From an uncultured delta proteobacterium (GTDB lineage: Bacteria; Desulfobacterota; Desulfobacteria; Desulfobacterales; JAFDCJ01): DNA of 64,000 nt. Below, piece by piece: positions 1 through 64,000 of the stretch (positions are counted from its first letter, which is position 1; every line of letters starts with the position of its first letter). The position numbers were made by a program, and so were the translations under genes. The stretch spans positions 64,001 through 128,000 of the forward strand of contig CAVYNY010000021.1 of NCBI GenBank assembly GCA_963769935.1. The letters run 5' to 3'. The notes below the pieces were generated by a model. The model worked only from the letters and a program-made list of their open reading frames with translations. It ran no database searches and was not told where the DNA came from.

Positions 1-133
1 AGACCCTCATTGCTCGGGGGTATACAAAACACCCGTGTGTCAATACCGATGGCAAGGTGGTTCGACCGCCCGAATTTCTAAGAGAGGTTATCGCAAAAGT
101 AGTTGCCGAATAGAACAAAAAGTATAAAGGCCT

Positions 134-1600
134 ATGAACTCAACCTCCGATATCGACCTTGCAAAATTTGAACAATGCCGCCTGCTGGTGGTAGGCGATC
201 TGATGATCGATGAATATGTATGGGGCAGCGTGGATCGAATCTCTCCGGAAGCCCCGGTACAGGTGGTAGCGGTTGCGTCGGAGGAATACACCCTGGGGGG
301 ATCGGGCAATGTGGCCAACAATCTGGTAACCCTGGGTGCCAACGTCGCTGTGCTCGGTGTCATCGGCCCCGGCAAAGACGGAAAATTGCTGCTGAATAAA
401 TTACAGGATCTCGGCGTGGATACTCGGGGTGTTGTTCAGGAATCCGGCCGGCCGACAACCAAAAAGACACGGATCATTGCCGATCATCAGCAGGTGCTGC
501 GCATCGATCGCGAGACAAAAAAGAAAATATCCGCGGATACATTCAACGCCCTTATCGAACTGGCAAAGAAAATCGTCCCTACGGTGGATGTGATCCTGAT
601 TTCAGATTACGGTAAAGGCTTGGTCACACGCGATCTGATCGCCCATCTGGTGACACTGGCCGGTACTCACGGCAAAATTTCGATAGCCGATCCCAAGGGC
701 TTGGATTTTAAGAAGTATGCAGGTGTCTCGGTGCTGACCCCCAACAAAAGAGAAGCCTCGCTGGCGGCCGGGGTGGAGATCGTGAATGAAAAAAGTCTCG
801 CCGCGGCCGGTGCCGGATTGCTTCAAAAATCCGGCGCCGACAAGCTGTTGATCACCTGCGGTAAGGACGGAATGGTATTTTTCGAACCGGGCTGCAAGCC
901 GTATAAAATCAGCACCCATGCGCGGGAAGTCTATGATGTATCCGGGGCCGGCGATACCGTGATCGCCGTGCTGGGTCTCGGACTGGCCGCCGGCCTGACC
1001 TTTAAAAAGGCGATCGGACTGGCCAACACCGCCGCCGGCATAGTGGTCGGTAAAGTGGGAACGGCAACAGTCACGCCCAAAGAGCTGGCCCTGGCTCTCA
1101 AACAGGCCGCCGAGGACACCGCTGTCAAGTACAAGACGCTGGATGAGCTGGCAGATATTTGCAAAAAGCTGCACATCGATCGCAAACGAATTGTTCTGAC
1201 CAACGGCTGTTTCGACCTGTTACACGTGGGCCATATCAAGCTTTTTTCGGCATCCAAGCAGCTCGGCGACCTGCTGATCGTTGCTATCGACGACGACGAC
1301 TCCGTCAGACGCCTGAAGGGCGCTGAGCGGCCCGTCATCAGTTCCACGGAGCGGGTGGGCCTCCTCAGCGCCCTGAACAGTGTGGATTATGTGGTGGTTT
1401 TTGCAACCGGCGAATTGGAAAAAGTCATTGAATCCGTTCGGCCCGATGTGCTGACCAAAGGCAGCAACTATGAGTCGGAAGAAGTTCAGGGTCGCCGGAT
1501 CGTTGAAAAGTTAGGCGGCCGGGTGGAACTGATTCCCATCACCGAAAACATCTCCTCCAGTCAGATAATTAACAATATTAAACAAAAGCTAAAAAGATAG
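134..1600 (+). CDS. hldE: Bifunctional heptose-7-phosphate kinase / heptose-1-phosphate adenylyltransferase
   Basis: N-terminal ribokinase-family motifs (VVGDLMIDEY, RISPEAPV, DVSGAGDT); C-terminal cytidylyltransferase-like domain (TNGCFDLLHVGH). Confidence 0.95.
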   Translation: MNSTSDIDLAKFEQCRLLVVGDLMIDEYVWGSVDRISPEAPVQVVAVASEEYTLGGSGNVANNLVTLGANVAVLGVIGPGKDGKLLLNKLQDLGVDTRGVVQESGRPTTKKTRIIADHQQVLRIDRETKKKISADTFNALIELAKKIVPTVDVILISDYGKGLVTRDLIAHLVTLAGTHGKISIADPKGLDFKKYAGVSVLTPNKREASLAAGVEIVNEKSLAAAGAGLLQKSGADKLLITCGKDGMVFFEPGCKPYKISTHAREVYDVSGAGDTVIAVLGLGLAAGLTFKKAIGLANTAAGIVVGKVGTATVTPKELALALKQAAEDTAVKYKTLDELADICKKLHIDRKRIVLTNGCFDLLHVGHIKLFSASKQLGDLLIVAIDDDDSVRRLKGAERPVISSTERVGLLSALNSVDYVVVFATGELEKVIESVRPDVLTKGSNYESEEVQGRRIVEKLGGRVELIPITENISSSQIINNIKQKLKR

Positions 1601-1611
1601 AACCCTTCCAA

Positions 1612-1974
1612 ATGAAATGTTCGGGTGTAAATTTGGACAGCGCAAATAAAGACGGATTAAGCGTTCGAAGAAGTCCTCAAGGAATTGTATTTAAGGTCCT
1701 CGTCCAGCCGAAAGCATCAAAAAACATGATCATCGGACTCTATGGCGATGCCCTGAAAATCAAGCTGACCGCTCCACCGGTAGACAACGCCGCCAACATG
1801 ATGTGCGTAAAATTTCTGGCCAAGGCTTTAAACGTCGCCAAATCCTCGCTCGATATCATCGCCGGTCACACCAGCCGCAATAAGCAGGTGTTATTGAAAG
1901 CGGGCCAGGGCAGCATCACCGCCGAAGAGTATAATCGTCTTGAGCAGCTCATCGAAAAAATAGCCCGCCCTTAA
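1612..1974 (+). CDS. yggU: DUF167/UPF0235 (YggU) family protein
   Basis: VLVQPKASKN, LKIKLTAPPVDNAAN and GHTSRNK motifs typical of the family. Confidence 0.85.
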   Translation: MKCSGVNLDSANKDGLSVRRSPQGIVFKVLVQPKASKNMIIGLYGDALKIKLTAPPVDNAANMMCVKFLAKALNVAKSSLDIIAGHTSRNKQVLLKAGQGSITAEEYNRLEQLIEKIARP

Positions 1975-2237
1975 ATTAATCACCCCATCCTGAAAAATTT
2001 GCGTATATAGGCGCGGCGGTTGACTCGACCCCTGTGATATGGAAAGCCGCAGCTTGGGATCTGGGGAAAAGTATGTTCCTGCATGCTGTTAAGCAGGCTA
2101 AAGCGGATCAGTTCACAATTGAAGGCACCGCATGGATTAATTAATCCGCCGGACCTTCGATCGAACGACCTTCTTCATGTTTCAAAAAACAATTTGCAAC
2201 CCGTAAAACAATATTTTTAAGGGCGGAGTAATTAAAG

Positions 2238-2266
2238 TTGACAGAAACCCCTTGACTAATTACTAT
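2238..2266 (+). promoter_or_regulatory. sigma70 promoter of tRNA-Met
   Basis: TTGACA-N17-TACTAT ending 33 bp before the tRNA. Confidence 0.75.
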
Positions 2267-2299
2267 TGATCCATTAAAGATGATCTTAAAAAAAAATGA

Positions 2300-2376
<77 letters not shown>

Positions 2377-2382
2377 ATAATT

Positions 2383-2420
2383 AAAAAAGGGTTTAGAAAA
2401 TTTTCTAGACCTTTTTTTTT
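2383..2420 (+). terminator. Intrinsic terminator after tRNA
   Basis: GGTTTAGAAA/TTTCTAGACC hairpin with A-tract before and T9 tract after. Confidence 0.75.
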
Positions 2421-2703
2421 AAATTTTGGGCCGATTCCGGACCTATTGATAGACCCAACACGATGACTTGGATTTCGGTCATATTCGTCAAAAATCTAGT
2501 ATTTTTTCCTCTTTCCTTTTCACGTCTCCTGCTTATTATATATGTATTTCCAATTCTTCTTCAACAAAGGAGAAATCACCTTGGATCTGATCAGACGCAC
2601 CTTCGGCAACTGGACGTCGGCTGCTATCCTCGCCGCAAGCGTTTTCGCGGGTGGAAGAGATGCCGCCGAACATTCCCGCAGGCAGGTTCAATGAGGCGGA
2701 AGC

Positions 2704-3006
2704 ATGAGCAAAAAATTAATATCAACGATATTCATGGCGGCTTTTATCGGCCTGTTTGTTATGCGGCCCGATTTATCGGCTCTGGATTCAGCACAATCTC
2801 TTGAGTGCGACGGCGGCACAGTTGTAGTTGGAGACACGGAAGACAGCGTCCGGGATAAATGCGGCGACCCTCAGAAAGTGACCCGGGAAGATGCAGCCTC
2901 TCCCGTTGTCTGGTATTACAATTTCGGTCCCACTGAGTTTGTTTATTATGTGACCTTTACGGACGGAGTTGTGATACTCATCCAAGTGGGAGGTTATGGC
3001 GACTAA
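2704..3006 (+). CDS. DUF2845-family secreted protein
   Basis: Signal peptide; C-DGG-V-VGD...KCGDP...WYYNFGP pattern. Confidence 0.8.
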   Translation: MSKKLISTIFMAAFIGLFVMRPDLSALDSAQSLECDGGTVVVGDTEDSVRDKCGDPQKVTREDAASPVVWYYNFGPTEFVYYVTFTDGVVILIQVGGYGD

Positions 3007-3161
3007 GGGCTCACTCAAAAATAACTCCACATTTTATACGCCGCTGCATCCCACCTGGCGCGTTGCGAAAGCTCGGAATATCCAGATATTCCTGCGTTTT
3101 CGCGCCTTGCCAGCCGGGCGCCGCAACGCCTAAAATTGTGAACTAATTTTTTGCTGAACCC
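3007..3161 (+). mobile_element. 155-bp palindromic MITE-like element, copy 1
   Basis: Imperfect terminal IRs (GGGCTCA.../...TGAACCC), TAA direct repeats on both sides, near-identical inverted copy at 33233-33388. Confidence 0.8.
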
Positions 3162-3297
3162 TAAGGAGCACGGCCGGGATACGGCCGCGCCCGCTCAGGC
3201 GCCATCGGGCGGCGCCGAATCGAGGATGCGACCTTAAATTCCTTTAAAATTCTCAGAACGATGCAGGAGGCTGCATCGAGGCCACAAGGAGTTTATT

Positions 3298-3582
3298 ATG
3301 AAAAAAAGAAATGCTTTTTTCTTAATTCCGGCAGTAATTTTGATTGTTTTTTTGCATCTTGATGCTGCTGTTGCTGCGGAAGAGGCATCTTCCATCATGT
3401 GCGACAACGGGGTCGTAAACATCGGGGACATGGATGTTACGGTTCAGGACACCTGCGGCGAACCCAACAGCAAGGGCATGAACGAGTGGGTGTACAATTT
3501 TGGCCCGGATCAACCCGTTTACACCCTGATATTTAAGGACGGCCAATTGGTAAAAATCCTGGAAAACGAATGGGGCAGTTAG
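3298..3582 (+). CDS. DUF2845-family secreted protein (paralog)
   Basis: Signal peptide; CDNGVVNIGD...TCGEP...WVYNFGP; AAGGAG RBS. Confidence 0.8.
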   Translation: MKKRNAFFLIPAVILIVFLHLDAAVAAEEASSIMCDNGVVNIGDMDVTVQDTCGEPNSKGMNEWVYNFGPDQPVYTLIFKDGQLVKILENEWGS

Positions 3583-3658
3583 ACGAGCAGGTCGCACATC
3601 TCAGCCGCGCTGCGTAGGTGCTTAAAAGTAAAGTTTTTGCATTTTCCGTAAGAAATAT

Positions 3659-3730
3659 TCTCGCAAAGGCGCAAAGACGCCAAGTTTAACTTGATAAAAT
3701 TACCTCTGCGAGCTTTGCGCCTTTGCGAGA
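3659..3730. repeat. REP-like hairpin with perfect 18-bp inverted repeat
   Basis: TCTCGCAAAGGCGCAAAG (3659-3676) / CTTTGCGCCTTTGCGAGA (3713-3730) between convergent genes. Confidence 0.75.
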
Positions 3731-3816
3731 GACCAATTCGGTTACGGTTCATCCGGGTTAGAGGCTTCGAAAACGTATTCGCTAAAGCGACTAGCGGAGG
3801 TCATATCAAAAACCGA

Positions 3817-4281
3817 TCATTTTATATCAATAACCAGCGGCAATTCAATTGCCACAGGATCTCCCACCTCAATTTCATGTCTTTTAAACCAGCCCTGATT
3901 CACTTCAAGCGCATACTTGGCCGGCCCGGATGAGGGATATAAAACATCGGTCTGCATTGGAGCCATATCCTGGATGTTTATGATTTTCCCGGAATCGTCG
4001 AGAAAGGCAATCGAAAGCGGAATTTGGGTGTCTTTCATCCAGAAAGTTTCCGGACGCGATTCCGGAAAGATGAACAACATGCCCTGATTCTGCGGCAGGT
4101 CCTCGCGCTGAGACAACCCGCAGGATCTCGCTGCGGGTGTGGCAGCCAACTCAACTGTGAGCATATGGCCATTGATTGAAATAGTGGCGGTCGGCAGTTC
4201 CAAGGGACAAACCAGCGTCTTTGCCGGTGAGGCAATTAGAATAAGAGAGAATCCGATTATTGTACCAAATAATTTTATCAT
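3817..4281 (-). CDS. DUF192 family protein
   Basis: VELAATP..R..GL, GMLFIF, FWMKDT.IPLSIAF, YALEVNQG motifs; signal peptide. Confidence 0.9.
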   Translation of the reverse strand: MIKLFGTIIGFSLILIASPAKTLVCPLELPTATISINGHMLTVELAATPAARSCGLSQREDLPQNQGMLFIFPESRPETFWMKDTQIPLSIAFLDDSGKIINIQDMAPMQTDVLYPSSGPAKYALEVNQGWFKRHEIEVGDPVAIELPLVIDIK

Positions 4282-4302
4282 GCCAAAACAGCGAGAGGAC
4301 TG

Positions 4303-4376
4303 GTGGAAGCTGGTTTCAATCGCGATTTGTGAGTTTTGCTCTTACCGCGTTCATCGCGGCTGCAAGCCGCTCCCAC
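4303..4376. repeat. Degenerate REP doublet (REPIN-like, GTGG family)
   Basis: GTGGGAGCGGCTTGCAGCCGCGAT on minus strand (4353-4376) plus an inverted copy at 4303-4326 matching 18/24. Confidence 0.55.
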
Positions 4377-4593
4377 CACACAAAAACATTTTAGGCACCA
4401 GTATTGAGGGTTAACTCCGTCCGCAAAGCGGCGCATGGGGTCGTCTCAAATTGTAGTATTTTGTCCTTACACTAGATTATGATTAATGGCAAGACGTTAG
4501 CTAAAGCCTGAAATTAGATGTTTGAATTTCTTGATATTTTGAGGATTTTATCTTAAAATAAAAGTATCAATTATTCAGTCTCGGGAGGAAATC

Positions 4594-5361
4594 ATGAAGA
4601 AATCCGTCTTGCTGGCTGGTCTCATCTTTATGCTGTCCATGCCGGCGGCATCGTTCGGTTTTGGATTCGAATTTGCCCTGGGTACCTGGTTAGAGCAACC
4701 GAGCGGCACGCTTTCCTATGATAGTTCGTCCAGTGCGGACGATTTGAGTCTGCAAAATGACCTCAACTATGATGATAAGTGGCAGCCCACAGGCCGGCTT
4801 AAAATAGATATGCCCGCCATTATTCCAAATATTTATCTGATGTATACGCCCATGAAATGGAATGAAACCGGCAGCAAGAATACAAGTTTCACCTTCGGCG
4901 ACGAAACGTTTGCAGCCAATGAGAATTTTAAATCGGAATTAAAAATGGATCACCTGGATTTCGCACTGTATTACGGCCTGCCGGGTGTTCGGACAGCCAC
5001 CGCGGATGTATTGAATATAGACCTCGGTCTGAATTTCAGGCTCATGGATTTCAAAGCCGAAATCAATCAGCAGGACACCGGACTAAAAGCGTCGGAAAGC
5101 TATTTTCTGCCGATTCCGATGATTTATGGCGCAATGCAGATCGAGCCCGTAAATTGGATAGCGCTGGATTTTGAGGGACGGGGAACCGGCTATAAATCAG
5201 ATTATTATATCAGCCTGATTGGAAGACTAAAGATAATGCCCTTCGGGCCGCTGTTTATCGCGGGCGGGTATCGGTACGATAGTATTAAAATAGATTATAA
5301 AGACGTTGATGTTGATGCCGAATTTCGCGGGCCCATAGCTGAAATCGGCTTTAACTTTTAA
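4594..5361 (+). CDS. Outer-membrane beta-barrel protein (TIGR04219-like)
   Basis: Signal peptide, amphipathic beta-strands, IPNIYL and YYGL motifs, C-terminal Phe; GGAGG RBS. Confidence 0.75.
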   Translation: MKKSVLLAGLIFMLSMPAASFGFGFEFALGTWLEQPSGTLSYDSSSSADDLSLQNDLNYDDKWQPTGRLKIDMPAIIPNIYLMYTPMKWNETGSKNTSFTFGDETFAANENFKSELKMDHLDFALYYGLPGVRTATADVLNIDLGLNFRLMDFKAEINQQDTGLKASESYFLPIPMIYGAMQIEPVNWIALDFEGRGTGYKSDYYISLIGRLKIMPFGPLFIAGGYRYDSIKIDYKDVDVDAEFRGPIAEIGFNF

Positions 5362-5365
5362 GCAC

Positions 5366-6955
5366 CTAACCGGCCTTGTACATCCATTCCAATTCATCTT
5401 CGGGCGTAAGCCGCACCTGCAGATGTCCGCGCCAGGTTTCATCATCCTGGAAAGGATAGTCCTCTCGAAAATGGGCTCCCCGGCTTTCTTTCCGGCGCAG
5501 AGCCCCCTGCAAAATAAGTTCGGCAGTTTGGGCGGCAAACCGCAATTCAAGATTTCGTTGCACCTGACGCGGATCGTCTGGGATGGGCATAGCAGCCACC
5601 TCCGCTTTGATCGCCGCAACCGCATTGATGGCCCGGATCAGACCTGATTCGTTTCTCAGTATGCCGCCATCGTTCCACATAACCTGACGCAGTTCGACCA
5701 TCAGGCGGGATGTGTTCAGTGCGGCCTTGGTGCGCGTCGATCCAAAAGCAGGTTCGCTTATTTCTTTAATCGATTCCCCAGCCATGCCGGTGGAGATATT
5801 TTTGGCCCAATCCCCGGCAGCCCGCCCTGCCCTCGCACCAAAAACAATAGTTTCAGTCAGGGCATTGCCCCCCCTGCGATTGGCCCCGTGCAATCCGCCG
5901 GTTACCTCTCCGGCTGCGAATAACCCCGGCACAGAGGTCGCCCCCTGAGCGTCTGTGCATATGCCGCCCATCACGTGGTGGGCTAAAGGTGAAATTCTTA
6001 TCGGCCGGTGTTTGGCGCCATAGCGTTCCCCTAAAATAATCCGGGTGGAAGCCGAAAATGGTTCGGCATTCCACTGCGCATCCGTGACATCGCGCAGATC
6101 CAGCCAAACATCCATTCCGCTTCGAAATGTTTCCAGGTACAGGGCCTGGGAGAGACGGTCCCTGGCTCGGATGCCTGCCGGGCGCTCGGTTATGGCGTAT
6201 TTATCATATACGTTCTCATTGCGGTCATTGTACAATCGTCCGAAATCGGCCAGCCGCGGTGGAATTAAAAACGCCGGATATCCCGGCTCCGCCAGGCCTA
6301 ACGGATAAAATTGCACAAATTCCATATCCCGCAAAACAGCTCCGGCGTGAAGCGCCAGACTATAACCGTCTCCCAGCATCCGCTTGGGATTGTCATGCCG
6401 AAAATATAACCCTCCGGCGCCTCCGGCAGCCAATACAACAGCATTGGCCCGAATGGTAAGCCATTTGTTTGTTGCCGACGAATACGCCAACACATCCCAT
6501 AATCCCTGATCGGTTTTCAAATCCGTCGCCAGAAGTCCGCTTAAAAAGTGGATCCCCAGCCCTCGGGCTTGGCGTGCCAGACAGTTGACTATTTCCTCGC
6601 CCCAGATAGGCGCGCGTCCCTCGGAAATAAGATTGCCCTCGTGAAAACTCCCCTTTATGCCCCAATCGACCAGCTCCGCCAACCGCTTGGGGCCTTCTGC
6701 AACCAGAATCTCCACCAGTTCGCGCTGATTGATGCCGCGACCGGCCTGTAGGGTCTGCTTCATATGTTTCTCCGGTGAGTCTCCTTGGCGAGTTCCGGCA
6801 AATACGCCCCCACTTAAAATAGTGCAGGTTCCCTTACCGGGAGATCCCTTTGATATCACTCCAACCCCAAGCCCCCTGTCTCTCGCTTCAATAGCTGCTC
6901 TAAGGCCTGCTGCACCGCTTCCGATCACCAGGACTTCAAATTTAAAATTTTCCAA
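5366..6955 (-). CDS. FAD-binding oxidoreductase, SdhA/FrdA/NadB family
   Basis: GSGAAG dinucleotide fold, MEFVQFYP, HHVMGG, GLFAAGEV.GGLHGANR.GGN, ESRGAHFR. Confidence 0.88.
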   Translation of the reverse strand: MENFKFEVLVIGSGAAGLRAAIEARDRGLGVGVISKGSPGKGTCTILSGGVFAGTRQGDSPEKHMKQTLQAGRGINQRELVEILVAEGPKRLAELVDWGIKGSFHEGNLISEGRAPIWGEEIVNCLARQARGLGIHFLSGLLATDLKTDQGLWDVLAYSSATNKWLTIRANAVVLAAGGAGGLYFRHDNPKRMLGDGYSLALHAGAVLRDMEFVQFYPLGLAEPGYPAFLIPPRLADFGRLYNDRNENVYDKYAITERPAGIRARDRLSQALYLETFRSGMDVWLDLRDVTDAQWNAEPFSASTRIILGERYGAKHRPIRISPLAHHVMGGICTDAQGATSVPGLFAAGEVTGGLHGANRRGGNALTETIVFGARAGRAAGDWAKNISTGMAGESIKEISEPAFGSTRTKAALNTSRLMVELRQVMWNDGGILRNESGLIRAINAVAAIKAEVAAMPIPDDPRQVQRNLELRFAAQTAELILQGALRRKESRGAHFREDYPFQDDETWRGHLQVRLTPEDELEWMYKAG

Positions 6956-7064
6956 AATTCTATCCTTCGTTGAGTTTGAGTTTTTGGATTATTTAGGATA
7001 TCATATATATAAAATAATTGCCGTAACTTAAAAAGAGATTATTTTGAAAAATGGAATCCGCTTT

Positions 7065-7403
7065 ATGAAAGATCTTAATTCACCCCTTCGTTCTCGCAGC
7101 AGTGATCGACGTTCCCGCCTCGACCGACGCTGGATAAAAGCCCGCTACCAGGGCGAGGAAAGGCGCAGCGGAAAGGACCGGCGGTCGGAAGTCGAACTAA
7201 AAGACCTGAATAGAGATCTGCCGGTGCCGGAAAACGCCGGCCCCCATAAAATGGAAGGGCTGGAAAAACTACTGGTATCCAATACCATCCAGCTGGAAGC
7301 TGTAACCCGTTTGCTGCTGGAAAAAGGAGTTTTAAAAGAAGATGAACTGGTGGCAATGATGAAAACGGTTCAAGCGGAGTATCAGCGCAACACGAAGACT
7401 TAA
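7065..7403 (+). CDS. Hypothetical protein with DRR/ERR arginine-rich repeats
   Basis: ORF fills the gap; SDRRSRLDRR and YQGEERRSGKDRR; C-terminal helical LLLEKGVL segment; start could be TTG 7044. Confidence 0.65.
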   Translation: MKDLNSPLRSRSSDRRSRLDRRWIKARYQGEERRSGKDRRSEVELKDLNRDLPVPENAGPHKMEGLEKLLVSNTIQLEAVTRLLLEKGVLKEDELVAMMKTVQAEYQRNTKT

Positions 7404-7447
7404 GCCCGTCCCATAAAGTATACGACGACATTTGAAGGAGAATATTT

Positions 7448-8365
7448 ATGCCTGACAAAGCCCAAGCCATGGTTCTGGCCTCCTTTGCGGCCGATGCGCT
7501 GGCCCTTGGTGTTCACTGGATTTACAATATCAATGTTATCGATAAAAAGTGGGGGCGGGTTGAAAACTACCTCAATCCGGAAAGACCGACTTATCATCCC
7601 ACCAAGACCCTCGGAGAGTTTACCCATTACGGCGATCAAACCCTGGTGCTCCTGAAATCAATTGCCCAGTGCCCCGGCTTTGATCGAAATAAATTTGCAG
7701 CGGACTGGCAGCAATTTTTTAAATCCTACGACGGCTATTTCGATGGGGCCACCAAGGCCACCCTTGAAAATTTCAAAGCCGGTAAGGAACCGAACCAGGC
7801 CGGTTCTGATTCGGATGACTTTGCCGGCGCCGCCCGCATCGCGCCCCTGGCCTATTACTATCGTACGGATTGGGCGCAATTGATAAACAGTGCCAAGGCC
7901 CAGACCGCCCTGACGCATAATAATCAGGAAGTAATCGATAGCGCCGCTTTTTTCGGCGCCGTTGTTTTCAGAGTTTTAAATGGAGAAAATCCCGTTGCAG
8001 CCGTCAGACGGACCCAGGGCGAAGGGTATGACCGGCCGCCTTTTTCAAAATGGATCGAGAATGGTATCAAAAGTGTTGAAAAAGACACCCGCCAGGCGCT
8101 GCTGGATTTTGGACAGGTGTGCGAGATTGAAGCGGCCTTTCCATGTGTGATTCATCTGATTGCAAAGTACGAAGATAATTTGAAAGCGGCTTTGGTTGAA
8201 AATGTGATGGCCGGCGGTGACTCAGCCGCCCGCGGTCTGACGGTCGGAATGGTACTGGGTGCGCACCTGGGGCTTGCTGCAATACCGTCTGAGTGGCTTT
8301 CCGGACTCAAGGCCTACCGGCAAATCACGGGTTTCCTGGAGCAGATAGATCAGAAGGTGGGCTGA
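7448..8365 (+). CDS. ADP-ribosylglycohydrolase family protein
   Basis: ADALAL..HW.Y, THYGDQT, AL.THN, GGDSAARG...G..LGA..G..AIP..W pattern; AAGGAG RBS. Confidence 0.85.
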   Translation: MPDKAQAMVLASFAADALALGVHWIYNINVIDKKWGRVENYLNPERPTYHPTKTLGEFTHYGDQTLVLLKSIAQCPGFDRNKFAADWQQFFKSYDGYFDGATKATLENFKAGKEPNQAGSDSDDFAGAARIAPLAYYYRTDWAQLINSAKAQTALTHNNQEVIDSAAFFGAVVFRVLNGENPVAAVRRTQGEGYDRPPFSKWIENGIKSVEKDTRQALLDFGQVCEIEAAFPCVIHLIAKYEDNLKAALVENVMAGGDSAARGLTVGMVLGAHLGLAAIPSEWLSGLKAYRQITGFLEQIDQKVG

Positions 8366-8461
8366 TATGGAGACGATTTAAGTTATTAAATTTTAAATAA
8401 AATACTTCTATCCTAATCTAGAAATTCTTGCTTTTTTTCAAATTTCATTTTACCATGAATT

Positions 8462-9862
8462 ATGGAATCGATTCCCGCGAAACAGACGCCCGTGCTGGTT
8501 GTCGACGATGACGAAGGACTCCTTTTAAGCATTAAAGCAACCCTGGTCAGTGCGGGTTTACCCGAACCGGCACTTGCCTCGGACAGCCGCAATACCTTGG
8601 ATCTGATGCGAACCCATCATTTTCAACTGGTATTGTTGGATCTGATGATGCCGTATCTAAACGGCATCGAGGTGCTGGAAAAAATCAAAAGTGAATTCCC
8701 GGAAACGGAATGCGTGATTGTCAGTGCCAGCGATGAGGTGGCCACTGCAGTGCAGGCCATGACCCTGGGGGCATCCGACTACCTGGTAAAACCCCTGAAC
8801 AGTGAAAAACTTATCGCCCTGGTGAATCGCAGCCTCGAAAAATATAATCTGCAGGACGAACTGGCGCGGTTCGGCCGCCAGAAAGTTTTTGCCGAGTTGA
8901 AGAACCCGGAGGCCTTTGCCGGCATGGTTGCTGAAGATGAGTCCATGGCGTTGGTATTTCATCAGGTTGAAGCTGTCGCCGGCACCGATTACAGCGTGGT
9001 GATCAACGGTGAATCCGGCACCGGCAAGGAGATGCTGGCACGGGTCATACACAAACTGAGCAATCGCTCCAAAGCACCCTTCTATGCCGTCAACATGGCA
9101 TCCTTCAGCAAAACCATATTCGAAGATGAGTTCTTCGGTCATGCCAAAGGCGCCTATACGGATGCTGCAAGTGAGAGACGCGGTTTTTTCGAGGCAGCTC
9201 ACGGGGGTACGCTTTTTCTGGATGAAATCACCGAGTTGGATCCGTCGTTGCAGGCTAAACTGTTAAGGGTCATCGAAGAGCGCGAATTCTATCGGTTGGG
9301 AAGTACTGAAATTAGAAATGTTGATGTCCGCATTGTTGCGGCAACCAATCGCGATATCCATGAGGACATAATTAAAGGTCGCTTTCGGGCCGACCTGTTT
9401 TACCGGATTAACATGTATAACATCAAGATTCCGCCTTTGAGGGAGAGAAAGAATGATATTCTGCCGCTGGCCAGGCATTTTCTTAATCTCCATTCCAGGG
9501 CCAACAACAAGAAAATCCGTGACTTGTCCTCTGAGTTGGCTGAAAGGCTGCTGCGGTGTTCCTTTCTCGGCAACGTCAGAGAGCTTGAAAACATGATAGC
9601 TGCGGCGGTATTGCTGGAAAAGGGCAAGACCCTGACACTGGCTTCCGCCCGCAATTTGTTGCCGTACAACGGACCCGAACGGCGTAAAAATGTTGAACTG
9701 CTCACTCTAGACGAAGTTGAAAGGCGACATATCAAACGGGTTCTCGAGGTTACAGGCGGAAATCGACCGAAAGCGGCTAAGATCTTAGGCATCAATGTTT
9801 CAACCGTATATCGCAAATTGGAAAAATACGACATACCAGACAGCAACCCAACGGAGAATTGA
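8462..9862 (+). CDS. NtrC-family sigma54-dependent response regulator (REC-AAA+-HTH)
   Basis: REC (VVDDD, LLDLMMP), GESGTGKE, GAYTDA (GAFTGA variant), LFLDEI, Fis-type HTH. Confidence 0.93.
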   Translation: MESIPAKQTPVLVVDDDEGLLLSIKATLVSAGLPEPALASDSRNTLDLMRTHHFQLVLLDLMMPYLNGIEVLEKIKSEFPETECVIVSASDEVATAVQAMTLGASDYLVKPLNSEKLIALVNRSLEKYNLQDELARFGRQKVFAELKNPEAFAGMVAEDESMALVFHQVEAVAGTDYSVVINGESGTGKEMLARVIHKLSNRSKAPFYAVNMASFSKTIFEDEFFGHAKGAYTDAASERRGFFEAAHGGTLFLDEITELDPSLQAKLLRVIEEREFYRLGSTEIRNVDVRIVAATNRDIHEDIIKGRFRADLFYRINMYNIKIPPLRERKNDILPLARHFLNLHSRANNKKIRDLSSELAERLLRCSFLGNVRELENMIAAAVLLEKGKTLTLASARNLLPYNGPERRKNVELLTLDEVERRHIKRVLEVTGGNRPKAAKILGINVSTVYRKLEKYDIPDSNPTEN

Positions 9863-9971
9863 GCCATTGAGGGGTTCGAGAAGATGGAATCACCCGAATT
9901 CCTGAATTCTTTAATAGGCTGGGCCGGGTAAATTCAATAAGGCGGGGGGCTCTGAGCAGGAGGGCAAAAAT

Positions 9972-10421
9972 ATGTCAGATGGCTTGGATGTTATCGTCCT
10001 TGACGACGATCGCGGCATTTGCGAGATCATCTCCGAGTTGATCGAAAGTTTTTATTCGTGGGGGAAAGTATATCCTTTTTCGGATCCGGAGGAAGCGATA
10101 ACATTTTGTCTGCAACGGGACATCGGAGTTGCGATTTTTGTGGTGGATGTTTTTCTCGGCGGCCTGAACGGATTTTATTTTTTAGATGCCATCGCAGAAA
10201 AGTATCCCACTGCGTATGAAGATGCAATCATGATCAGCGGCAATGCCAGTGATGACGTGGTGAACATGTGCCTGGCATCCAACGTGAACTACTTGCTGGA
10301 AAAGCCTCTTAAACCTTATGCCCTGCAGCTCGCCGTAAGGGCCATAACGGCCAAATACTTGGAATTTGCCAAAAAACTAATGGAGGATTCACGGTTTGCT
10401 AAAAATGTGGCCAGACTTTAG
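9972..10421 (+). CDS. Stand-alone response regulator receiver protein
   Basis: IVLDDD, VVDVFL, ISG, LEKPL receiver signature. Confidence 0.88.
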   Translation: MSDGLDVIVLDDDRGICEIISELIESFYSWGKVYPFSDPEEAITFCLQRDIGVAIFVVDVFLGGLNGFYFLDAIAEKYPTAYEDAIMISGNASDDVVNMCLASNVNYLLEKPLKPYALQLAVRAITAKYLEFAKKLMEDSRFAKNVARL

Positions 10422-10482
10422 CCCCACCATTTCGGCATAACGGAAAGTTCAAGGTTTAAAAATTCCGAGGCATCAACAACCT

Positions 10483-11220
10483 ATGGCTGAAACTGAAAAA
10501 ATTCGGGGAGGCGAAATTGCAACGCTTTTGACAGAGCTGCAGCAGCTTAAAACCCCGCTAAAAATTCGTTGGACGGATGATGATGAAGAATATTTAACCT
10601 ATATCACGGATATCCGCAAACGGAAGCGAACGCTTCATTTTCTTGTCAACTATCAGGAAGATCTTCCCAAAACCCGTGAGGCTGCCAATCCTTCACAGCT
10701 GCGGTTTGAATTCAGCGATAAAGAAAACATTAAATATGTCTTTGAAACCAACGCCGATGAATTCTCCCGGGGAATGGTGTGGGTGGCTTTTCCGGAATCC
10801 ATCCAGCGATACCAGCGACGCAGCCTTTTCAGGCTGGAAGCGCCCCACGGCACCCGGCTCTATTTCAACGTCAACGATGTCCGCTGTAAGCTGCTCGTCA
10901 TTAATGTCAGTCTGGGCGGGACCCTCGGTGTGCTGGTCAGCTTGACCAAACAAATGGAGCACGAACTCACATCCTGCCAGTCGCAAACATTGAAGAATGT
11001 CGAACTGTTCTTTCCTCCCAAAATTCAAAAAGAACAAGGTTCCGTAATCAAGATCAAACGCTGCCGGATTATAAGACAGGAACGAAATCCACTGACCCAA
11101 AAATTCGAATGCGCCATGGAGTTCAAAGAAATAGAAGAAGCTGAGCAGAAGAAGTTAACACGGCAATTCTACCGTTGGCAAAGAGAGTATCTACGAAGAA
11201 GAAAATTGATGGGCGCTTAG
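10483..11220 (+). CDS. PilZ-domain protein (YcgR/flagellar brake-like)
   Basis: QRRSLFR (RxxxR) and NVSLGG (D/NxSxxG) motifs after a ~100-aa N-terminal domain. Confidence 0.8.
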   Translation: MAETEKIRGGEIATLLTELQQLKTPLKIRWTDDDEEYLTYITDIRKRKRTLHFLVNYQEDLPKTREAANPSQLRFEFSDKENIKYVFETNADEFSRGMVWVAFPESIQRYQRRSLFRLEAPHGTRLYFNVNDVRCKLLVINVSLGGTLGVLVSLTKQMEHELTSCQSQTLKNVELFFPPKIQKEQGSVIKIKRCRIIRQERNPLTQKFECAMEFKEIEEAEQKKLTRQFYRWQREYLRRRKLMGA

Positions 11221-11256
11221 CAAAATAAGACATTTTATATTTTGATCATTACTTTT

Positions 11257-12180
11257 TCAAATCTCCCAAACCATTCCTTCCCTGGCAAAAACGATCTCCA
11301 TGTCGCCGTTTCTTCGCCCACCGCAGAATTCCCTTGCCAGGCGGTCAATCTGCGAATCGGTGCGCAGCGGATCATGGTGGCAAATAACCAGTCGCTTAAC
11401 CGCTGCCCGTTCGGCCGTCTCAACGGCATATTCGACCGGTGAATGGCCCCATCCGATTTTACCGGCTTCGTATTCCTTCATGGTATACTGTCCGTCATGG
11501 ATGAGTAGATCCGCGCCGGAGAAAAATTCTTCCATCCTGCTGTTTTCCTCCCGGGCGGCCGCAGTCCCCTCCGCGGCAACAAGCTCATCGTATGATGGCT
11601 CGGACGGATCCACACCGAATACATTATAGAACGGTTCGGTATCATAAGCAGTACAGAAGACTTTCCCGCAGTATTCGAATCGATACCCCAGAGCAAGCAG
11701 CGGGTGGTTGAGATATTTGGCGATCAGCACAATGCCGTCACCAAGGTCGTAGCGCCCCTCCTTTATATCAATGTATTCAATGCAGGCACCCAATTCTTCC
11801 TGGCGCACCGGAAAGTAGCGATAGGACATCTGGCCGCCGATCACATCCTTCAGACGATCCTCGGCACAGGTTATAGGGCCGTGAATTTTCAGGTAAGTTT
11901 GCGGCAAATACATCGGTGCAAAGAAAGGCAGCCCCAAAATATGGTCCAGATGGGTGTGGGTCAAAAAGATCTCGGCGCTGAAATGACCGTTGCCGAAGGA
12001 ATTTTCAATCAGGGCGTCGCCCAGTGCACGAATTCCGGAACCGGCATCAATAATGATCAACCGATTACGATCGGCGGTCTTCAAACGCAATTCAAGACAT
12101 AAGGTGTTGCCGCCATATTTGACGGTTTCCGGTCCCGGGCTGGGTATGGAGCCCCTTACACCCCAAAATTTTAATTCCAT
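11257..12180 (-). CDS. MBL-fold metallo-hydrolase (putative phosphodiesterase)
   Basis: KFWGVRGS, YGGNT.C, IDAGSG, THTHLDH, GWGHS, HHDP; start MELKF lies just after the HDOD stop. Confidence 0.88.
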   Translation of the reverse strand: MELKFWGVRGSIPSPGPETVKYGGNTLCLELRLKTADRNRLIIIDAGSGIRALGDALIENSFGNGHFSAEIFLTHTHLDHILGLPFFAPMYLPQTYLKIHGPITCAEDRLKDVIGGQMSYRYFPVRQEELGACIEYIDIKEGRYDLGDGIVLIAKYLNHPLLALGYRFEYCGKVFCTAYDTEPFYNVFGVDPSEPSYDELVAAEGTAAAREENSRMEEFFSGADLLIHDGQYTMKEYEAGKIGWGHSPVEYAVETAERAAVKRLVICHHDPLRTDSQIDRLAREFCGGRRNGDMEIVFAREGMVWEI

Positions 12181-12184
12181 CACG

Positions 12185-13078
12185 CTAGTCATCTTGGACG
12201 ACCTCCAGAAAAACTTTGGCTTTGTCGATTTCGCATAATACCGTCTCGCGCAGATTCGACAACATCGCCCAATCGACGCCGACTTTGCCGCTAAGATCGG
12301 TGGCCGCCGCATGATCGGCAGGCTGACTTCCGGCATTGCCGATATGGAACACGTTGGCCCATTGATTGGCCAATGAAACAATCGACACAAAGCCGCGGTT
12401 TTTCTCAGAGCTCTCATCCGGATGGTGATGGTGGGAAAGCGAGTCAATCAGCGACCGGCCCAGTCGCCATTTCCTGGCAATCATCCGTCCCACGGCACAA
12501 TGATCGAGTCCCAGATGCCTGATTTCGTTCAGGTACAGTTCATTTTCCTGGCGGCGGGCGCAATCCCATACCCGGTAGTATTCTGTCGGAAATTGGGATT
12601 GCAAGGGAAGTTTGCCCAGGTCGTGCAACAGTCCGGCAATAAAAAATTCTTCGCGCGCTGACGAAGGCACTTCCTTTAGAGCAGCCAGTGATTTAGCGAC
12701 CACCCCGACCCCCAGCGAGTGGGTCCAGAATTCATCGGCCGAAAATGATCGACCGGGGCGCTGGCCCTTGAAATTATCCAGAATGGTAAAGCTAAGCGCG
12801 AGGTTTTTGACATTATTAATTCCCAGCAGAATAATCGCATGGGTAAGAGAAGATACCGGGCGGCCCAGTGAATAATAGGCCGAATTGATGAGTTTCAAGA
12901 CCCGGCCGGTTAGAACCGGGTCCAGCGAGATGACCTTTTTGAGATCATAGGCGGAGGCCTTCGGATCGTTGCAGGTCTCCAGGACTTTAATAACGGTGGT
13001 CGACAGACTGGGCATTCTGGCAATGTAGGCCTCAATTTTCTTTAAAAAGCGCTCCCGGTTGGGATGGAAATCATTCAT
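12185..13078 (-). CDS. HDOD domain protein
   Basis: MPSLS, DPVLT..VLKLINSAYY, FWTHS, AGLLHDLGKL, DH, HHH. Confidence 0.9.
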   Translation of the reverse strand: MNDFHPNRERFLKKIEAYIARMPSLSTTVIKVLETCNDPKASAYDLKKVISLDPVLTGRVLKLINSAYYSLGRPVSSLTHAIILLGINNVKNLALSFTILDNFKGQRPGRSFSADEFWTHSLGVGVVAKSLAALKEVPSSAREEFFIAGLLHDLGKLPLQSQFPTEYYRVWDCARRQENELYLNEIRHLGLDHCAVGRMIARKWRLGRSLIDSLSHHHHPDESSEKNRGFVSIVSLANQWANVFHIGNAGSQPADHAAATDLSGKVGVDWAMLSNLRETVLCEIDKAKVFLEVVQDD

Positions 13079-13126
13079 TGCACGACACGAGTCAAAACAC
13101 ATGTGAAGTTATTTTTGAGTAGGTCC

Positions 13127-13588
13127 TTAAGATGCGATATAGTCTCCTCTGTAAAATTTGGTTGTTTCCAGTGAGGCGGTAACCAGCGTCTGATTGACGA
13201 TATCTTTGAGTTTCTCGCCATCGGGCAATGTATCCAACACCGGTGCCAGCTTTTCCCTCTGCTTGTCAATTTCTTGGATGATGGGATCAATTTTTTTCAG
13301 GCTATTGCCAGGATCAGACAGCATTTGACGGTAATGATCAAGCAGGTCGATTAAATTTTCCACGCGCTCAGTGGCAACCTGCCGATCCCATCCAAAAGTT
13401 TCCGCCGACCGGATTCCGGACAGGGGATTGACAAAAGTCGTCGACCGCGATCCCGCAACTTCCGGCGGCTTATTTCCAATGGTCTCTTTTAAAATATCAC
13501 CAAATTTTTCGCCGACCGCCGGCTGGGAATCCGTTTTGCCCTCGGTATAAAGATTCTGGAGTATTTGATGGTAATTTTCAATTTTCAT
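13127..13588 (-). CDS. Hypothetical helical protein, flagellar-locus associated
   Basis: Clean ORF with AAGGA RBS; FGDILKE and C-terminal KFYRGDY; flagellar-type promoter elements upstream. Confidence 0.75.
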   Translation of the reverse strand: MKIENYHQILQNLYTEGKTDSQPAVGEKFGDILKETIGNKPPEVAGSRSTTFVNPLSGIRSAETFGWDRQVATERVENLIDLLDHYRQMLSDPGNSLKKIDPIIQEIDKQREKLAPVLDTLPDGEKLKDIVNQTLVTASLETTKFYRGDYIAS

Positions 13589-13702
13589 CGCGGCACCGTC
13601 CTTAATTTAATTTCTCCGAATTTCTGCAGCTCATATAAAATATGAGAGCATCACTCGGATCATTGGGGAATCGCCCAAACGTCCTCGTGTGAACCATGCT
13701 AT

Positions 13703-13857
13703 TGCAATATTCATGCACAGTTGTGTGATATATTATTCTGTGAAGAAATTAATATAATATCAAACAATTAGAACATAAAATGCTCCCGGCTGGACGGAAC
13801 CGGAAACTGGAGCGGAAAAAAATACCACCAGGCAGCGACGGCACGGCAAATATTTCC
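13703..13857 (-). promoter_or_regulatory. Non-canonical sigma54-like promoter with IHF site and enhancer box
   Basis: GTGCATGAATATTGCA (13703-13718; TG at -24 instead of GG), IHF consensus TATCAAACAATTA (13758-13770), GGCAAATATTTCC box (13845-13857). Confidence 0.45.
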
Positions 13858-13870
13858 GCAGAAGAGGGTC

Positions 13871-14383
13871 TTAGGCCGCCTCGGACAGCAGCGACAGTTC
13901 ATCATTGCTTAAAACCCGGTCAATATCCAATAATATTTTGACGCCACCTTCCATTTTTGCCATCCCGAGAATATAGTCGGTGTTTAGCTTGGTGCCGAAG
14001 GTGGGGGTTTTTTCTATGTCGTCGCCCTTGATATTTAGAACCTCCGATACCGCATCAACCACTATGCCGATCAGGATGGTTCCTGCATTGCCGGAGATTT
14101 CCACAACAATGATACAGGTTCGCTCGGTATAGTCGATGGCCGGCATGCCAAATCTCAATCGAAGATCCAGCACGGGAATGACCTTCCCCCGAAGGTTGAT
14201 TACCCCTTTCACATAGTCCGGCGTCTGCGGCACCGAAGTTATCGGCAGCATGCCGATGATCTCTTTGATCTTCAGGATGCCGATACCGTAATCTTCTTCC
14301 GCCAATGTGAACGTAAGATATTTGCCTTCCTTATCGGCCATAGCCTTGACCGCCTGATTAATCTTCTCCTCGACATGTGCCAT
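13871..14383 (-). CDS. cheW: Chemotaxis scaffold protein CheW
   Basis: KYLTF.L..E.YGI, VPQTP.YVKGVINLRGKVIPVLDLR, GIVVDAVSEV. Confidence 0.96.
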   Translation of the reverse strand: MAHVEEKINQAVKAMADKEGKYLTFTLAEEDYGIGILKIKEIIGMLPITSVPQTPDYVKGVINLRGKVIPVLDLRLRFGMPAIDYTERTCIIVVEISGNAGTILIGIVVDAVSEVLNIKGDDIEKTPTFGTKLNTDYILGMAKMEGGVKILLDIDRVLSNDELSLLSEAA

Positions 14384-14401
14384 CGTCTTTTCTCCTTATA
14401 T

Positions 14402-15142
14402 CTAGCTTTTTGAAATTGATTTCAGCGGTACGCCCAGCACCAGATATGACATAGGCGGTTCCCGCAGCGGATGAACCGAGACCCGAATCGCGCGGCTTCC
14501 GAACGATCCGTTATTAATTAAAATCCGGCAGTCTTCGTTCACCGCAGGCTTTCCAACCGCCATTTTTCTGACCGCCTCAATGACCTTGGGCAGTGAACCG
14601 GAATAAATAATTTTTTCAAGTCCCATGCCCACTAGATCTCTTTGCTGAACACCACATAAGTCGGCACAGAGAGAATTGCCGCCCCACAGGTACAAATCCT
14701 TAAAGACAGCGGCCGGCCCATTAATTTGATGGACGAATTGGATGCGGTGCAAATAGGTTTCGATGTAATAGCGGCAAGTGTTACAGTCCCTACAGCTCAG
14801 CAAACCGCTGTCTTTAAGCGTGAAACAGGGCTGCAGCTGATTCTTAAACGCAATACATTCGCCGCATCCGTGTCCGTGATCAGTGCCGTGCCAGAAATGC
14901 CAACAGGTCTGAAAGCTTTTGTAAATGGGCCCGTTTGAGTTTTCCGGCCACAATTCGGGCGGTATTTTTTGCCCGTTGCTGTTAAGGAAAAACAAAAGGT
15001 CTTCAACCGGAATCGTATAATTTCTTCCCGCCCGATTGGCATGCAATTTTCTGGAGCGAATCCAGTATCCGACGGTGGTGCGCCCCACCCCGCACAGGAC
15101 AGCCGCCTGGGATACCGACAATGTTTTTTTGTTTTCGGCCAT
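14402..15142 (-). CDS. Excisionase/MerR-type HTH protein with Cys-rich and PAS-like domains
   Basis: LSVSQAA..CGV...TV..WI HTH; CW..CGEC..C..C.DCNTC cluster; C-terminal N...ADL.G....DLVG PAS-like segment. Confidence 0.75.
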   Translation of the reverse strand: MAENKKTLSVSQAAVLCGVGRTTVGYWIRSRKLHANRAGRNYTIPVEDLLFFLNSNGQKIPPELWPENSNGPIYKSFQTCWHFWHGTDHGHGCGECIAFKNQLQPCFTLKDSGLLSCRDCNTCRYYIETYLHRIQFVHQINGPAAVFKDLYLWGGNSLCADLCGVQQRDLVGMGLEKIIYSGSLPKVIEAVRKMAVGKPAVNEDCRILINNGSFGSRAIRVSVHPLREPPMSYLVLGVPLKSISKS

Positions 15143-15173
15143 TCGTACGATAACTCCTTGCTGACTGGGGCAT

Positions 15174-15200
15174 ATATCGGCAATTCCTCAAAAAACTTGA
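15174..15200 (-). promoter_or_regulatory. sigma28 (FliA) promoter of the HTH-cheW unit
   Basis: TCAA-N15-GCCGATAT. Confidence 0.75.
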
Positions 15201-15290
15201 TCCAAAATTAGGGAATCCCGGCTGTCAGGCCTTAGAGGCTGAATAAAAAATAAACCAGTCCGGCAGAATTAATGCAATAATTGCCCACCT

Positions 15291-15304
15291 GTCGGATTTT
15301 TGAC
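15291..15304. promoter_or_regulatory. FleQ-type enhancer box upstream of the sRNA promoter
   Basis: GTCGGATTTTTGAC (GTC-N8-GAC); related boxes at 47502 and 61977. Confidence 0.5.
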
Positions 15305-15383
15305 GGAATTGCTGCTCAAAACCCACTAGTGGTTCGAAGACAGGCAACATCCTCCAATTCATTTCCGATCCGGCTTATATTCA

Positions 15384-15396
15384 TAACCTGTTGATA
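15384..15396 (-). promoter_or_regulatory. IHF site
   Basis: TATCAACAGGTTA fits WATCAANNNNTTR and lies between the enhancer box and the sigma54 promoter. Confidence 0.55.
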
Positions 15397-15457
15397 TGTT
15401 AATGATTTTATTTTTAAATAACCGTGCGGATCAAGTCGTTACTCTGAATTTATCATC

Positions 15458-15473
15458 TGGCACATTAATTGCT
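15458..15473 (+). promoter_or_regulatory. sigma54 -24/-12 promoter
   Basis: TGGCAC-ATTAA-TTGCT, consensus match; no protein gene downstream on this strand. Confidence 0.8.
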
Positions 15474-15483
15474 TTAATAAACA

Positions 15484-15568
15484 TCAAATGGAATGAAGTT
15501 TCCTCCTTTCCTTCATTCCCACCTCCGACTAACCCTGTTAGGCACCCCCCCTAACAGGGTTTTTCTTT
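15484..15568 (+). ncRNA. Candidate sigma54-dependent small RNA with anti-SD motifs
   Basis: 9-bp stem GGAATGAAG/CTTCATTCC with CCTCCT loop, single-stranded CACCTCC, 12-bp terminator stem plus T-tract; no ORF. Confidence 0.7.
15531..15568 (+). terminator. Intrinsic terminator of the candidate sRNA
   Basis: AACCCTGTTAGG / CCTAACAGGGTT perfect stem followed by TTTCTTT. Confidence 0.85.
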
Positions 15569-15713
15569 GCAGACAGGTGCATAGTACCCCCCTCAAAGGA
15601 TCAAATTAGGTGTCGAAAGGTGTCGAAAAATTGGCAGTCTGCTATTTGGATCGGCCGGAAAGGGAATAAGAAAGAGGATTTGAAGGCAGCTACGACAATA
15701 AATGATATTTATT

Positions 15714-15914
15714 TCAATTACTTAAACGATTTTTCTGATTTTGACGGTGCTTCTTTTTTGGTTCAAACGCCAGACAGTTATTGCCTTGCATGATACGCCG
15801 CACATCCATCATGGGCAGTCGTCGGCTTTTGAAGCCCATGGCGCGGCACCCATGGGGATGGCTCACTTCCCAGGTCACAAAATAATGAATACATCTGCAG
15901 CAGGTTGGGGGCAT
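15714..15914 (-). CDS. Small Cys-rich conserved-type protein (putative metal-binding)
   Basis: CxxCxHYFVTW...P.GC..MGFKS..LP...V......C..F pattern. Confidence 0.75.
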   Translation of the reverse strand: MPPTCCRCIHYFVTWEVSHPHGCRAMGFKSRRLPMMDVRRIMQGNNCLAFEPKKKHRQNQKNRLSN

Positions 15915-15921
15915 TCGTTCG

Positions 15922-16123
15922 TTGGGTTTATAGTGTTTATTGCGTTTACTTAGTTGATCGTGATGAATCTTTGGGTTTTGATCGTTTAGATCGTTATGAT
16001 CGTTATGATCGTTTAGTTCGTTATGATCGTCGCCTTAGTTTTCAACCTATTCAACGCAACCAGCCCAGTAAACTTTCACTCGACATTCGGCATTCGGCAT
16101 TCATCATTTGTCAATCGTCATTC
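15922..16123. repeat. Intergenic 9-mer and 7-mer tandem arrays
   Basis: GATCGTTAT/GATCGTTTA array at 15980-16030, TTGGGTTTA-like array with a degenerate inverted partner, CATTCGG heptamer array at 16084-16123. Confidence 0.75.
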
Positions 16124-16125
16124 CG

Positions 16126-16617
16126 CTAACGGTCCCCCGCGCGGTATCTTCGGTTTCCCCCGGTATCAACGACTATCCCCATATTCCGGAGCAGATCGAA
16201 TGCCTCCTCACGCTGGGAGTTGTATCCTTCCCCGCTGACCGCAATGACCGCCTGAATGACTTCATCGCTCAATCCGGCTTGTTTGAGCTCGATTACATCC
16301 TGCGCACTGGTAAACCGCAGGGACTTCATCTGCTGGCCGTAAATGATGGGTTCTGAGGCTTTTAAAAAAGAACTTTCCCGCATCAGCATTCGGAGGGTTT
16401 CTTCCCCCAGACCGGCTTTCTTCATATGCACGATGTCATCGACGCTGAATGCGGCTGTTTCGATCACCTTCTCTTCAGCAATTATCTGGATGGTCAAATC
16501 GCTGATACCGGCTTTTTTCAGCTCAACGACATTTTTGCCGCTCAAGCCTGCGGCCGGGTGGGCGGCAATGAAAAGCATGTTCAAAAAAATTGCAGCGACG
16601 ATTGCTTTTTTTTTCAA
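16126..16617 (-). CDS. Secreted hypothetical protein with three helical repeats
   Basis: Signal peptide; VVELKKAGISD, IVHMKKAGLGE, VIELKQAGLSD; 9 bp after flgL. Confidence 0.75.
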   Translation of the reverse strand: MKKKAIVAAIFLNMLFIAAHPAAGLSGKNVVELKKAGISDLTIQIIAEEKVIETAAFSVDDIVHMKKAGLGEETLRMLMRESSFLKASEPIIYGQQMKSLRFTSAQDVIELKQAGLSDEVIQAVIAVSGEGYNSQREEAFDLLRNMGIVVDTGGNRRYRAGDR

Positions 16618-16626
16618 AACGTCACC

Positions 16627-17538
16627 TTATTTCAAAAAATCCATCAGATTCGGCTGAACGATCTTGGCCGCCGCCGCCAGGGTGGTTTCGTAGGCAAGTC
16701 CAAGGTTTGTTAATTCCAAAGCCGTTTGCGTAATGTCGGCCTGTTCGGTATCAGCCAGCGCGTCTTGCACCTTGGGCTTTAAATTGTCCCAGTATTCACC
16801 GGTATACTGCAGACGGTACAAGGCCGGAGCATATTCGGCGCGCCGGTCATTTATTTGCTGCCGGGCGTCGTAAAGGGGGCTGACTGTAGCCTGGATTTGA
16901 GCGCTGCCGGCCACTGGATCGGCGTTTTCCAAGCCATCGATCAAATTTTTCAACTCGTCGAATAAATTAACCCCACCATTGGCCGCATTTTGAAATATGT
17001 TGCGGCCGTCGGCATCGATGCCAATTTCTACGTTTTCACCGACCATAAGCCGCATCTGACCGTCATCACCATGATAGGTGGCATTATAATCGGCATCGTG
17101 GGAAAAAGGTGCCGTATCAGTGGCGTGGCCGGCAAAAATATAATTATTATTAAACTTTGAGTTGGCCAGAGATTCGAGCTGATCGTAGAGGTCTTTTATC
17201 TGCTGGGCAATGAGTTTTTTTTCCTCCGGGGTGACCCCCACACCGGAGTAATTTTCAGCCATTTTCTGGGCGGTGAGGACCAGGTCGGAAGCAAAGTCCA
17301 GGGTCTGCTCGTTGGATTCAAGCAGGCTGACTCCCTGATCAATATTATCTTTATACTGGTCGATGGTCGCAATTTTAGCTCGATAACCGAGCACCTGCCC
17401 CATCCCGATGGGATCATCGGAAATTTTATTGATGCGCTTTTGCGATGCAATCTGCTGCTGGGCCTTGAGAATATCGCCGGCTTGTTGATGAATGTTGCGG
17501 ATAAAAGTGTTAATCGTAATTTTTGGGGTTACCCTCAT
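16627..17538 (-). CDS. flgL: Flagellar hook-associated protein 3
   Basis: MRVT, ASQKRINKISDDP, YIFAGH, C-terminal NLMDFLK; follows flgK. Confidence 0.93.
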   Translation of the reverse strand: MRVTPKITINTFIRNIHQQAGDILKAQQQIASQKRINKISDDPIGMGQVLGYRAKIATIDQYKDNIDQGVSLLESNEQTLDFASDLVLTAQKMAENYSGVGVTPEEKKLIAQQIKDLYDQLESLANSKFNNNYIFAGHATDTAPFSHDADYNATYHGDDGQMRLMVGENVEIGIDADGRNIFQNAANGGVNLFDELKNLIDGLENADPVAGSAQIQATVSPLYDARQQINDRRAEYAPALYRLQYTGEYWDNLKPKVQDALADTEQADITQTALELTNLGLAYETTLAAAAKIVQPNLMDFLK

Positions 17539-17555
17539 GGGATCTCCTTCCGAAC

Positions 17556-17703
17556 CCGGCCAAGCCGGAATTGACTATTGAATATTGAAAATTGAATAAT
17601 TTTTGCAGTCGCTTCGCTCCGTCATTTCTTTGGAAAATTTTTTAAATCGATCCGCCACAGGCGAACCTCAAATATTCAATATTCAATTAAAAATCTTCAA
17701 TCT
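17556..17703. repeat. Inverted ATTGAAT/ATTCAAT heptamer-array element, copy 1
   Basis: Shares CCGGCCAxGCCGG start, GTCGCTxCGCTCCG and GATCCGCCxCAGGC cores with 24463-24646. Confidence 0.75.
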
Positions 17704-17705
17704 AT

Positions 17706-19400
17706 TTAAATCATATTCAATACCGTCTGCATCATTTCATCGGCGGTTGTAATCAATTTGGCGGCTGCCTGGTAGGCATTCTGGAATTTTACCAGATTGA
17801 TCATCTCTTCATCGATGGATACCCCGGAAATGGATTCCCGATAGTTTTCCAGTTGCCCCACCATCTGGTCCTGATGACTGTAATAGGAGTCGGCCTGCTG
17901 AACCGCGTTGCCGACATCCCCGATATAGGATTCATAGTAGGCGCCGAACGTGGCCGTATTGCCTTTCATGGTCATCGCGTTTTCTAAATTGGCAATGGCA
18001 ATGGCATTGCTGTTGTCCCCGGGTTTGTCGCCGGGTGTGGTATTGAAGCTCTGCGCCGCAGCAATCAGCTGATCATCCAGAACAATCGCCGGATTGACCA
18101 GCATCTCGGCTGCCGATGATCCGCCGGACAGCGTGACGGTGTCCGTGCCGGAACCCAGTGTCCAGGCTGCGGCCGGCGCGGCCGCCACCGCTGTAGCGAT
18201 GGTTGAATGGGCTTGCAGCGCCGCGGCGATTTGAGCCTGGGTCGAGACACCATCCTCAATGGCAATCCGAATGTCCCCGGTCACGGGGTCAGTCATCACG
18301 GTTTCGGATCCGGCGGTACCGCCGGCGACCAGCGTAATCGCGATATTACCTGCCCCGCCCTCTTCGGCGCTAACCGTCAGGGCAGAATCCAGCACACCCG
18401 AAGCGGTGGCGGCGCCGGTGAAAAAATCATTGCCGGTCGAACCATCGAGCCCGTAACCGCTCGCATGCAAGGTATTGACTGCTTCCATAAAACTTTGCGC
18501 CAGAGTGTCCAGCCGATTCAGATAGTTTCGAATGTCCAGATCTCTGGCATTCAGCCAACCCTTCATCTTGCCGCCGGAAATCGTGTCGGTAATGTCCACT
18601 GTGTTATCGGCCGCGTCCACCCAAACGACATTTTGATTGCCGGCAGAGTTTACCTGAGTTGAAAGTCGGTAGACATTGGTCCCTTCCACCAGCGGCTGTC
18701 CGCTGCCCACCGAGACCGTAACGCCGCCGTTGGCATTTTCAAAGCTGTCGATGTCGATCAGTTCGGAAAGGTCGTTCAATAACTGATCCCGCTGATCCCG
18801 GAAATCATTGGCCGTATCACCGCCGGCTTCCATTTGGACAATTTTTTGATTCAGACTGCCAATCTTCTCGGACAACAGATTGATTTCATCAACGTTGCCT
18901 TTGATCATGGTGTCAATGTCCGTTTGAACCGTTTGCAGATCCTGGTAGTTGTTGGAGAATGTCGTCGCCAGCGTTTCACTTTTGGCTACCAGCACGCTGC
19001 GTTCAACCGAACCGGAGGGGTTATTGGAAAGATCCTGCCAGGCATTCCAGAAATCGCTCATAACCTGACTCAATCCGTAGCCTCCGGATTCATCTGAAAT
19101 CATTTCCACCCTTTCGAGCATATCCTTGTTGGCTTCCCACTTACCCAGGCTCTGGGTTTCATTGTTGATCTGGACCCCCAGAAACCGTTGGTAGATCCTT
19201 TCGACTTCGATCGCATTCACACCGGTACCCACCGGTCCGATGCTGGAGTCGACGGGAAAATCGCTGGCCATATTCAACCGCTGCCGGCTGTAACCGGGGG
19301 TATTTATATTGGCAATATTGTTGCCGGTGACATAAATACCTTTCTGCTGGGCTGACAGCGCTTTGCTGCCGATACTGAGCACACCGAAGATATCCGTCAT
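17706..19400 (-). CDS. flgK: Flagellar hook-associated protein 1
   Basis: GNNIANINTPGYSRQR N-terminus; SGVSIDEEMINLVKFQNAYQAAAK C-terminus. Confidence 0.96.
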   Translation of the reverse strand: MTDIFGVLSIGSKALSAQQKGIYVTGNNIANINTPGYSRQRLNMASDFPVDSSIGPVGTGVNAIEVERIYQRFLGVQINNETQSLGKWEANKDMLERVEMISDESGGYGLSQVMSDFWNAWQDLSNNPSGSVERSVLVAKSETLATTFSNNYQDLQTVQTDIDTMIKGNVDEINLLSEKIGSLNQKIVQMEAGGDTANDFRDQRDQLLNDLSELIDIDSFENANGGVTVSVGSGQPLVEGTNVYRLSTQVNSAGNQNVVWVDAADNTVDITDTISGGKMKGWLNARDLDIRNYLNRLDTLAQSFMEAVNTLHASGYGLDGSTGNDFFTGAATASGVLDSALTVSAEEGGAGNIAITLVAGGTAGSETVMTDPVTGDIRIAIEDGVSTQAQIAAALQAHSTIATAVAAAPAAAWTLGSGTDTVTLSGGSSAAEMLVNPAIVLDDQLIAAAQSFNTTPGDKPGDNSNAIAIANLENAMTMKGNTATFGAYYESYIGDVGNAVQQADSYYSHQDQMVGQLENYRESISGVSIDEEMINLVKFQNAYQAAAKLITTADEMMQTVLNMI

Positions 19401-19402
19401 AG

Positions 19403-20488
<1,086 letters not shown>

Positions 20489-20509
20489 TTATCAATCCTG
20501 TCGGAATTC

Positions 20510-20995
20510 CTATTTAATTGCCGATTCCGGAAGTTCTCCCTCGGTGAAAAGATACACATCACAATACCCGTCCTCCAGCATCAGCCGCACCACACAAGCG
20601 GGGGCGTCCCGGCTGATCAGTTCGCGCGCATCGAAGGCGGAAAGAGTTTCCGGAGTCCCGATGTTAAACTCCACCTGATCACCGGCGATTGCCGGCAGTA
20701 CATTGCCGCAGATGACATTGGTTAATTCTTTAAACGCATCCCGTTGCGCTTCACTGGAAATCTCCACATCATCTTCCAATCCCAGCATATTGGCAGCCAG
20801 TTCGGGAATGACGGATGTCGAGACGCGCACGATCAGAGAACCGCAGAATAATCCGCTGAATGCTACTCGTCCCGTCACGGCGGGTTCCGGGCCGTCCTGG
20901 CCGCGATCGTCGTCTGGAAAGGCAAACAAAAATGCCAGTCTCTCCAGAGTGTCATTGGTGACACCGGTTAAAATGTTTTTAAGCTGCTGCGTCAT
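20510..20995 (-). CDS. cheX: CheX-family phosphatase
   Basis: ELAANMLG...DAFKELTNVICGN (ExxN) inside the che operon. Confidence 0.8.
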   Translation of the reverse strand: MTQQLKNILTGVTNDTLERLAFLFAFPDDDRGQDGPEPAVTGRVAFSGLFCGSLIVRVSTSVIPELAANMLGLEDDVEISSEAQRDAFKELTNVICGNVLPAIAGDQVEFNIGTPETLSAFDARELISRDAPACVVRLMLEDGYCDVYLFTEGELPESAIK

Positions 20996-21377
20996 CGAAA
21001 ACTCCGTCTCCTAAAAAGTCTTTTACGGTATCGCGGATTACTTCCGGAGTGAACGGCTTATGAATAAAGCGGACCCCTTTGTCCTGCAACCGCTCGACCC
21101 GGGTTTTGCTGCCTTCGGTTGATACGACCACGATGGGAATATCTTTGAACTCGGGGTGTTCCAGCATGCGATTGATCATATCCTCGCCGTTCATCACCGG
21201 CATGTTGATGTCGGCGATGACTAGATCAATCCAGCTATGCTGGAGTGCATCGAGCCCTTCCCGGCCATTGGCGGCCTGGTGGATCTCACCCAGCTGAAGA
21301 CCGCTCAACCGAATGGTCTTTATGATCATCGACCGCATAACTCCACTGTCATCCACAACAAGGACATTCACTGCCAT
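20979..21377 (-). CDS. cheY: CheY-like response regulator
   Basis: VVDDS, ADINMP.MNG, VSTEG, HKPF; single domain inside the che operon. Confidence 0.8.
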   Translation of the reverse strand: MAVNVLVVDDSGVMRSMIIKTIRLSGLQLGEIHQAANGREGLDALQHSWIDLVIADINMPVMNGEDMINRMLEHPEFKDIPIVVVSTEGSKTRVERLQDKGVRFIHKPFTPEVIRDTVKDFLGDGVFDDAAA

Positions 21378-21399
21378 GGTTAATCCTCAAAATTGAAAA

Positions 21400-22248
21400 T
21401 TATTTGGTAACCAAAACATCGGACAACTCTTCCACCCACTGCAGGGTCTGACTGGCCACCTTCTCCAGATGATGGGCCGTCAGCCCCAAACGTTTGACCG
21501 CTTCCCCTGAAGGTTTGTATTGCAGTCCGTCCCGGCCGACACCGACCCCGATCATCAGACACAACACATCGGCGATATGGACGATGTCCAGCATCGTATC
21601 TGCCTGAGCGGCGGATTCCGGATCATGGTGCCAGCGCACGGCGTTGACAAGCTCCGGCGGCAGTGACCACTTTCGGAGTATCTTGGCGCCGATATCGGCA
21701 TGATTGACTCCCAGGACCATATTTTCGGCCATTTCAAAAGAGACTTCCTGGGATAAGATATTTTCAATTTTCTTAAAATCATCCTGGACAAAATCACCCA
21801 GAACCAGTTTGCCGACATCGTGCAGCAGGGCCGCCGTAAATATCTCTTCGGCTGCTTCGATATTCAGTTCTTTTACCAGTCCTTCGGCCGCCACCGTTAC
21901 TGCAAGGGAGTGTCGCCACAGTTCCCCCGGGGACAAATCATAACCGGGCACCGGTCTATCCATCAGGGCACTGACACAGGAAGCAATCACCATTTGAATC
22001 AGACGCTTCAATCCCAATAGCAACACCGCCTGGCGCACCGAGCCGATCTTCGAGGGAATGCCGAAATAGGCCGAGTTGGCCAGCCGCAACAGGTTGGCTG
22101 TCAGGCCCGCATCCTGCCGCAAAATAAGCTCAATTTGAGTTACGTTAATATCCGAATCATTGATCAGGGCCAGCAGTTTCACCGCGGCTCCCGGCATGCC
22201 CGGAAATGAACTTAACTTGGATGCGATATTTTTGAGTTCTTGCGACAT
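21400..22248 (-). CDS. HDOD domain protein
   Basis: FPGMP, LLRLANSAYFG, LWRHS, AALLHDVGK, VRWHH. Confidence 0.92.
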   Translation of the reverse strand: MSQELKNIASKLSSFPGMPGAAVKLLALINDSDINVTQIELILRQDAGLTANLLRLANSAYFGIPSKIGSVRQAVLLLGLKRLIQMVIASCVSALMDRPVPGYDLSPGELWRHSLAVTVAAEGLVKELNIEAAEEIFTAALLHDVGKLVLGDFVQDDFKKIENILSQEVSFEMAENMVLGVNHADIGAKILRKWSLPPELVNAVRWHHDPESAAQADTMLDIVHIADVLCLMIGVGVGRDGLQYKPSGEAVKRLGLTAHHLEKVASQTLQWVEELSDVLVTK

Positions 22249-22282
22249 TCGATTCCCCTTCGCCTAATCCCTGGCCACCCTG

Positions 22283-23134
22283 CTAATTAAAGGTCAAAGC
22301 GCCTGATAATTCGTCTACCCATTGGGACACCCGCACTTTGATGTCTCCAAATTGAGCGATGTCCAGCCCCAGCCTCTCAATTACCGCCGGGGACAGATCG
22401 GCGGAAAAAGCTTCCGGCTCACTGTCGTTGCCGCCGGTCTGGCACAGCACATCGGCCAGATAAACAATATCGGTCGAGGGGCAGGACTTTTCAATAAAAT
22501 CAGGATCGTGATGCCAGCGTACGGCATCGATGACATCCCGCGGGAAAGACCATTGGGTTAAAATCTGGGCCCCGACTTCGGCATGGTCGGTGCCAAGCAC
22601 CATATTCTCGGCCACGACATACGGCACGCCGGAGTTGGCGATCTTTTCAATGGCCTCCTGTTCTTCTTTTACGAAATGGCCGAGGATCAGCTTGCCGATA
22701 TCATGCAGCAGCGCCGGGGTGAAAATATCTTCGGCCTCAATATTCTTCTTATCCTTGACCAACGCTTCCGAAGCAATCGACACGGCGATCGAATGCCGCC
22801 ACAGATCTCCCGGCGGCATATTATAGCCGGGAACCGGTTTGTCCATAACCGCATTGACACACGATGCAATGACCAGCTGGATCAATTTTTTCAGGCCGAG
22901 CAGCAGAACGGCTTGCCGGGTCGAGGCGACCTTGGAGGGAATTCCGAAATAGGCCGAATTGGCCAATCGCAGCACATTGCCCGTTAATCCCGGATCATGG
23001 CGCAGAACATCTTCAATTTCATCCACCGTGGTTTCCGGGTCTTCCAGCATCCTGAGCATCTTGGCGCCGGTGGCCGGCATGCTGGGAAACGATTTTATTC
23101 TGGATAGTATTTCATTCAAATTCGAATGGTTCAT
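22283..23134 (-). CDS. HDOD domain protein (tandem paralog)
   Basis: FPSMP, DPGLT..VLRLANSAYFG, LWRHS, ALLHDIGK, VRWHH. Confidence 0.92.
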   Translation of the reverse strand: MNHSNLNEILSRIKSFPSMPATGAKMLRMLEDPETTVDEIEDVLRHDPGLTGNVLRLANSAYFGIPSKVASTRQAVLLLGLKKLIQLVIASCVNAVMDKPVPGYNMPPGDLWRHSIAVSIASEALVKDKKNIEAEDIFTPALLHDIGKLILGHFVKEEQEAIEKIANSGVPYVVAENMVLGTDHAEVGAQILTQWSFPRDVIDAVRWHHDPDFIEKSCPSTDIVYLADVLCQTGGNDSEPEAFSADLSPAVIERLGLDIAQFGDIKVRVSQWVDELSGALTFN

Positions 23135-23604
23135 AAATTCCTCTTATTCCCGCTGCTGGCGACTACCGTTTGTCCGGTCTCAATATCAAAATGAATGGTA
23201 CGGCTGGCCGTTCCGCCGACATCTTCCGTTTTCAGCAATATGTTGTTTTTCCAAAGCAATTTCTTGAGGACCGTATAGTTGCGCTCACCGATTTTAAACA
23301 TTTCATTCTTTCCCAAAGGATTTCCGCAGCCGGCCGCCTTGATGATCATGCGGGATTTCTGCCCGCCGATTTCATACAGCGCCTTGAATAGCGCCGGCAC
23401 CCCCGTATCAACGAACATAAAGGGATTGGCCTGCGCCTTGGCCGGATTAATTTTCGACAGCGGCAACATGGCATGCAACAGTCCGCCAATTTTTTGAACC
23501 GGATCATAAACCATCAGCCCCAGGCAACTTCCCAGCGCATGCGTCACGATAGTGTCAGAATTGCGCCCGATTTTCATATCTCCCACTGCAACGATGTATC
23601 TCAT
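23131..23604 (-). CDS. cheD: Chemoreceptor glutamine deamidase CheD
   Basis: ALGSC, GLLHAMLP, IGERN, EDVGG. Confidence 0.93.
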   Translation of the reverse strand: MRYIVAVGDMKIGRNSDTIVTHALGSCLGLMVYDPVQKIGGLLHAMLPLSKINPAKAQANPFMFVDTGVPALFKALYEIGGQKSRMIIKAAGCGNPLGKNEMFKIGERNYTVLKKLLWKNNILLKTEDVGGTASRTIHFDIETGQTVVASSGNKRNL

Positions 23605-23632
23605 GTGCTTCTAATCAGACCTTTATAGATGG

Positions 23633-24448
23633 CTATTTCCGATAGGTGGCCGGTCGCATGTACCGGAATTCGTGGCTAATTGACGACAGGCCCTCCGAGT
23701 GGCCGACAAAGAGATAGCCACCTGGCTCCAGCAATTCATAGAAACGATGGATCAGCTGCTGCTGGGTCGGTCTGTCAAAATATATCATTACGTTGCGACA
23801 GAAGATCACATTAAACGGTCCCTTCATCGGCCATGGTTCCAAAAGATTCAACCATGCCAGCCGCACCATTTTCCGGATACACTCGGCAACGCGATAGCTG
23901 CCCCCCTGTTGAGCGGTCAGTCTGGTGAAATATTTTTTAAACTGCGGGGAAGGCAGACTTTGCACTGTTTCCGCCGGATAAACGGCCAGCCGTGCTTTCT
24001 CCAGCATTCGCCTGGATATATCCGATGCCAGGATCAGGGCGTCCCTGGTATCGATGTCCGACATATGTTCCCGCAGCCAGATGGCAAGAGTATACGGCTC
24101 CTCGCCGGATGAACAGGCGGCGCTCCAGAATCGCAGTCGACGGCTTTTGAGTTCGGGCAAAATTTGATCCCGCAGGTAATTAAAATGTTCGGCTTCTCTA
24201 AAAAAGCTGGTTTTGTTGGTCGTCATGACATCAATGAATAAAGCCTGTTCATGACTGCCCTCGACACTCTCGATGTAATCCAGATACTCCTGAACGTTAA
24301 AAATCCCCCGGGCCCGCAGCCGCTTTGCCAGACGCGCCCGGACTAGGGCTTCTTTGCCTTTTTTCAGATTGATGCCGCTGGATCGGTAGACAATCTCACT
24401 GATCTTTCTGAATTGTTCTTCCTTCAGCTGCACGGCCATCAAGTTCAT
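23633..24448 (-). CDS. cheR: Chemotaxis methyltransferase CheR
   Basis: TTNKTSFFRE, WSAACSSGEEPY, IFCRNVMIYF, GHSE. Confidence 0.97.
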   Translation of the reverse strand: MNLMAVQLKEEQFRKISEIVYRSSGINLKKGKEALVRARLAKRLRARGIFNVQEYLDYIESVEGSHEQALFIDVMTTNKTSFFREAEHFNYLRDQILPELKSRRLRFWSAACSSGEEPYTLAIWLREHMSDIDTRDALILASDISRRMLEKARLAVYPAETVQSLPSPQFKKYFTRLTAQQGGSYRVAECIRKMVRLAWLNLLEPWPMKGPFNVIFCRNVMIYFDRPTQQQLIHRFYELLEPGGYLFVGHSEGLSSISHEFRYMRPATYRK

Positions 24449-24462
24449 GTCTCTTACCTTTT

Positions 24463-24646
24463 CCGGCCAGGCCGGGATGGACTATTGAATATTGAAAATC
24501 GAATATTGAATATTTGTGGAAGTCGCTACGCTCCGGCATTTTTTATTTATACCCACATAGCGTTCTGTACCTGGATGGAAATTTTTAAAATTGATCCGCC
24601 GCAGGCAGACCTTAAATCTTCAATTTTCAATCTTCAATTTTCAATT
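24463..24646. repeat. Inverted heptamer-array element, copy 2
   Basis: ATTGAAT array ... TTCAAT array with cores homologous to 17556-17703. Confidence 0.75.
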
Positions 24647-24650
24647 GTTG

Positions 24651-27257
24651 TCACGCCGCCATCGACCGGTCGATGCCGGTCTCAGTTTCTTCCTGGAGTT
24701 CTCGGACACGGCCGGTATTGGCAAATTTTACCAGTCCGCCGACATCAATAATCAAGCCCACCCGCCCATCGGGCATGATGGCACTACCTGATATTCCGGG
24801 AATATCCTTCATGGTCTCTCCCAGTGACTTGATAACGACCTGCTGTCGACCGATCAGTTCGTCAACCAGCAGACCGGCCGGCCGGTCTTCGTCCTCCACG
24901 ATAACGACAACCGCGTCCTTGGCATCCTGCTTGGCATCGTCGATATGATACAGGCGCGCCACGCGAAATAGTGGAATCAAGCTGCCCTGCAGCGTGACAA
25001 TTTCCCCCTGATTGAGCACTGTCGCCAGGTCGCTTTTACCTGGTCTGATGGAACGAATAATCGAGACGGTCGGCAGGACATAAGTTTCGGACCCCACCCG
25101 GACGACCATTCCATCGATTATCGCCAGGGTCAGCGGCAGACTCATTTTAAATACGCTGCCGCTGCCGCATTCGGATTTGATCTCCACCTGGCCGCGCAGG
25201 GCCTCGATATTTTTTTTGACCACATCCATCCCAACCCCTCGTCCCGATACATCGGTTACGACCTGGGCGGTAGAAAAGCCGGGCTCAAAAATCATATTGA
25301 ACACCTCCCGATCACTCAGGGTACGATCGCTGGAATCGGAAGGCTCACCAATCAACCCCTTCTCCCGCGCCTTGGCCAAAATCACGGTGCGATCAAGTCC
25401 TTTTCCGTCATCTCTAACCTCAACCACCACACTGCCGGCGGAGTGATAGGCCATTAATCGGACCGTTCCGTACTCGGGCTTACCGTTCCGTTTGCGCTCA
25501 TCCGGCGGCTCAATGCCGTGATCGACGGCGTTGCGAACCATGTGAACCAGAGGATCGTTGATAATGTTGACCAGATTGCGATCAATTTCGGTGTCTTCAC
25601 CTTCGGTCGCGAAATTGACATTTTTACCCACTTTGCGCGCCACATCTCTTACCAGACGCGCCATTTTGCTAAAGGTCCCCTTGAGCGGCACCATACGCAT
25701 CGACATGCTGATATCCTGCAGCTCCCGCACTATTTTGCTGGTATGAGAAACCTTTTTGGCCAGTTCATGGTTGTCGCTGTTGGCCACCAGCTCATCCTGA
25801 GCAACCATGGAGTGGGCGATGACCAGCTCACCCACCATGTCAATTAAACGGTCCAGACGTTGGGTACCGACCCGCACCGAAGAATCCACCACCGGCTGAC
25901 TGCTGTTGATGCGTTTCTGGGCACGCAGCGCCTGCCCCACATCCTCGGCGGAGGCCGCCTTGGACTTGACCATGGCCGCACCCAGTTTTTGATCGGGATG
26001 AGCGGCAGCAACTTCTTCGACCTGCTCTCTTTCTATTTTGCCCTGCGCCACCAGCATGTCGCCGACGCGCGGGGCCGCGACGTCATCGGTTTCCTCTGAT
26101 ATACCGGCCGCCTCCGGGTCGGCTAAAACCCTGACCAATTCATCATAGCCTTCCGGTTTGAGCAGAGGCTCGCCGGACAGGGCCGCCTGCACACGACTCA
26201 TCAGTTCTTTGATCATGTCCAGGGCCCGCAGTGACAGATCCGCATACCCGCCGCTATAGCGAATTTCACCGTCGCGCACCCGGCTCAGCAGGGATTCGGC
26301 ATGATGACCGAATCCGGAGAGCACATTGAGCCCCAAAAAGGCAGAGGTCCCTTTAACCGTGTGGAACGCCCGGAAAACCTTACCGACAGATTCCATATCC
26401 TCAGGGTCGGTCTCCAGGGACAGCAGCGCTTCTTCGGCGCTGGAGATCAAATCACTGCCCTCCGCGATAAACTCGGCGATGAGCTCCGCATCCGCATCCC
26501 GGGGCATGTGATCGAAATTGGGATCATCTTCAGCAGGCTGGCCGAGCTTCGCTTCGGTGGACGGATCCGCGGGCTCACTGCCTGATTCAGCGGGGCCGCC
26601 GACGTCCTCCAGAGGATCCATGGCTTTTTCAAGCAGAGAGCCGGCCTCGCTGAAGGTTTGCTCCGGATCCGCAGTCCGGCCTTCTACAATTTCGTTGATT
26701 TTATCGACAGCCCTGGCAATCAAGCTGCCGGAATCCTCCCTGTCATTGCCGTCCGCGATCAGATTCAACAATGATGTGCGCAGATTTAATAATCCAGCAT
26801 GATTATCGGGTTCGAGTTGGATCAGCAAGGCAGCGGCATCATCCAGGGATTCAATCGATGGCTCGGCCGAATCGCCGGTTTCGGCCGATAATGCCTCCGC
26901 GTCTGAATCTTGCGGAGGATGGATAATTTTTTCCAGTTTCCGCCGGGTTTCAACGACCTGTTCCTCATCGACATTCCGGCCGGACAGACATTGTTCGGCG
27001 GAATTCAGCCCCTGCCAGACGGCGTCGACCAGTGATAGAGGGTCATTCACTGTTTGACCGCCCATCGCTTCGAGCCCCGCGTGGATCAGATCCAGCAGCG
27101 CTTTTATATCCTTGTTCTTCTTGGGGACTGCGGTCAGGATGCCTTCGAGTTCCCGGCCCAAATTATGCCAGGCGTCGCAGTCATTTATTCCGGCATTGTC
27201 AATCTCTTCTGCGATCTTCTTGAGGGTTTTGATAACTTTTTGATTTCTTTGGCCCAT
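24651..27257 (-). CDS. cheA: Chemotaxis histidine kinase CheA
   Basis: Hpt FRAFHTVKG, dimerisation LDRLIDMVGELVI, HATPase RNAVDHG and GRGVGMDVV, C-terminal CheW domain. Confidence 0.97.
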   Translation of the reverse strand: MGQRNQKVIKTLKKIAEEIDNAGINDCDAWHNLGRELEGILTAVPKKNKDIKALLDLIHAGLEAMGGQTVNDPLSLVDAVWQGLNSAEQCLSGRNVDEEQVVETRRKLEKIIHPPQDSDAEALSAETGDSAEPSIESLDDAAALLIQLEPDNHAGLLNLRTSLLNLIADGNDREDSGSLIARAVDKINEIVEGRTADPEQTFSEAGSLLEKAMDPLEDVGGPAESGSEPADPSTEAKLGQPAEDDPNFDHMPRDADAELIAEFIAEGSDLISSAEEALLSLETDPEDMESVGKVFRAFHTVKGTSAFLGLNVLSGFGHHAESLLSRVRDGEIRYSGGYADLSLRALDMIKELMSRVQAALSGEPLLKPEGYDELVRVLADPEAAGISEETDDVAAPRVGDMLVAQGKIEREQVEEVAAAHPDQKLGAAMVKSKAASAEDVGQALRAQKRINSSQPVVDSSVRVGTQRLDRLIDMVGELVIAHSMVAQDELVANSDNHELAKKVSHTSKIVRELQDISMSMRMVPLKGTFSKMARLVRDVARKVGKNVNFATEGEDTEIDRNLVNIINDPLVHMVRNAVDHGIEPPDERKRNGKPEYGTVRLMAYHSAGSVVVEVRDDGKGLDRTVILAKAREKGLIGEPSDSSDRTLSDREVFNMIFEPGFSTAQVVTDVSGRGVGMDVVKKNIEALRGQVEIKSECGSGSVFKMSLPLTLAIIDGMVVRVGSETYVLPTVSIIRSIRPGKSDLATVLNQGEIVTLQGSLIPLFRVARLYHIDDAKQDAKDAVVVIVEDEDRPAGLLVDELIGRQQVVIKSLGETMKDIPGISGSAIMPDGRVGLIIDVGGLVKFANTGRVRELQEETETGIDRSMAA

Positions 27258-27318
27258 TTGGGATTTCCAGGCTCCTTTTCATGTCCGATAGCGCATCGAC
27301 ACTGCGCCAACGCATTCA

Positions 27319-27825
27319 TTAGATATCGCTGCACACGCATTTGCCGGTCGAATATGAGCTGTGAATACTTCCGGTGCTATAATAGACGGTGTTGCATGAA
27401 AGCAGTTCATTGAGCAAATTAAACGCCCCCCGCAAAAGCGTCTGCGAATGCTCAAAAAGTTGTTGGGCGAATTGATTGGCTTCCTGCACCCGAGCCACCA
27501 CGGATGATAAATCCGTGCTGGCCTGCCGCAACTGTCCGGCAAAGGGCTCAGCCACCAATTGTGAAAGTTTTTTCAGCGTAAGTTCCTGGAGCGGATATCC
27601 CAGGTCTTCAGCCAGACAGGCCACCACCCGGCGTCGTTTTTCATCGCTTTTTCGAAGTGCGGCCAAAAGATTTTCTTTTTCAACGGCGGCTTCATTCAAA
27701 GCGATTAATTCCGATTTAACCGCTGCCTCTTTCTCTTTGTCGATCACAGCCAGCACCGATTGATAAAGCTCTGTTTCGCGGCTGAGAAGGCCAAGCAATT
27801 GCTCCAGCATCAAATTCAATTTCAT
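27319..27825 (-). CDS. flgN: Flagellar export chaperone FlgN
   Basis: Helical coiled-coil protein with C-terminal Y..G motif, in the usual position after flgJ. Confidence 0.8.
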   Translation of the reverse strand: MKLNLMLEQLLGLLSRETELYQSVLAVIDKEKEAAVKSELIALNEAAVEKENLLAALRKSDEKRRRVVACLAEDLGYPLQELTLKKLSQLVAEPFAGQLRQASTDLSSVVARVQEANQFAQQLFEHSQTLLRGAFNLLNELLSCNTVYYSTGSIHSSYSTGKCVCSDI

Positions 27826-27864
27826 GGTTGAATTCTCCGATTTGATCGCTATTTCGCATGATTG

Positions 27865-27892
27865 TTATCGGTTGAAAAACGCAAAAGCTTTA
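27865..27892 (-). promoter_or_regulatory. sigma28 promoter upstream of flgN
   Basis: TAAA-N16-ACCGATAA. Confidence 0.65.
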
Positions 27893-27918
27893 GTCTTTTT
27901 TCCCTTCTTGCCCCTGTC

Positions 27919-28287
27919 TCACGGCAGGTTTGATTTCTCCTGGCCGGTTGTCAAGCGGCTCAGCTGTTCCTCCAATATTGAAGACAGTCCGATGCCGCCG
28001 GCAGCCGAAATCTTTCTGGACAGCTCAACATCCAGCATCGAGGTGAAAATCTCCTCGGCCCGTCCACCGCTGATAAAGCCGGATTTGTCGATTGTCGCCC
28101 GCATTTGCTGGATCAGGTAGTTTACGAAGAGCGACTCCATCTCCGTGCAGGCGGCATGCAGCCGAGGGTCGGTTTTACCGGCCGCAATTTTTTTGGCCGC
28201 GTTCAGGGTGTTGCCGATTCTCTGGTTCCGGTACTGCCGGTTAAGATAACCGGCGGCCTGTAAGAAGAAGGAATTATTATCATCCAT
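27919..28287 (-). CDS. flgJ: FlgJ rod-binding protein (no muramidase domain)
   Basis: EMESLFV..LIQQMRAT, EEIFTSMLD.ELS, GGIGLS..L.EQL; ATG just after the flgI stop. Confidence 0.88.
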   Translation of the reverse strand: MDDNNSFFLQAAGYLNRQYRNQRIGNTLNAAKKIAAGKTDPRLHAACTEMESLFVNYLIQQMRATIDKSGFISGGRAEEIFTSMLDVELSRKISAAGGIGLSSILEEQLSRLTTGQEKSNLP

Positions 28288-28288
28288 A

Positions 28289-29425
28289 TTATATGATCTC
28301 CAATTCAGCCTGCAGAGCGCCGGCCGCTTTGAGGGCCTGAAAAATGGCAATCAGATCCCGCGGGGAAGCACCCAGGGCATTTAAGGCCTTGACGACTTCG
28401 CCGATGCTCACGCCGGATTCCACTAAAAATATGGGGTTGTTGCCCTCCTGGACCTGGACATCCGATTCGGGCGTGACCACAGTCCTACCGGATCTTGAAA
28501 ACGGCAGCGGCTGGGAAACTTGCTGAGTCTCCGTAATTTGGATGCTTAAATTCCCGTGAGCGATGGCAATGGTGGAAATTCTCACATTTTCGCCCATGAT
28601 GACCGTGCCGGTGCGCTCATTGATGACCACCTTGGACACCACATCCGGGGTGACTCCCAAACCTTCGATCATCGTTACCATGGGAACGGTATTGCCTCTG
28701 TATTTTTCAGGGACTTTGACTTCAATGGTGCCGGCGTCCAGGGTACGGGCGATGGGTTCATAAAATGCAATATTTATCGCCTGCGCCATGCGGGAAGCAG
28801 TGGTAAAATCCGGCAGGTGCAGCGTTAAGGTAAGCAATTGCTTTTGATTAAAATGGGTAGATACCTCTTTTTCAATCAAGGCGCCGTTGACCACCCGGCC
28901 CACGGTCGGAAAGTTTTTCTGAACCTCGGTACCGGATGCAGTTCCGGCAACAAAACCACCTGTACTGACGGATCCCTGCGCCACGGCATAAACCTGACCA
29001 TCCGCCGCCTTCAGCGGGGTAAAAAGCAGGTTGCCTCCCTGAAGATTATTGGAGTCACCAATGGAACTCACGAGAACATCAATTCTGCTTCCGGTGCGCG
29101 CAAAGGCCGGCAGATCGGTGGTCACCATAACCGCGGCCACATTATTCACCTTGATGTCATCCGGTTTGACGGTAACGCCCATTTTTTCCAGCATGCTGGC
29201 CATGGACTGCAGCGTGAAGATCGCCTTATTACTGTCGCCGGTGCCGTTCAATCCAACCACCAGGCCATAGCCGACCAGCTGATTCGGTCGCACGCCTTTG
29301 ATATCGGCGATATCCTTGATGCGCACCCCTTGGGCAGGTTCGACCAAAAACAGTAAACCCGCCAAAAACAGCACGAGTTTAAGAATTGAAGGTATCATCG
29401 GATTTTTCAAATTAACCAGCAGCAT
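28289..29425 (-). CDS. flgI: Flagellar P-ring protein
   Basis: RIKDIA...GVRPNQLVGYGLVVGL.GTGD; ALKAAGALQAELEII. Confidence 0.97.
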   Translation of the reverse strand: MLLVNLKNPMIPSILKLVLFLAGLLFLVEPAQGVRIKDIADIKGVRPNQLVGYGLVVGLNGTGDSNKAIFTLQSMASMLEKMGVTVKPDDIKVNNVAAVMVTTDLPAFARTGSRIDVLVSSIGDSNNLQGGNLLFTPLKAADGQVYAVAQGSVSTGGFVAGTASGTEVQKNFPTVGRVVNGALIEKEVSTHFNQKQLLTLTLHLPDFTTASRMAQAINIAFYEPIARTLDAGTIEVKVPEKYRGNTVPMVTMIEGLGVTPDVVSKVVINERTGTVIMGENVRISTIAIAHGNLSIQITETQQVSQPLPFSRSGRTVVTPESDVQVQEGNNPIFLVESGVSIGEVVKALNALGASPRDLIAIFQALKAAGALQAELEII

Positions 29426-29443
29426 AAAGATTTTTCCTTTAAA

Positions 29444-30241
29444 CTAAAACGGCCAGGCGCTGTTCAGCAAATTGGCCAGCCATCCGGGGCGCTGACGATC
29501 GTTTACAATGCCGGAGCCGCTGTACGCTATTTTGGCATCGGAGATAAAGGTCGATAATATGACATTGGTATCGGAGATATCGCGCGGCCGGATGACACCG
29601 GATAAAATGATTATCTGGTTCTCATAGTTGACCATTACTTCACGGGTGCCGACGATCTTCAGATTGCCGTTGGGCATGACCGCCACGACCCGGCAGGTGA
29701 TATAGGCATCCAGACTGCCGCTGCGGGTAGTTTCGCCGTCGCCGGCAAATGCGCTTTTCATGGAGCCTTGGACCGATGGATCCCCGAATGGATTAATTTT
29801 GGGTAGATCATTGCTGACATCGGGTAGAATTTCGTTTTGCCACCAGTTTTCCAGGCCGAACAATTTCTGAATTCCGGCCTCGAGACTGGAGGAGCGGGTG
29901 GTATCCGTCTTGGCTTTGTTGCTGGCCTTGGCGGATTCATCAATTTTAACCGTCACGATATCGCCGATGTTGCGGGCTTTGGTATCGATAAACATTCCGT
30001 TCAAGGAACTGCCGGCCTGCCATAAAGATCCATCGCTGTCGACGGACGGCGGGAGCGCCGGATACGGAGTCTGCCTCTCTTTGGCCGCCATTTTTTCCAT
30101 CTCATACTCGATGTTGTTGCGATTTCCGGCACAGCCGTTGAAGCCGGCCAGCAAAAGAAGCGCGACAATGACTGCAGTGAATCGATCTGTTTGGGTCGGC
30201 ATTGTGTCCCCTGAAATTTTCCTTAAAAAGATCTGTTTCAT
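29444..30241 (-). CDS. flgH: Flagellar L-ring lipoprotein
   Basis: Lipobox-like FNGC, GSLW, DTKARNIGDIVTV, LSGVIRPRDI, C-terminal WPF; start uncertain. Confidence 0.95.
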   Translation of the reverse strand: MKQIFLRKISGDTMPTQTDRFTAVIVALLLLAGFNGCAGNRNNIEYEMEKMAAKERQTPYPALPPSVDSDGSLWQAGSSLNGMFIDTKARNIGDIVTVKIDESAKASNKAKTDTTRSSSLEAGIQKLFGLENWWQNEILPDVSNDLPKINPFGDPSVQGSMKSAFAGDGETTRSGSLDAYITCRVVAVMPNGNLKIVGTREVMVNYENQIIILSGVIRPRDISDTNVILSTFISDAKIAYSGSGIVNDRQRPGWLANLLNSAWPF

Positions 30242-30294
30242 GGTGTTATGGCTTTCTCAGCGTTCTCTGCGGTAAACGGTTCCAAATGAAGTTT

Positions 30295-31305
30295 TTAAAA
30301 ATCAACTTTCACCGTATTGGCATCCACCACCCGGGCATAAAGAATTTTTTTTGAGTCAAAATTAATCACCGGAATGCGTTCTCCGATTCTACCCTTCTTC
30401 CTGACTTCTCCCAGTGCCGTAGCTTTCAGACCGTCGGTTTCGGCTACGATTACGACCACATCCCCGCGCTTCACCAGCGGCGGAAATTCAATCAGGTTCG
30501 GCCGCAATACCGTTTGGGCGCCAATAGCTCGTTTGGTTCTTTTGCCCAGCACCGCATCCGGATCAAGGATGACATCGGAAGGCAAATTCGCCAGATCCAT
30601 CTTTTGCACTTCAATATCATCTTCTGTAATCGGCTTATACCGCCCGAGAGGTTTTTTGGTAACCACAACATCGCTGAATACTTCTACGGTTGCGGTGGCC
30701 CAGGCGCGTTTGAAAAATTTACCGTTGACATCGAAATCAATGGTGAACTGAATTTTTCCCATCGCTTCGGCATTTTGCGTGGGACTGACGGTATAAGTTA
30801 CGCGGCCGTCGGGCAATTCGATCTCCTCGGCCACTCGAATGTCTTTGATTCTGGCATCAGGCAAGTCGGCCAATAAATTTTTAGTGATGTAATCCGAAAC
30901 CAGAGTTTTGATTTTTTCCCGGCTCATTACGATTAAGCTGCGTTTGACCACGACCTTTGGCGGAATCTGCAACACCAGATCAGCCGGATCAAATCCGTTT
31001 TGCTTCAGGCGCCGGTTTAAGTCGGCGGCTTCAAATTCCAGTGAATTGCCCGGCAGCGGCGCCCGGCCGATGTATATGTTGCCAAGCCTGTCAACCAAAA
31101 GCGGGTCATCACCTTCGATCTTGGCAATTTTACGCAGATAAACGGACTCACCATCAACCAGTGAATCTGGTGCAACGCTGATCCGCAATCCGCCGGCGGC
31201 AAAGACTGCACCGGTCATTGCCGGCAGAAGCAAAACCGTCCAAAGGCAAATGATCGACAGCCGGGGGCGCATGTCTTTATAAAATTTCAAATTGTTACCT
31301 CTCAA
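30295..31305 (-). CDS. flgA: P-ring formation chaperone FlgA
   Basis: SAF-like domain, LVKRGDVV...GLKATALG...G.IGERI.V.N..SKK; between flgG and flgH; start uncertain. Confidence 0.88.
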   Translation of the reverse strand: MRGNNLKFYKDMRPRLSIICLWTVLLLPAMTGAVFAAGGLRISVAPDSLVDGESVYLRKIAKIEGDDPLLVDRLGNIYIGRAPLPGNSLEFEAADLNRRLKQNGFDPADLVLQIPPKVVVKRSLIVMSREKIKTLVSDYITKNLLADLPDARIKDIRVAEEIELPDGRVTYTVSPTQNAEAMGKIQFTIDFDVNGKFFKRAWATATVEVFSDVVVTKKPLGRYKPITEDDIEVQKMDLANLPSDVILDPDAVLGKRTKRAIGAQTVLRPNLIEFPPLVKRGDVVVIVAETDGLKATALGEVRKKGRIGERIPVINFDSKKILYARVVDANTVKVDF

Positions 31306-31314
31306 TCTTCAGCG

Positions 31315-32103
31315 TTAGCGTTTGACGTTGTTGGCCATTGACAGCATTTCATCGGCCGTCTGGATTGATTTGCTGTTGGCCTCGTAGGCCCGCTGCGCCG
31401 TTATCATGTTGACCATTTCGTCCACCACGCTGACATTGGACATTTCTAAAAAGCCCTGGGCCAAGGTTCCCAAGCCATCTTGGCCGGCAATACCGGTTAT
31501 CGCATCGCCGGTTGCTTGGGAGGTTATAAACAGGTTTTTGCCCATGCTGATCAGGCCGGCCGGATTGACGAAGCGGACCAATTCAATGGTGCCCACTTCG
31601 CTGGGCGTTGTCTCCCCGGCCTGCAGCACCGAAACCGTGCCGTCCATGCCCACGGTAACGGATACCGCATCCGAAGGGACGGTAATTTGCGGTTCCAGTG
31701 AAAATCCATCGCCATTGACGATGCGCCCCTGATTGTCGAGCTTAAACGCCCCGTCCCGGCTATAAGCTGTCTCGCCGTTGGGCATTATGATCTGAAAGAA
31801 CCCAGCCCCCTCGATGGCGAGATCGAGTTGGTTTTTGGTGTTTTCCAGTTCTCCCTGGCTGAACATTTTCAGCACGCTGGACGGCCGGACACCGCTGCCC
31901 AGCTGAATACCGGCCGGCACCTCGGTGTCCTGGCTGGAGGGTGTTCCAGCCGGTCGCAGGGTTTCGTAGAGCAAATCCTGAAATTCAGCTCGGCTTTTTT
32001 TAAAGCCCGTGGTGCCCACATTGGCCAGATTGTTTGATATAACATCCAGGTTCAATGCCTGCGCCTGCATGCCGCTTGCTGATGTCCATAAGCTGCGTAT
32101 CAT
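31315..32103 (-). CDS. flgG: Distal rod protein FlgG
   Basis: [56 protein letters not shown]. Confidence 0.97.
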
Positions 32104-32210
32104 TGGTCCTCCCGGTAGCTACATTTGTCATTTGTTAAATATTATTGGTTATTGCTGAGTGGATATCAGCCATGACTTTCTGATAGTTGATGACAACTAA
32201 CAGATAACTT

Positions 32211-32981
32211 TTAAATTACGCCGACCTGATTGATGGCCTTGGAATTGGCATCATCCGCCGCTTGAATGACTTTCTGATACGATTCATACCCCCTTAATAC
32301 TTCAATCATCTCTGTCATCATTTTGACGGCGTCAACATTGGACATTTCGATAAACCCCTGGCTGACTTTAAAATTTTCGGCCCCGACCTCGGCTGCACCG
32401 GCGGCCGGCGGCTTGAATAAGGTATCACCGGCCTTGGACAGCCGGTTAAGCTCGGCGATATTAACGATCCGAAGGGTGTCCACCTGCTGGCCGTCAACCG
32501 ACACATTGCCCTGCTCATCGACGGCAAATTTTTCATATTGATTCGGATTGGCATTGCTCGTTACGGTAATTTCACCGCTTTCTCCCAGCACCGGCCAGCC
32601 GTTGCGGGTCACCAGGACCCCATCGGCATTGAGAGTGAAATCACCTTGGCGGGTGTATTGGACACCATCCGGTGTCTGAACGCAAAAAAAACCGTCCCCC
32701 TGCAAGGCCAGATCAAAATCGTTGCCGGTTTTTTTCAGTGGTCCATTGCTGTGATCGGTATAAACATTGAAGTTCGACCAGAACAGGTCCGCCTGCGAAC
32801 TCAGGTTCGGTGCATTCCCGGCGGTCGGGAGCGTCGGGTCGTTGGGATCGACCTGGGCAAAATACCCCTGATCCATTTTAAAGCCGACCGTATTGGCGTT
32901 GGCCAGATTATTGGAGATTATTTCCAGCCGTTTTTCACACGCCAGTGCACCGGCGGCCGCTATGTAAATGTCACCGCTCAT
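32211..32981 (-). CDS. flgF: Proximal rod protein FlgF
   Basis: ISNNLANANTVGFK, TGNDFDLAL.GDGFF, YTRQGDF; upstream of flgG; start set at MSGDIY. Confidence 0.9.
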   Translation of the reverse strand: MSGDIYIAAAGALACEKRLEIISNNLANANTVGFKMDQGYFAQVDPNDPTLPTAGNAPNLSSQADLFWSNFNVYTDHSNGPLKKTGNDFDLALQGDGFFCVQTPDGVQYTRQGDFTLNADGVLVTRNGWPVLGESGEITVTSNANPNQYEKFAVDEQGNVSVDGQQVDTLRIVNIAELNRLSKAGDTLFKPPAAGAAEVGAENFKVSQGFIEMSNVDAVKMMTEMIEVLRGYESYQKVIQAADDANSKAINQVGVI

Positions 32982-33088
32982 TAGACTTCCTTTGGATTGA
33001 GTCTGCGAAAATTGATCTTTCCTACCACTTAAAATATACGTTTGTCTGATCCGCCAGATCGATTTCCGGCGGCATGGCAGTATGCTGA

Positions 33089-33104
33089 TGCAAGAGACAT
33101 ACCA
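33089..33104 (-). promoter_or_regulatory. sigma54 promoter of the flgF operon
   Basis: TGGTAT-GTCTC-TTGCA; GGCAAAAAATTCC box at 33211-33223. Confidence 0.7.
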
Positions 33105-33232
33105 AGTCGGCCATGCCGCCAGGACGCCCGCCAAGCGTCGGTATTCAACGCAGGGCGGGCGGCACCGGTTTTAGAGCGCCTTATCTTTGCCGGGTTTAAA
33201 CGGTCGGGTAGGAATTTTTTGCCGGTGGCTTA

Positions 33233-33388
33233 GGGTTCACGAAAAAATTAGTTCACAATTTTAGGCGTTGCGGCGCCCGGCTGGCAAGGCGCGAAAACGC
33301 AGGAATATCTGGATATTGCGAGCTTTCGCAACGCAGCCAGGCGGGATGCAGCGGCGTATAAAATGTGAAATTATTTTTGAGTGAGCCC
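33233..33388 (-). mobile_element. Palindromic MITE-like element, copy 2
   Basis: Near-identical reverse complement of 3007-3161, flanked by TTA direct repeats. Confidence 0.8.
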
Positions 33389-33406
33389 TTAGTGCGATTA
33401 TTGTAA

Positions 33407-33916
33407 TTAGGGTAACGAATTTGATGAACTGGTGTTGAGGCTCAAGATGAGTTCGACTTCACCCAGCGGGGTTTTGAGTTCCTCGGCAATTTGGCGGGCC
33501 GGCATGCCCTTGGCGGCAAGTTGCTGGATCTGTTGCTGCAATTCGTCAATCTGCGACATGCCGTCGGAGACCGGGAATATTTCGCGGCTGTTGGAACGGC
33601 TCACTGGGGCAGGATAATTGAAAATGGGGGAGGTTTCAGGGCTTTGGCGGCCGAACGACAGCAGGTTTTCCAACTTAAGCCGCTCGGCGGCCATGGTGTC
33701 GGCGATATTGGCAAAAGCCTGGTCAATCTGTTGTTTGACCGTCTGACTCAGGACCTGCACATTGAAACTTTCCCCTGACGCCCTGAATGCATCTTCGCGT
33801 GCCGAAGACTTGAGCTTTCTACGGCTGCGGATTAGAAATAAAAGGATCAGCAGACATAATATGATCTGGATGCCGTCGACGGCCCTATCCCAGTATTGCG
33901 GCACTTGAAATACCAT
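33407..33916 (-). CDS. Membrane-anchored flagellar-locus protein with C-terminal HTH (DUF2802/DUF6115-like)
   Basis: N-terminal TM, coiled coil, G...RQIAEEL..PLGEVELIL.L C-terminus; AAGGAG RBS. Confidence 0.7.
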   Translation of the reverse strand: MVFQVPQYWDRAVDGIQIILCLLILLFLIRSRRKLKSSAREDAFRASGESFNVQVLSQTVKQQIDQAFANIADTMAAERLKLENLLSFGRQSPETSPIFNYPAPVSRSNSREIFPVSDGMSQIDELQQQIQQLAAKGMPARQIAEELKTPLGEVELILSLNTSSSNSLP

Positions 33917-33942
33917 CTTAACTCCTTGTTTGTTATCATCAG

Positions 33943-34236
33943 CTAAACTCGGATATCGATGATTCGGTTTAATGAGGGATCAGTAGATTTTTCCTCTTCG
34001 TCGGCATCTTTCCTGGTTGCATACCGCGCGCTGTGTTCATCACCGGCAGAATTGTCGCCATCGGGGCTGCTTGCAAGTTCGGAATCATCTTTTTTCTTTT
34101 TCTTCCGGCGTTTTTTTTTAAATACTTCTTCAAACGGATTTTGCGGGTCGTTGCCTTTTCTTTGATCCGTCCGTTTAACTTTAGGGGCGGATGACAGGGA
34201 CGGCAGTACCTTATTTAATTTTAGGCTATCCACCAT
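33943..34236 (-). CDS. Hypothetical low-complexity protein downstream of fliA
   Basis: GGAGGT RBS; Lys-rich tract; C-terminal IIDIRV. Confidence 0.7.
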   Translation of the reverse strand: MVDSLKLNKVLPSLSSAPKVKRTDQRKGNDPQNPFEEVFKKKRRKKKKKDDSELASSPDGDNSAGDEHSARYATRKDADEEEKSTDPSLNRIIDIRV

Positions 34237-34330
34237 AGCGCGACCTCCAGTTGGCGAGCATCAAGAAATGCGGCGAGCGATCGGTTCAGGCGGACCAATA
34301 ATCCCGGTTACAAAATCTTATCTGCAAATA

Positions 34331-35083
34331 TCATTCGATCAGCTTTTCTTTTCTCAATTTGGCCCGCAATCGTCTTATGGCCTGGGAGTGAATTTGTGAG
34401 ACCCTTGATTCGGTGATGTCCAGAACCTTTCCCGTCTCCTTCATGGTCAGCTCTTCCAAATAATACAGGGAAATTACCAGGCGCTCCTTCTCCGGCAGCT
34501 GTTCAATGGCCCTGACCGTCGCTTCCTTTATTTCCTTGAGCCGTGTCAGGGTGAGCGCATCGAAGTCATTTTCCACCAGATAACTCATCAATTTATCTTT
34601 TTCATCCCTGGAAGAATATCCCAGTTCCTCAAAGCTGATAAAAGATATACTTGACATCTGTTTTGTGCGATAGACCTGCTCGACGTTGACACCCATTTCT
34701 TCGGCAACTTCAATATCGTCGGCTTCCCGGCCGAATTTCTGCTCCAATCTGAGGTAGGTGTTCTCCAGTTCTCTTATTTTGCGCCGATTCGACCTGGAGA
34801 GAAAATCCCGCGATCTGAGCTCGCTTAAAACCGCACCTTTGATGCGGAAAACGGCATAGGTCATAAACTTGTTGTCTCTTTTGGGATCATAGCGATCAAC
34901 GGCCTGGATCAGGCCGATAACACCCACATTCATCAAATCATCAATGTCAATCGTGGAAGGCAGGTGAACCGCTATTCGGTGAACAATACGCTTGACATAG
35001 GGCAGGTATTCGGTGATTAATTGATCCCGGTAAGAAGTATCGTTTTTGTCTAAATTTTTTACGGGTGTCTGTGCCGGTGCCAT
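34331..35083 (-). CDS. fliA: Flagellar sigma factor sigma28
   Basis: YLPYVK.IV.RI, GLIQAVDRYD, RIKGA...ELR, LTMKE.G.VL.ITESRVSQIH. Confidence 0.96.
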   Translation of the reverse strand: MAPAQTPVKNLDKNDTSYRDQLITEYLPYVKRIVHRIAVHLPSTIDIDDLMNVGVIGLIQAVDRYDPKRDNKFMTYAVFRIKGAVLSELRSRDFLSRSNRRKIRELENTYLRLEQKFGREADDIEVAEEMGVNVEQVYRTKQMSSISFISFEELGYSSRDEKDKLMSYLVENDFDALTLTRLKEIKEATVRAIEQLPEKERLVISLYYLEELTMKETGKVLDITESRVSQIHSQAIRRLRAKLRKEKLIE

Positions 35084-35157
35084 AAAATTATATCTCCCCG
35101 ATATCGATTCAACGAGGTTGAAAGCAAATGGGTATTGGTTCTTAACTTTTTAAGTTC

Positions 35158-36066
35158 CTACACCAGGTTGTTCTGAACCAAGTGCTGCCAGAATAGATTG
35201 CTGCCGTTGCGCGGCGGGTTCAACGGCGGCATGGCGGCAATCTTGCGGGCCAAATCTTTGAAACATCTACTGGCCTGGCTTTCCGGGTATAGTTCGCTGA
35301 CAATTTTTTGATTTTTTACCCCACGGGTGACTTTTTCGTCGTGCAAAATGCAACCCAGATATTCGATTTCCATATCCAGAAACCGCTCGGTTACCAGATG
35401 CAGCTGTCTGAAAACCTCACGGCCCTCTTCCGGTCGACTGGCCATGTTTACCAGCAATTTGCAAATCTTCCCCGAATATTTAAGCGACAACACCTTCATC
35501 AGCGCATATGCATCGGTAATGGATGTCGGTTCCGGTGAGACCACAACGACGATTTCCTGAGCCGTAGCATTAAAATCCATAACATTGGAGGATATACCGG
35601 CCGCCGTATCGATAAATAAAATATCGACACTGTCGACTAACAAATCCAGCTGCCTCAGGATCTGGATCTTTTGTTCACGGGTCAGATGAGTTAATTCCTG
35701 AATACCGGATGAGGCCGGCAATATTTTCATGTGCCCCGGACCTTCAATGAGAATCTCTTCAATCGATTTCTCCTCCATAATGACGTGGGACAAATTATAT
35801 TTTGGCGCCAATCCAAGCAGGACATCCAGGTTCCCCAAGCCCAGATCCGCATCAAGGATCAGTACTTTTTTCCCTAATTTGGTGAAGGCGTATCCCAGGT
35901 TGGCGACGATGCTGGTTTTGCCGACGCCGCCCTTGCCGCTGGTAACGGCGATAACGCGGGCATTGGCGTTGTGCTTTTTTCTGGTCGTGGTCGCTGATGT
36001 TCCGGCTCCCACTTCACGTCTGCGGGACAAGCTGATCACCTTATTCGCGGGATGCTTCACGGGCAT
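35158..36066 (-). CDS. flhG: MinD-like flagellar number regulator FlhG/FleN
   Basis: TSGKGGVGKT, DADLGLGN, DTAAGI, PEPTSITDAYAL; between flhF and fliA. Confidence 0.92.
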   Translation of the reverse strand: MPVKHPANKVISLSRRREVGAGTSATTTRKKHNANARVIAVTSGKGGVGKTSIVANLGYAFTKLGKKVLILDADLGLGNLDVLLGLAPKYNLSHVIMEEKSIEEILIEGPGHMKILPASSGIQELTHLTREQKIQILRQLDLLVDSVDILFIDTAAGISSNVMDFNATAQEIVVVVSPEPTSITDAYALMKVLSLKYSGKICKLLVNMASRPEEGREVFRQLHLVTERFLDMEIEYLGCILHDEKVTRGVKNQKIVSELYPESQASRCFKDLARKIAAMPPLNPPRNGSNLFWQHLVQNNLV

Positions 36067-36095
36067 TATCGTTTGTCTCCTCACCTTGAAAACAT

Positions 36096-37553
36096 TTAAT
36101 TATTACGATGTGTATAACTCGATAGATTTAGCCGGTTTGCCATTACATCGGCGGTTTCACCCCGTTTGCGGCGATCCGGCTTGCAACTCCGGCAGGGCAG
36201 AAAATTTTGAGCCTCAGCCTCACCGGTACTATTGAACTGGATAATATTGTCGGCTTTTATTCTCGCCGACCATTTGCAATCCGTACAGTGGTAGACGTCG
36301 GAATTTTTATTGGCCACATAGTACACGCGCTTATTTGTCCGACCGTAAACTGCAGCGGTCCGGTCGATATTCGCATCCAAGGCTTTGATCGAGGGCGACC
36401 GGCCGGCGTTTTTGAACTTAAATATCAGATCGACCAGTTTCTGAACTGTGCCCGCTTCGATATCATCGGGCACCTTGCGTCCGCAGCTTAAAAATGAAAG
36501 CGGCAAACCGGTGCGGATCAATACATTGACGACGTTGCCGAAGGTACCGCTTTCATCAATTTTGGTGAACACCAATCGCTGATCACCGATGCCCTTAAAG
36601 TTTTCCGCCGTCGCCATCAGATCATTTTCCTTGGTGACGGCGCTCATGACCAGATGCGTCTGCAGGTTCGGCATCTCCGCCAGAAGCGACTTAAGCTCCA
36701 AAATCTGGTTTTGATCCGAAGGGTTGATGCCGGGGGTGTCGATCAAAATTAAGTCCGCCGGCGAATTTTTTTCTATGGCCCGATTCAATTCGGTCGCGTT
36801 GAGGGCTGTTTCCAAGGGAATCCCGATGATGCGAGCGTATTTCTTGAGCTGTTCGTTGGCTGCAATGCCATAATTATCAAGGGTTATCAGAGCAACGCGT
36901 GTCTTGTACCGGGTGGTCTGCAAGGCCGCCAGCTTGGCAAGGGTTGTCGTTTTGCCGACGCCGGCGGTACCGATAAAGGCCATGATATTCGGCTTTTCCG
37001 GTCCGAACGCATTTCTAACGGTCCGAACCCCCATTTCCTCCAGAATGGAAACCAGGTGGGTTTTAAGACTGCCATCGGCCAACAGTTCCTCTATTGCCGG
37101 AATACGCCTAATTTCATCGATCAATTCGGAAGCAACCCCGCGGTCGACTTCCTGGGCGAGGATCTGCTGATACAAAGAAGACAATGCCCGGTTGGTGCGC
37201 GAATCGACCTTATTTTTGGCAAGGTAGCTTTTCGGATAATTCGGGTTCGGCGCCGGGTAACCCGGCGAGGGGCTTTGGATCTCTTGGGCCGTCCCGTGCT
37301 CAATGCCCGGCGGAATTTTTGGCGCAATGGCTGGGCTCATTTTGGCACCCGCTGCTGTCTCATTATGTGAATCGGGCGATTGTTTATCGATGGCAGCGGT
37401 AACCTCCACGCCCGCGTACTTCAGGGATCCGAAGAATCCCCTACCCTTTCTTATACTGCGGGCTGACAAAATCACTGCCTCCGGACCGAGATCACCTTTA
37501 ATCATGCGCAGGGCCGTCGTCATATTCTTGGCTTCATACCTCTTAATTTGCAT
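36096..37553 (-). CDS. flhF: SRP-type GTPase FlhF with C-terminal Ada-type Zn-binding domain
   Basis: MQIKRY, LGPEAVILS, GVGKTTT, DTPG, TKIDE, G..VPDDI; extra YHCTDC...PCRSCKP tail. Confidence 0.92.
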   Translation of the reverse strand: MQIKRYEAKNMTTALRMIKGDLGPEAVILSARSIRKGRGFFGSLKYAGVEVTAAIDKQSPDSHNETAAGAKMSPAIAPKIPPGIEHGTAQEIQSPSPGYPAPNPNYPKSYLAKNKVDSRTNRALSSLYQQILAQEVDRGVASELIDEIRRIPAIEELLADGSLKTHLVSILEEMGVRTVRNAFGPEKPNIMAFIGTAGVGKTTTLAKLAALQTTRYKTRVALITLDNYGIAANEQLKKYARIIGIPLETALNATELNRAIEKNSPADLILIDTPGINPSDQNQILELKSLLAEMPNLQTHLVMSAVTKENDLMATAENFKGIGDQRLVFTKIDESGTFGNVVNVLIRTGLPLSFLSCGRKVPDDIEAGTVQKLVDLIFKFKNAGRSPSIKALDANIDRTAAVYGRTNKRVYYVANKNSDVYHCTDCKWSARIKADNIIQFNSTGEAEAQNFLPCRSCKPDRRKRGETADVMANRLNLSSYTHRNN

Positions 37554-39645
37554 CGTTGAGCTCCAGCGTGCCTAATGATTGAATATCAGCATTTTTTAGT
37601 ATCTCATCATAGGATAGGACCGAGACGTTCGGTATAAATTGATCCACCAGTTTTTTGAAATGCCCTCTAATCTGGGCCGAACAAACCACCACCGGCTGAC
37701 AATTCAGCGCAGCGCCCCTTTGCAGGCTGTGCGCCAGGTTTTTCATAATTTTTTGAGCGACCTGCGGATCAAGGGCAAACAGGCTGCCGTGATCCGTCGA
37801 CTGAATCGCAGCGGCAACGGCCGACTCGACGCTGTGATCGAGGGTCAGCACCGGTAAGGCGCCGTCTTGATTCAGGTGAATTCGGGTGATGGTGCGGGAA
37901 AGCGCCTGACGCACATATTCGGTCAGAAGATCCAGGTCTTTGATCACCGGCGCCCAGTCGGCAAGCGTCTCCATGATTGCCAGCAGGTCCCGAATAGGAA
38001 TTTGCTCTTTTAAAAGATTTTGCAGAACCTTTACCACGCCTCCCAGGGAAAGCAGGTTGGGAACCAATTCCTCCACGACTTTGGGATGCGATTCTTTGAG
38101 ATTGTCCAATAGTTGCTGAACTTCCTGCCGGCCTAAAAATTCGTGGCTGTGGCGCTTGACGATTTCAGAAAGATGCGTGGTCATAACTGTTGCCAGATCC
38201 ACAACCGTATACCCCTTGGCCATCGCATTTTCTTTGGCGCTTTCCTTAATCCAAAGCGCGGGCAGCCCGTAGGTCGGTTCGGTGGTCGCAATACCGTCGA
38301 TCTCTTCGTCGGCCGTGCCCGGATTCATCGCCAGATAGTAGTTTGTCATAAGATTTCCGTTGGCTATTTCATTGCCTTTGAGCATGATGGAGTACTGCCC
38401 CGGTTTCAATTGCATATTGTCCTGAATGTGAACCGGCGGAACAATAATACCCATTTCGTCGGCGACCTGACGGCGGATAGACTTTATCCGCCTCAGCAAT
38501 TCCCCATTCTGTTCGGCATCCACCAGCGGTATCAGACCGTAACCCACCTCAATGGCCAGCGTATCGAGCAGCGGCAGGGAGTCCAACTGTTCAGCGGGCT
38601 CGCGTTTTGCTTCGACAATCTGGGTTTCCTGTTCGATCAACTGCTGTTGCCGGGTTGCCCGACTAATGGTATAGGTCAGTCCGCCGGCTAGCGCTGCTAA
38701 AACCCAGAACGGGACCAGGGGCAAACCGGGAATGATGCCAAAGCCGAAAAGCACGAGCGCCGCGATTCCAATCGGCCGCGGCTGAAGCAGGATTTGAGAG
38801 GTAATTTCCTCGCCCAGATTGGATTCGGCCCCCGCCCGGCTGACAATAATTCCCGCTGCGGTCGAAATAATCAGGGCTGGAATCTGGCTGACCAGACCGT
38901 CGCCGATCGTCAGCAGGGTATATGTCTCGGCGGCATTGCCGAAGGACATCTTATTCTGGAAGACCCCGATGGCCAACCCGCCGATAATATTGGCCAGGGT
39001 GATGATGATGCCCGCGACGGCATCCCCCCGCACAAATTTATTGGCACCGTCCATCGCCCCGTAGTATTCGGCTTCCTTCGCAATCTCCTCGCGGCGTGCC
39101 CGGGCTTCCTGCTCATTGATCGAGCCGGCATTTAAATCGGCATCGATGCTCATTTGTTTACCCGGCATTGCATCCAGGGTGAACCTGGCGGCAACCTCCG
39201 CAATTCGGCCCGCACCCTTGGTAATCACCATAAAATTGATGGCCACCAGAATGACAAAAATGATGATGCCTACCAGGAAATTCCCGCCCACGACAAATTT
39301 GCCGAAAGCTTGAATCACTTTGCCGGCCGCTATGGAACCCTCATTGCCGTGGAGTAGGATCATGCGCGTGGAGGCGACATTGAGTGAGAGCCGAAACAGG
39401 GTGACAAGGAGCAAAATGGAGGGAAAGGCGGACAACTCCAGGGGTCTCAGGGTATACATGGAGGCCAGCAGGATGATGAGCGCCAAGGTAATATTGAAGG
39501 AAATGAGCATATCGAGCAGCATTGGCGGCAGCGGAATTACCATAAATACCAGAATCCCGACCACGGCCACGGCCAAGTAGATATCGCTGTTTTTCGTAAT
39601 ACCCGGAATTTTCGGGCTGAATTGGGTTTGTTCTGCGACGGTCAT
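37543..39645 (-). CDS. flhA: Flagellar export gate protein FlhA
   Basis: RIAEVAARFTLDAMPGKQMSIDADL, GAMDGA.KFVRGDA. Confidence 0.98.
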   Translation of the reverse strand: MTVAEQTQFSPKIPGITKNSDIYLAVAVVGILVFMVIPLPPMLLDMLISFNITLALIILLASMYTLRPLELSAFPSILLLVTLFRLSLNVASTRMILLHGNEGSIAAGKVIQAFGKFVVGGNFLVGIIIFVILVAINFMVITKGAGRIAEVAARFTLDAMPGKQMSIDADLNAGSINEQEARARREEIAKEAEYYGAMDGANKFVRGDAVAGIIITLANIIGGLAIGVFQNKMSFGNAAETYTLLTIGDGLVSQIPALIISTAAGIIVSRAGAESNLGEEITSQILLQPRPIGIAALVLFGFGIIPGLPLVPFWVLAALAGGLTYTISRATRQQQLIEQETQIVEAKREPAEQLDSLPLLDTLAIEVGYGLIPLVDAEQNGELLRRIKSIRRQVADEMGIIVPPVHIQDNMQLKPGQYSIMLKGNEIANGNLMTNYYLAMNPGTADEEIDGIATTEPTYGLPALWIKESAKENAMAKGYTVVDLATVMTTHLSEIVKRHSHEFLGRQEVQQLLDNLKESHPKVVEELVPNLLSLGGVVKVLQNLLKEQIPIRDLLAIMETLADWAPVIKDLDLLTEYVRQALSRTITRIHLNQDGALPVLTLDHSVESAVAAAIQSTDHGSLFALDPQVAQKIMKNLAHSLQRGAALNCQPVVVCSAQIRGHFKKLVDQFIPNVSVLSYDEILKNADIQSLGTLELNDAN

Positions 39646-39658
39646 AGTGTTTACTTTG

Positions 39659-40741
39659 TCAGCTATCCTTCATTTTGTACATTCCCTTAAGCCGGTATAC
39701 ATACGCCAGCACTTCGGCGACCGCCCGGTAAAGCTCGGCCGGGATGTAGTCACCGAGATCAACCATTTTAAAGAGGGCCTGGGCCAGCGGTTTCTCCTCA
39801 ACGATCGGAATTTGATTTTCTTCGGCAATTTCCCTGATGCGCTGGGCAACAAATCCGGCGCCTTTGGCCACCACGCGGGGGGCTATCATCGCCTGGGCAT
39901 CAAATTTAAGCGCAATTGCCAGGCGGGTCGGGTTGGTGATGACCACGTCGGCTTCCGGAACAGCCTCCATCATTCGGCGTCGCGCCATTTCCAATTGAAC
40001 CCCGCGAATTCTGGCCTTGATCTTGGGGTCGCCTTGCGATTGCTTGAATTCATCTTTTACTTCCTGCTTGGTCATTTTCAGATCCTGCTCGTATTGCCAG
40101 CGCTGGTAGATGTAGTCCAGGGCGGCCAGCACAATCATGGCCAGACTCACCAAGAAAAAAAGTTTAAGCGAAACCCGGGCGATAAACACAACAATTTGCC
40201 CCACTTCCTGCTGCACGAGATGAGGAAAGTCCGCTATATCACTTTTCAAGATCAGATAGGCAATGCCCCCGATAAATAGAATTTTGATGATGGATTTACC
40301 GAGTTCAACCAGTGATTTCAGAGACACGAAACGCTTCATGCCGGAAACCGGATTCAACTTGCTAAATTTCAGCGACATCGTCTGGGTATTGATTTGAAAA
40401 CCAATCTGCATAACATTGGCGATGAAGCCCACAACGGCAATCGGCAGCAAAAACGGCAGCAGCACCGCCAGCAATCTGTAAAGAATCTCCAGAGAAAAAG
40501 CACTGGCATCGGTTACGCTGTCAATCCTCAGGCTTCCGATGTTTTGATATACCCTGGAAATGAGTTGCGACATATTCCAGAACATCCACGAACCGGCGAA
40601 ATAAAAGATTCCCAGAGAAGTCAGTAAAATCATCACCGAAGAAACTTCTCTGCTGACAGCAACCTGGCCTTTCCTCCGGGCATCTTCTCGTTTTTTCCCG
40701 GTTGCTTTTTCAGTTCTTTCCTGACCGCCTGTTTCAGGCAT
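39659..40741 (-). CDS. flhB: Flagellar export switch protein FlhB
   Basis: RTEKAT, MTKQEVKDE, VVITNPT (NPTR variant of the NPTH autocleavage motif). Confidence 0.97.
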   Translation of the reverse strand: MPETGGQERTEKATGKKREDARRKGQVAVSREVSSVMILLTSLGIFYFAGSWMFWNMSQLISRVYQNIGSLRIDSVTDASAFSLEILYRLLAVLLPFLLPIAVVGFIANVMQIGFQINTQTMSLKFSKLNPVSGMKRFVSLKSLVELGKSIIKILFIGGIAYLILKSDIADFPHLVQQEVGQIVVFIARVSLKLFFLVSLAMIVLAALDYIYQRWQYEQDLKMTKQEVKDEFKQSQGDPKIKARIRGVQLEMARRRMMEAVPEADVVITNPTRLAIALKFDAQAMIAPRVVAKGAGFVAQRIREIAEENQIPIVEEKPLAQALFKMVDLGDYIPAELYRAVAEVLAYVYRLKGMYKMKDS

Positions 40742-40762
40742 AATTGATCATCTTTTCCTAGC

Positions 40763-41542
40763 TTATGACATCATTTTCAGCATGAGCAGAATGTGCCCAC
40801 CCAGACCGTCGAAAATTTTTTTAAGAAATGCTGCAAAATACGGCAGACTGAATCCCAGAAAGAGAAGTCCGACCCCAATTTTCAAAGGCATGGCCACAAT
40901 AAAGACATTCATCTGCGGCACGGTTCGGGCGACCAGCCCAAAAGCAGCACTGGTCACCAGCAGGACGGCTATCACCGGCGCTCCCACCTGAATCGCAATA
41001 ACGAATATATTCCCGCTCAGCTGGATCAGCTGCTCCATTAATGAGCTGCCGAAATGCGCCCTCAAGGGCGGTACAATCCGGAAGCTCAGGGCTAACGCCT
41101 TGATAAACCAGTAATGCGCATTAATGGATAAAAAAATCAGCAGTGCGACCAGGTTGTTGAATTGTGCCAGAAGCGGAATCTGCTCGCTGTCGGCCGGATC
41201 CAACACTTCGGCGATCGCCAGCCCCATTTGATATCCCACCAATTGGCCGGCCAGCTGGATACCGGCAAAGATAAATTTCACGGAAAATCCGATGGTAAGT
41301 CCCAGCAAAATTTCTCTTGCGGCACCGATGCCGAGTGCAAATACACTGCCTGCCACGGGTATCGGATCCAGTTGCAACATCGGAAACAGAATCAAACCGG
41401 TTGCAAACGCCAGCCCCAGCTTGAACAGATGCGGCATCGTGTTGCTCTCAAACACCGGCATCGACATTAAAATGGCCGCAATCCTTATGGAAACCAATAA
41501 AAATAATTGCAGCTGCGGCAATGAAATATTTAAAGAAATCAT
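40763..41542 (-). CDS. fliR: Flagellar export protein FliR
   Basis: AG.QLAG....QMGL, RTVPQMNVF.V..PLK. Confidence 0.95.
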   Translation of the reverse strand: MISLNISLPQLQLFLLVSIRIAAILMSMPVFESNTMPHLFKLGLAFATGLILFPMLQLDPIPVAGSVFALGIGAAREILLGLTIGFSVKFIFAGIQLAGQLVGYQMGLAIAEVLDPADSEQIPLLAQFNNLVALLIFLSINAHYWFIKALALSFRIVPPLRAHFGSSLMEQLIQLSGNIFVIAIQVGAPVIAVLLVTSAAFGLVARTVPQMNVFIVAMPLKIGVGLLFLGFSLPYFAAFLKKIFDGLGGHILLMLKMMS

Positions 41543-41569
41543 TGTAAGTTCTTTATTGACCTGGGTTTG

Positions 41570-41839
41570 CTACCGTACATAAAACATGATGTTTTCAAAC
41601 AGGTTTGTCGTAAAAACAATCATGGTTTGCATCATCCAGGGAAAGAAAAAAATCAGGGCTACAGCCACCGCCAGCATTTTCGGAATAAATGTCAGGGTCA
41701 TCTCATTTATCGAAGTGACCGCCTGAAAAATGCTCACCAGCAGCCCGACCGCCAGGCCGGCCAGCAGCATCGGTGCCGACAGGCTGATGGCTGTTTTTAC
41801 GGCTTCGAAAAAAAATCCCGTTATAAATTCAGGTGTCAT
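41570..41839 (-). CDS. fliQ: Flagellar export protein FliQ
   Basis: MTPE, GLLVSIFQAVTSINEMTLTFIPK. Confidence 0.96.
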   Translation of the reverse strand: MTPEFITGFFFEAVKTAISLSAPMLLAGLAVGLLVSIFQAVTSINEMTLTFIPKMLAVAVALIFFFPWMMQTMIVFTTNLFENIMFYVR

Positions 41840-42717
41840 ACAAACCCCTTCACCAAACTGCCCACCAGCAGGTACCATCCATCGGCCAGGACAAACAGCA
41901 TCAGTTTGAACGGCAGTGATACCATAACCGGCGGCAACATCATCATACCCATAGACAGCAAAACGCTGGCCACCACCATGTCGATGATTAAAAACGGCAC
42001 ATAAAGCAACAGACCGATCTGAAAAGCCGTCTTCACCTCGCTGATGATAAATGAGGGTATCAGCACGGTGGTTGGAATTTCACTCGCATTCTTGGGCCGT
42101 TTGAGCTTGGCGATATCGACGAACAATGCCAGGTCTTTTTCCCGGGTCTGTTTGAACATGAATTCTCTCAAAGGTGCCGCGGCGTTTTGCAGCGCCTCCT
42201 GATTCGTAATCTTTTTATCCAGGTAAGGTTCAAGGGCGTCCTGGTTTATTTTATGCCAGACCGGTGCCATAATAAAAATGGTTAGAAACAGTGCCAGGCC
42301 GATCACTATCTGATTCGGCGGCATTTGCATGGTTCCCAAGGCCCGGCGCATTAAGGACAAAACAATAACTATCCGGGTAAAGGAAGTAACCATGATCAGG
42401 ATCGCGGGTGCCAGGGAGAGAACCGTCATGAGCAGAAAAATCTGCAAAACAACGGTGGGTCCACCGGACTGGGCACTGGTATCCATCCCGATTGAAAAAT
42501 AAGGGGTGGCGATGCCCGGGTCGGCCGCCCAGCTGCTGCCGGCCGGCATAAAAAGCAAACACAAAAGAACCACCGAAGCCGCCCGGACCGGCGTCAGGCG
42601 GTTTACGGCGTTAACCGCACACCGTAAAATGGGCCTGCGTCCGATATCGTCGGTTGACGGCAGACTGCGAGTTTTTTTGCTGTTGATAATTAACACCTTC
42701 CACCCTAACCCGGACAA
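41836..42717 (-). CDS. fliP: Flagellar export protein FliP
   Basis: TSFTRIVIVL, PPNQI, LSMGMMMLPP...SLPFKL.LFVLADGW; start uncertain. Confidence 0.96.
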   Translation of the reverse strand: MSGLGWKVLIINSKKTRSLPSTDDIGRRPILRCAVNAVNRLTPVRAASVVLLCLLFMPAGSSWAADPGIATPYFSIGMDTSAQSGGPTVVLQIFLLMTVLSLAPAILIMVTSFTRIVIVLSLMRRALGTMQMPPNQIVIGLALFLTIFIMAPVWHKINQDALEPYLDKKITNQEALQNAAAPLREFMFKQTREKDLALFVDIAKLKRPKNASEIPTTVLIPSFIISEVKTAFQIGLLLYVPFLIIDMVVASVLLSMGMMMLPPVMVSLPFKLMLFVLADGWYLLVGSLVKGFV

Positions 42718-42728
42718 GCCGGTTGATG

Positions 42729-43106
42729 TTACTCAGCTTTCCTGGCCGAGCGAAACCGTGTAGTCAGCCGCTGCAAGTGGTCCGAAAACGATGGCGTGAT
42801 ACCGGAGACTTCCTGCCGCAAGCCTTCCAGAACTTCTTTATCTTCTATTTTGGTCAGCAAAGAAATTTTGTCATTTGAAATGCCGACCACCAGGATGGTG
42901 CCGGGCACCTCCACCAGCGCGATATTTTTTTTAATCCCGATATACTGACTGGCAATTACCCGGATCAGCTGTCCTTTCGCACCGCCGGCATCACGCTTCA
43001 AATAGCGCTTCAGCAAATAAAAAACACCGAGCAGTCCTCCCAGTACGATACCCAGGGCCATCAGCATCTGCAGCGCACTTGATACCACATTCGGCGCCGT
43101 ATTCAT
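42729..43106 (-). CDS. fliO: Flagellar biosynthesis protein FliO
   Basis: N-terminal TM followed by a beta-rich domain (IALVEV...ILVVG); between fliN and fliP. Confidence 0.85.
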   Translation of the reverse strand: MNTAPNVVSSALQMLMALGIVLGGLLGVFYLLKRYLKRDAGGAKGQLIRVIASQYIGIKKNIALVEVPGTILVVGISNDKISLLTKIEDKEVLEGLRQEVSGITPSFSDHLQRLTTRFRSARKAE

Positions 43107-43468
43107 TGCAACCTCTTAATACGTTCCATAGGGCTGATTACTTCCGTTAGACGAACACCGTATTTCTCGTTGACCACGACGACCTCCCCCCTGGCAATCG
43201 GTTTTTGATTGGCCAGGATCTCCAGGCTTTCACCGGCAAGCTTCGTCAGCTCGATGACCGAGCCCTGCCCGAGTTTGAGCATATCGTTGATCAGCATTTT
43301 GGTTCGGCCGAGTTCAACGGTTATATCCAGGGGGATGTCCAGGACAAACTCCATATTCACGGACCCATCTTTGCCGAATGATTCCTGCGGTTTTTGTGCC
43401 GCATCCTTGGGCGGTGTTCGATCGGAATCCTTAGCCGGTTTTTCTCTTTTTTCATGAGATGCGGCCAT
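43103..43468 (-). CDS. fliN: Motor switch protein FliN
   Basis: LDIPL.ITVELGRT, GSVIEL, ARGEVVVVNEKYGVR. Confidence 0.96.
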   Translation of the reverse strand: MAASHEKREKPAKDSDRTPPKDAAQKPQESFGKDGSVNMEFVLDIPLDITVELGRTKMLINDMLKLGQGSVIELTKLAGESLEILANQKPIARGEVVVVNEKYGVRLTEVISPMERIKRLQ

Positions 43469-43470
43469 AG

Positions 43471-44451
43471 TTAATTATTGCCTCCATTCTTGTGATGCAG
43501 AGCGGCGATTTCAACGGCGCGGTTGCCTTTAATGATGCCCGGAAAACCGAGAAACTTGGGTATGTGCTCAACGGTCATGGTTACCAGATCTTCCGGCCCT
43601 GTATCAAGCTGGATGACGTCATCGACTTGAAGATCCAACAGGTCCTTGACACTGCGGGTGGTGACACCCAGTTCCGCAATGAGGGTTACCGGTGTATCCT
43701 GCAATAAGGCTTCCAATTGCTCCGCCCAGGTGTGTCCCATGTCTTTTTCGCGCAAATACTTTGAAGACAGCTTGTCTTTGATCGGCTCCAGCATCAGATA
43801 TGGGATACAGATATGAAGATTGCCCGCAAATTCCTGGCCTTTGACAGCGAAGACGATTACAACCATCAGATCATTGGGTGAAGCCAGGTGGACGAACTCG
43901 GGCTTGATTTCAGTTTTTTTCAGATTTACGTCGATGACATCAACTATTTTCCAGGCTTTTTGCAGATTCGCCAATACCTCCAGGGAAAATTTGCGCATCA
44001 TCCGCTGCTCGATCAGGGTAAATTCCCGCATACGCTCGGTCGGTTTGCCGTCTCCACCAAACATGCAGTCAATCAAAGAATATACAAGCTTGGGTTCAAT
44101 CGCCAGCATGGCCGATCCGATGAGCGGATCCATGGAAAAAATTGTAAAACTTGTCGGGTTCGAAAAAGCGCTGATGCATTCAATGTACTTCACCATTTCG
44201 GTGGAGACAAACTCCACCTCGATGGAGCGCTGCAGGAAGCCCGTAAACGATGTGGCCAGCAGCCGTGCCAATTTGTCATATACTTCTTCCAAAGCATGAA
44301 ATTGATCTCTCAACATTATGTTTTGGGAAGTCAGGTTATAAGGAGTTATTTCTGCTTCAGATCTTGCATCCTCCTCAAGATCGACCTCTCCTTTATCCAT
44401 TGCCGAAAGGAGGGCATCGATTTCTTCTTGAGTTAATATCTGATCGGACAT
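43471..44451 (-). CDS. fliM: Motor switch protein FliM
   Basis: ILTQEEIDALL CheY-binding peptide, MFGGDG, REFTLIE, C-terminal SpoA domain. Confidence 0.95.
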   Translation of the reverse strand: MSDQILTQEEIDALLSAMDKGEVDLEEDARSEAEITPYNLTSQNIMLRDQFHALEEVYDKLARLLATSFTGFLQRSIEVEFVSTEMVKYIECISAFSNPTSFTIFSMDPLIGSAMLAIEPKLVYSLIDCMFGGDGKPTERMREFTLIEQRMMRKFSLEVLANLQKAWKIVDVIDVNLKKTEIKPEFVHLASPNDLMVVIVFAVKGQEFAGNLHICIPYLMLEPIKDKLSSKYLREKDMGHTWAEQLEALLQDTPVTLIAELGVTTRSVKDLLDLQVDDVIQLDTGPEDLVTMTVEHIPKFLGFPGIIKGNRAVEIAALHHKNGGNN

Positions 44452-44462
44452 ACCGGCTGCCT

Positions 44463-44930
44463 TTACTGAACCACGAATTCTTTAAAATAGATGTTGGTTA
44501 TCTTACCTGAGGTGAGTAAGCTATTCAGCTTTTCCAGGATTTCATCCCTGAGTCCGGTTTTACCTTCTACGGAGCTGATGTCTTCAAAGCGTTTGGAAGG
44601 CAGAATCATCAAAATGCTGTCCCGGATCTGGGGCATTCTTTTATTGATCTCGTCTTGCAGTTCGGATTTCCCCAGTTCCAAGTCCATGGTCACCCGCAGG
44701 TAGCGATTGCCGCCTTTATCCGCCAGATTCACGATAAATGTTTCCAGTGAACAGATCGGGCCCAGCAGCTGTTCCGGGTTGTTTTCCGGGGCGGGGTCTG
44801 TGCCTGCATTGGCGGCACTCTGCACACTCAATTCGGAGAGTTTATTCCACATCATATACAGGCCGCCGCCCATGCCAAGCATAAACACCATCAGAACACC
44901 AATGAGCAAAAAGAGAACTTTATTTGACAT
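44463..44930 (-). CDS. fliL: Basal-body associated protein FliL
   Basis: N-terminal TM; FIVNLAD, PQIRD, IYFKEFVVQ. Confidence 0.93.
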   Translation of the reverse strand: MSNKVLFLLIGVLMVFMLGMGGGLYMMWNKLSELSVQSAANAGTDPAPENNPEQLLGPICSLETFIVNLADKGGNRYLRVTMDLELGKSELQDEINKRMPQIRDSILMILPSKRFEDISSVEGKTGLRDEILEKLNSLLTSGKITNIYFKEFVVQ

Positions 44931-44931
44931 T

Positions 44932-45672
44932 TTACTTCTCACCTTCCGTTACAAGAACGATTTCCACCCGCCGGTTTCTGGCACGATTGGCCGCTGAATC
45001 GTTGGGAGCCAACGGTCTTGATTCACCGTAACCAACTGCGGAAAGCCTTTGAGGATTGATTTTACCGATATCGACTAAATATTTTACGACACTGACGGCC
45101 CTGGCTGTGGACAGATCCCAGTTCGATGGGAAGCGGTGGGTATGAATGGGCACGTTATCCGTATGGCCTTCAACCCGCACCAGGCAGGAAATTTTTTGAA
45201 CCATGGCCGCGATTTTATCCAGGAAGGCCAAACCGCTTGAATTGATTTCGGCCTTCCCGAAATCGAAAAGCAACGCATCTTCAAATGAAATGCGCGCCTC
45301 CTGATTCGCATAGGTAACGTTAATACCGGGATCGGCGGCGAGCTCGCCCAGTGCATCGTCAATGGCGTCCATCGTGTCTTCTCCCTCGCCGGGTGTCGTC
45401 TCGCCTTGTCCCTGGGTCCGTGGGCCGTCAACGGAGACGAGTGGCTGGGAATCGTTTACCGCAATGGACACTTTTGAGCCGGCCGCCAAAACCCCCAGCC
45501 CGCTTTGCAGGGCATTCTGAAATTCCTTCATCATATTTTTGTCGGTTGACCCCATTGTAAAAAGCAGCACAAAAAAAACCATCAGCAAGGTGACCAGATC
45601 GTTGAAGGTGGTCAGCCATCCGGATCGGTTGCCGGAATCTTCCACAGGCCGCACCAAGTTCTTAAGGCTCAT
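44932..45672 (-). CDS. motB: Stator B subunit (MotB/PomB), canonical
   Basis: WLTTFNDLVTLLMVFFVLL TM with the conserved Asp; OmpA-like domain EGHTDN, SNWDLSTARA, RNRRVEI. Confidence 0.93.
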   Translation of the reverse strand: MSLKNLVRPVEDSGNRSGWLTTFNDLVTLLMVFFVLLFTMGSTDKNMMKEFQNALQSGLGVLAAGSKVSIAVNDSQPLVSVDGPRTQGQGETTPGEGEDTMDAIDDALGELAADPGINVTYANQEARISFEDALLFDFGKAEINSSGLAFLDKIAAMVQKISCLVRVEGHTDNVPIHTHRFPSNWDLSTARAVSVVKYLVDIGKINPQRLSAVGYGESRPLAPNDSAANRARNRRVEIVLVTEGEK

Positions 45673-46427
45673 GGGCTGCCTCCGTCGGAACGCCTTTTGG
45701 ATCGGTATTCAGAAAAATGATCTCGACTCTGCGGTTTTGGGCCCGGTTTTCAATGCTGTCGTTGGGGGCTACCGGATGATACTCGGCGAATCCTTCGGCG
45801 GAAAGCCGCCGACTTGAAATACCGCAGGTTTCGATGAAATACCGCAACACCGTCACTGCCCGGGCGGTGGACAGTTCCCAGTTCGATGGGTAGCGTGCAG
45901 TTTTGATCGGCACATCGTCCGTGTGTCCCTCGACCCGCACCTCGTACGGGCTGCCGGCAATGATGGCACCGACCTTTTTCAGCAGCGGGATGGCCTTCGG
46001 TGAAATGTCGGCCATTCCGATATCGAACAGGGCGTGATCCGACAAACGCATTACCAACCCTCTGGGGAGAAAAGGCGACCGCGATGTCTTGCTCGAGACC
46101 ACGATGTTCGGCCAGGCTTTTTAATTTTTCATAGATGTGTGCCAGCTGGCTCTTGCGATTCACGATATCGGCGGACGTAGGCACGATAATGCTGCCGTCG
46201 TCAATTTTCATGCCTCCAGGCAGAATGCTGACGGAATTCACGAATGACTTCACAAATCGCATGACTTTTGCTCCCTCGATGCTCGAAAAGGAACTGAGCA
46301 TAATGAAGAAGCAAAGCAAAATCATAGCGAAGCCGGAATATATAACTTCCCAGCCGCCGGCCGAGCCTTCATCACCGTCTGCGCTGTTTTTTTTCCTGAA
46401 ATTCTTCATGGCTTCATCGCGGATCAC
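45662..46427 (-). pseudogene. motB: Second MotB-like stator subunit, Asp-less, with one apparent frameshift (possibly an assembly error)
   Basis: TM WEVIYSGFAMILLCFF and the OmpA domain (EGHTDD, SNWELSTARA) lie in different frames; removing one base from the G4 run at 46064-46067 gives a single 255-codon ORF. Confidence 0.8.
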
Positions 46428-46463
46428 CCGCTGCTCTAAAGGCCCTTGGTTGCGATTCCATTC

Positions 46464-47243
46464 CTAGGCGTTGGCCGGCTCCAGATCGACTGTCGGGCGT
46501 GCTTTAGGGGCAATAAACGCCTTCAGCTTTTGTTCGACTACCCGGTGATTGTCACCGGATTGAATTGACAGAACGCCTTGGAGCACCATTTGCTTAACCA
46601 GTATTTCCTGTTTGCTGCGGGTTTTTAATTTTCCCGCAATTGGGATAAACACTAGATTGGCCAGGATTGTGCCGTAAAAGGTGGTCAAGAGCGCCACCGC
46701 CATCGGGGCACCGATCTGACTGGGATCTGCCATCTGCATCAGCATCTGGACCAGACCGATGATAGTTCCCAACATGCCGATCGCCGGGGCGAACCCCCCC
46801 ATCGTGGTGAAGATTTCCGACCCCAGACGGTGCCGCTCTTCCAGGTAAATGATTTCCGTAACCATGACATCTTCGATGGCACTGGATTCCATGCCGTCTA
46901 TTGCCATCTGAATTCCCTGAACCAGGAAGGGGTCTTCAATATTTTCCAGCTGCGATTCGAAGGAGAGAATCCCCTCCTGGCGCGCCTTTTTGGCAAATCC
47001 GGTAATCAGAGGAATAAGCTCGCTGACGGAGTGGGACTTGTGCATGAATGCATGTTTGGCAACCTTGAAAACACTCAATACATCTGCCAACGGATACGCC
47101 AGCAAAGTGGCGCCCATGGTACCGCCGAATACAATCATCAACGAGGGTGTATTGATAAACCAGGTCCCATCTCCGCCCATCATGATGGAGACAATCACCA
47201 AACCAAATGAAATTATGATCCCGACCAGGGTTGCTATATCCAA
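46464..47243 (-). CDS. motA: Stator A subunit (MotA/PomA type)
   Basis: DIATLVG, AR.EGIL..E, APAIGMLGTIIGLVQML, AVALLTTFYG; TTG start after AAGGAG. Confidence 0.95.
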   Translation of the reverse strand: MDIATLVGIIISFGLVIVSIMMGGDGTWFINTPSLMIVFGGTMGATLLAYPLADVLSVFKVAKHAFMHKSHSVSELIPLITGFAKKARQEGILSFESQLENIEDPFLVQGIQMAIDGMESSAIEDVMVTEIIYLEERHRLGSEIFTTMGGFAPAIGMLGTIIGLVQMLMQMADPSQIGAPMAVALLTTFYGTILANLVFIPIAGKLKTRSKQEILVKQMVLQGVLSIQSGDNHRVVEQKLKAFIAPKARPTVDLEPANA

Positions 47244-47295
47244 CCGCAAACTCCTTTGGATGCCAAATTAATGGAAATTATTGTTATGTTATGGT

Positions 47296-47311
47296 AGCAA
47301 GTATTGTGCCA
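47296..47311 (-). promoter_or_regulatory. sigma54 promoter of the motA operon
   Basis: TGGCAC-AATAC-TTGCT consensus match; GTCAACTCTTTGAC box at 47502-47515. Confidence 0.8.
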
Positions 47312-47565
47312 CAGAATGGCGCGCCTTGATCTCAAAACTGTTCGTGGCCTTCAACCGCCGGGACGGTTGAACTCTATGAAATAAAATGAAAAAAATCGTG
47401 AACGGCAGTTTGGTGATCAGACACGGTTCGGGTGCAGGCACAACCGGCACCGGGCAGCGGGCTGCCGGTTGGGGGGCAGGCGTCAATTTTAGCAGTTGTT
47501 AGTCAACTCTTTGACGACAAAACAAAAGTATCAAATGGGAAAATTGGCGAATCTTGTCCGGCCGG

Positions 47566-47799
47566 TCAGCGGGCACCCGGCTGCAGGCTCTGGTCGGTAT
47601 CGGCGTCGTCCGCCAAATGGCAATTGATAGCGCGCTGGTAGTCCGCGATGCGCTGGGATATCTCCTCTACCGGCTCTTTGACCATGATTTTATCATGGTT
47701 GGTAAATGTAATGACCGTGTCCGGCGTTGCCTGCAGGGATTGTATTTTTTCGACATTGATTACCATCACGGAATCGTTTAAACGGGTTACCTTAATCAT
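47566..47799 (-). CDS. flbD: FlbD/SwrD family flagellar protein
   Basis: MIKVTRLN, IN...I......TPDTVITF, VKEP.EEI; between flgE and motA. Confidence 0.88.
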   Translation of the reverse strand: MIKVTRLNDSVMVINVEKIQSLQATPDTVITFTNHDKIMVKEPVEEISQRIADYQRAINCHLADDADTDQSLQPGAR

Positions 47800-47891
47800 G
47801 TCTATCCACCTTCTTTCTTGAGAAAACATGCTGGCCATAGATGAAAGGTTTCAGTGTTCAGGTTTCAGTGTTCAGGGTCACGATCGATGGT

Positions 47892-48099
47892 CCTGACACC
47901 TGAAACCTCATATGAAACTTCATTAAATTCGATGCGATTTTTATGAAGTGTCTCACCGCTGAGAGCGCAGAGAGCGCTGAGATTAATTAACATTTTCTTC
48001 CTCGGCGGTCTCTGCGGGCTCTGCGGTGAACTATTCTGTTTCTTTTTTGATCAGACCGGCCGTTATTTTGGCCGGCGGCCGAGCTGACACCTGAAACCT
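47892..48099 (+). repeat. Composite dispersed repeat, copy A
   Basis: CTGACACCT-bounded element with internal CACCGC...CTCTGCGGTG hairpin; 52-nt block (48048-48099) identical to 53118-53169. Confidence 0.8.
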
Positions 48100-48125
48100 C
48101 AAGATAAGACCTAAAACCCCTTCCT

Positions 48126-48141
48126 TGCTTTAACAGTGCCA
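48126..48141 (-). promoter_or_regulatory. Possible sigma54 promoter upstream of flbD
   Basis: TGGCAC-TGTTA-AAGCA keeps GG-N10-GC but the -12 element is weak. Confidence 0.35.
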
Positions 48142-48175
48142 GTTCTTATAGATGCATGCCATTAAAGCGGATTAA

Positions 48176-49407
48176 TTATCGTTTAATATTGATCAGCTCA
48201 TTCAGGATTTCATCACTGGTGGTGATCACCCGGGAATTGGCCTGAAACGCTCGCTGGGTGGTGATCATCTTGACGAACTCCTGCGCCAGGTCGATGTTGG
48301 ACATTTCAATGGCACCGGGGGAGACCGAACCCAGCCGACCATTCCCGGCAACTCCCGGCATCGGCTGCCCGGACTCCAGAGATTCGGCATAGAGGTTCTT
48401 TCCCAGTTTGCTCAACCCATCGTAGCTGGGAAAATCGGCCAGCGCTATCTGGTAGGTCGGGGTCAGTTGGCCGTTGGAATACGCAGCGGTGACCACACCG
48501 GCTTCATCTACCGATATGCCCCGCAGCACGCCGGAAGCATATCCGTCCTGGTACTGGAAGGTCGTGCTGGACGGTGATGAATATCCGGTGACATCTCCAA
48601 GGCTTGTGCCGCCGGCATCGAACAGATCCCAGGTGAGTGTCTGTGGCGTGGCCGCCCCGTTGGCCATGGTAATGGATAAGGTTTGATCGGCCGCCGGTGC
48701 TGTTAAATTGCCGGCGCTCGTCAAAGGTAAGCGCTGCCGTTGATGCGCCACCAATTGTAGCCGGACCGTTGGGCGAAGGAACGGAGGCCGCCACCGACCA
48801 GCTTTGCGCGGCGGCCTGTTTGGTAAAGGTCAGGGTCAAGGGAATGGCATTGCCCAGGGAGTCAAAAATCGACTGGGAAGTCGAATAGGTGCCATTGGTT
48901 GCGGTCTGTGAATCCAAGTTGAGGTCGAATGTAAACTCTGTTGTGGCGGACGGCGGAGAGATCCGTTCTCCGGGAATGCTGACGGTCGGTAAGATTTCCC
49001 AGATTGCCGCTGCTGTCGATCTCGTAGCCCTGAACATTCATTCCGTCCGGATTGACCATATCGCCGGCATCATTCAGATAAAACTGCCCGGCCCGGGTAT
49101 AGAAGTTGGAGCCGCTGTCATCCTGCACGATAAAAAACCCTTGCCGTTGATGGCCAGATCGGTGGGGTTGCTTGTAGTTTTCCAGCGACCCCTGGGTCCA
49201 CAGCGGACTGGTACCCCAAAATTCGACGCCCCGGCCAATACCGCTGCTGAGCGAACCGCCCAGGGATTGACTTAATACATTGGCAAACATGGACCGGTTG
49301 GCCTTAAATGCGGTGGTGTTGACATTGGCGATATTGTCGCCGATGACCGTCATGGCGGTCGAGTTGGCATTGAGGCCTGAAATTCCTGCAAACAATGATC
49401 CTATCAT
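48176..49407 (-). pseudogene. flgE: Flagellar hook protein FlgE with four apparent frameshifts (probably assembly errors)
   Basis: MIGSLFAGISGL...GDNIANVNT N-terminus and EMSNIDLAQEF..MI.TQRAFQANSR C-terminus; indels near 49180, 49135, 48985 and 48719; net correction gives 410 codons. Confidence 0.9.
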
Positions 49408-49409
49408 TT

Positions 49410-50160
49410 TTATTTTCCTCCATTGATTAAAGGGGTTGATAGACTGTGGATGCCGGGTCGATCCGAATCGGATGCGGAGAGGTCCGCCAGCCGCCGCATT
49501 TTCAAGGGCAACCTCAACCACATCTCCCAGGGCAATTTTTTGGCTGCCGGAGATCAAAAAGGATGCATTATTCTCAAATGTCACTTTATCCACGGTGCCG
49601 GTGTAAAAAGTTGTGGCATCAATGTCCTTGCCATTGATATCCGCAGCCATAATTTCAAAGGTATAATTGCCGTCGGGCGCCCGATTGCCGTTTTTATCGG
49701 TGCCGTCCCACGACAGGGAATTCTGACCGGCGGTCAAATTCGGGCTTTCAATGGCCTTAACAAATTCGCCGCTACTGTCATAAACATTGGCCACAACCAG
49801 GGCGGCGTCATCCGCCAGTTTGAAATTACATTCGACCGGATCGTCGGCGGTTAGCTTAATAAAATTGCCGTTGGCGGTGATTGTTTTGCCGATCAGTGAG
49901 ACGGCCTGGGAATTGTTGATGGATGCTTGAAAATTTTTCAATTCCAGCAAGTTGTCATTGACATTGCTCAACTGCTCCAGCGAACTGAATTGGGCCAGCT
50001 GAGAAGTAAACTCAGTACTGTCGGTCGGATTCAGCGGATCCTGGTTCTGCAGCTGGGTAATCAGAAGATTTAAAAAGTCATCCTTATTCAATACTTTTGA
50101 CGGCAGAGCGGTAAGCTGGGTACCGCCGGAAGCGCCTGCATTTAATGCCTCGGTTATCAT
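49410..50160 (-). CDS. flgD: Hook capping protein FlgD (apparent frameshift near the 3' end)
   Basis: DDFLNLLITQLQNQDPLNP, FTSQLAQFSSLEQ, WDGTD; as written it reads into flgE, but a 1-nt correction ends it at NGGK-TAA overlapping the flgE RBS. Confidence 0.9.
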
Positions 50161-50266
50161 ACTGGGTTTCACCTCACATGGTTAAAGTTAACTAATCCGC
50201 CCTGAAAGATAGTACATTCAGAGTTGTAAATTGTTCTTTGAAAACTGAAGCAAGAGAAGCCACCGC

Positions 50267-52099
50267 TCAGGCAAAATAATCAACTGTTGTGGCGCTGCCT
50301 ATCGTGCGCCGCAGCTGCCGCCTACCCTGCGGCAAGTCCCGGCCGGGGTGTCCTTGTTTGCCGTTATCAGCGACGCTCTGCCGCATCCTCATTCCGGCCA
50401 GCCTATCTTTGGGATTGCCGGATCCATCCGAGTCATGGGAAACCGTCACTTCCAATTTATCGATATTCAGGCCCTGGTGCTGCAAGTCGGCTTTCAGCTG
50501 GTGGGCATTGTTTTGGATCATATCCTTCACGAATCCGTGTTCAGTCAGGATTCTTACCGTGACCTGATGATTTTCAGAGATAACCTGCATGCGGATATGA
50601 CCGAGATATTCCGGCTTGAGATCGATTTGGGCTTCATGCTGTCCGTTTCTCAGATGAATCGCGGCCTTTTGTACGATCTGGTCCAAAGTCTGGGTTTTAA
50701 GATCGCTGCGGTCGGGATCGGCTTCCTTTGGGAGTGATGTGGTTTCAGCGGGTTTTTCCATAGGAGGACTTTGAGGGTTCAGCAGGCCGGGATCATTTGT
50801 GCCGGCCTCGTTTTTGATGACCTTGCCGACCGTCTCCTCCTTCATCCCGCTTGACACTTTAACATCTCCATCTTTGAGAGACTGGTCCTCCTGCAGCAAC
50901 CGCGAAACCGATTCTTCGCCGGCTGTTGTCTGGCTTAAATCATTTGCAAGGCTGCCGGATTCCACCTTTATTCCAGCCGGCGCAGATTGTTTTGCGGGCT
51001 GGTTATCCACGGTTGATTCCGTATTGTTTGACCGCAACTGATCCTGGGCGGTCGCCTTCTGATGGTCGGTTTCCACCCGGCTGTGGGCTTTGGCTTCACG
51101 CCCCAATTCCATCTCCTCTTTAGGGTTGGTGGTCTCCTTGGGCTTTTCATTGATTTGAGCCGAAGACGAGAGATTTTCAGGTGCCTCCTTTTCCGACTCC
51201 CCTAAGGCGCGGTGCTGCACTTCAGCTGCAAGGCCGGCATTTTCAGTGGGTTGAACCGGATCACCGGCCTTGGAATTGGCGATCAGATCAATTGAATCTG
51301 CCACCGGTTCAACGATGCTGCCGGCAGCTGCGGCAGTCGACTCAGATGGCTTGACATTCGGCCCCCTCTCATCTTCACTTATTCCGTCATCCTTGCTCTG
51401 ATGAGCCGAGTCGGCGACAAGCTCCTTTAACCATTGAAAAATCCGAGCTGAATCCTGCGATAGGTCAACAGGTTGGTCGTTGCCGGCATCTCCTGCCGGG
51501 GTGTTGCCCTCCAGCACTGCGGCAATGAACTGCCGCAAGCGTTCAAAAGCGGCTTCCAGTTCGGCCGATGACACCAGTTCGTTTTGCTTCAACCGTGCCA
51601 TCAGCGAATTCAGGACAGCTAAATCCTTAGCTTTCGCCGAATTGAGATCCACAAGATTTTCTCTGTCGGATCCTCCATCTGAACGATAAAAGCCCATTTG
51701 TTCCAGGACCTTGATAAAATCCATAAAATTAAGGATGGCCGGCGCTTGGTCAGACTCCGCCGCTCTACTTTCCTCCTGGGGCAGCGCAGATGTCGACATA
51801 TCTTCGCTTAGCGCAGCGGTCGGTTCTGAAGTTTCATCCATTTTGTCTTCCGGCGCGGGTGCTTTGCTTTCAGAGCATTTGGCCCTGTTGATATTCGGCA
51901 ATTTTTTCGTTCGATGAGAGTTCTGTGATACGCTTCGCAGGGCTGCAAAAAAACTTTCACCCTCAGCTTTATTCCGTTCCCTGGTCGATTTGATCTTGGT
52001 TGAATGGACCGAGTCGGAAGGTCCTATCTTGTTTTTGTATATTCCGGATACCGGATTCTGGGGCACGGGCGGTGAAAAGAACAAATCAGTTGCCATCAT
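50267..52099 (-). CDS. fliK: Flagellar hook-length control protein
   Basis: Long low-complexity N-terminus, C-terminal A.I.LKPEYLG.I domain, ending VDYFA; upstream of flgD. Confidence 0.9.
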   Translation of the reverse strand: MMATDLFFSPPVPQNPVSGIYKNKIGPSDSVHSTKIKSTRERNKAEGESFFAALRSVSQNSHRTKKLPNINRAKCSESKAPAPEDKMDETSEPTAALSEDMSTSALPQEESRAAESDQAPAILNFMDFIKVLEQMGFYRSDGGSDRENLVDLNSAKAKDLAVLNSLMARLKQNELVSSAELEAAFERLRQFIAAVLEGNTPAGDAGNDQPVDLSQDSARIFQWLKELVADSAHQSKDDGISEDERGPNVKPSESTAAAAGSIVEPVADSIDLIANSKAGDPVQPTENAGLAAEVQHRALGESEKEAPENLSSSAQINEKPKETTNPKEEMELGREAKAHSRVETDHQKATAQDQLRSNNTESTVDNQPAKQSAPAGIKVESGSLANDLSQTTAGEESVSRLLQEDQSLKDGDVKVSSGMKEETVGKVIKNEAGTNDPGLLNPQSPPMEKPAETTSLPKEADPDRSDLKTQTLDQIVQKAAIHLRNGQHEAQIDLKPEYLGHIRMQVISENHQVTVRILTEHGFVKDMIQNNAHQLKADLQHQGLNIDKLEVTVSHDSDGSGNPKDRLAGMRMRQSVADNGKQGHPGRDLPQGRRQLRRTIGSATTVDYFA

Positions 52100-52163
52100 T
52101 CAATTTCCTCAACGCTAAAAATAACTAGAATAGTGTCCTTCTTCCAAAAGCAGCTGTTTTATT

Positions 52164-52179
52164 AGCATGGAGCATGCCA
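52164..52179 (-). promoter_or_regulatory. sigma54 promoter of fliK-flgDE
   Basis: TGGCAT-GCTCC-ATGCT; GGCAATATTTTCC box at 52343-52355. Confidence 0.65.
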
Positions 52180-52388
52180 AACTTATAAAAAGCTGGTCCC
52201 TGCCCAACCGGCATTGCCTGAGGACGTATAACCATCTTGAATATTATGATATTTAAAAATTGATGCTCGCAATGCCTGGCGGAAATCAACTGTGCGAAAT
52301 TGATCGCCGGCTGCCTGGACGGCATCCCGGCAGGATTTCATGGGCAATATTTTCCCACGGGTGGCAAAGATTACCGATACTAGGGTTC

Positions 52389-52620
52389 AGATTTCGGGTG
52401 TCAGCCCAGCCGCCGGCCAAAACAACGGCCGGTCTGATCGAAAAAGAAACATAATAGTTCACCGCAGAGCCCGCCGCCTCTGGCCCATAGGGCCTACGCC
52501 CCGGTGGGAGAACGCCGAGAAAGAAAAGTTAAATTAATCTCTGCGCTCGCTGCGCTCTCTGCGGTGAGACACTTCGTAAAAATGGCATCGAATTTTAGGA
52601 AGTTTCATTTGAGGTGTCAG
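52389..52620 (-). repeat. Composite dispersed repeat, copy B (inverted)
   Basis: Reverse-complement homolog of copy A with an extra ~33-nt GC-rich insert in its hairpin arm. Confidence 0.75.
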
Positions 52621-52875
52621 AAGATAGAGGACAAAGAGCAGAGGGTGGGAGGTTGGGAAGATGAGAAGCTGGGAAGGTGGGAGGGTGAGCGCTGCGCTTT
52701 AGGAGTGCTTCACTCAAGGAGCACTTCGTTTGAGGAAAAAAATTGGATAGTACTGGGTTTAAAGCCTTTTTTTCCTGTTTAGCCGGGCCAATCAACTCAA
52801 CAAACTCAATAAACCCTATAAACTCAACAAACCCGCAACCCGTAACTCGCAACCTGCAACTCTCAACTCGCACCC
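52621..52875. repeat. Stacked 7/8/9-mer tandem arrays
   Basis: TGGGAAGG-like octamers, AAACTCAAC-like nonamers, CGCAACC-like heptamers. Confidence 0.7.
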
Positions 52876-52910
52876 CCTGAAATCCGCTGCTTATGGCTTG
52901 CTCCTCGCAG

Positions 52911-53169
52911 CCTGACACCTCATATGAAACTACATCTCACACAGAGCGCTCAGAGATCACAGAGATCTGGGTTTACAGGCGCCTGCGGCGAAAGAAAAAT
53001 GTTCTCTGCGGTCTCTGTGAGCTCTAACGGCTTGTCGGGTCGTAGCTCGAAGAGCGAAGCCTGAAAGTGGGCGTGATATTAAATCCAACTGTGTCCGATT
53101 TCCAAAAGTTTCTTTTATGATCAGACCGGCCGTTATTTTGGCCGGCGGCCGAGCTGACACCTGAAACCT
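52911..53169 (+). repeat. Composite dispersed repeat, copy C
   Basis: Same CCTCATATGAAACT start and identical 52-nt end as copy A, different internal hairpin cargo. Confidence 0.8.
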
Positions 53170-53173
53170 TGCT

Positions 53174-53611
53174 TTACATCTTCCGTGCATGCCGGGTTGT
53201 CGCCACTTCATCCATGAATTTGCGTTCGTCCTGCATCATTTTTTTCTGATTGGCCAACCAATCCTTTTCCTTGAGTTTTTCCAGAGTCTTGCGCTTTTTC
53301 ATGATGCCGATCAATTCATTGCGCTTTTGGTTGACCTTGTTAGCGGCTTGACGCACGCATGGGACCTGCTCTTCGATCTTCTTTGACAGCTGCGCGATGT
53401 AATTCATATACAGGATGATATCAGAGACACTGATACTCTCTTTTTGTCTGGCCTGCAGCTTTATAATATTTTCACGTTTCAGCTGTTTCCTGTGGTTCAG
53501 CTTTTCCTGCTCTTCGGCGAGTTTTCGCTGGCATCGGGCCAGCTCTTTTTGACACATCTCTTCCTGATGACGACGATGGTTGAGAAGTGCTTCCAGTTTG
53601 AATCGATACAT
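53174..53611 (-). CDS. fliJ: Flagellar export protein FliJ
   Basis: YRFKLEALL..R, coiled coil, KTLEKLKEK, E.K.MDE; after fliI. Confidence 0.9.
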   Translation of the reverse strand: MYRFKLEALLNHRRHQEEMCQKELARCQRKLAEEQEKLNHRKQLKRENIIKLQARQKESISVSDIILYMNYIAQLSKKIEEQVPCVRQAANKVNQKRNELIGIMKKRKTLEKLKEKDWLANQKKMMQDERKFMDEVATTRHARKM

Positions 53612-53729
53612 ACGTATAGGGTTTCAGGTGTCAGGTTTCAGGTGTCAGGCCAACCGCAGGCCGCAGAAGAGTCCAGTTTGATCAAAAAAGAAACTTATGG
53701 TTCGATATTCGATATTCAGCGATTCGCTA

Positions 53730-55079
53730 TCATGTAGTCCGGCTTTCACCATGGGCATCTGGATTCAATAACGCATCCAGTTGCGCTACGCTTTCCTCGA
53801 AATATACCGTCTCATCGATATCCTGCTTCAGGTATGCATTTATCTTATCAATCATCTTAATCGCATAATCAATTTTTGGATTGCTGCCGGACACATAGGC
53901 GCCGATGTTGATCAAATCTTCCGCTTTGCGATAAGTTGCCAGGATTTCTTTTAGTCGATTGGAATTTTGTTTGTGTTTATCGTCGACCACATCAACCATG
54001 ACGCGGCTGATACTTGCCAACACATCCACTGCCGGATAGTGATTTTGCATGGCCAGATCTCGTGTCAGATTAATATGACCATCCAGGATGGACCGCACGG
54101 CATCGGCAATAGGCTCATTGGAATCATCTCCTTCCACCAGTACGGTATACAAGCCGGTAATTGTACCGCGGTTGGCGGAAGTTCCGGCGCGTTCCAGCAG
54201 CTTGGGCAAGAGTGTAAAAACAGATGGCGTGTATCCTTTGGTGGTGGGCGGCTCTCCAAGGGCCAGTCCGATCTCTCGCTGAGCCATGGCAAAGCGGGTG
54301 ACCGAATCCATCATCAAATTGACATGATGTCCCTGATCACGAAAGTACTCGGCAATGGCGGTCGCGATAAAGGCCCCTCGCATTCGAATCAGCGGTAGAC
54401 GATCCGAAGTGGCAACTACAATGACCGACCGCTGAAGTCCTTCCTGACCGAGCTCTTTCTCGATGAATTCATTGAGTTCTCTGCCCCGTTCTCCGATAAG
54501 AGCAATCACATTGACATCGGCCTTTGTTTTGCGGGCGATCATCCCCAGCAGCACGCTTTTGCCAACCCCGGAGCCTGCAAAAATACCGATGCGCTGCCCG
54601 CATCCGACGGTTAGCAAACCGTTGATAGTTCGGATACCCAGATCCAGCGGCTGGCGAATTCGCCTGCGCTTGAGCGGATTGAGCGAGGCAGCATAAATCG
54701 GGTAAGCGGCCTCGGTCGTGATGGGCCCTTTATCATCGATGGGACTGCCGAGACCGTCTACCACTCGACCCAGCAGGCCCGGTCCCACCGGCACAACGGC
54801 CTTTTGCTGGCGGGCCACTATTTTGCAGCCAGGCGCGATGCCGTGGATTTCTTCCAGCGGCATCAGCAATACATTTTTATCTCTGAAGCCGGAGACTTCA
54901 GCGGCTATGGTATGATTTCTGTGAGTGGTGTAGATATCACACACGGTACCCAGGCAGGATACGGGGCCGTGTGCTTCGACCACCAGACCGACGACATTGG
55001 TCACGCGGCCGGTGGCGCGAATAGCGCAGGTTGATTTCAGACAGGTATGATATTTGGCTAAGTCGACACCGGCGGCCAT
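53730..55079 (-). CDS. fliI: Flagellar export ATPase FliI
   Basis: GQRIGIFAGSGVGKS, ALIGERGRE, MDSVTRFAMAQREIGL, ILDGHI. Confidence 0.97.
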   Translation of the reverse strand: MAAGVDLAKYHTCLKSTCAIRATGRVTNVVGLVVEAHGPVSCLGTVCDIYTTHRNHTIAAEVSGFRDKNVLLMPLEEIHGIAPGCKIVARQQKAVVPVGPGLLGRVVDGLGSPIDDKGPITTEAAYPIYAASLNPLKRRRIRQPLDLGIRTINGLLTVGCGQRIGIFAGSGVGKSVLLGMIARKTKADVNVIALIGERGRELNEFIEKELGQEGLQRSVIVVATSDRLPLIRMRGAFIATAIAEYFRDQGHHVNLMMDSVTRFAMAQREIGLALGEPPTTKGYTPSVFTLLPKLLERAGTSANRGTITGLYTVLVEGDDSNEPIADAVRSILDGHINLTRDLAMQNHYPAVDVLASISRVMVDVVDDKHKQNSNRLKEILATYRKAEDLINIGAYVSGSNPKIDYAIKMIDKINAYLKQDIDETVYFEESVAQLDALLNPDAHGESRTT

Positions 55080-55167
55080 CAATAGTTGACTCCTTAAGAA
55101 TGCAGGGACCTGTCCCCAGTAGTAGACTCTAGGTTGCCCCCCAAAAGGGCACAGCAATAAATAGTAG

Positions 55168-55472
55168 GGAGTACTGGAGCATTGGAGTCATGGAGTATTG
55201 GAAAGATGCGGCCAGGACCAGGTGTTCAAAATGCTTTCCACACGCATACCGGAATTTGTTTTTACCCAATTACATTCACCGGGTAAATGATAATACGGCT
55301 ATAATGTTTGAAAGACGGTTTGTCCACCTCGATCTGATTTTAGTGTAACCCCCCACAAATACTCCAACACTTCAATACTCCAACACTTCAATACTCCATC
55401 ACTCCAGTACTCCATCACTCCAGTACTCCATCACTCCAGTACTCCAGTACTCCATCACTCCAGTACTCCATC
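55168..55472. repeat. Inverted octamer arrays (GGAGTANT / TACTCCAN) around a ~160-bp spacer
   Basis: About 4 GGAGTANT-like units at ~55168-55202 and about 14 YACTYCAN units at ~55360-55472, between fliH and fliI. Confidence 0.85.
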
Positions 55473-55533
55473 ACGATTAGGGCAAAGCCTGTCATATCTG
55501 CCAATGCCGGGAACTCCGTCCGGGCGCGTTTCA

Positions 55534-56328
55534 TCAATCTTGCGTGCCGGAATTCTCGATGGCGTTGCGAAAGGATTCCTCCACGGCTAGGATCTGTTTT
55601 TCAATCCGGGCGTCGATTTCTCCTAAATTGGTTTCGATAATACATCCGCCGCTTTGAATATTTTCTTCAGGTTCAAGACTGACATTATCAATATTGCCAA
55701 TCAGGTCTGAAAGTTTATACTTGGTCTCATTGATAAATTGAATGTCTTGCGGGTTCATCTTGATTTTGATTTTTCCCGGATCCTCCATTCTGGCAAGCGC
55801 TTCCCTGGCCACACACACGACAACTTCACGGTCCATCTCTATCTCACGGCAGACGATTTTTCGGGCAATGGCCAAGGCCAGCTTCACAACTTCTTTTTCG
55901 ATATTGTGATAGGTTTCGCCCCGTAAATTTTGTAGCTGCAGCAATGCCTCCCGCAGACTGTCCAACAGCGGTTCCTGCTTTTTTGACGCCCGCTCAAACC
56001 CCGCTCTTTCGCCATCGGCGCCTCCTTTTTCCAAACCGTCGTTGAATCCCTTCTGGTAAGCATCGACATCAAAACGACCGGCGGATACTGCGCTTTTTTG
56101 CGGATTCGTACCATGACCGCCGTAATCGCGAGAAAAATCCGAACCGGATGCATTGCAATTGTCGAAGCGGGTCCTTTGAAAATCATCTTTCAGCGGTATG
56201 CAGGTTCGCATATTGTCCGGATCATCTAACGGAATATCCGGAAAATAATGCAGTCTGAAACCGCTCCGACGGTCCTCTGAGGCCTCGGCGTCGGCACTAT
56301 GAAATAATTTCTTCTCCTCGGCGCCCAC
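55534..56328 (-). CDS. fliH: Flagellar assembly protein FliH
   Basis: AYQKGFNDGLEKG GxxxG repeats, LALAIARKIV, NPQD, GGCIIET..GEIDARIE; start uncertain. Confidence 0.9.
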   Translation of the reverse strand: MGAEEKKLFHSADAEASEDRRSGFRLHYFPDIPLDDPDNMRTCIPLKDDFQRTRFDNCNASGSDFSRDYGGHGTNPQKSAVSAGRFDVDAYQKGFNDGLEKGGADGERAGFERASKKQEPLLDSLREALLQLQNLRGETYHNIEKEVVKLALAIARKIVCREIEMDREVVVCVAREALARMEDPGKIKIKMNPQDIQFINETKYKLSDLIGNIDNVSLEPEENIQSGGCIIETNLGEIDARIEKQILAVEESFRNAIENSGTQD

Positions 56329-57274
56329 TGATAATTATTTCTCCCTTGGCTTCCATTTCCTGGATAATATTGGTAATGCCCGACTGCGCATCGGAGACTT
56401 CTTTCATTCTGACCGGTCCGAGATCTTCCATCTCTTCGCGCAGCATCGCACCGGCCCTTTCCGACATATTCCGGAAGACTTTTTCTTTGACTTCTTCAGA
56501 GGCTGCCTTCAGCGCAATCGCCAGCTCCATGGTTTCAACCTTACGCAGCAGTTTTTGAAATCCACGATCATCTACCAGCACCAGATCTTCAAATACGAAC
56601 ATCTTTTGCTTGATCTGGGCGGCCATTTCCGCATCGTTTTCCTCGATTTCGTTTAAAATCAGTTCGCTTGAAATTTCATCAGTCTGGTTCAGAATCTCGG
56701 CCAGACGGTCAATTCCACCGCTGACATTGGTCACCGAGCTTTTTTTATTCTTCAGAATTTCCTTAAAGACGGTATTGACCTCTTCCACCAGATCCGCGTT
56801 CACCTTATCCAGGTTGGCTACCCGTATGGAAACATCGGTCTTTATTTCATCCGAGAGTCTGGACAACACATCACTGGCAGCGGCGGTTTTCAAATGAATC
56901 AAAATAATGGCGATCGTCTGGGGATGTTCGTCTTTAATCAACTCATAGATTTCATCCGCAGCCAATGAGTCAATGGCTTGCAACCCCTCGGACGCATCCT
57001 CGTCTTCGCCGGTACCTTTGCCGCCATTTCCGGAGGGACCGGGTGCCGACGCGAGCCGAGCAGCCCGGGTCCGCAGGGTGGCAATATCGGTAAACTCCTT
57101 GGCCACATACTCAATGACATCCGCTGATACGGCACCCATCTGTTCCAGATGGCGGTCGACCACCAACTTCTCCTTCTCGGTCAGGCCGCTGAGGATCACA
57201 GCGGCGACCTCTCTGCCCAGGGAACGGATCAAAATGGCGGCTTTTAAGGGGCCTGATATATTTCTCGGATCCAT
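56297..57274 (-). CDS. fliG: Motor switch protein FliG
   Basis: KAAIL, EHPQTIA, MFVFEDL, NMSERA, LGPVR. Confidence 0.96.
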   Translation of the reverse strand: MDPRNISGPLKAAILIRSLGREVAAVILSGLTEKEKLVVDRHLEQMGAVSADVIEYVAKEFTDIATLRTRAARLASAPGPSGNGGKGTGEDEDASEGLQAIDSLAADEIYELIKDEHPQTIAIILIHLKTAAASDVLSRLSDEIKTDVSIRVANLDKVNADLVEEVNTVFKEILKNKKSSVTNVSGGIDRLAEILNQTDEISSELILNEIEENDAEMAAQIKQKMFVFEDLVLVDDRGFQKLLRKVETMELAIALKAASEEVKEKVFRNMSERAGAMLREEMEDLGPVRMKEVSDAQSGITNIIQEMEAKGEIIISGRRGEEIIS

Positions 57275-57317
57275 TTTTAGATTAAAATTCAGGTTGATGC
57301 TAAATGCTCAAAATTGT

Positions 57318-58925
57318 TTAATCTTCTTTAATCCAGTCGCGCATTATGCCCATGGATGCTTCACTGTCGCTGGCAATCAATTGCGACGCCTGATCTCTAA
57401 ATGTCACTCGGCGGGCGCCTGCATCATAATCACCTTGCAGTTCACCCACGGTTTTCGGCAGTTGCTTGAACATTTCTAAATCGCCGAATGAATACTCCGT
57501 CAGCCATCTGACCAGGGGTCTGACAAAAAACAGAAAAGACAAAAAGAGGAAAAAACTCAGAAAACCGTATTTCAGGTAGGGCTGGTATTTTTTTAGCAGG
57601 TTCATCCATTTGTCTTCGACAGGCGGGTCGGCCTTCAATGCAAGCTGAGACTTTTCGAAGGGGATGTTCACGATTTCGACCTCATCCCCCCTGTCCGCAT
57701 TGAAATTCACGGCGCGCTTAACAATGTTTTCAAATTTCTGCATTTCATCAGCGGTTCTGGGTATATACTTCCATTCAAACTGCCCCGCTCCCTTTGCGAC
57801 TTGCTGGTAGGTGCCGTCCACCATAACGGCGATGGAAACACGGGTCATTTCACCCACCGGTTCCTTGGTATGGCTGATGACCTTACCGATTTCATAATTT
57901 ACAGTACGATCATTTTTCTCAAAATTAGAGGCCCCGGCGGTTGACTTGTTCAATTTACCGGCTGTCGCGTCCCCTGGAATATTTGATCTGACACCGGGTA
58001 TCCCCTGGGGAGCAAGTTCCGGGTTGGTGGATGATTCATTTAAAGACTGTTCACTGCGAACCACCCGGTTATCCGGCAGGTACAGCTCTTCAGTTTTTTC
58101 CTGGCTTTTGAAATCAAAGGAACAGGATAATCGAACAACGGCCTTGTTCTCTCCCAAGGCCGACTCCAGCATGGTCCGTACACGATTTTCAAGGTTCTTC
58201 TCAACCCGGGTCTGATACTCCAATTGGTTGGAACTGAGGTTTCCGAAAGATGAATCATTTTTAACACCGGCCAGCAGCTTTCCTTCCTGGTCGACAACGG
58301 TTACATTTTCCGGCTTCAACCGTGCGACGCTGGAGGATACCAGATGGACGATGCCGTTGATCTGACCCTGATTCAACCACTTTCCCGGGCGCAGTTGCAA
58401 TATTACGGAAGCCGTCGCCGGCTCTTCCTCTTCCAAAAAGAGTGATTTTTCGGGCAGCACAATGTGAACTCGGGAACTTTCGATTTCTCCGATCCGGTTG
58501 ATGCTGCGGGACAGCTCTCCCTGAAGCGCTCTCTGGTAATTGACGTTCTGGGCAAATTCGGTCATGCCGAGTTTGGTATCATTAAAGATCTCAAACCCAA
58601 TCCCGCTGCCTCGCGGGAGCCCTTCCGAGGCCAACTGCATGCGGATTTCATAAATTTGTTCCTGCGGGATCAGGATGGTCGTTCCATTGGATGCAAGGCG
58701 GTATTCAATTTTCTGTTCTTTGAGCCGGGCCAGAATGACTCCGGCTTCCTCCGGCTCCAGCTGTGCAAACAACGGCTGAAAATCACTTTTGCCCGACCAG
58801 CTCATCAGGAAAATGAAACCGGCCAGCGAACCCAGCAACAAAGTTAGCAGGGTAATCTGTTTTCCGCGGCTGAGGTTGGCAAACGTGGCTTTCAGTTGCG
58901 TCAATATCTGACGAAGGGCTTCCAT
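57318..58925 (-). CDS. fliF: MS-ring protein FliF
   Basis: Two TMs; GFEIF, GMTEF.Q.VNYQRALQGEL, ASVIL, RGD.V. Confidence 0.97.
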   Translation of the reverse strand: MEALRQILTQLKATFANLSRGKQITLLTLLLGSLAGFIFLMSWSGKSDFQPLFAQLEPEEAGVILARLKEQKIEYRLASNGTTILIPQEQIYEIRMQLASEGLPRGSGIGFEIFNDTKLGMTEFAQNVNYQRALQGELSRSINRIGEIESSRVHIVLPEKSLFLEEEEPATASVILQLRPGKWLNQGQINGIVHLVSSSVARLKPENVTVVDQEGKLLAGVKNDSSFGNLSSNQLEYQTRVEKNLENRVRTMLESALGENKAVVRLSCSFDFKSQEKTEELYLPDNRVVRSEQSLNESSTNPELAPQGIPGVRSNIPGDATAGKLNKSTAGASNFEKNDRTVNYEIGKVISHTKEPVGEMTRVSIAVMVDGTYQQVAKGAGQFEWKYIPRTADEMQKFENIVKRAVNFNADRGDEVEIVNIPFEKSQLALKADPPVEDKWMNLLKKYQPYLKYGFLSFFLFLSFLFFVRPLVRWLTEYSFGDLEMFKQLPKTVGELQGDYDAGARRVTFRDQASQLIASDSEASMGIMRDWIKED

Positions 58926-58929
58926 ATAT

Positions 58930-59232
58930 CTAGACCTGTGTGCGCATTATACTTTCATAGGCGGCGATTACCTTGTTACGGATCTGCATTAACAGCTCGA
59001 AAGAGACTTCAGCCTTTTCGACGGCAATCATGGTCTGGTGAATATCCGTCTGTTTGCCGGTGGCCAGGTCGTTAATGCTGGCATCCGCTTCATGCTCTAA
59101 GCGGCTGACTTGATTGATAGACTGCTGCAGCAGTTCCCCGAAAGAAATCTTGGGGGGTTGAGCGGCCTTTTCCCCCGTAAGGTTCAGTCCTGCCTGGGGT
59201 TGAAACTGGTTTTTTATCGAAATATCTTGCAT
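58930..59232 (-). CDS. fliE: Hook-basal body protein FliE
   Basis: SFGELL, DIHQTMIA.EKA.VSF, QIRNKVIAAY. Confidence 0.95.
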   Translation of the reverse strand: MQDISIKNQFQPQAGLNLTGEKAAQPPKISFGELLQQSINQVSRLEHEADASINDLATGKQTDIHQTMIAVEKAEVSFELLMQIRNKVIAAYESIMRTQV

Positions 59233-59234
59233 CG

Positions 59235-59672
59235 TTAACGTCCTATTTCCAGCGCTTTTAACGCCATGTCTTTGGCTGCCTTCAGGGCGGTTACATTGGC
59301 TTCATAACCGCGGCTCGCCGAAATCATGTTCACCATTTCCTCCATCAAATTGATATTGGGCATGGCGACATAACCGTTGGCATCGGCATCCGGATGGCCG
59401 GGATCGTATTTCATTACCGGCGGGTTTTGATCTTCAACAACCCCGGCAACTCTGACGGTGGACAAGTATTTATTCTGGCGGTCGGCCAGAATCTGTTCAA
59501 AGGATCGGTTCAGGGGCTGGGCGGCAAAAACTGCCTCTTTGCGCCGGTAGGGGCCACCCGCCCTGGTGCGGGTTGTATTAAGGTTGGCAAGATTGCCGGA
59601 AATCAAGTTCATGCGGAGTCTCTGGGCACTCAACGCTGCTGAACTGGTATTGATCGCGTCAAAAAAATCCAT
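59235..59672 (-). CDS. flgC: Rod protein FlgC
   Basis: AQRLRMNLISGNLAN, GGPYRRK, YDPGHPDA, EEMVNMISASRGYEAN. Confidence 0.97.
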   Translation of the reverse strand: MDFFDAINTSSAALSAQRLRMNLISGNLANLNTTRTRAGGPYRRKEAVFAAQPLNRSFEQILADRQNKYLSTVRVAGVVEDQNPPVMKYDPGHPDADANGYVAMPNINLMEEMVNMISASRGYEANVTALKAAKDMALKALEIGR

Positions 59673-60091
59673 TAACTGCCACCTCCATTGATAGCATTTT
59701 TTAGGATGCTGAATTTTTTGTTAATAAGTTGAATTGCGGTATTGTAAAGCAATGTGTTTTCGGCCAAATTCCCCATGGTCCGTTCGATATCCACGGTGTT
59801 GCCATCGCCTCTCAGGCTGAAATCCGGTGCTTTGGCAGTTTTGAGTGTCACTTGATCCGAGGGTTCGGTTCTGCCGGGTAGATGGTTGGCATGAGTTCGC
59901 TCAAATGGAATTTTTGCTCCGCCTTCTGCATATCGCTTCATTTCTTCCGCAACCACCAGTTCAAAGGCTTTATAGTTCGGGGTATCCATATTGGCGATGT
60001 TGGATGCCAGTACGCGCTGATTCAGCGATCTCAGATCCAGCGATCTTTCCAGCAAAGAAATTGTCCTATTAAAAATTCCGTCGCTCGACAC
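59672..60091 (-). CDS. flgB: Rod protein FlgB
   Basis: LASNIANMDTPNYKA, DGNTVD; GTG start after GGAAGGA. Confidence 0.95.
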   Translation of the reverse strand: MSSDGIFNRTISLLERSLDLRSLNQRVLASNIANMDTPNYKAFELVVAEEMKRYAEGGAKIPFERTHANHLPGRTEPSDQVTLKTAKAPDFSLRGDGNTVDIERTMGNLAENTLLYNTAIQLINKKFSILKNAINGGGS

Positions 60092-60147
60092 TTTGCGTAT
60101 CCTTCCTATGCAGTTAATGTGTTTTAAGACCCATCCAAACCAATCGC

Positions 60148-60163
60148 AGCAATTTTCGTACCA
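60148..60163 (-). promoter_or_regulatory. sigma54 promoter of the flgB operon
   Basis: TGGTAC-GAAAA-TTGCT. Confidence 0.75.
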
Positions 60164-60164
60164 G

Positions 60165-60320
60165 ATAGCAGAAGACAGAGGCCGGATGACAGAAGTCAGA
60201 TGACGGACGACAGACATCCGCATTCCGAATTCCGCCTTATGCCTATGCCCTATGCGCTAAGCCCTCCACCCTTTGCTGCATGCCCTATGCGCTATGCTCC
60301 CAGCCCCTATGCCCTATGCG
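60165..60320. repeat. Heptamer tandem arrays
   Basis: CAGAAGA/CAGATGA, TTCCGCA and CTATGCC/CTATGCG units. Confidence 0.7.
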
Positions 60321-61690
60321 TCCTGCGCCTCTGTTTCTTCCTTATATTCACGCAGTTTATTTCTGAGTGTCCGGATGCTGATCCCCAGGAGCTCGGCGGC
60401 ATGGGTTCGATTATCATTGACCTTTTCCAGGGTTTGAATAATCAAATCTTTTTCCATATCCCGCACCGTAATTCCAATTTTCAAGGCCGGTGCCGCCGGC
60501 AATTGGATCCCACTCTCGGATGTTTCCATCAGCAGATTCTCCGGCAAAATATGCTCACCGCTGCTGATCAGCACCGCCCGCTCAATGGTGTTTTCCAATT
60601 CGCGAACATTTCCATTCCAGGAATGCTTTAGCAGTATCTCTACCGCCGCCTCGCTAAGCCTGGCCACATTTTTACGGTTCAGCCGGTTGTATTTTTCCAT
60701 AAAATGCTGGGCTAATAATACGATATCTTCCTTCCTTTGCCGCAGCGGCGGAAGGTTCAATGGAATCACATTAATTCGGTAATATAAATCCTCTCTGAAT
60801 TTGCCGGCGGCAATCGCCTTTTTTAGATCCACATTGCTGATAGCGATTACTCTGGCATCGATCGGTATCGGATGCGTACCGCCGATCCGATCGATCTCCT
60901 TTTCCTGCAGTACCCGCAGCAGTTTGGCTTGCAGCGGCAACGGCATTTCGCTGATCTCATCCAGCACCACGGTTCCGTTTTTGGCCAGCTCAAATTTGCC
61001 AACTTTGCGGCCGACGGCTCCGGTGAATGATCCTTTTTCATGGCCGAAAAGCTCGCTTTCAGCCAGCGTGTCGGGTAAAGCCGCGCAATTCAGGGCGACA
61101 TAGGGTGCATCCGGCCGAAGACCGCAGCGGTGAACATAGGCAGCCAGCAACTCCTTGCCGGTTCCGCTCTCGCCTTGAATGAGAACCGTGGCTTTGCTGG
61201 GTGCGATGCTCTTGGCCTGTTTTAAAATGGCTATCAATTCGGGGTTGCGGGTAATGATTTCTTTGCCGGCTGAATGACGGCCGTCGCTGCTGGCGCCGGG
61301 TTTGTCCGTGTCGTTTCGGGCCGAAGACTCAACGGCTTTTTTGACTGTTCTTTCAAGAACTTCGGGTGGAAAAGGTTTCAGGATATAATCGCAGGCGCCG
61401 GCCTGCATCGCCGCAACAGCGTTGTGAACGGAACCGTTGGCGGTCATGATGACAACTGGAATTTTCGGCGATATTTTCTTTATTGAATTTAACATTTCCA
61501 TGCCGTCAATCCCAGGTACTTGATCATCCGCTATTATCATGCTGTATTTCAAGGCCTTGAATCTGTCCAAAGCCTCCAGGCCGTCAGATGCAATTTCAAC
61601 CGGAAATCCGACCCGATTTAAACTTTGCCCAATCTCTGTTCGGACTTCCGGCTCGGCATCAACGATTAAGATTGGCGGCAAATCCAGCAA
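60314..61690 (-). CDS. sigma54-dependent response regulator, FleR/FlrC-like
   Basis: REC, GESGTGKE, GSFTGA, C-terminal LGISIRTLRNKL HTH; directly upstream of flgB; start may be GTG 61711. Confidence 0.9.
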   Translation of the reverse strand: MLDLPPILIVDAEPEVRTEIGQSLNRVGFPVEIASDGLEALDRFKALKYSMIIADDQVPGIDGMEMLNSIKKISPKIPVVIMTANGSVHNAVAAMQAGACDYILKPFPPEVLERTVKKAVESSARNDTDKPGASSDGRHSAGKEIITRNPELIAILKQAKSIAPSKATVLIQGESGTGKELLAAYVHRCGLRPDAPYVALNCAALPDTLAESELFGHEKGSFTGAVGRKVGKFELAKNGTVVLDEISEMPLPLQAKLLRVLQEKEIDRIGGTHPIPIDARVIAISNVDLKKAIAAGKFREDLYYRINVIPLNLPPLRQRKEDIVLLAQHFMEKYNRLNRKNVARLSEAAVEILLKHSWNGNVRELENTIERAVLISSGEHILPENLLMETSESGIQLPAAPALKIGITVRDMEKDLIIQTLEKVNDNRTHAAELLGISIRTLRNKLREYKEETEAQDA

Positions 61691-61831
61691 ACTCTTTCCC
61701 CCTTCGACCACGCCCTGGCGCAGTTGGATGTTCGAAGCTCAATGTTATTTCTTCAGTGCTTATCCTGAAGGCTTGATTGTCAAACCAAGCGCTCCGCTGA
61801 ATTCAGTTTTCAGGCAAACCGTCTTTAGGAG

Positions 61832-61847
61832 AGCAATTATCATGCCA
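61832..61847 (-). promoter_or_regulatory. sigma54 promoter of the FleR-like gene
   Basis: TGGCAT-GATAA-TTGCT; GTCACTGCATTGAC box at 61977-61990. Confidence 0.78.
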
Positions 61848-62052
61848 CCGCCCTCTCAGGTGCCGCCGATGGCGACTTGCTATTTTTTTTATTAATATCG
61901 GTAAGTTAATTTAGTATACCCACCAGTGTTAACTCTGCCAAAGCCCTGCGGACTTGTCAAATTTCAGATGAAGTGAGTCACTGCATTGACGCCTGGCTTG
62001 AAGTGCATTTCATCTTAGTCTGGGGGATAGATGGGGGGATAAGGCTTTACTA

Positions 62053-62159
62053 CTGAATATTGAAGATTGAATATTAAAGGCGTTCCGTCTTTTTAAATTA
62101 TTCGACCTGCCGTTTTCTAAAAAAAGCTGAAGACGATAGGATTCCACCAATATTCAATT
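62053..62159. repeat. Degenerate ATTGAAT/ATTCAAT inverted heptamer element, copy 3
   Basis: CTGAATATTGAAGATTGAATATT ... AATATTCAATT. Confidence 0.5.
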
Positions 62160-62187
62160 AAAAGGGGGCGGCTGGTTGAAAACCCTG

Positions 62188-63240
62188 TCAAATGTTGCAG
62201 GGTTGTAAATGGTGTCTTTTTATTTTCTCAACCAGGGTGGTGCGATTCAGATGAAGAAGTTTGGCGGCTTTGTTTTTGACCCACTTGGTTTTCTCCAACG
62301 ACTGCAGTATCAAAGCCTTTTCAAATTCGGTGACGGCACTGTTCAGACAGATGCCTTCATCTGAGATTTCAATGGCGGCCGACGGCTCAAATTTATTGGT
62401 GGACTTCAGTTCGAGCGGCAAATCCCGGGGCGTAATCTTTCCGCTTCCTTTTAATACCACCAGCCGTTCGACCATGTTTTTGAGCTCCCGGACATTACCC
62501 GGCCACGAATAACTCATCATCATGGCCAGTGCTTCGTCGGTAATTTCCCTGACATCGCGGTCATTTTTCTGATTCGAGCGGTCCAGGAAATGGGAAATCA
62601 GGTACGGGATGTCGGATTTACGCTCCCGCAATGCAGGCAGCATCATCGGGATAACGTAGAGCCGGTAATATAAATCTTCCCGAAAGTTACCTTTCTGAAC
62701 CTCCTCGGACAGGTCCCGGTGTGTAGCTGCAATAATTCTAACATCGACTTTAATGGTTTTAGCGCCGCCGACCTGTTCAAATTCGCCCTCTTCCAGTACT
62801 TTCAGGACCTTCACCTGCAGATCGGAGCTCATATCGCCGATTTCATCCAATAGAATGGTCCCGCCGTCTGCCAGTTCAAATTTTCCCTGTTTCGAGGAAG
62901 TAGCGCCTGTAAAAGCACCCCGCACATGCCCGAACAGTTCACTCTCCAACAAGTTTTCGGGAATGGCTCCGCAATTTATGGAGATGAAGGGTTGATTCCT
63001 CCTTTTGGATCTATGATGAATGGCCCTGGCCACCATGCCTTTCCCGGTGCCGGTTTCACCGTTTAAAAGGATGGTACTGTCGCAATCCGCGACTTTTTCA
63101 ACCAGATCGAACACCTCCCGCATTTTTTTGCTCTGACCGATAATATTGTGAAACCCGCATTCCTCATTGACCTGAGCTGAGGGTACATGGGTTTGATCCG
63201 AAGTAGCCGGTATGTTTTTATTAAGGGCTGCGTTCTGCAC
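62188..63240 (-). CDS. sigma54 enhancer-binding protein, FleQ/FlrA-like, lacking an N-terminal regulatory domain
   Basis: GETGTGKG, ESELFGHVRGAFTGA, C-terminal LNRTTLVEK HTH typical of FleQ; only ~30 aa precede the AAA+ domain. Confidence 0.9.
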   Translation of the reverse strand: MQNAALNKNIPATSDQTHVPSAQVNEECGFHNIIGQSKKMREVFDLVEKVADCDSTILLNGETGTGKGMVARAIHHRSKRRNQPFISINCGAIPENLLESELFGHVRGAFTGATSSKQGKFELADGGTILLDEIGDMSSDLQVKVLKVLEEGEFEQVGGAKTIKVDVRIIAATHRDLSEEVQKGNFREDLYYRLYVIPMMLPALRERKSDIPYLISHFLDRSNQKNDRDVREITDEALAMMMSYSWPGNVRELKNMVERLVVLKGSGKITPRDLPLELKSTNKFEPSAAIEISDEGICLNSAVTEFEKALILQSLEKTKWVKNKAAKLLHLNRTTLVEKIKRHHLQPCNI

Positions 63241-63931
63241 TCCTGCCTCCTCGCAAAGAATATTAATGGTAATGTCGGTTCATTGATCACACAAGATTTT
63301 TCTACTCTGAAAAACTAAATTGTAGATAAAATGGCCCTGAGGATGCTCTAAGGTCTCGGTCGAGCTCCAAGCAAAATTAGCAATAACCATGCCGTGCTGA
63401 TTTATGCCGCCGACAGAGCGTAAGGGATCGGTTGGTCGTTGGACAGGTTTGATGAAAAAGTTTTCTATATGAGGTATGTTGTCGGTATGAGCCGATACAA
63501 CATTTAGTGGGGTAATTTTTTTACCATCCGGGAAAGAAAATGATTTAAAAATCGCGTCCGGTAAGAAACCGAATCTGAAAGCGCGGGTGTACGGCTGAAA
63601 CGCACCCGCATCTTTTGCAATTTGCAAAGATAAAGGGGCGGTGGCTGAGAGTATCAGCGTCAATTTGCAATTTATCGATCGGCCTGGAGACCACTGAATC
63701 GTCACCCGCAGATCCGATCGCTGCAGTCGGATTTATCACATCCGCCGAATCAGCACATGATTTTAATAGGTTAATAACAACCGTCGCGTTGGCGGCCTCT
63801 GATGCCGGTTCGTTGTTTTTCAGATTTGGGCGCCCAAAAGAATAAAACGATAAATGTGCAATTTGCAAATTCCATATCTTTATTTTGCAAATTAATATTT
63901 AATTGTTACGGATTCAACCCGGCTTTCCGAT

Positions 63932-64000
63932 TCAGCTAAGCGCGGCCCGGGCTTCTTCAATGGTATTAACTATCGGAATTCCGCCGGTTTCCTGAAATGA
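63932..64000 (-). CDS. Possible 3' end of a gene entering from beyond the window
   Basis: Open frame SFQETGGIPIVNTIEEARAALS-stop with protein-like composition; only 23 codons visible. Confidence 0.35.
   Translation of the reverse strand, partial: SFQETGGIPIVNTIEEARAALS

Follow-up and report, generated by a model that had tools for sequence, protein, structure and literature searches.

A predicted small RNA family of Desulfobacterales with a conserved sigma-54 promoter and two anti-Shine-Dalgarno-like motifs

What is made from an activator-type sigma-54 promoter that no protein gene follows? Positions 15291 to 15568 of the window, the whole 64-kb stretch of DNA analysed here and from whose first letter all coordinates count, raise this question. 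The first-pass annotation had read the segment as an unannotated stand-alone small RNA gene, and the comparisons reported below support that reading. We favour the hypothesis that it is a stand-alone gene whose product, expressed from an activator-dependent sigma-54 promoter, would act in trans on ribosome-binding sites (RBS) or Shine-Dalgarno (SD)-like sites of mRNAs, likely without Hfq. Transcription would begin near 15484. Activation would come through the upstream GTC(G/A)-N6-TGAC box, from the same kind of enhancer-binding protein that acts on the FleR-like and motA/fliL promoters, and the RNA would accordingly belong to the flagellar hierarchy's early sigma-54 tier. Its two exposed anti-SD motifs would then pair with ribosome-binding or SD-like sites and silence the mRNAs by RBS occlusion. 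Regulatory RNAs have hardly been explored in the sulfate-reducing Desulfobacterota.

The promoter, the activator box and the IHF-like site that had been claimed for this locus are all present (Table 1). The pattern TGGCA[CT]-N5-TTGC[ATC] has only three matches in the 64-kb window, located before the small RNA, motA and the FleR-like gene. The RNA's promoter is kept in 20/20 aligned homologues though the preceding DNA and the following spacer vary, and TGGCAY-N5-TTGC is kept in 68 of the 72 genuine loci of a wider species collection. An rpoN gene is present in the genome and the window itself encodes three sigma-54 activators recognised by Pfam. Sequence, spacing, an enhancer-type box upstream, rpoN and activator genes all agree with a predicted sigma-54 promoter, and its fully conserved architecture makes the regulation predictable and testable. 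The activator box recurs in the form TGTCG[GA]A[AT]TTTTGACG at 166-199 nt upstream of the -24 element in 16/20 close homologues; an exact GTC-N8-GAC box is found at 39/72 of the wider loci, 33 of these at 165-185 nt, and GTCA-N6-TGAC stands at the same position in other lineages. The box persists also at loci that lack the neighbouring HTH gene. Its interpretation as an operator of the divergent HTH_17 protein was rejected because the box outlasts the loss of an intact HTH_17 gene (L008, L009, L012, L013, L022). The IHF-like site TAACCTGTTGATA is the reverse complement of WATCAANNNNTTR, which we take to be the IHF consensus; most same-genus homologues have a TAAC-N4-TG(W)(W)AT-like A/T-rich element in the same relative place, with mismatches to that consensus.

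Table 1. Position of the predicted small RNA, its control elements and related features of the window
Feature	Position	Strand	Remarks
Upstream activator box GTCGGATTTTTGAC	15291-15304		GTC-N8-GAC with AT-rich spacer, 167 nt before the -24 element
IHF-like site TAACCTGTTGATA	15384-15396		Between box and promoter
Sigma-54 promoter TGGCAC-ATTAA-TTGCT (-24/-12)	15458-15473	+	Perfect match to TGGCAC-N5-TTGCW
Predicted small RNA, ~85 nt	15484-15568	+	Start placed from the -12 element, end from the terminator
Hairpin 1	15490-15498 with 15511-15519	+	9-bp stem GGAAUGAAG/CUUCAUUCC, 12-nt loop
Loop motif UUUCCUCCUUUC of hairpin 1	15499-15510	+	Near-invariant alignment columns
Unpaired linker CACCUCC	15520-15526	+	Identical to 7 nt of the 16S tail
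Intrinsic terminator	15531-15568	+	12-bp stem (15531-15542 with 15550-15561), C-rich loop, U tract
Divergent neighbour, 246 aa	14402-15142	-	Excisionase-type HTH (HTH_17) and unassigned C-terminal part (Pfam, NCBIfam)
Sigma-28-like promoter of the HTH_17 gene, TCAAGTTT-N11-GCCGATAT	15174-15200	-	Kept in relatives L052, L071, L091
Response-regulator sigma-54 activator	8462-9862	+	Candidate dedicated activator by linkage (Pfam)
Sigma-54 promoter of motA	47296-47311	-	Box GTCAACTCTTTGAC at 47502-47515, ~200 nt upstream
Sigma-54 promoter of the FleR/FlbD-like activator gene (60314-61711)	61832-61847	-	Box GTCACTGCATTGAC at 61977-61990, ~140 nt upstream
Sigma-54 activator without receiver domain	62188-63240	-	Head of the flagellar cluster; candidate master regulator (Pfam)

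The segment 15484-15570 folds with a minimum free energy of -30.8 kcal/mol (z = -7.4), a stability reached by 0/200 shuffled sequences. The computed fold displays the 9-bp hairpin with its loop, the unpaired CACCUCC and the 12-bp terminator that had been described from the letters; the terminator stem is followed by UUUUUCUUU and the same terminator appears in a separate terminator listing. The 3' tail of the 16S rRNA of this genome reads GGAUCACCUCCUUUCU and has CCUCCUUUC in common with the loop of hairpin 1, which together with the first base of the 3' arm (15511) gives CCUCCUUUCC. Both anti-SD-like motifs are predicted to be single-stranded and both are conserved, the CCUCC of the linker being invariant in a 68-sequence alignment and CCUCCUUUC of the loop invariant or nearly so. 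The gene has a single copy in its own genome, where a search for extra copies found none. Contigs of three RNA-labelled runs span 15484/85-15564/65 but continue into unlike flanks and may for this reason be DNA or read-through. One of these contigs (X3) runs through a promoter-like TGGCAC...TTGC sequence; another (X2) stops at 15484/85, a weak hint at most.

Conservation follows the limits of the predicted gene. Matches found by blastn cover exactly 15458-15569, with 80-94% identity, in 15/22 same-genus genomes and in 3/38 genomes of other families; the flanks of this block, which extends from the -24 element to the terminator, do not align. A scan of 185,579 species genomes with a sequence pattern that included the hairpin 1 stem returned 75 hits, 72 of them genuine loci, giving the conserved block in 72 species-level Desulfobacterales assemblies, every one of them a MAG or from an uncultured organism. 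A covariance model, which scores 107 bits on 15482-15568, detects the RNA in 15/151 sampled genomes of the order, spread over 9 families. One distant form occurs in another order, likewise with a sigma-54 promoter. Paired cells amount to 99.5% versus 96.6% in shuffles, and compensatory changes are seen in 8 pairs among 74 distinct sequences, namely 6/12 terminator pairs and 2 pairs of hairpin 1. Divergent members keep hairpin 1 through altered arms GUGAGGUUGAAG...CUUCCUUCAC and retain both motifs. The block is more than a chance arrangement since it is conserved as a unit, and the comparison of relatives by blastn and covariance model that had been proposed as a check recovered promoter, loops and stem covariation alike. 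An Rfam 15 cmscan of 14000-17000 on both strands, with E values up to 10, gave no family at gathering threshold, in line with the initial impression that the RNA belongs to no described family. The only two overlapping sub-threshold matches are to Hrs1 (minus strand, 17.1 bits versus a gathering score of 56.4, E 5.5) and narK (16.2 versus 43.2, E 7.8). A literature search of open-access papers found none describing this RNA. By sequence comparison, the conserved block is a real new small RNA family with a predicted function, apparently undescribed so far. The RNA would be widespread and unusually well conserved, and the covariance model gives annotators access to a gene missing from the current annotation of more than 70 species.

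The genomic setting, a flagellar/chemotaxis gene cluster, points to motility. The RNA gene is usually found between flgL and a sigma-28-type HTH gene/cheW, and its recorded neighbours are the HTH_17 gene (51 loci), HDOD (45), unk163 (29), flgL (28) and cheW (24). The HTH_17 gene, the most frequent of them, was located by tblastn at 51/91 loci (L036-L126) and is always divergent where checked; its promoter was called sigma-28-like by likeness to what we take to be the FliA consensus. The RNA is oriented opposite to the flagellar genes, with flgE ~33 kb away. All 15/15 carriers have flhA, versus 77/151 of the sampled genomes overall, and the RNA occurs in 0/74 flhA-negative sampled genomes; 62 flhA-bearing sampled genomes are devoid of the RNA. 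In 8 genomes RNA and flhA lie on the same contig, 14-36 kb apart. The related boxes reported before the motA and FleR-like promoters are real. A GTC-N8-GAC box is found at 8/47 gene-proximal sigma-54 promoters of the genome; all 8 are GTCA-N6-TGAC and those of motA and the FleR-like gene are among them. The motA promoter with its GTCAA-N4-TTGAC box is kept in 6/7 genomes compared and the box of the FleR-like gene in 3/7. The RNA's box is of the type conserved before the motA/fliL and FleR-like sigma-54 promoters. Location, restriction to flhA-bearing genomes and box type uphold the flagellar part of the initial proposal of a flagellar small RNA made through a FleQ-like activator, and this comparison supports the view that the RNA belongs to the flagellar system. 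The flagellar location is usual but not general, as about a dozen divergent members reside outside motility clusters.

In that proposal the activator would be FleQ-like; the Pfam search found the FleQ domain (PF06490) neither in the three window activators nor in any other protein of the window. The genome has three FleQ-domain matches, weak ones (25-28 bits) and on other contigs only. The RNA's box resembles the FleQ box, for which PMC6120874 quotes GTCaNTAAAtTGAC / GTCAaAAAAtTGAC: it reads GTCGGATTTTTGAC here and GTCAGATATTTGAC, GTCACATATTTGAC or others in other lineages. The same text warns that the published box is unreliable genome-wide. In 6 genomes, 39-55 kb separate the RNA from the candidate master regulator that heads the flagellar cluster. 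Compared to the flagellar boxes, that of the RNA has GTCG on one half and an AT-only spacer. Since this AT-rich form precedes no other sigma-54 promoter in the genome (1/19 relaxed boxes), a dedicated activator is possible. The linked two-component-type activator 8462-9862, which has a single-domain response regulator (9972-10421) and a PilZ protein (10483-11220) beside it, could have the same RNA as its dedicated output. The input to the RNA would in that case be an environmental or c-di-GMP-related signal, not the flagellar master regulator, on the model of Qrr with LuxO or GlmY with GlrR. An orthologue of this activator (65-87% identity) is found 5.2-7.1 kb from the RNA in 7/7 genomes, a linkage that holds in G080 despite an otherwise different layout and in G129/G051, where RNA and flgL are 14 kb apart. 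A precedent from PMC3333781 is a Desulfovibrio sigma-54 response regulator that targets a small RNA adjoining its own gene. However, shared residence in one large motility cluster makes this linkage a weak argument, the divergent members outside such clusters have no activator gene within 2.5 kb, and the box is similar in type, half-sites and distance to those before the conserved flagellar promoters. We retain the dedicated input as a tentative alternative and favour the assignment of the RNA to the sigma-54 tier of the flagellar hierarchy.

The comparisons of possible targets singled out no specific mRNA. A motif that is identical to the 16S tail will match any strong SD. Complements of nt 1-50 of the RNA are common: the window has 156 such 8-mers, where ~84 are expected at uniform composition. 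The three 8-nt matches first singled out, at the RBS of flgE, flgC and a beta-barrel protein gene, are present and not unusual, as the first-pass annotation had itself cautioned. They are not supported as targets: in a comparison of seven genomes that took in 58 window genes, fliC and flgM, no start pairs consistently above background. The best gene of the flagellar cluster is flgB, with a mean of -16.4 kcal/mol versus a cluster mean of -11.9 (sd 4.0) in the seven genomes. Pairing to the translation starts of the genes neighbouring the RNA is at background level. The flgM gene, considered by analogy to CJnc230, was rejected; it offers ~6-7 contiguous pairs at its SD and its start pairs weakly. 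Exact genome-wide complements of at least 11 nt are mostly ordinary strong SDs (AAAGGAGGAAAC), and the 58 hits of a search for double-GGAGG leaders have no pattern. A whole-region duplex ranking of start regions was discarded as a target list because purine-rich octamer repeats and long loopy duplexes prevail in it. The best lead is a candidate site in the flagellin leader, predicted to be exposed as a GGAAAGGAGG loop. Over 10 nt this site is perfectly complementary to the loop of the RNA, and several families conserve it; it ranks 20/7462 among upstream regions of its own genome and equals a generic perfect SD.

A flagellin target would fit the conjecture, which we consider rather doubtful, that the RNA mimics the 16S 3' tail and now serves as the flagellin checkpoint, a role that CsrA-FliW fill elsewhere. 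Sigma-54 would make the RNA in the early flagellar tier, and the RNA would clamp the exposed GGAAAGGAGG loop(s) at the 5' end of the sigma-28 flagellin leader, perhaps together with the SD. In this way, Desulfobacterales that no longer have CsrA, FliW and Hfq would couple synthesis of the filament protein, or stability of its mRNA, to the expression of basal-body genes. Conservation of the leader hairpin speaks for this: 17/24 leaders read contain the exact motif, and two genomes have it doubled. CsrA and FliW are missing from all 11 sampled genomes with the canonical RNA, and searches of the present genome gave no Hfq and no CsrA. The same leader hairpin is found in G060, a CsrA/FliW-positive genome without the RNA, which we count in favour of the checkpoint. 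Against it, the RNA matches any perfect SD, G049 carries the RNA and a degenerate flagellin-leader site, G045 has the site but neither partner, and the CsrA contrast at family level amounts to 6 vs 2 only.

Two further explanations dispense with silencing of mRNAs or with an independent gene. The RNA could be a decoy or sponge that sequesters a protein, or a second RNA, able to recognise its invariant pyrimidine tract and its motifs resembling the 16S tail; we hold this explanation to be unlikely. The sequence of the hairpin 1 stem is invariant in 68/68 aligned members while the terminator stem covaries freely, suggesting a constraint beyond base pairing, and no convincing specific mRNA target was found among those scored. 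Part of this invariance follows from the method, however, since the stem sequence was a requirement of the collection scan, and divergent members found with the covariance model alter the stem while retaining both motifs. Nor is a candidate protein known for titration, CsrA (which binds GGA, not CCUCC) and Hfq being both absent. A minus-strand CsrA sponge, where GGA motifs occur, was rejected since promoter, U tract and conservation fit the plus strand only and the genome is without CsrA. It is highly improbable that the block is not an independent RNA gene and represents a cis-acting leader or attenuator, a small protein gene or the terminator of its neighbours. The hairpin-plus-terminator layout is found also in attenuators, and an ATG at 15493 opens a 38-codon frame; this ATG lies in a stem and has no SD. 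The small-ORF interpretation was discarded because 1-nt loop insertions and changes in C-run length in homologues would shift this only ORF, so that the block is not coding. The downstream gene (16126-16617) is convergent and 556 nt off, there is no co-oriented gene, downstream flanks are not conserved and the block keeps its own promoter in 68/72 loci.

Several known systems come close to the predicted RNA. Qrr with LuxO and GlmY/GlmZ with GlrR are stand-alone small RNA genes with sigma-54 promoters and upstream activator sites, often with the activator gene nearby, and IHF sites belong to the GlmY/Z promoters. Their sequences and folds differ from those found here and Rfam models gave no match to the block; Qrr is Hfq-dependent and encoded in multiple copies, in contrast to the single copy of a genome in which no Hfq was found, and GlmY acts by protein mimicry. 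In Firmicutes, C-rich-loop small RNAs such as RsaE/RoxS expose UCCC motifs that pair with G-rich SDs and do not need Hfq. The present RNA likewise exposes C-rich motifs, its C-rich terminator loop included, but its sequence is unrelated and had no Rfam match, and the Firmicutes RNAs have sigma-A promoters and redox or metabolic regulons. To our knowledge, Campylobacter jejuni is a bacterium without Hfq. Its RpoN-dependent CJnc230 (FlmE) belongs to the middle flagellar tier and has a single-stranded region that pairs with the RBSs of flgM and Cj1387c, repressing flgM (PMC11187230). The flgE mRNA gives rise to CJnc230 by processing of its 3' end, whereas the present RNA is served by a sigma-54 promoter of its own, with box and IHF-like site. 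The RNA would be a second, independent case of a small RNA in the sigma-54 tier of the flagellar hierarchy, in organisms without both Hfq and CsrA. NfeR1/alpha-r14 and the AbcR1/2 RNAs of rhizobia are short trans-acting RNAs that, like the present one, have more than one near-invariant unpaired anti-SD motif and would share its RBS block; NfeR1/alpha-r14 have redundant CCUCCUCCC anti-SD loops and are Hfq-independent (PMC10746234). NfeR1, from another phylum, is LsrB-activated and NtrC-repressed with no sigma-54 drive, and has three hairpins each with CCUCCUCCC, in contrast to the one loop with CCUCCUUUC and the linker with CACCUCC found here. These two motifs jointly reproduce the anti-SD tail of 16S rRNA, which would make the RNA a clean model for the target specificity of an anti-SD mimic.

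The predicted small RNA (sRNA) of ~85 nt at 15484-15568 (plus strand) lies in the intergenic region 15143-16125, between two genes of the minus strand. Reading of the plus strand and folding bore out the anatomy proposed in the first-pass annotation: box, IHF site, promoter, loop hairpin, linker and terminator (table). Folded, 15484-15570 reaches a minimum free energy of -30.8 kcal/mol, where shuffled versions give -13.5 ± 2.3 (z = -7.4). Between the terminator and the convergent gene unk163, 15950-16040 holds short tandem repeats (gatcgttatgatcgtttag-like units) that show no conservation in relatives. The remainder of the window is a single large motility region with che genes, flgN to flgF, fliA, flhFG, flhAB, fliLMNOPR, motAB, flgDE, fliK, fliFGHIJ and flgBC. 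FlgD domains and FlgE N-terminal domains share one open frame (48862-50172, minus strand) and the FlgE carboxyl terminus sits in a separate one (48176-48754), an arrangement that suggests wrongly called starts or frameshifts around flgD-flgE.

Features of the sRNA locus and of selected motility genes (window coordinates)
Feature	Position	Strand	Remark
HTH_17 protein gene	14402-15142	-	246 aa
GTC-N8-GAC box GTCGGATTTTTGAC	15291-15304		read on + strand
IHF-like site TAACCTGTTGATA	15384-15396		read on + strand
Sigma-54 promoter TGGCAC-ATTAA-TTGCT	15458-15473	+
Hairpin 1, 9-bp stem, 12-nt loop UUUCCUCCUUUC	15490-15519	+	folding of 15484-15570
Single-stranded linker CACCUCCGACU		+	between hairpin 1 and terminator; folding of 15484-15570
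Terminator, 12-bp stem then U tract	15531-15561	+	folding; same one listed by separate terminator prediction
unk163	16126-16617	-	163-aa product without assigned family; next after flgL
flgL	16627-17538		near the RNA locus; followed by unk163
flgK	17706-19406		near the RNA locus
FleR/FlbD-like response-regulator activator gene	60314-61711
Receiver-less activator gene	62188-63240		cluster head

Sequence comparison identifies the RNA block as a real, conserved sRNA family of an already known kind. When window 15280-15600 was compared by blastn with 60 relatives' genomes, the match was confined to query positions 179-290 (window 15458-15569): its left edge is the opening base of the -24 element and its right edge the terminator end. 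It is found in 15 of 22 same-genus genomes (85-94% identity) and in 3 of 38 from other families (80-89%), plus a weaker fourth (G025). Twenty aligned sequences are unalike before the promoter, in the 15-25 nt between the -12 element and the hairpin, and past the U tract; TGGCA[CT]-N5-TTGC is kept in all 20 despite these dissimilar flanks. Judged from such alignments, the block is more than chance. An exact-pattern scan of one genome per species (185,579 species), which required the hairpin-1 stem sequence, returned 75 loci, 72 with full anatomy and three (L054, L062, L075) that are chance matches lacking terminator or promoter. A sigma-54 match is present in 68 of the 72; L051 is cut at a contig end and L059, L080 and L092 have none. 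Nearly all locus titles are Desulfobacterales, Desulfosarcina, Desulfatibacillum or Desulfobacteraceae MAGs. The few other phylum labels are read as binning errors because one such locus, L056, is letter-identical in core and near flanks to the same-genus L013. The RNA occurs once in its own genome. L088 and L092 are two copies on the same chromosome record, one with a sigma-54 promoter and the other, adjoining an anthranilate synthase gene, without.

With a covariance model built from 68 sequences, 151 sampled genomes of the order yielded 15 carriers, spread over 9 families. Applied across the phylum (sample of 151), the model adds a single convincing relative, in another order, with TGGCAT-N5-TTGCA 14 nt upstream. 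This distant relative (L154:1470-1590, genome G203) has a terminator and a hairpin whose loop reads UCUCCCUCCUUA, and sits between enolase-superfamily and phosphoglycerate mutase genes outside any motility cluster. The model alignment holds 97 matches, of which 74 are distinct rows, and 99.5% of its cells are paired, versus 96.6% in shuffles and 36-60% with partners slid; compensatory changes affect 8 pairs, 6 in the terminator and 2 in hairpin 1. The seeming invariance of the hairpin-1 stem is due in part to the pattern scan having required its sequence. The model-found G071 and G139 have arms GUGAGGUUGAAG...CUUCCUUCAC instead and retain the loop UCCUCCUUUCC and the linker CACCUCC. Promoter and CCUCC motifs are thus conserved in relatives and the stems covary, the features that the first-pass annotation had proposed to look for.

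Other identities of the block were considered. A leader of the next gene is ruled out, that gene being convergent and 556 nt off, with unconserved downstream flanks. A small ORF would have to be the 38-codon frame from 15493, which begins within the stem without a Shine-Dalgarno (SD) sequence and which homologues shift by 1-nt loop insertions and changes in C-run length. No Rfam family matches, in keeping with the novelty first proposed; the best overlapping matches (E 5.5 and 7.8) are far under gathering scores. No description of the RNA was found in the open-access literature searched, and the family is apparently undescribed.

Comparative evidence links the RNA to the flagellar/chemotaxis system of Desulfobacterales. 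flhA is present in 15/15 carriers versus 77/151 genomes of the order sample, and the RNA in 0/74 flhA-negative genomes, an association that is support and no test since related genomes are not independent. The two lie 14-36 kb apart in the 8 genomes having both on one contig. Among 91 loci examined by tblastn (L036-L126, three of them chance matches), the adjoining genes are HTH_17 (51), HDOD (45), unk163 (29), flgL (28) and cheW (24). The HTH_17 gene is preceded by TCAAGTTT-N11-GCCGATAT (15174-15200, minus strand; kept in relatives), a sigma-28-like (FliA) promoter, suggesting a late flagellar gene. About 12 divergent members have unrelated contexts (UvrD/MoxR, thioesterase, ArsR, AsnA, anthranilate synthase), and most of these retain the sigma-54 promoter. 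The unk163 protein adjoins flgL in ~29 related loci and gave no FliW match; in Bacillus, fliW-csrA occupy the position after flgL. A conserved 153-aa protein adjoining cheW (13127-13588, minus strand) has a faint NCBIfam match to the flagellar assembly regulator FliX (E 3.7e-4, 20.9 bits versus a cut-off of 153). FliX of Caulobacter works together with the sigma-54 activator FlbD.

The upstream box is conserved in both sequence and place. TGTCG[GA]A[AT]TTTTGACG lies 166-199 nt upstream of the -24 element in 16/20 close homologues, and the exact GTC-N8-GAC is found in 39/72 wider loci, at 165-185 nt in 33 cases. At this position, other lineages have GTCAGATATTTGAC, GTCACATATTTGAC or GTCAGAGATTTGAC. 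An A/T-rich IHF-like element also holds its relative position in homologues, with only a partial match to the IHF consensus outside the window. Assignment of the box to the divergent HTH_17 gene is ruled out by its persistence at L008, L009, L012, L013 and L022, where that gene is absent or a remnant. The own genome has 123 strong sigma-54 matches, 47 within 250 nt of crudely called gene starts. Eight of the 47 have GTC-N8-GAC 85-204 nt upstream, always as GTCA-N6-TGAC. Among these eight are the promoters of motA and of the FleR-like gene. Two others belong to a MinD/FlhG-like gene, at 7 kb from flgM, and to a gene for a 1504-aa glycosyl-/methyltransferase/radical-SAM protein, which shares its contig with the flagellin gene and lies ~18 kb past it. 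Across the compared genomes the motA/fliL box is kept in 6/7 and the FleR-like box in 3/7, and no GTCA-N6-TGAC-type box was found at the flgF and flgB sigma-54 promoters. The box shared with motA and FleR-like promoters agrees with the initial grouping of the RNA in this promoter tier. Against such grouping stand its AT-only spacer, found before no other sigma-54 promoter of the own genome, and its linkage to a response-regulator activator gene (8462-9862), kept 5.2-7.1 kb away in 7/7 genomes; the cluster-head activator is 39-55 kb away. Of the FleQ-like activator first proposed, the likeness of the box to published FleQ boxes (GTCaNTAAAtTGAC, GTCAaAAAAtTGAC) stands; the paper quoting them also calls them unreliable (PMC6120874). 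Pfam finds no FleQ domain in the window's activators, making "FleQ-like" a lead and no finding.

We favour a predicted trans-acting RNA that sigma-54 would drive and that would pair through an anti-SD seed. The own 16S rRNA ends in GGAUCACCUCCUUUCU; from this tail the loop repeats CCUCCUUUC and the linker repeats CACCUCC, so that the RNA would expose the two halves of the anti-SD tail, along with a terminator loop rich in C. Searches of the own genome (96.7% complete) gave no Hfq and no CsrA. The closest working models are rhizobial NfeR1/alpha-r14, Hfq-independent sRNAs with redundant CCUCCUCCC motifs (PMC10746234), and CJnc230, a member of the RpoN tier in Campylobacter that blocks the ribosome-binding sites (RBSs) of flgM and Cj1387c (PMC11187230). 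By likeness to these models, we infer that the RNA would act by occluding RBSs of mRNAs.

The three 8-nt in-window matches previously listed as possible targets do exist; they are ordinary and lend no support to a target. Start regions of neighbouring genes pair at a mean of -7 to -12 kcal/mol versus a genome background of -9.5 ± 3.7. In seven genomes (six further carriers with 60-80 kb around the RNA), no gene stands out among 58 window genes plus fliC and flgM: the best are flgB (-16.4), fliH (-15.5) and fliL (-15.0), with flgC at -14.0 and a cluster mean of -11.9 ± 4.0. Tandem purine-rich octamer repeats of the type (GAGARGGT)n occur at >50 intergenic sites of the own genome (e.g., C11:543534-543589, C9:301367-301428, C16:23801-23838); because the RNA is rich in pyrimidines, a simple duplex search for its partners is swamped by them.

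A candidate target is the flagellin gene at G000:C21:131100 (own genome and contig), 3.1 kb past the window's end. Its conserved leader of ~135 nt (G000:C21 ~130965-131100; L130:1365-1500) has a sigma-28-type promoter and no Rfam match. Its 5'-terminal hairpin has a 21-nt loop that exposes GAAAGGAGGGGG, including GGAAAGGAGG, the perfect complement of the RNA's CCUCCUUUCC, which consists of the RNA loop and the base that opens the 3' arm. Among 7462 upstream regions this complementary site takes 20th place. Another small hairpin (UUGGCAAGAAAGCCAA) lies ahead of the SD. Of the 24 leaders read, 17 carry the motif exactly (100-130 nt before the ATG; two copies in G129 and G051), 4 carry variants and 3 none. 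The leader hairpin is also present in G060, which has CsrA and FliW and lacks the RNA, and so looks like an old CsrA-type or ribosome-binding site. Any perfect SD would match the RNA, and this target is kept as a possible but doubtful one. In layout the own leader is similar to flagellin leaders under CsrA control, although the own genome lacks CsrA and FliW. Of the sampled genomes, the 11 that carry the canonical RNA all lack both proteins, and the three carriers with both (G025, G071, G139) hold its most divergent forms; at the family level the contrast is 6 vs 2, no more than a trend. That the RNA replaces CsrA in flagellin control is nevertheless improbable. G049 has the RNA and a degenerate leader site, and G045 a motif variant (GAAAGGAGGG) with neither partner. 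In G037 (L148) a sigma-54-type promoter, TGGCAC-N5-TTGCA, takes the place of the sigma-28 type ahead of the flagellin gene. The own flagellin frame (L129:1456-2160; G000:C21:131100-131804) closes after 234 aa with its conserved carboxyl-terminal part in another frame; the relatives' frames of 270-300 aa point to a frameshift or assembly error.

Follow-up and report, generated by a model that had tools for sequence, protein, structure and literature searches.

The flagellar stators closest to the one described here are Na+-driven complexes of five A and two B subunits (5:2). In PomAB, as far as the accessible text of PMC10374538 goes, ion site 1 is made up of PomB T21 and D24 and ion site 2 is built from PomA T158/T185/T186 alone. 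The transmembrane (TM) aspartate of the B subunit is described in the parts of the literature available to us as universally conserved. Tandem B genes are known from Aquifex aeolicus, where according to the accessible part of PMC4525482 the TM/N-terminal regions of motB1 and motB2 are 97% identical and each chimeric B functions alone with MotA. A review (PMC9389320, accessible sections) describes a turnstile scheme in which the sites alternate between the angles allowed when charged and those allowed when loaded; in its words 10-fold symmetry is 'almost certain to be a universal feature', and it states that five ions per revolution would demand an entirely new model. The current models of MotAB, ExbBD and TolQR rest on two alternating aspartates and 36° steps. 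Engineered MotB mutants in which this residue is neutralised (D22N/D32N) are non-motile.

In this study we analysed a window of 64,000 nucleotides, the whole stretch of DNA under consideration, which contains a large flagellar and chemotaxis cluster with the minus-strand order flgE–flbD–motA–motB′–motB–fliL–fliM. The preliminary description had reported one motA followed by two overlapping motB genes, and we could confirm this arrangement from the sequence. We use B′ for the B subunit without the aspartate and B for its partner; residues of B′ are numbered as in P0001, an intact copy of the protein. The features are:

47566..47799, minus strand: flbD, upstream context
46464..47249, minus strand: motA/pomA-like A subunit, likely start TTG at 47243
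45662..46409, minus strand: motB′, B subunit without Asp, with TM, plug and OmpA-like peptidoglycan-binding domain
46284..46352, minus strand: TM helix of B′, residues 26-48 of P0001, with hydrophobic residues in place of the two Thr around Gly32
46332..46334, minus strand: GGC, Gly32 of B′, at the site of the ion-binding Asp; same bases in the read contigs
46230..46274, minus strand: predicted plug helix of B′, residues 52-66, with K54/F58/F62 conserved
46061..46062, no strand: extra assembly base behind the apparent frameshift, an artefact absent in 4/4 runs
45779..45781, minus strand: Tyr216 of B′, aromatic half of a split Pro-aromatic contact in the predicted dimer interface
44932..45672, minus strand: motB, partner with Asp, W-x-x-T-F-N-D-x-x-T
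45598..45603, minus strand: Asn24-Asp25 of B, Asp25 being the sole TM carboxylate of the B/B′ pair
45052..45054, minus strand: Pro207 of B, proline half of the split interface contact
44463..44931, minus strand: fliL, directly 3′ of motB, main flagellar operon context

The motB′ gene starts with ATG at 46409 (the database call is GTG at 46427) and stops at 45662, its 3′ end overlapping the start of motB by 11 bases. Elsewhere in the window, three HDOD-domain genes lie within or next to the gene cluster (12185-13102, 21400-23134). The intergenic stretch 47846-48101 holds an 18-nt direct repeat (47893, 48084), a 14-nt tandem repeat (47846) and imperfect inverted copies; contig depth over these repeats is 20- to 100-fold higher, with many loose ends, and they probably represent a REP-like or small mobile element that the group carries in many copies.

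As assembled, motB′ carries an apparent frameshift, and decay of the gene had therefore been named as an alternative in the preliminary description. The extra base at 46061/46062 is missing from the contigs of four out of four sequencing runs, taken from three studies, and a 1300-base contig running across both the Gly codon and the break shows one gap and no other difference. The protein collection contains an intact B′ of 254 amino acids (P0001), encoded on a 9,032-base contig and identical over the queried N-terminal part, as well as a protein 100% identical to B (P0270), likewise on a 9,032-base contig. The window is indel-prone, because read contigs show at least 10 further indel rows in flgE/flgD (48719-49484) where the assembly is wrong. 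In the region 48176-50172, flgD and flgE look fused or broken into several frames. The frameshift in motB′ is an assembly error, and we rejected B′ as a decaying or pseudogene copy on the basis of the read contigs without the extra base and the purifying selection reported below. Contigs from RNA runs also span parts of B′, although contigs cannot show transcription.

Alignment to canonical MotBs placed the Gly (GGC) of WEVIYSGF in B′ in the Asp column, as had been proposed, with WLTTFNDL as the corresponding segment of B. Orthologs of the first motB do not retain the aspartate: Gly is found in all 119 close homologs that contain the TM (120 listed, one truncated), so its presence at this site is not due to chance. 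Across 60 B′ sequences the position is Gly in 43, Ser in 13 and Ala in 4. Counting from the Asp site, Thr occurs at D-3 in 2/60 and at D+3 in 1/60 B′, mostly replaced by hydrophobic residues, while single MotBs have Thr at these positions in 77% and 91%, respectively. Since the equivalents of both PomB T21 and D24 are lost, the whole ion-binding stripe is gone from B′. The D-1 position is T/S/C in 51/60. The Glu next to the Trp had been considered as a relocated carboxylate, and 115 of the 119 close homologs indeed have it; across the 60 B′, however, this W+1 residue is Glu in 25, Gln in 17 and another residue in 18, and no D/E was found between D-4 and D+14 in any of them. A relocated carboxylate is unlikely because the Glu is not conserved, and Glu27 was rejected in this role.

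B′ keeps the domains of a B subunit. Pfam PF13677 (TM and plug) matches with 39.8 bits (cut-off 24) and the OmpA-like domain PF00691 with 66 bits, and an AlphaFold2 model (mean pLDDT 79) has a TM helix at 26-48, a plug helix at 52-66 and an OmpA-like fold. The GHTD Asp and the LSxxRA Arg have a role in peptidoglycan binding; as D170 and R189 they are present in 100% of 51 B′, in line with the earlier statement that the peptidoglycan-binding motifs are intact. The MotB/MotS cut-offs of NCBIfam are reached neither by B′ nor by B. From its sequence, B′ is classed as a MotB paralog that would not be a canonical conducting MotB, the conserved TM Asp being absent. The partner B has the TM Asp, the Thr at D-3, the plug and the OmpA-like domain of MotB/PomB proteins, and in partners of the Desulfobacterales type T22, F23, N24, D25 and T28 are invariant among 122 sequences.

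In MotA, the threonines of Na+-type PomA that had been noted before were borne out by alignment: GTIIG (T162) and LLTT (T189/T190) align to the PomA segment with T158/T185/T186. Among 58 cassette MotAs, T162 and T190 are found in 100% and T189 in 98-100%. MotA also retains P155, M159 and R90/E98, the latter presumably equivalent to the rotor contacts R88/E96 of PomA. Its best matches are 8UCS/6YSF (E 1e-59) and PomA (3e-55). Judged from the MotA threonines alone, the stator is likely of the Na+ type. We also considered an acid in MotA that compensates for the lost Asp and rejected it, since none was found in TM3/TM4 of the 58 cassette MotAs and acids appear only at A181 (7%) and N33 (28%). In the tree the cassette MotAs group together, with SH 0.80 for all of them and 0.94 for those of the Desulfobacterales type. 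The Desulfobacterales-type MotAs have lineage-specific residues near the periplasmic TM ends (W30, Q172, M173, P182, Q220), which may be an adaptation to B′ or mere phylogeny.

We found an Asp-less B′ followed by an Asp-bearing B at 60 distinct loci besides the window, counting all fetched loci after de-duplication by TM-region sequence; most of them belong to Desulfobacterota. Three Asp-less hits had no partner and all three lie at contig ends. Reciprocal searches in 301 genomes of the class gave 35 genomes for the top-scoring B′ group, 35 for the partner group and 34 with both, counts that are not independent because the genomes are related. Both exceptions are cut by contig ends, and one has a B′-like C-terminal fragment. 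Named records with B′ are Desulfobacterales, Desulfobacteraceae, Desulfatitalea and 'Deltaproteobacteria'. More divergent cassette members are found in other parts of the phylum and also in Nitrospirota, where one cluster bears Manganitrophaceae/Nitrospirota names. A single-query survey of 251 genomes from the phylum to which a Thermodesulfovibrionales record belongs gave one cassette, which is no measure of frequency. In a 50%-identity library, the best 139 matches, once aligned, comprised 33 with a residue other than Asp, 93 with Asp and 13 with gaps.

At 52 of the 60 loci the short flanks contain at least one of flgE, flbD, fliL or fliM; a search for fliL alone was weak (10/58), and the count for any of the four was used. 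Of the 52 cassette genomes with a MotA match (E≤1e-25; 54 searched), 24 have no match other than the cassette MotA, and 13 of these 24 are at least 95% complete. Another MotA is present in the other 28 and in the window's genome, whose second, ordinary motAB (G000:C17, L267 5208-6709) is stand-alone with neighbours that do not look flagellar. Selection on the two B genes is alike. In 11 non-overlapping pairs the pooled dN/dS was 0.22 for B′, 0.23 for B, 0.07 for MotA and 0.11 for the TM of B′, and the medians over 31 close-locus pairs were 0.24, 0.23 and 0.11 for B′, B and MotA; these values come from simple NG86 with correction, with some pairs near saturation. Purifying selection acts on B′ as it does on B.

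Several unusual B proteins were seen in the course of these searches. Long profile-search matches that we considered as B′–B fusions turned out to be other tandem-OmpA/coiled-coil proteins (9 read), and the fusion idea was dropped. P0123 and P0132 have an OmpA-like domain, a MotB-like TM with Asp and a second OmpA-like domain, an unusual architecture for MotB. P0172 and P0220 are MotB-like with an N-terminal extension that by eye resembles a DnaJ-type J domain. In a lone Clostridiales motB (L112 3989-4708), with no second motB seen, the Asp position is occupied by Val; the gene may be dead, or the sequence in error.

Pairing between B and B′ was examined by structure prediction. Given two copies each of the B and B′ periplasmic domains, ESMFold2 reached a score of 0.69 (0.69/0.66/0.70 in the individual runs), whereas the best of three controls stayed at 0.00. 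The best run has B–B′ interfaces for both copies, with contact agreement of at least 56% and partner pLDDT of at least 81. In the calibration, 116/157 solved pairs attained the ESMFold2 mark, as did 2/215 mismatched ones; these figures apply only roughly here as the job differs from the calibration, and the score is that of the 2+2 mix as a whole. B and B′ are thus predicted to pair via their periplasmic domains, although the score may reflect likeness to known structures because MotB/PomB/MotS periplasmic dimers have already been solved. At the interface columns B and B′ diverge more (JS 0.234) than at entropy-matched columns (0.166, p=0.018; p=0.019 with all 60 pairs); a stricter count of interface columns that are 'conserved but different' was not significant by Fisher test (p=0.08 and 0.16). 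One modelled contact is split between the two proteins: Pro207 in B together with an aromatic residue 216 in B′ is found in 47/51 pairs and the reciprocal in 2/51, and both halves occur within the same protein in 3/51 B, 14/51 B′ and 103/148 single MotBs. This contact was chosen after the model had been seen, and the counts come from related genomes and are not independent.

Similar differences are found in the membrane, where according to the accessible text of bioRxiv 2023.03.05.530362 the core of the MotB TM dimer consists of D-1, D+2, D+6, D+9 and D+13. At D+13 all 60 B have F/L/I (Phe in 48/60) and all 60 B′ have C/T/S/N/V/A; of the single MotBs, 128/148 have an aromatic residue there. 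The D-1 residue is Asn in 51/60 B and T/S/A/C in B′. The differences between B and B′ fit the pattern expected from complementary degeneration. An Asn at coiled-coil core or TM helix positions can favour self-pairing, and Asn24 of B, at such a core position, could favour B–B pairing, against the heterodimer.

With the TM columns removed, B′ of the Desulfobacterales type group with the Asp-bearing first copies of two tandems, L119 and L120 (SH-aLRT 91), and the partners group with the second copies (SH-aLRT 99), deeper links being unresolved. L119 (G451, 1046-2521) and L120 (G559, 1489-3033) are motA–motB–motB arrangements with Asp in both B, sister to the Asp-less cassette, and it is possible that they are evolutionary intermediates. 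In L119 the Pro/aromatic split is already there while Asp is kept in both copies, a pattern that fits heterodimerisation before Asp loss without proving it. A third Asp/Asp tandem, L260 (G053, 2012-3648), is a separate later motB duplication with identical Asp-bearing TM segments, as in Aquifex. A metagenome contig (L204, 1697-3041) has the reverse order: after motA comes a canonical motB and only then another motB, in which Asn takes the Asp position, a natural D→N. A tree including the TM gave the Asp-less B′ a single origin (FastTree SH 0.96, three extra tips); we do not claim one origin for all Asp-less B′, because the tree without the TM is unresolved (4 changes, with starred branches forcing only 1).

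How might such a stator work? The preliminary description had suggested a heterodimeric B–B′ stator with a single Asp, and the conserved cassette, the purifying selection, the predicted heterodimer and the split interface all speak indirectly for it. We consider it probable, if with considerable reserve, that the trio forms a MotA5–B–B′ stator of the Na+ type in which there is only one ion site; such a stator is predicted to use 5 ions per turn, against 10 in the textbook case. Na+ in the MotA Thr cavity (T162/T189/T190) would be handed only to Asp25/Thr22 of B, while the Gly/Ser/Ala face of B′, small and hydrophobic, would neither bind an ion nor lock on MotA. As such B′ might be the passive half of the axle, contributing plug and wall anchor. 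Since a residue that is small and neutral and has no Thr beside it would place no constraint on rotation, the single Asp could cycle alone with 72° per ion. Each ion would thus turn MotA by 72° instead of 36°, and a full turn would take about 5 ions; assuming tight coupling, this would mean about half the ion cost at half the maximum torque per unit. A wider claim, that a widespread Desulfobacterota lineage (with a Nitrospirota member) has an obligate heterodimeric single-site 5:2 motor with 72° per ion, which arose by duplication, a split of the interface and then Asp loss, with L119/L120 as intermediates, is put forward tentatively, and here our doubts slightly prevail.

It is also conceivable that B′ is a non-conducting regulator, in which case A5B2 would do the work and A5B′2 or an inactive A5BB′ would act as a brake, a rotor place-holder or a MotA sink and thereby adjust torque or the use of ions. 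The combination in B′ of no TM carboxylate (0/60) with a retained plug and invariant peptidoglycan-binding residues suits such a role, all catalytic residues are present in B alone, the canonical models require two alternating Asp, and Asn24 could promote B–B pairing. However, most single MotBs keep both halves of the interface contact within one protein whereas B no longer has the aromatic one, the 2+2 mix was modelled as heterodimers, and B′ is constrained as strongly as B. In addition, motB′ is the middle gene of the trio and shares bases with motB; the genes are therefore probably expressed together constitutively, B′ being in this scenario a dominant inhibitor. We regard this explanation as unlikely. 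Still less probable, in our view, is an asymmetric heterodimer with two ion paths and about 10 ions per turn, in which the B′ side passes Na+ without Asp by way of the MotA-only Thr cavity, Tyr30, Ser/Thr31 or Glu/Gln27 of B′, or Asn24 of B in trans. PomA site 2 consists of PomA oxygens only, as far as the accessible source shows, and the cassette MotA retains the equivalents; moreover 42/60 B′ carry E or Q at W+1, D-1 is T/S/C in 51/60 and the partner has Asn24 in 51/60. Yet Glu itself is restricted to 25/60, the Thr at D-3 and D+3 are replaced by hydrophobic residues in most B′, D-1 faces the B–B interface and not MotA, and MotA TM3/TM4 offer no compensating acid. That B′ is a redundant copy or one in decay, or else the partner of a non-flagellar system, we hold to be very improbable: the frameshift in the assembly and the scores of B′ (and B) below all NCBIfam MotB/MotS cut-offs would point that way, but the read contigs lack the frameshift, dN/dS is 0.22 and 60 loci are intact, with flagellar neighbours at 52/60 loci and no second MotA match in 24/52 genomes.

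A stator that naturally has a single Asp would be a direct test of the need for two sites, of step size, of ion count and of power stroke versus ratchet. The 5:2 periodicity of two equivalent sites and 36° steps would hold if B–B is the working dimer and would not hold if B–B′ is. If the single-site heterodimer is indeed the working form, it would amount to a naturally occurring gear with half the usual stoichiometry, at odds with the 10-fold symmetry presumed to be universal among 5:2 motors; one might speculate that it serves as a low-cost gear in energy-limited anaerobes. Even if B′ were a brake, it would still be an undescribed stator regulator, masked by the standard 'MotB' annotation. 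In the main texts of the accessible literature that was searched, there was no description of an Asp-less tandem MotB. The accessible text of a MotAB phylogeny (PMC12505986) makes no mention of aspartate, D32, heterodimer or 'Desulf', while its supplements could bear on novelty, and the accessible parts of PMC11658791, PMC9093738, bioRxiv 2025.10.28.684902 and bioRxiv 2025.11.06.686970 contain no such trio. The motA–motB′–motB trio is a real, conserved flagellar stator variant that has apparently not been described before.

In conclusion, this variant is like the Na+-driven 5:2 stators (Vibrio PomA5PomB2 8BRD/8BRI; Clostridium MotAB 6YSF/8UCS; Bacillus MotPS) in keeping the Thr cavity and the M155 equivalent, and B′, whose best match is Clostridium MotAB 6YSF (3e-45), shares TM, plug and OmpA-like domain with them. 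Unlike these stators, the cassette has two B genes per A, its B′ is without the Asp and both Thr, and its axle is predicted to be heterodimeric. With Aquifex aeolicus motA/motB1/motB2 it shares one motA followed by two motB in an operon, as described in the accessible part of PMC4525482, whereas its TMs, in contrast to the Aquifex pair, are strongly diverged and one is without Asp. In the Myxococcus AglR5–AglQ–AglS complex, too, a pentamer of the MotA/TolQ family goes with a B axle that is predicted to be heterodimeric, but AglQ and AglS differ from B/B′ in that both are described with the conserved Asp, in a TolQR-like gliding motor (accessible parts of PMC11761067 and PMC9389320). The MotB D22N structure (6YKR) has a neutral residue at the ion site, as B′ does. 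Those D22N/D32N proteins are homodimeric laboratory mutants, whereas B′ is natural and conserved, with G/S/A at the site, and stands beside an Asp-bearing partner wherever the contig permits a check.
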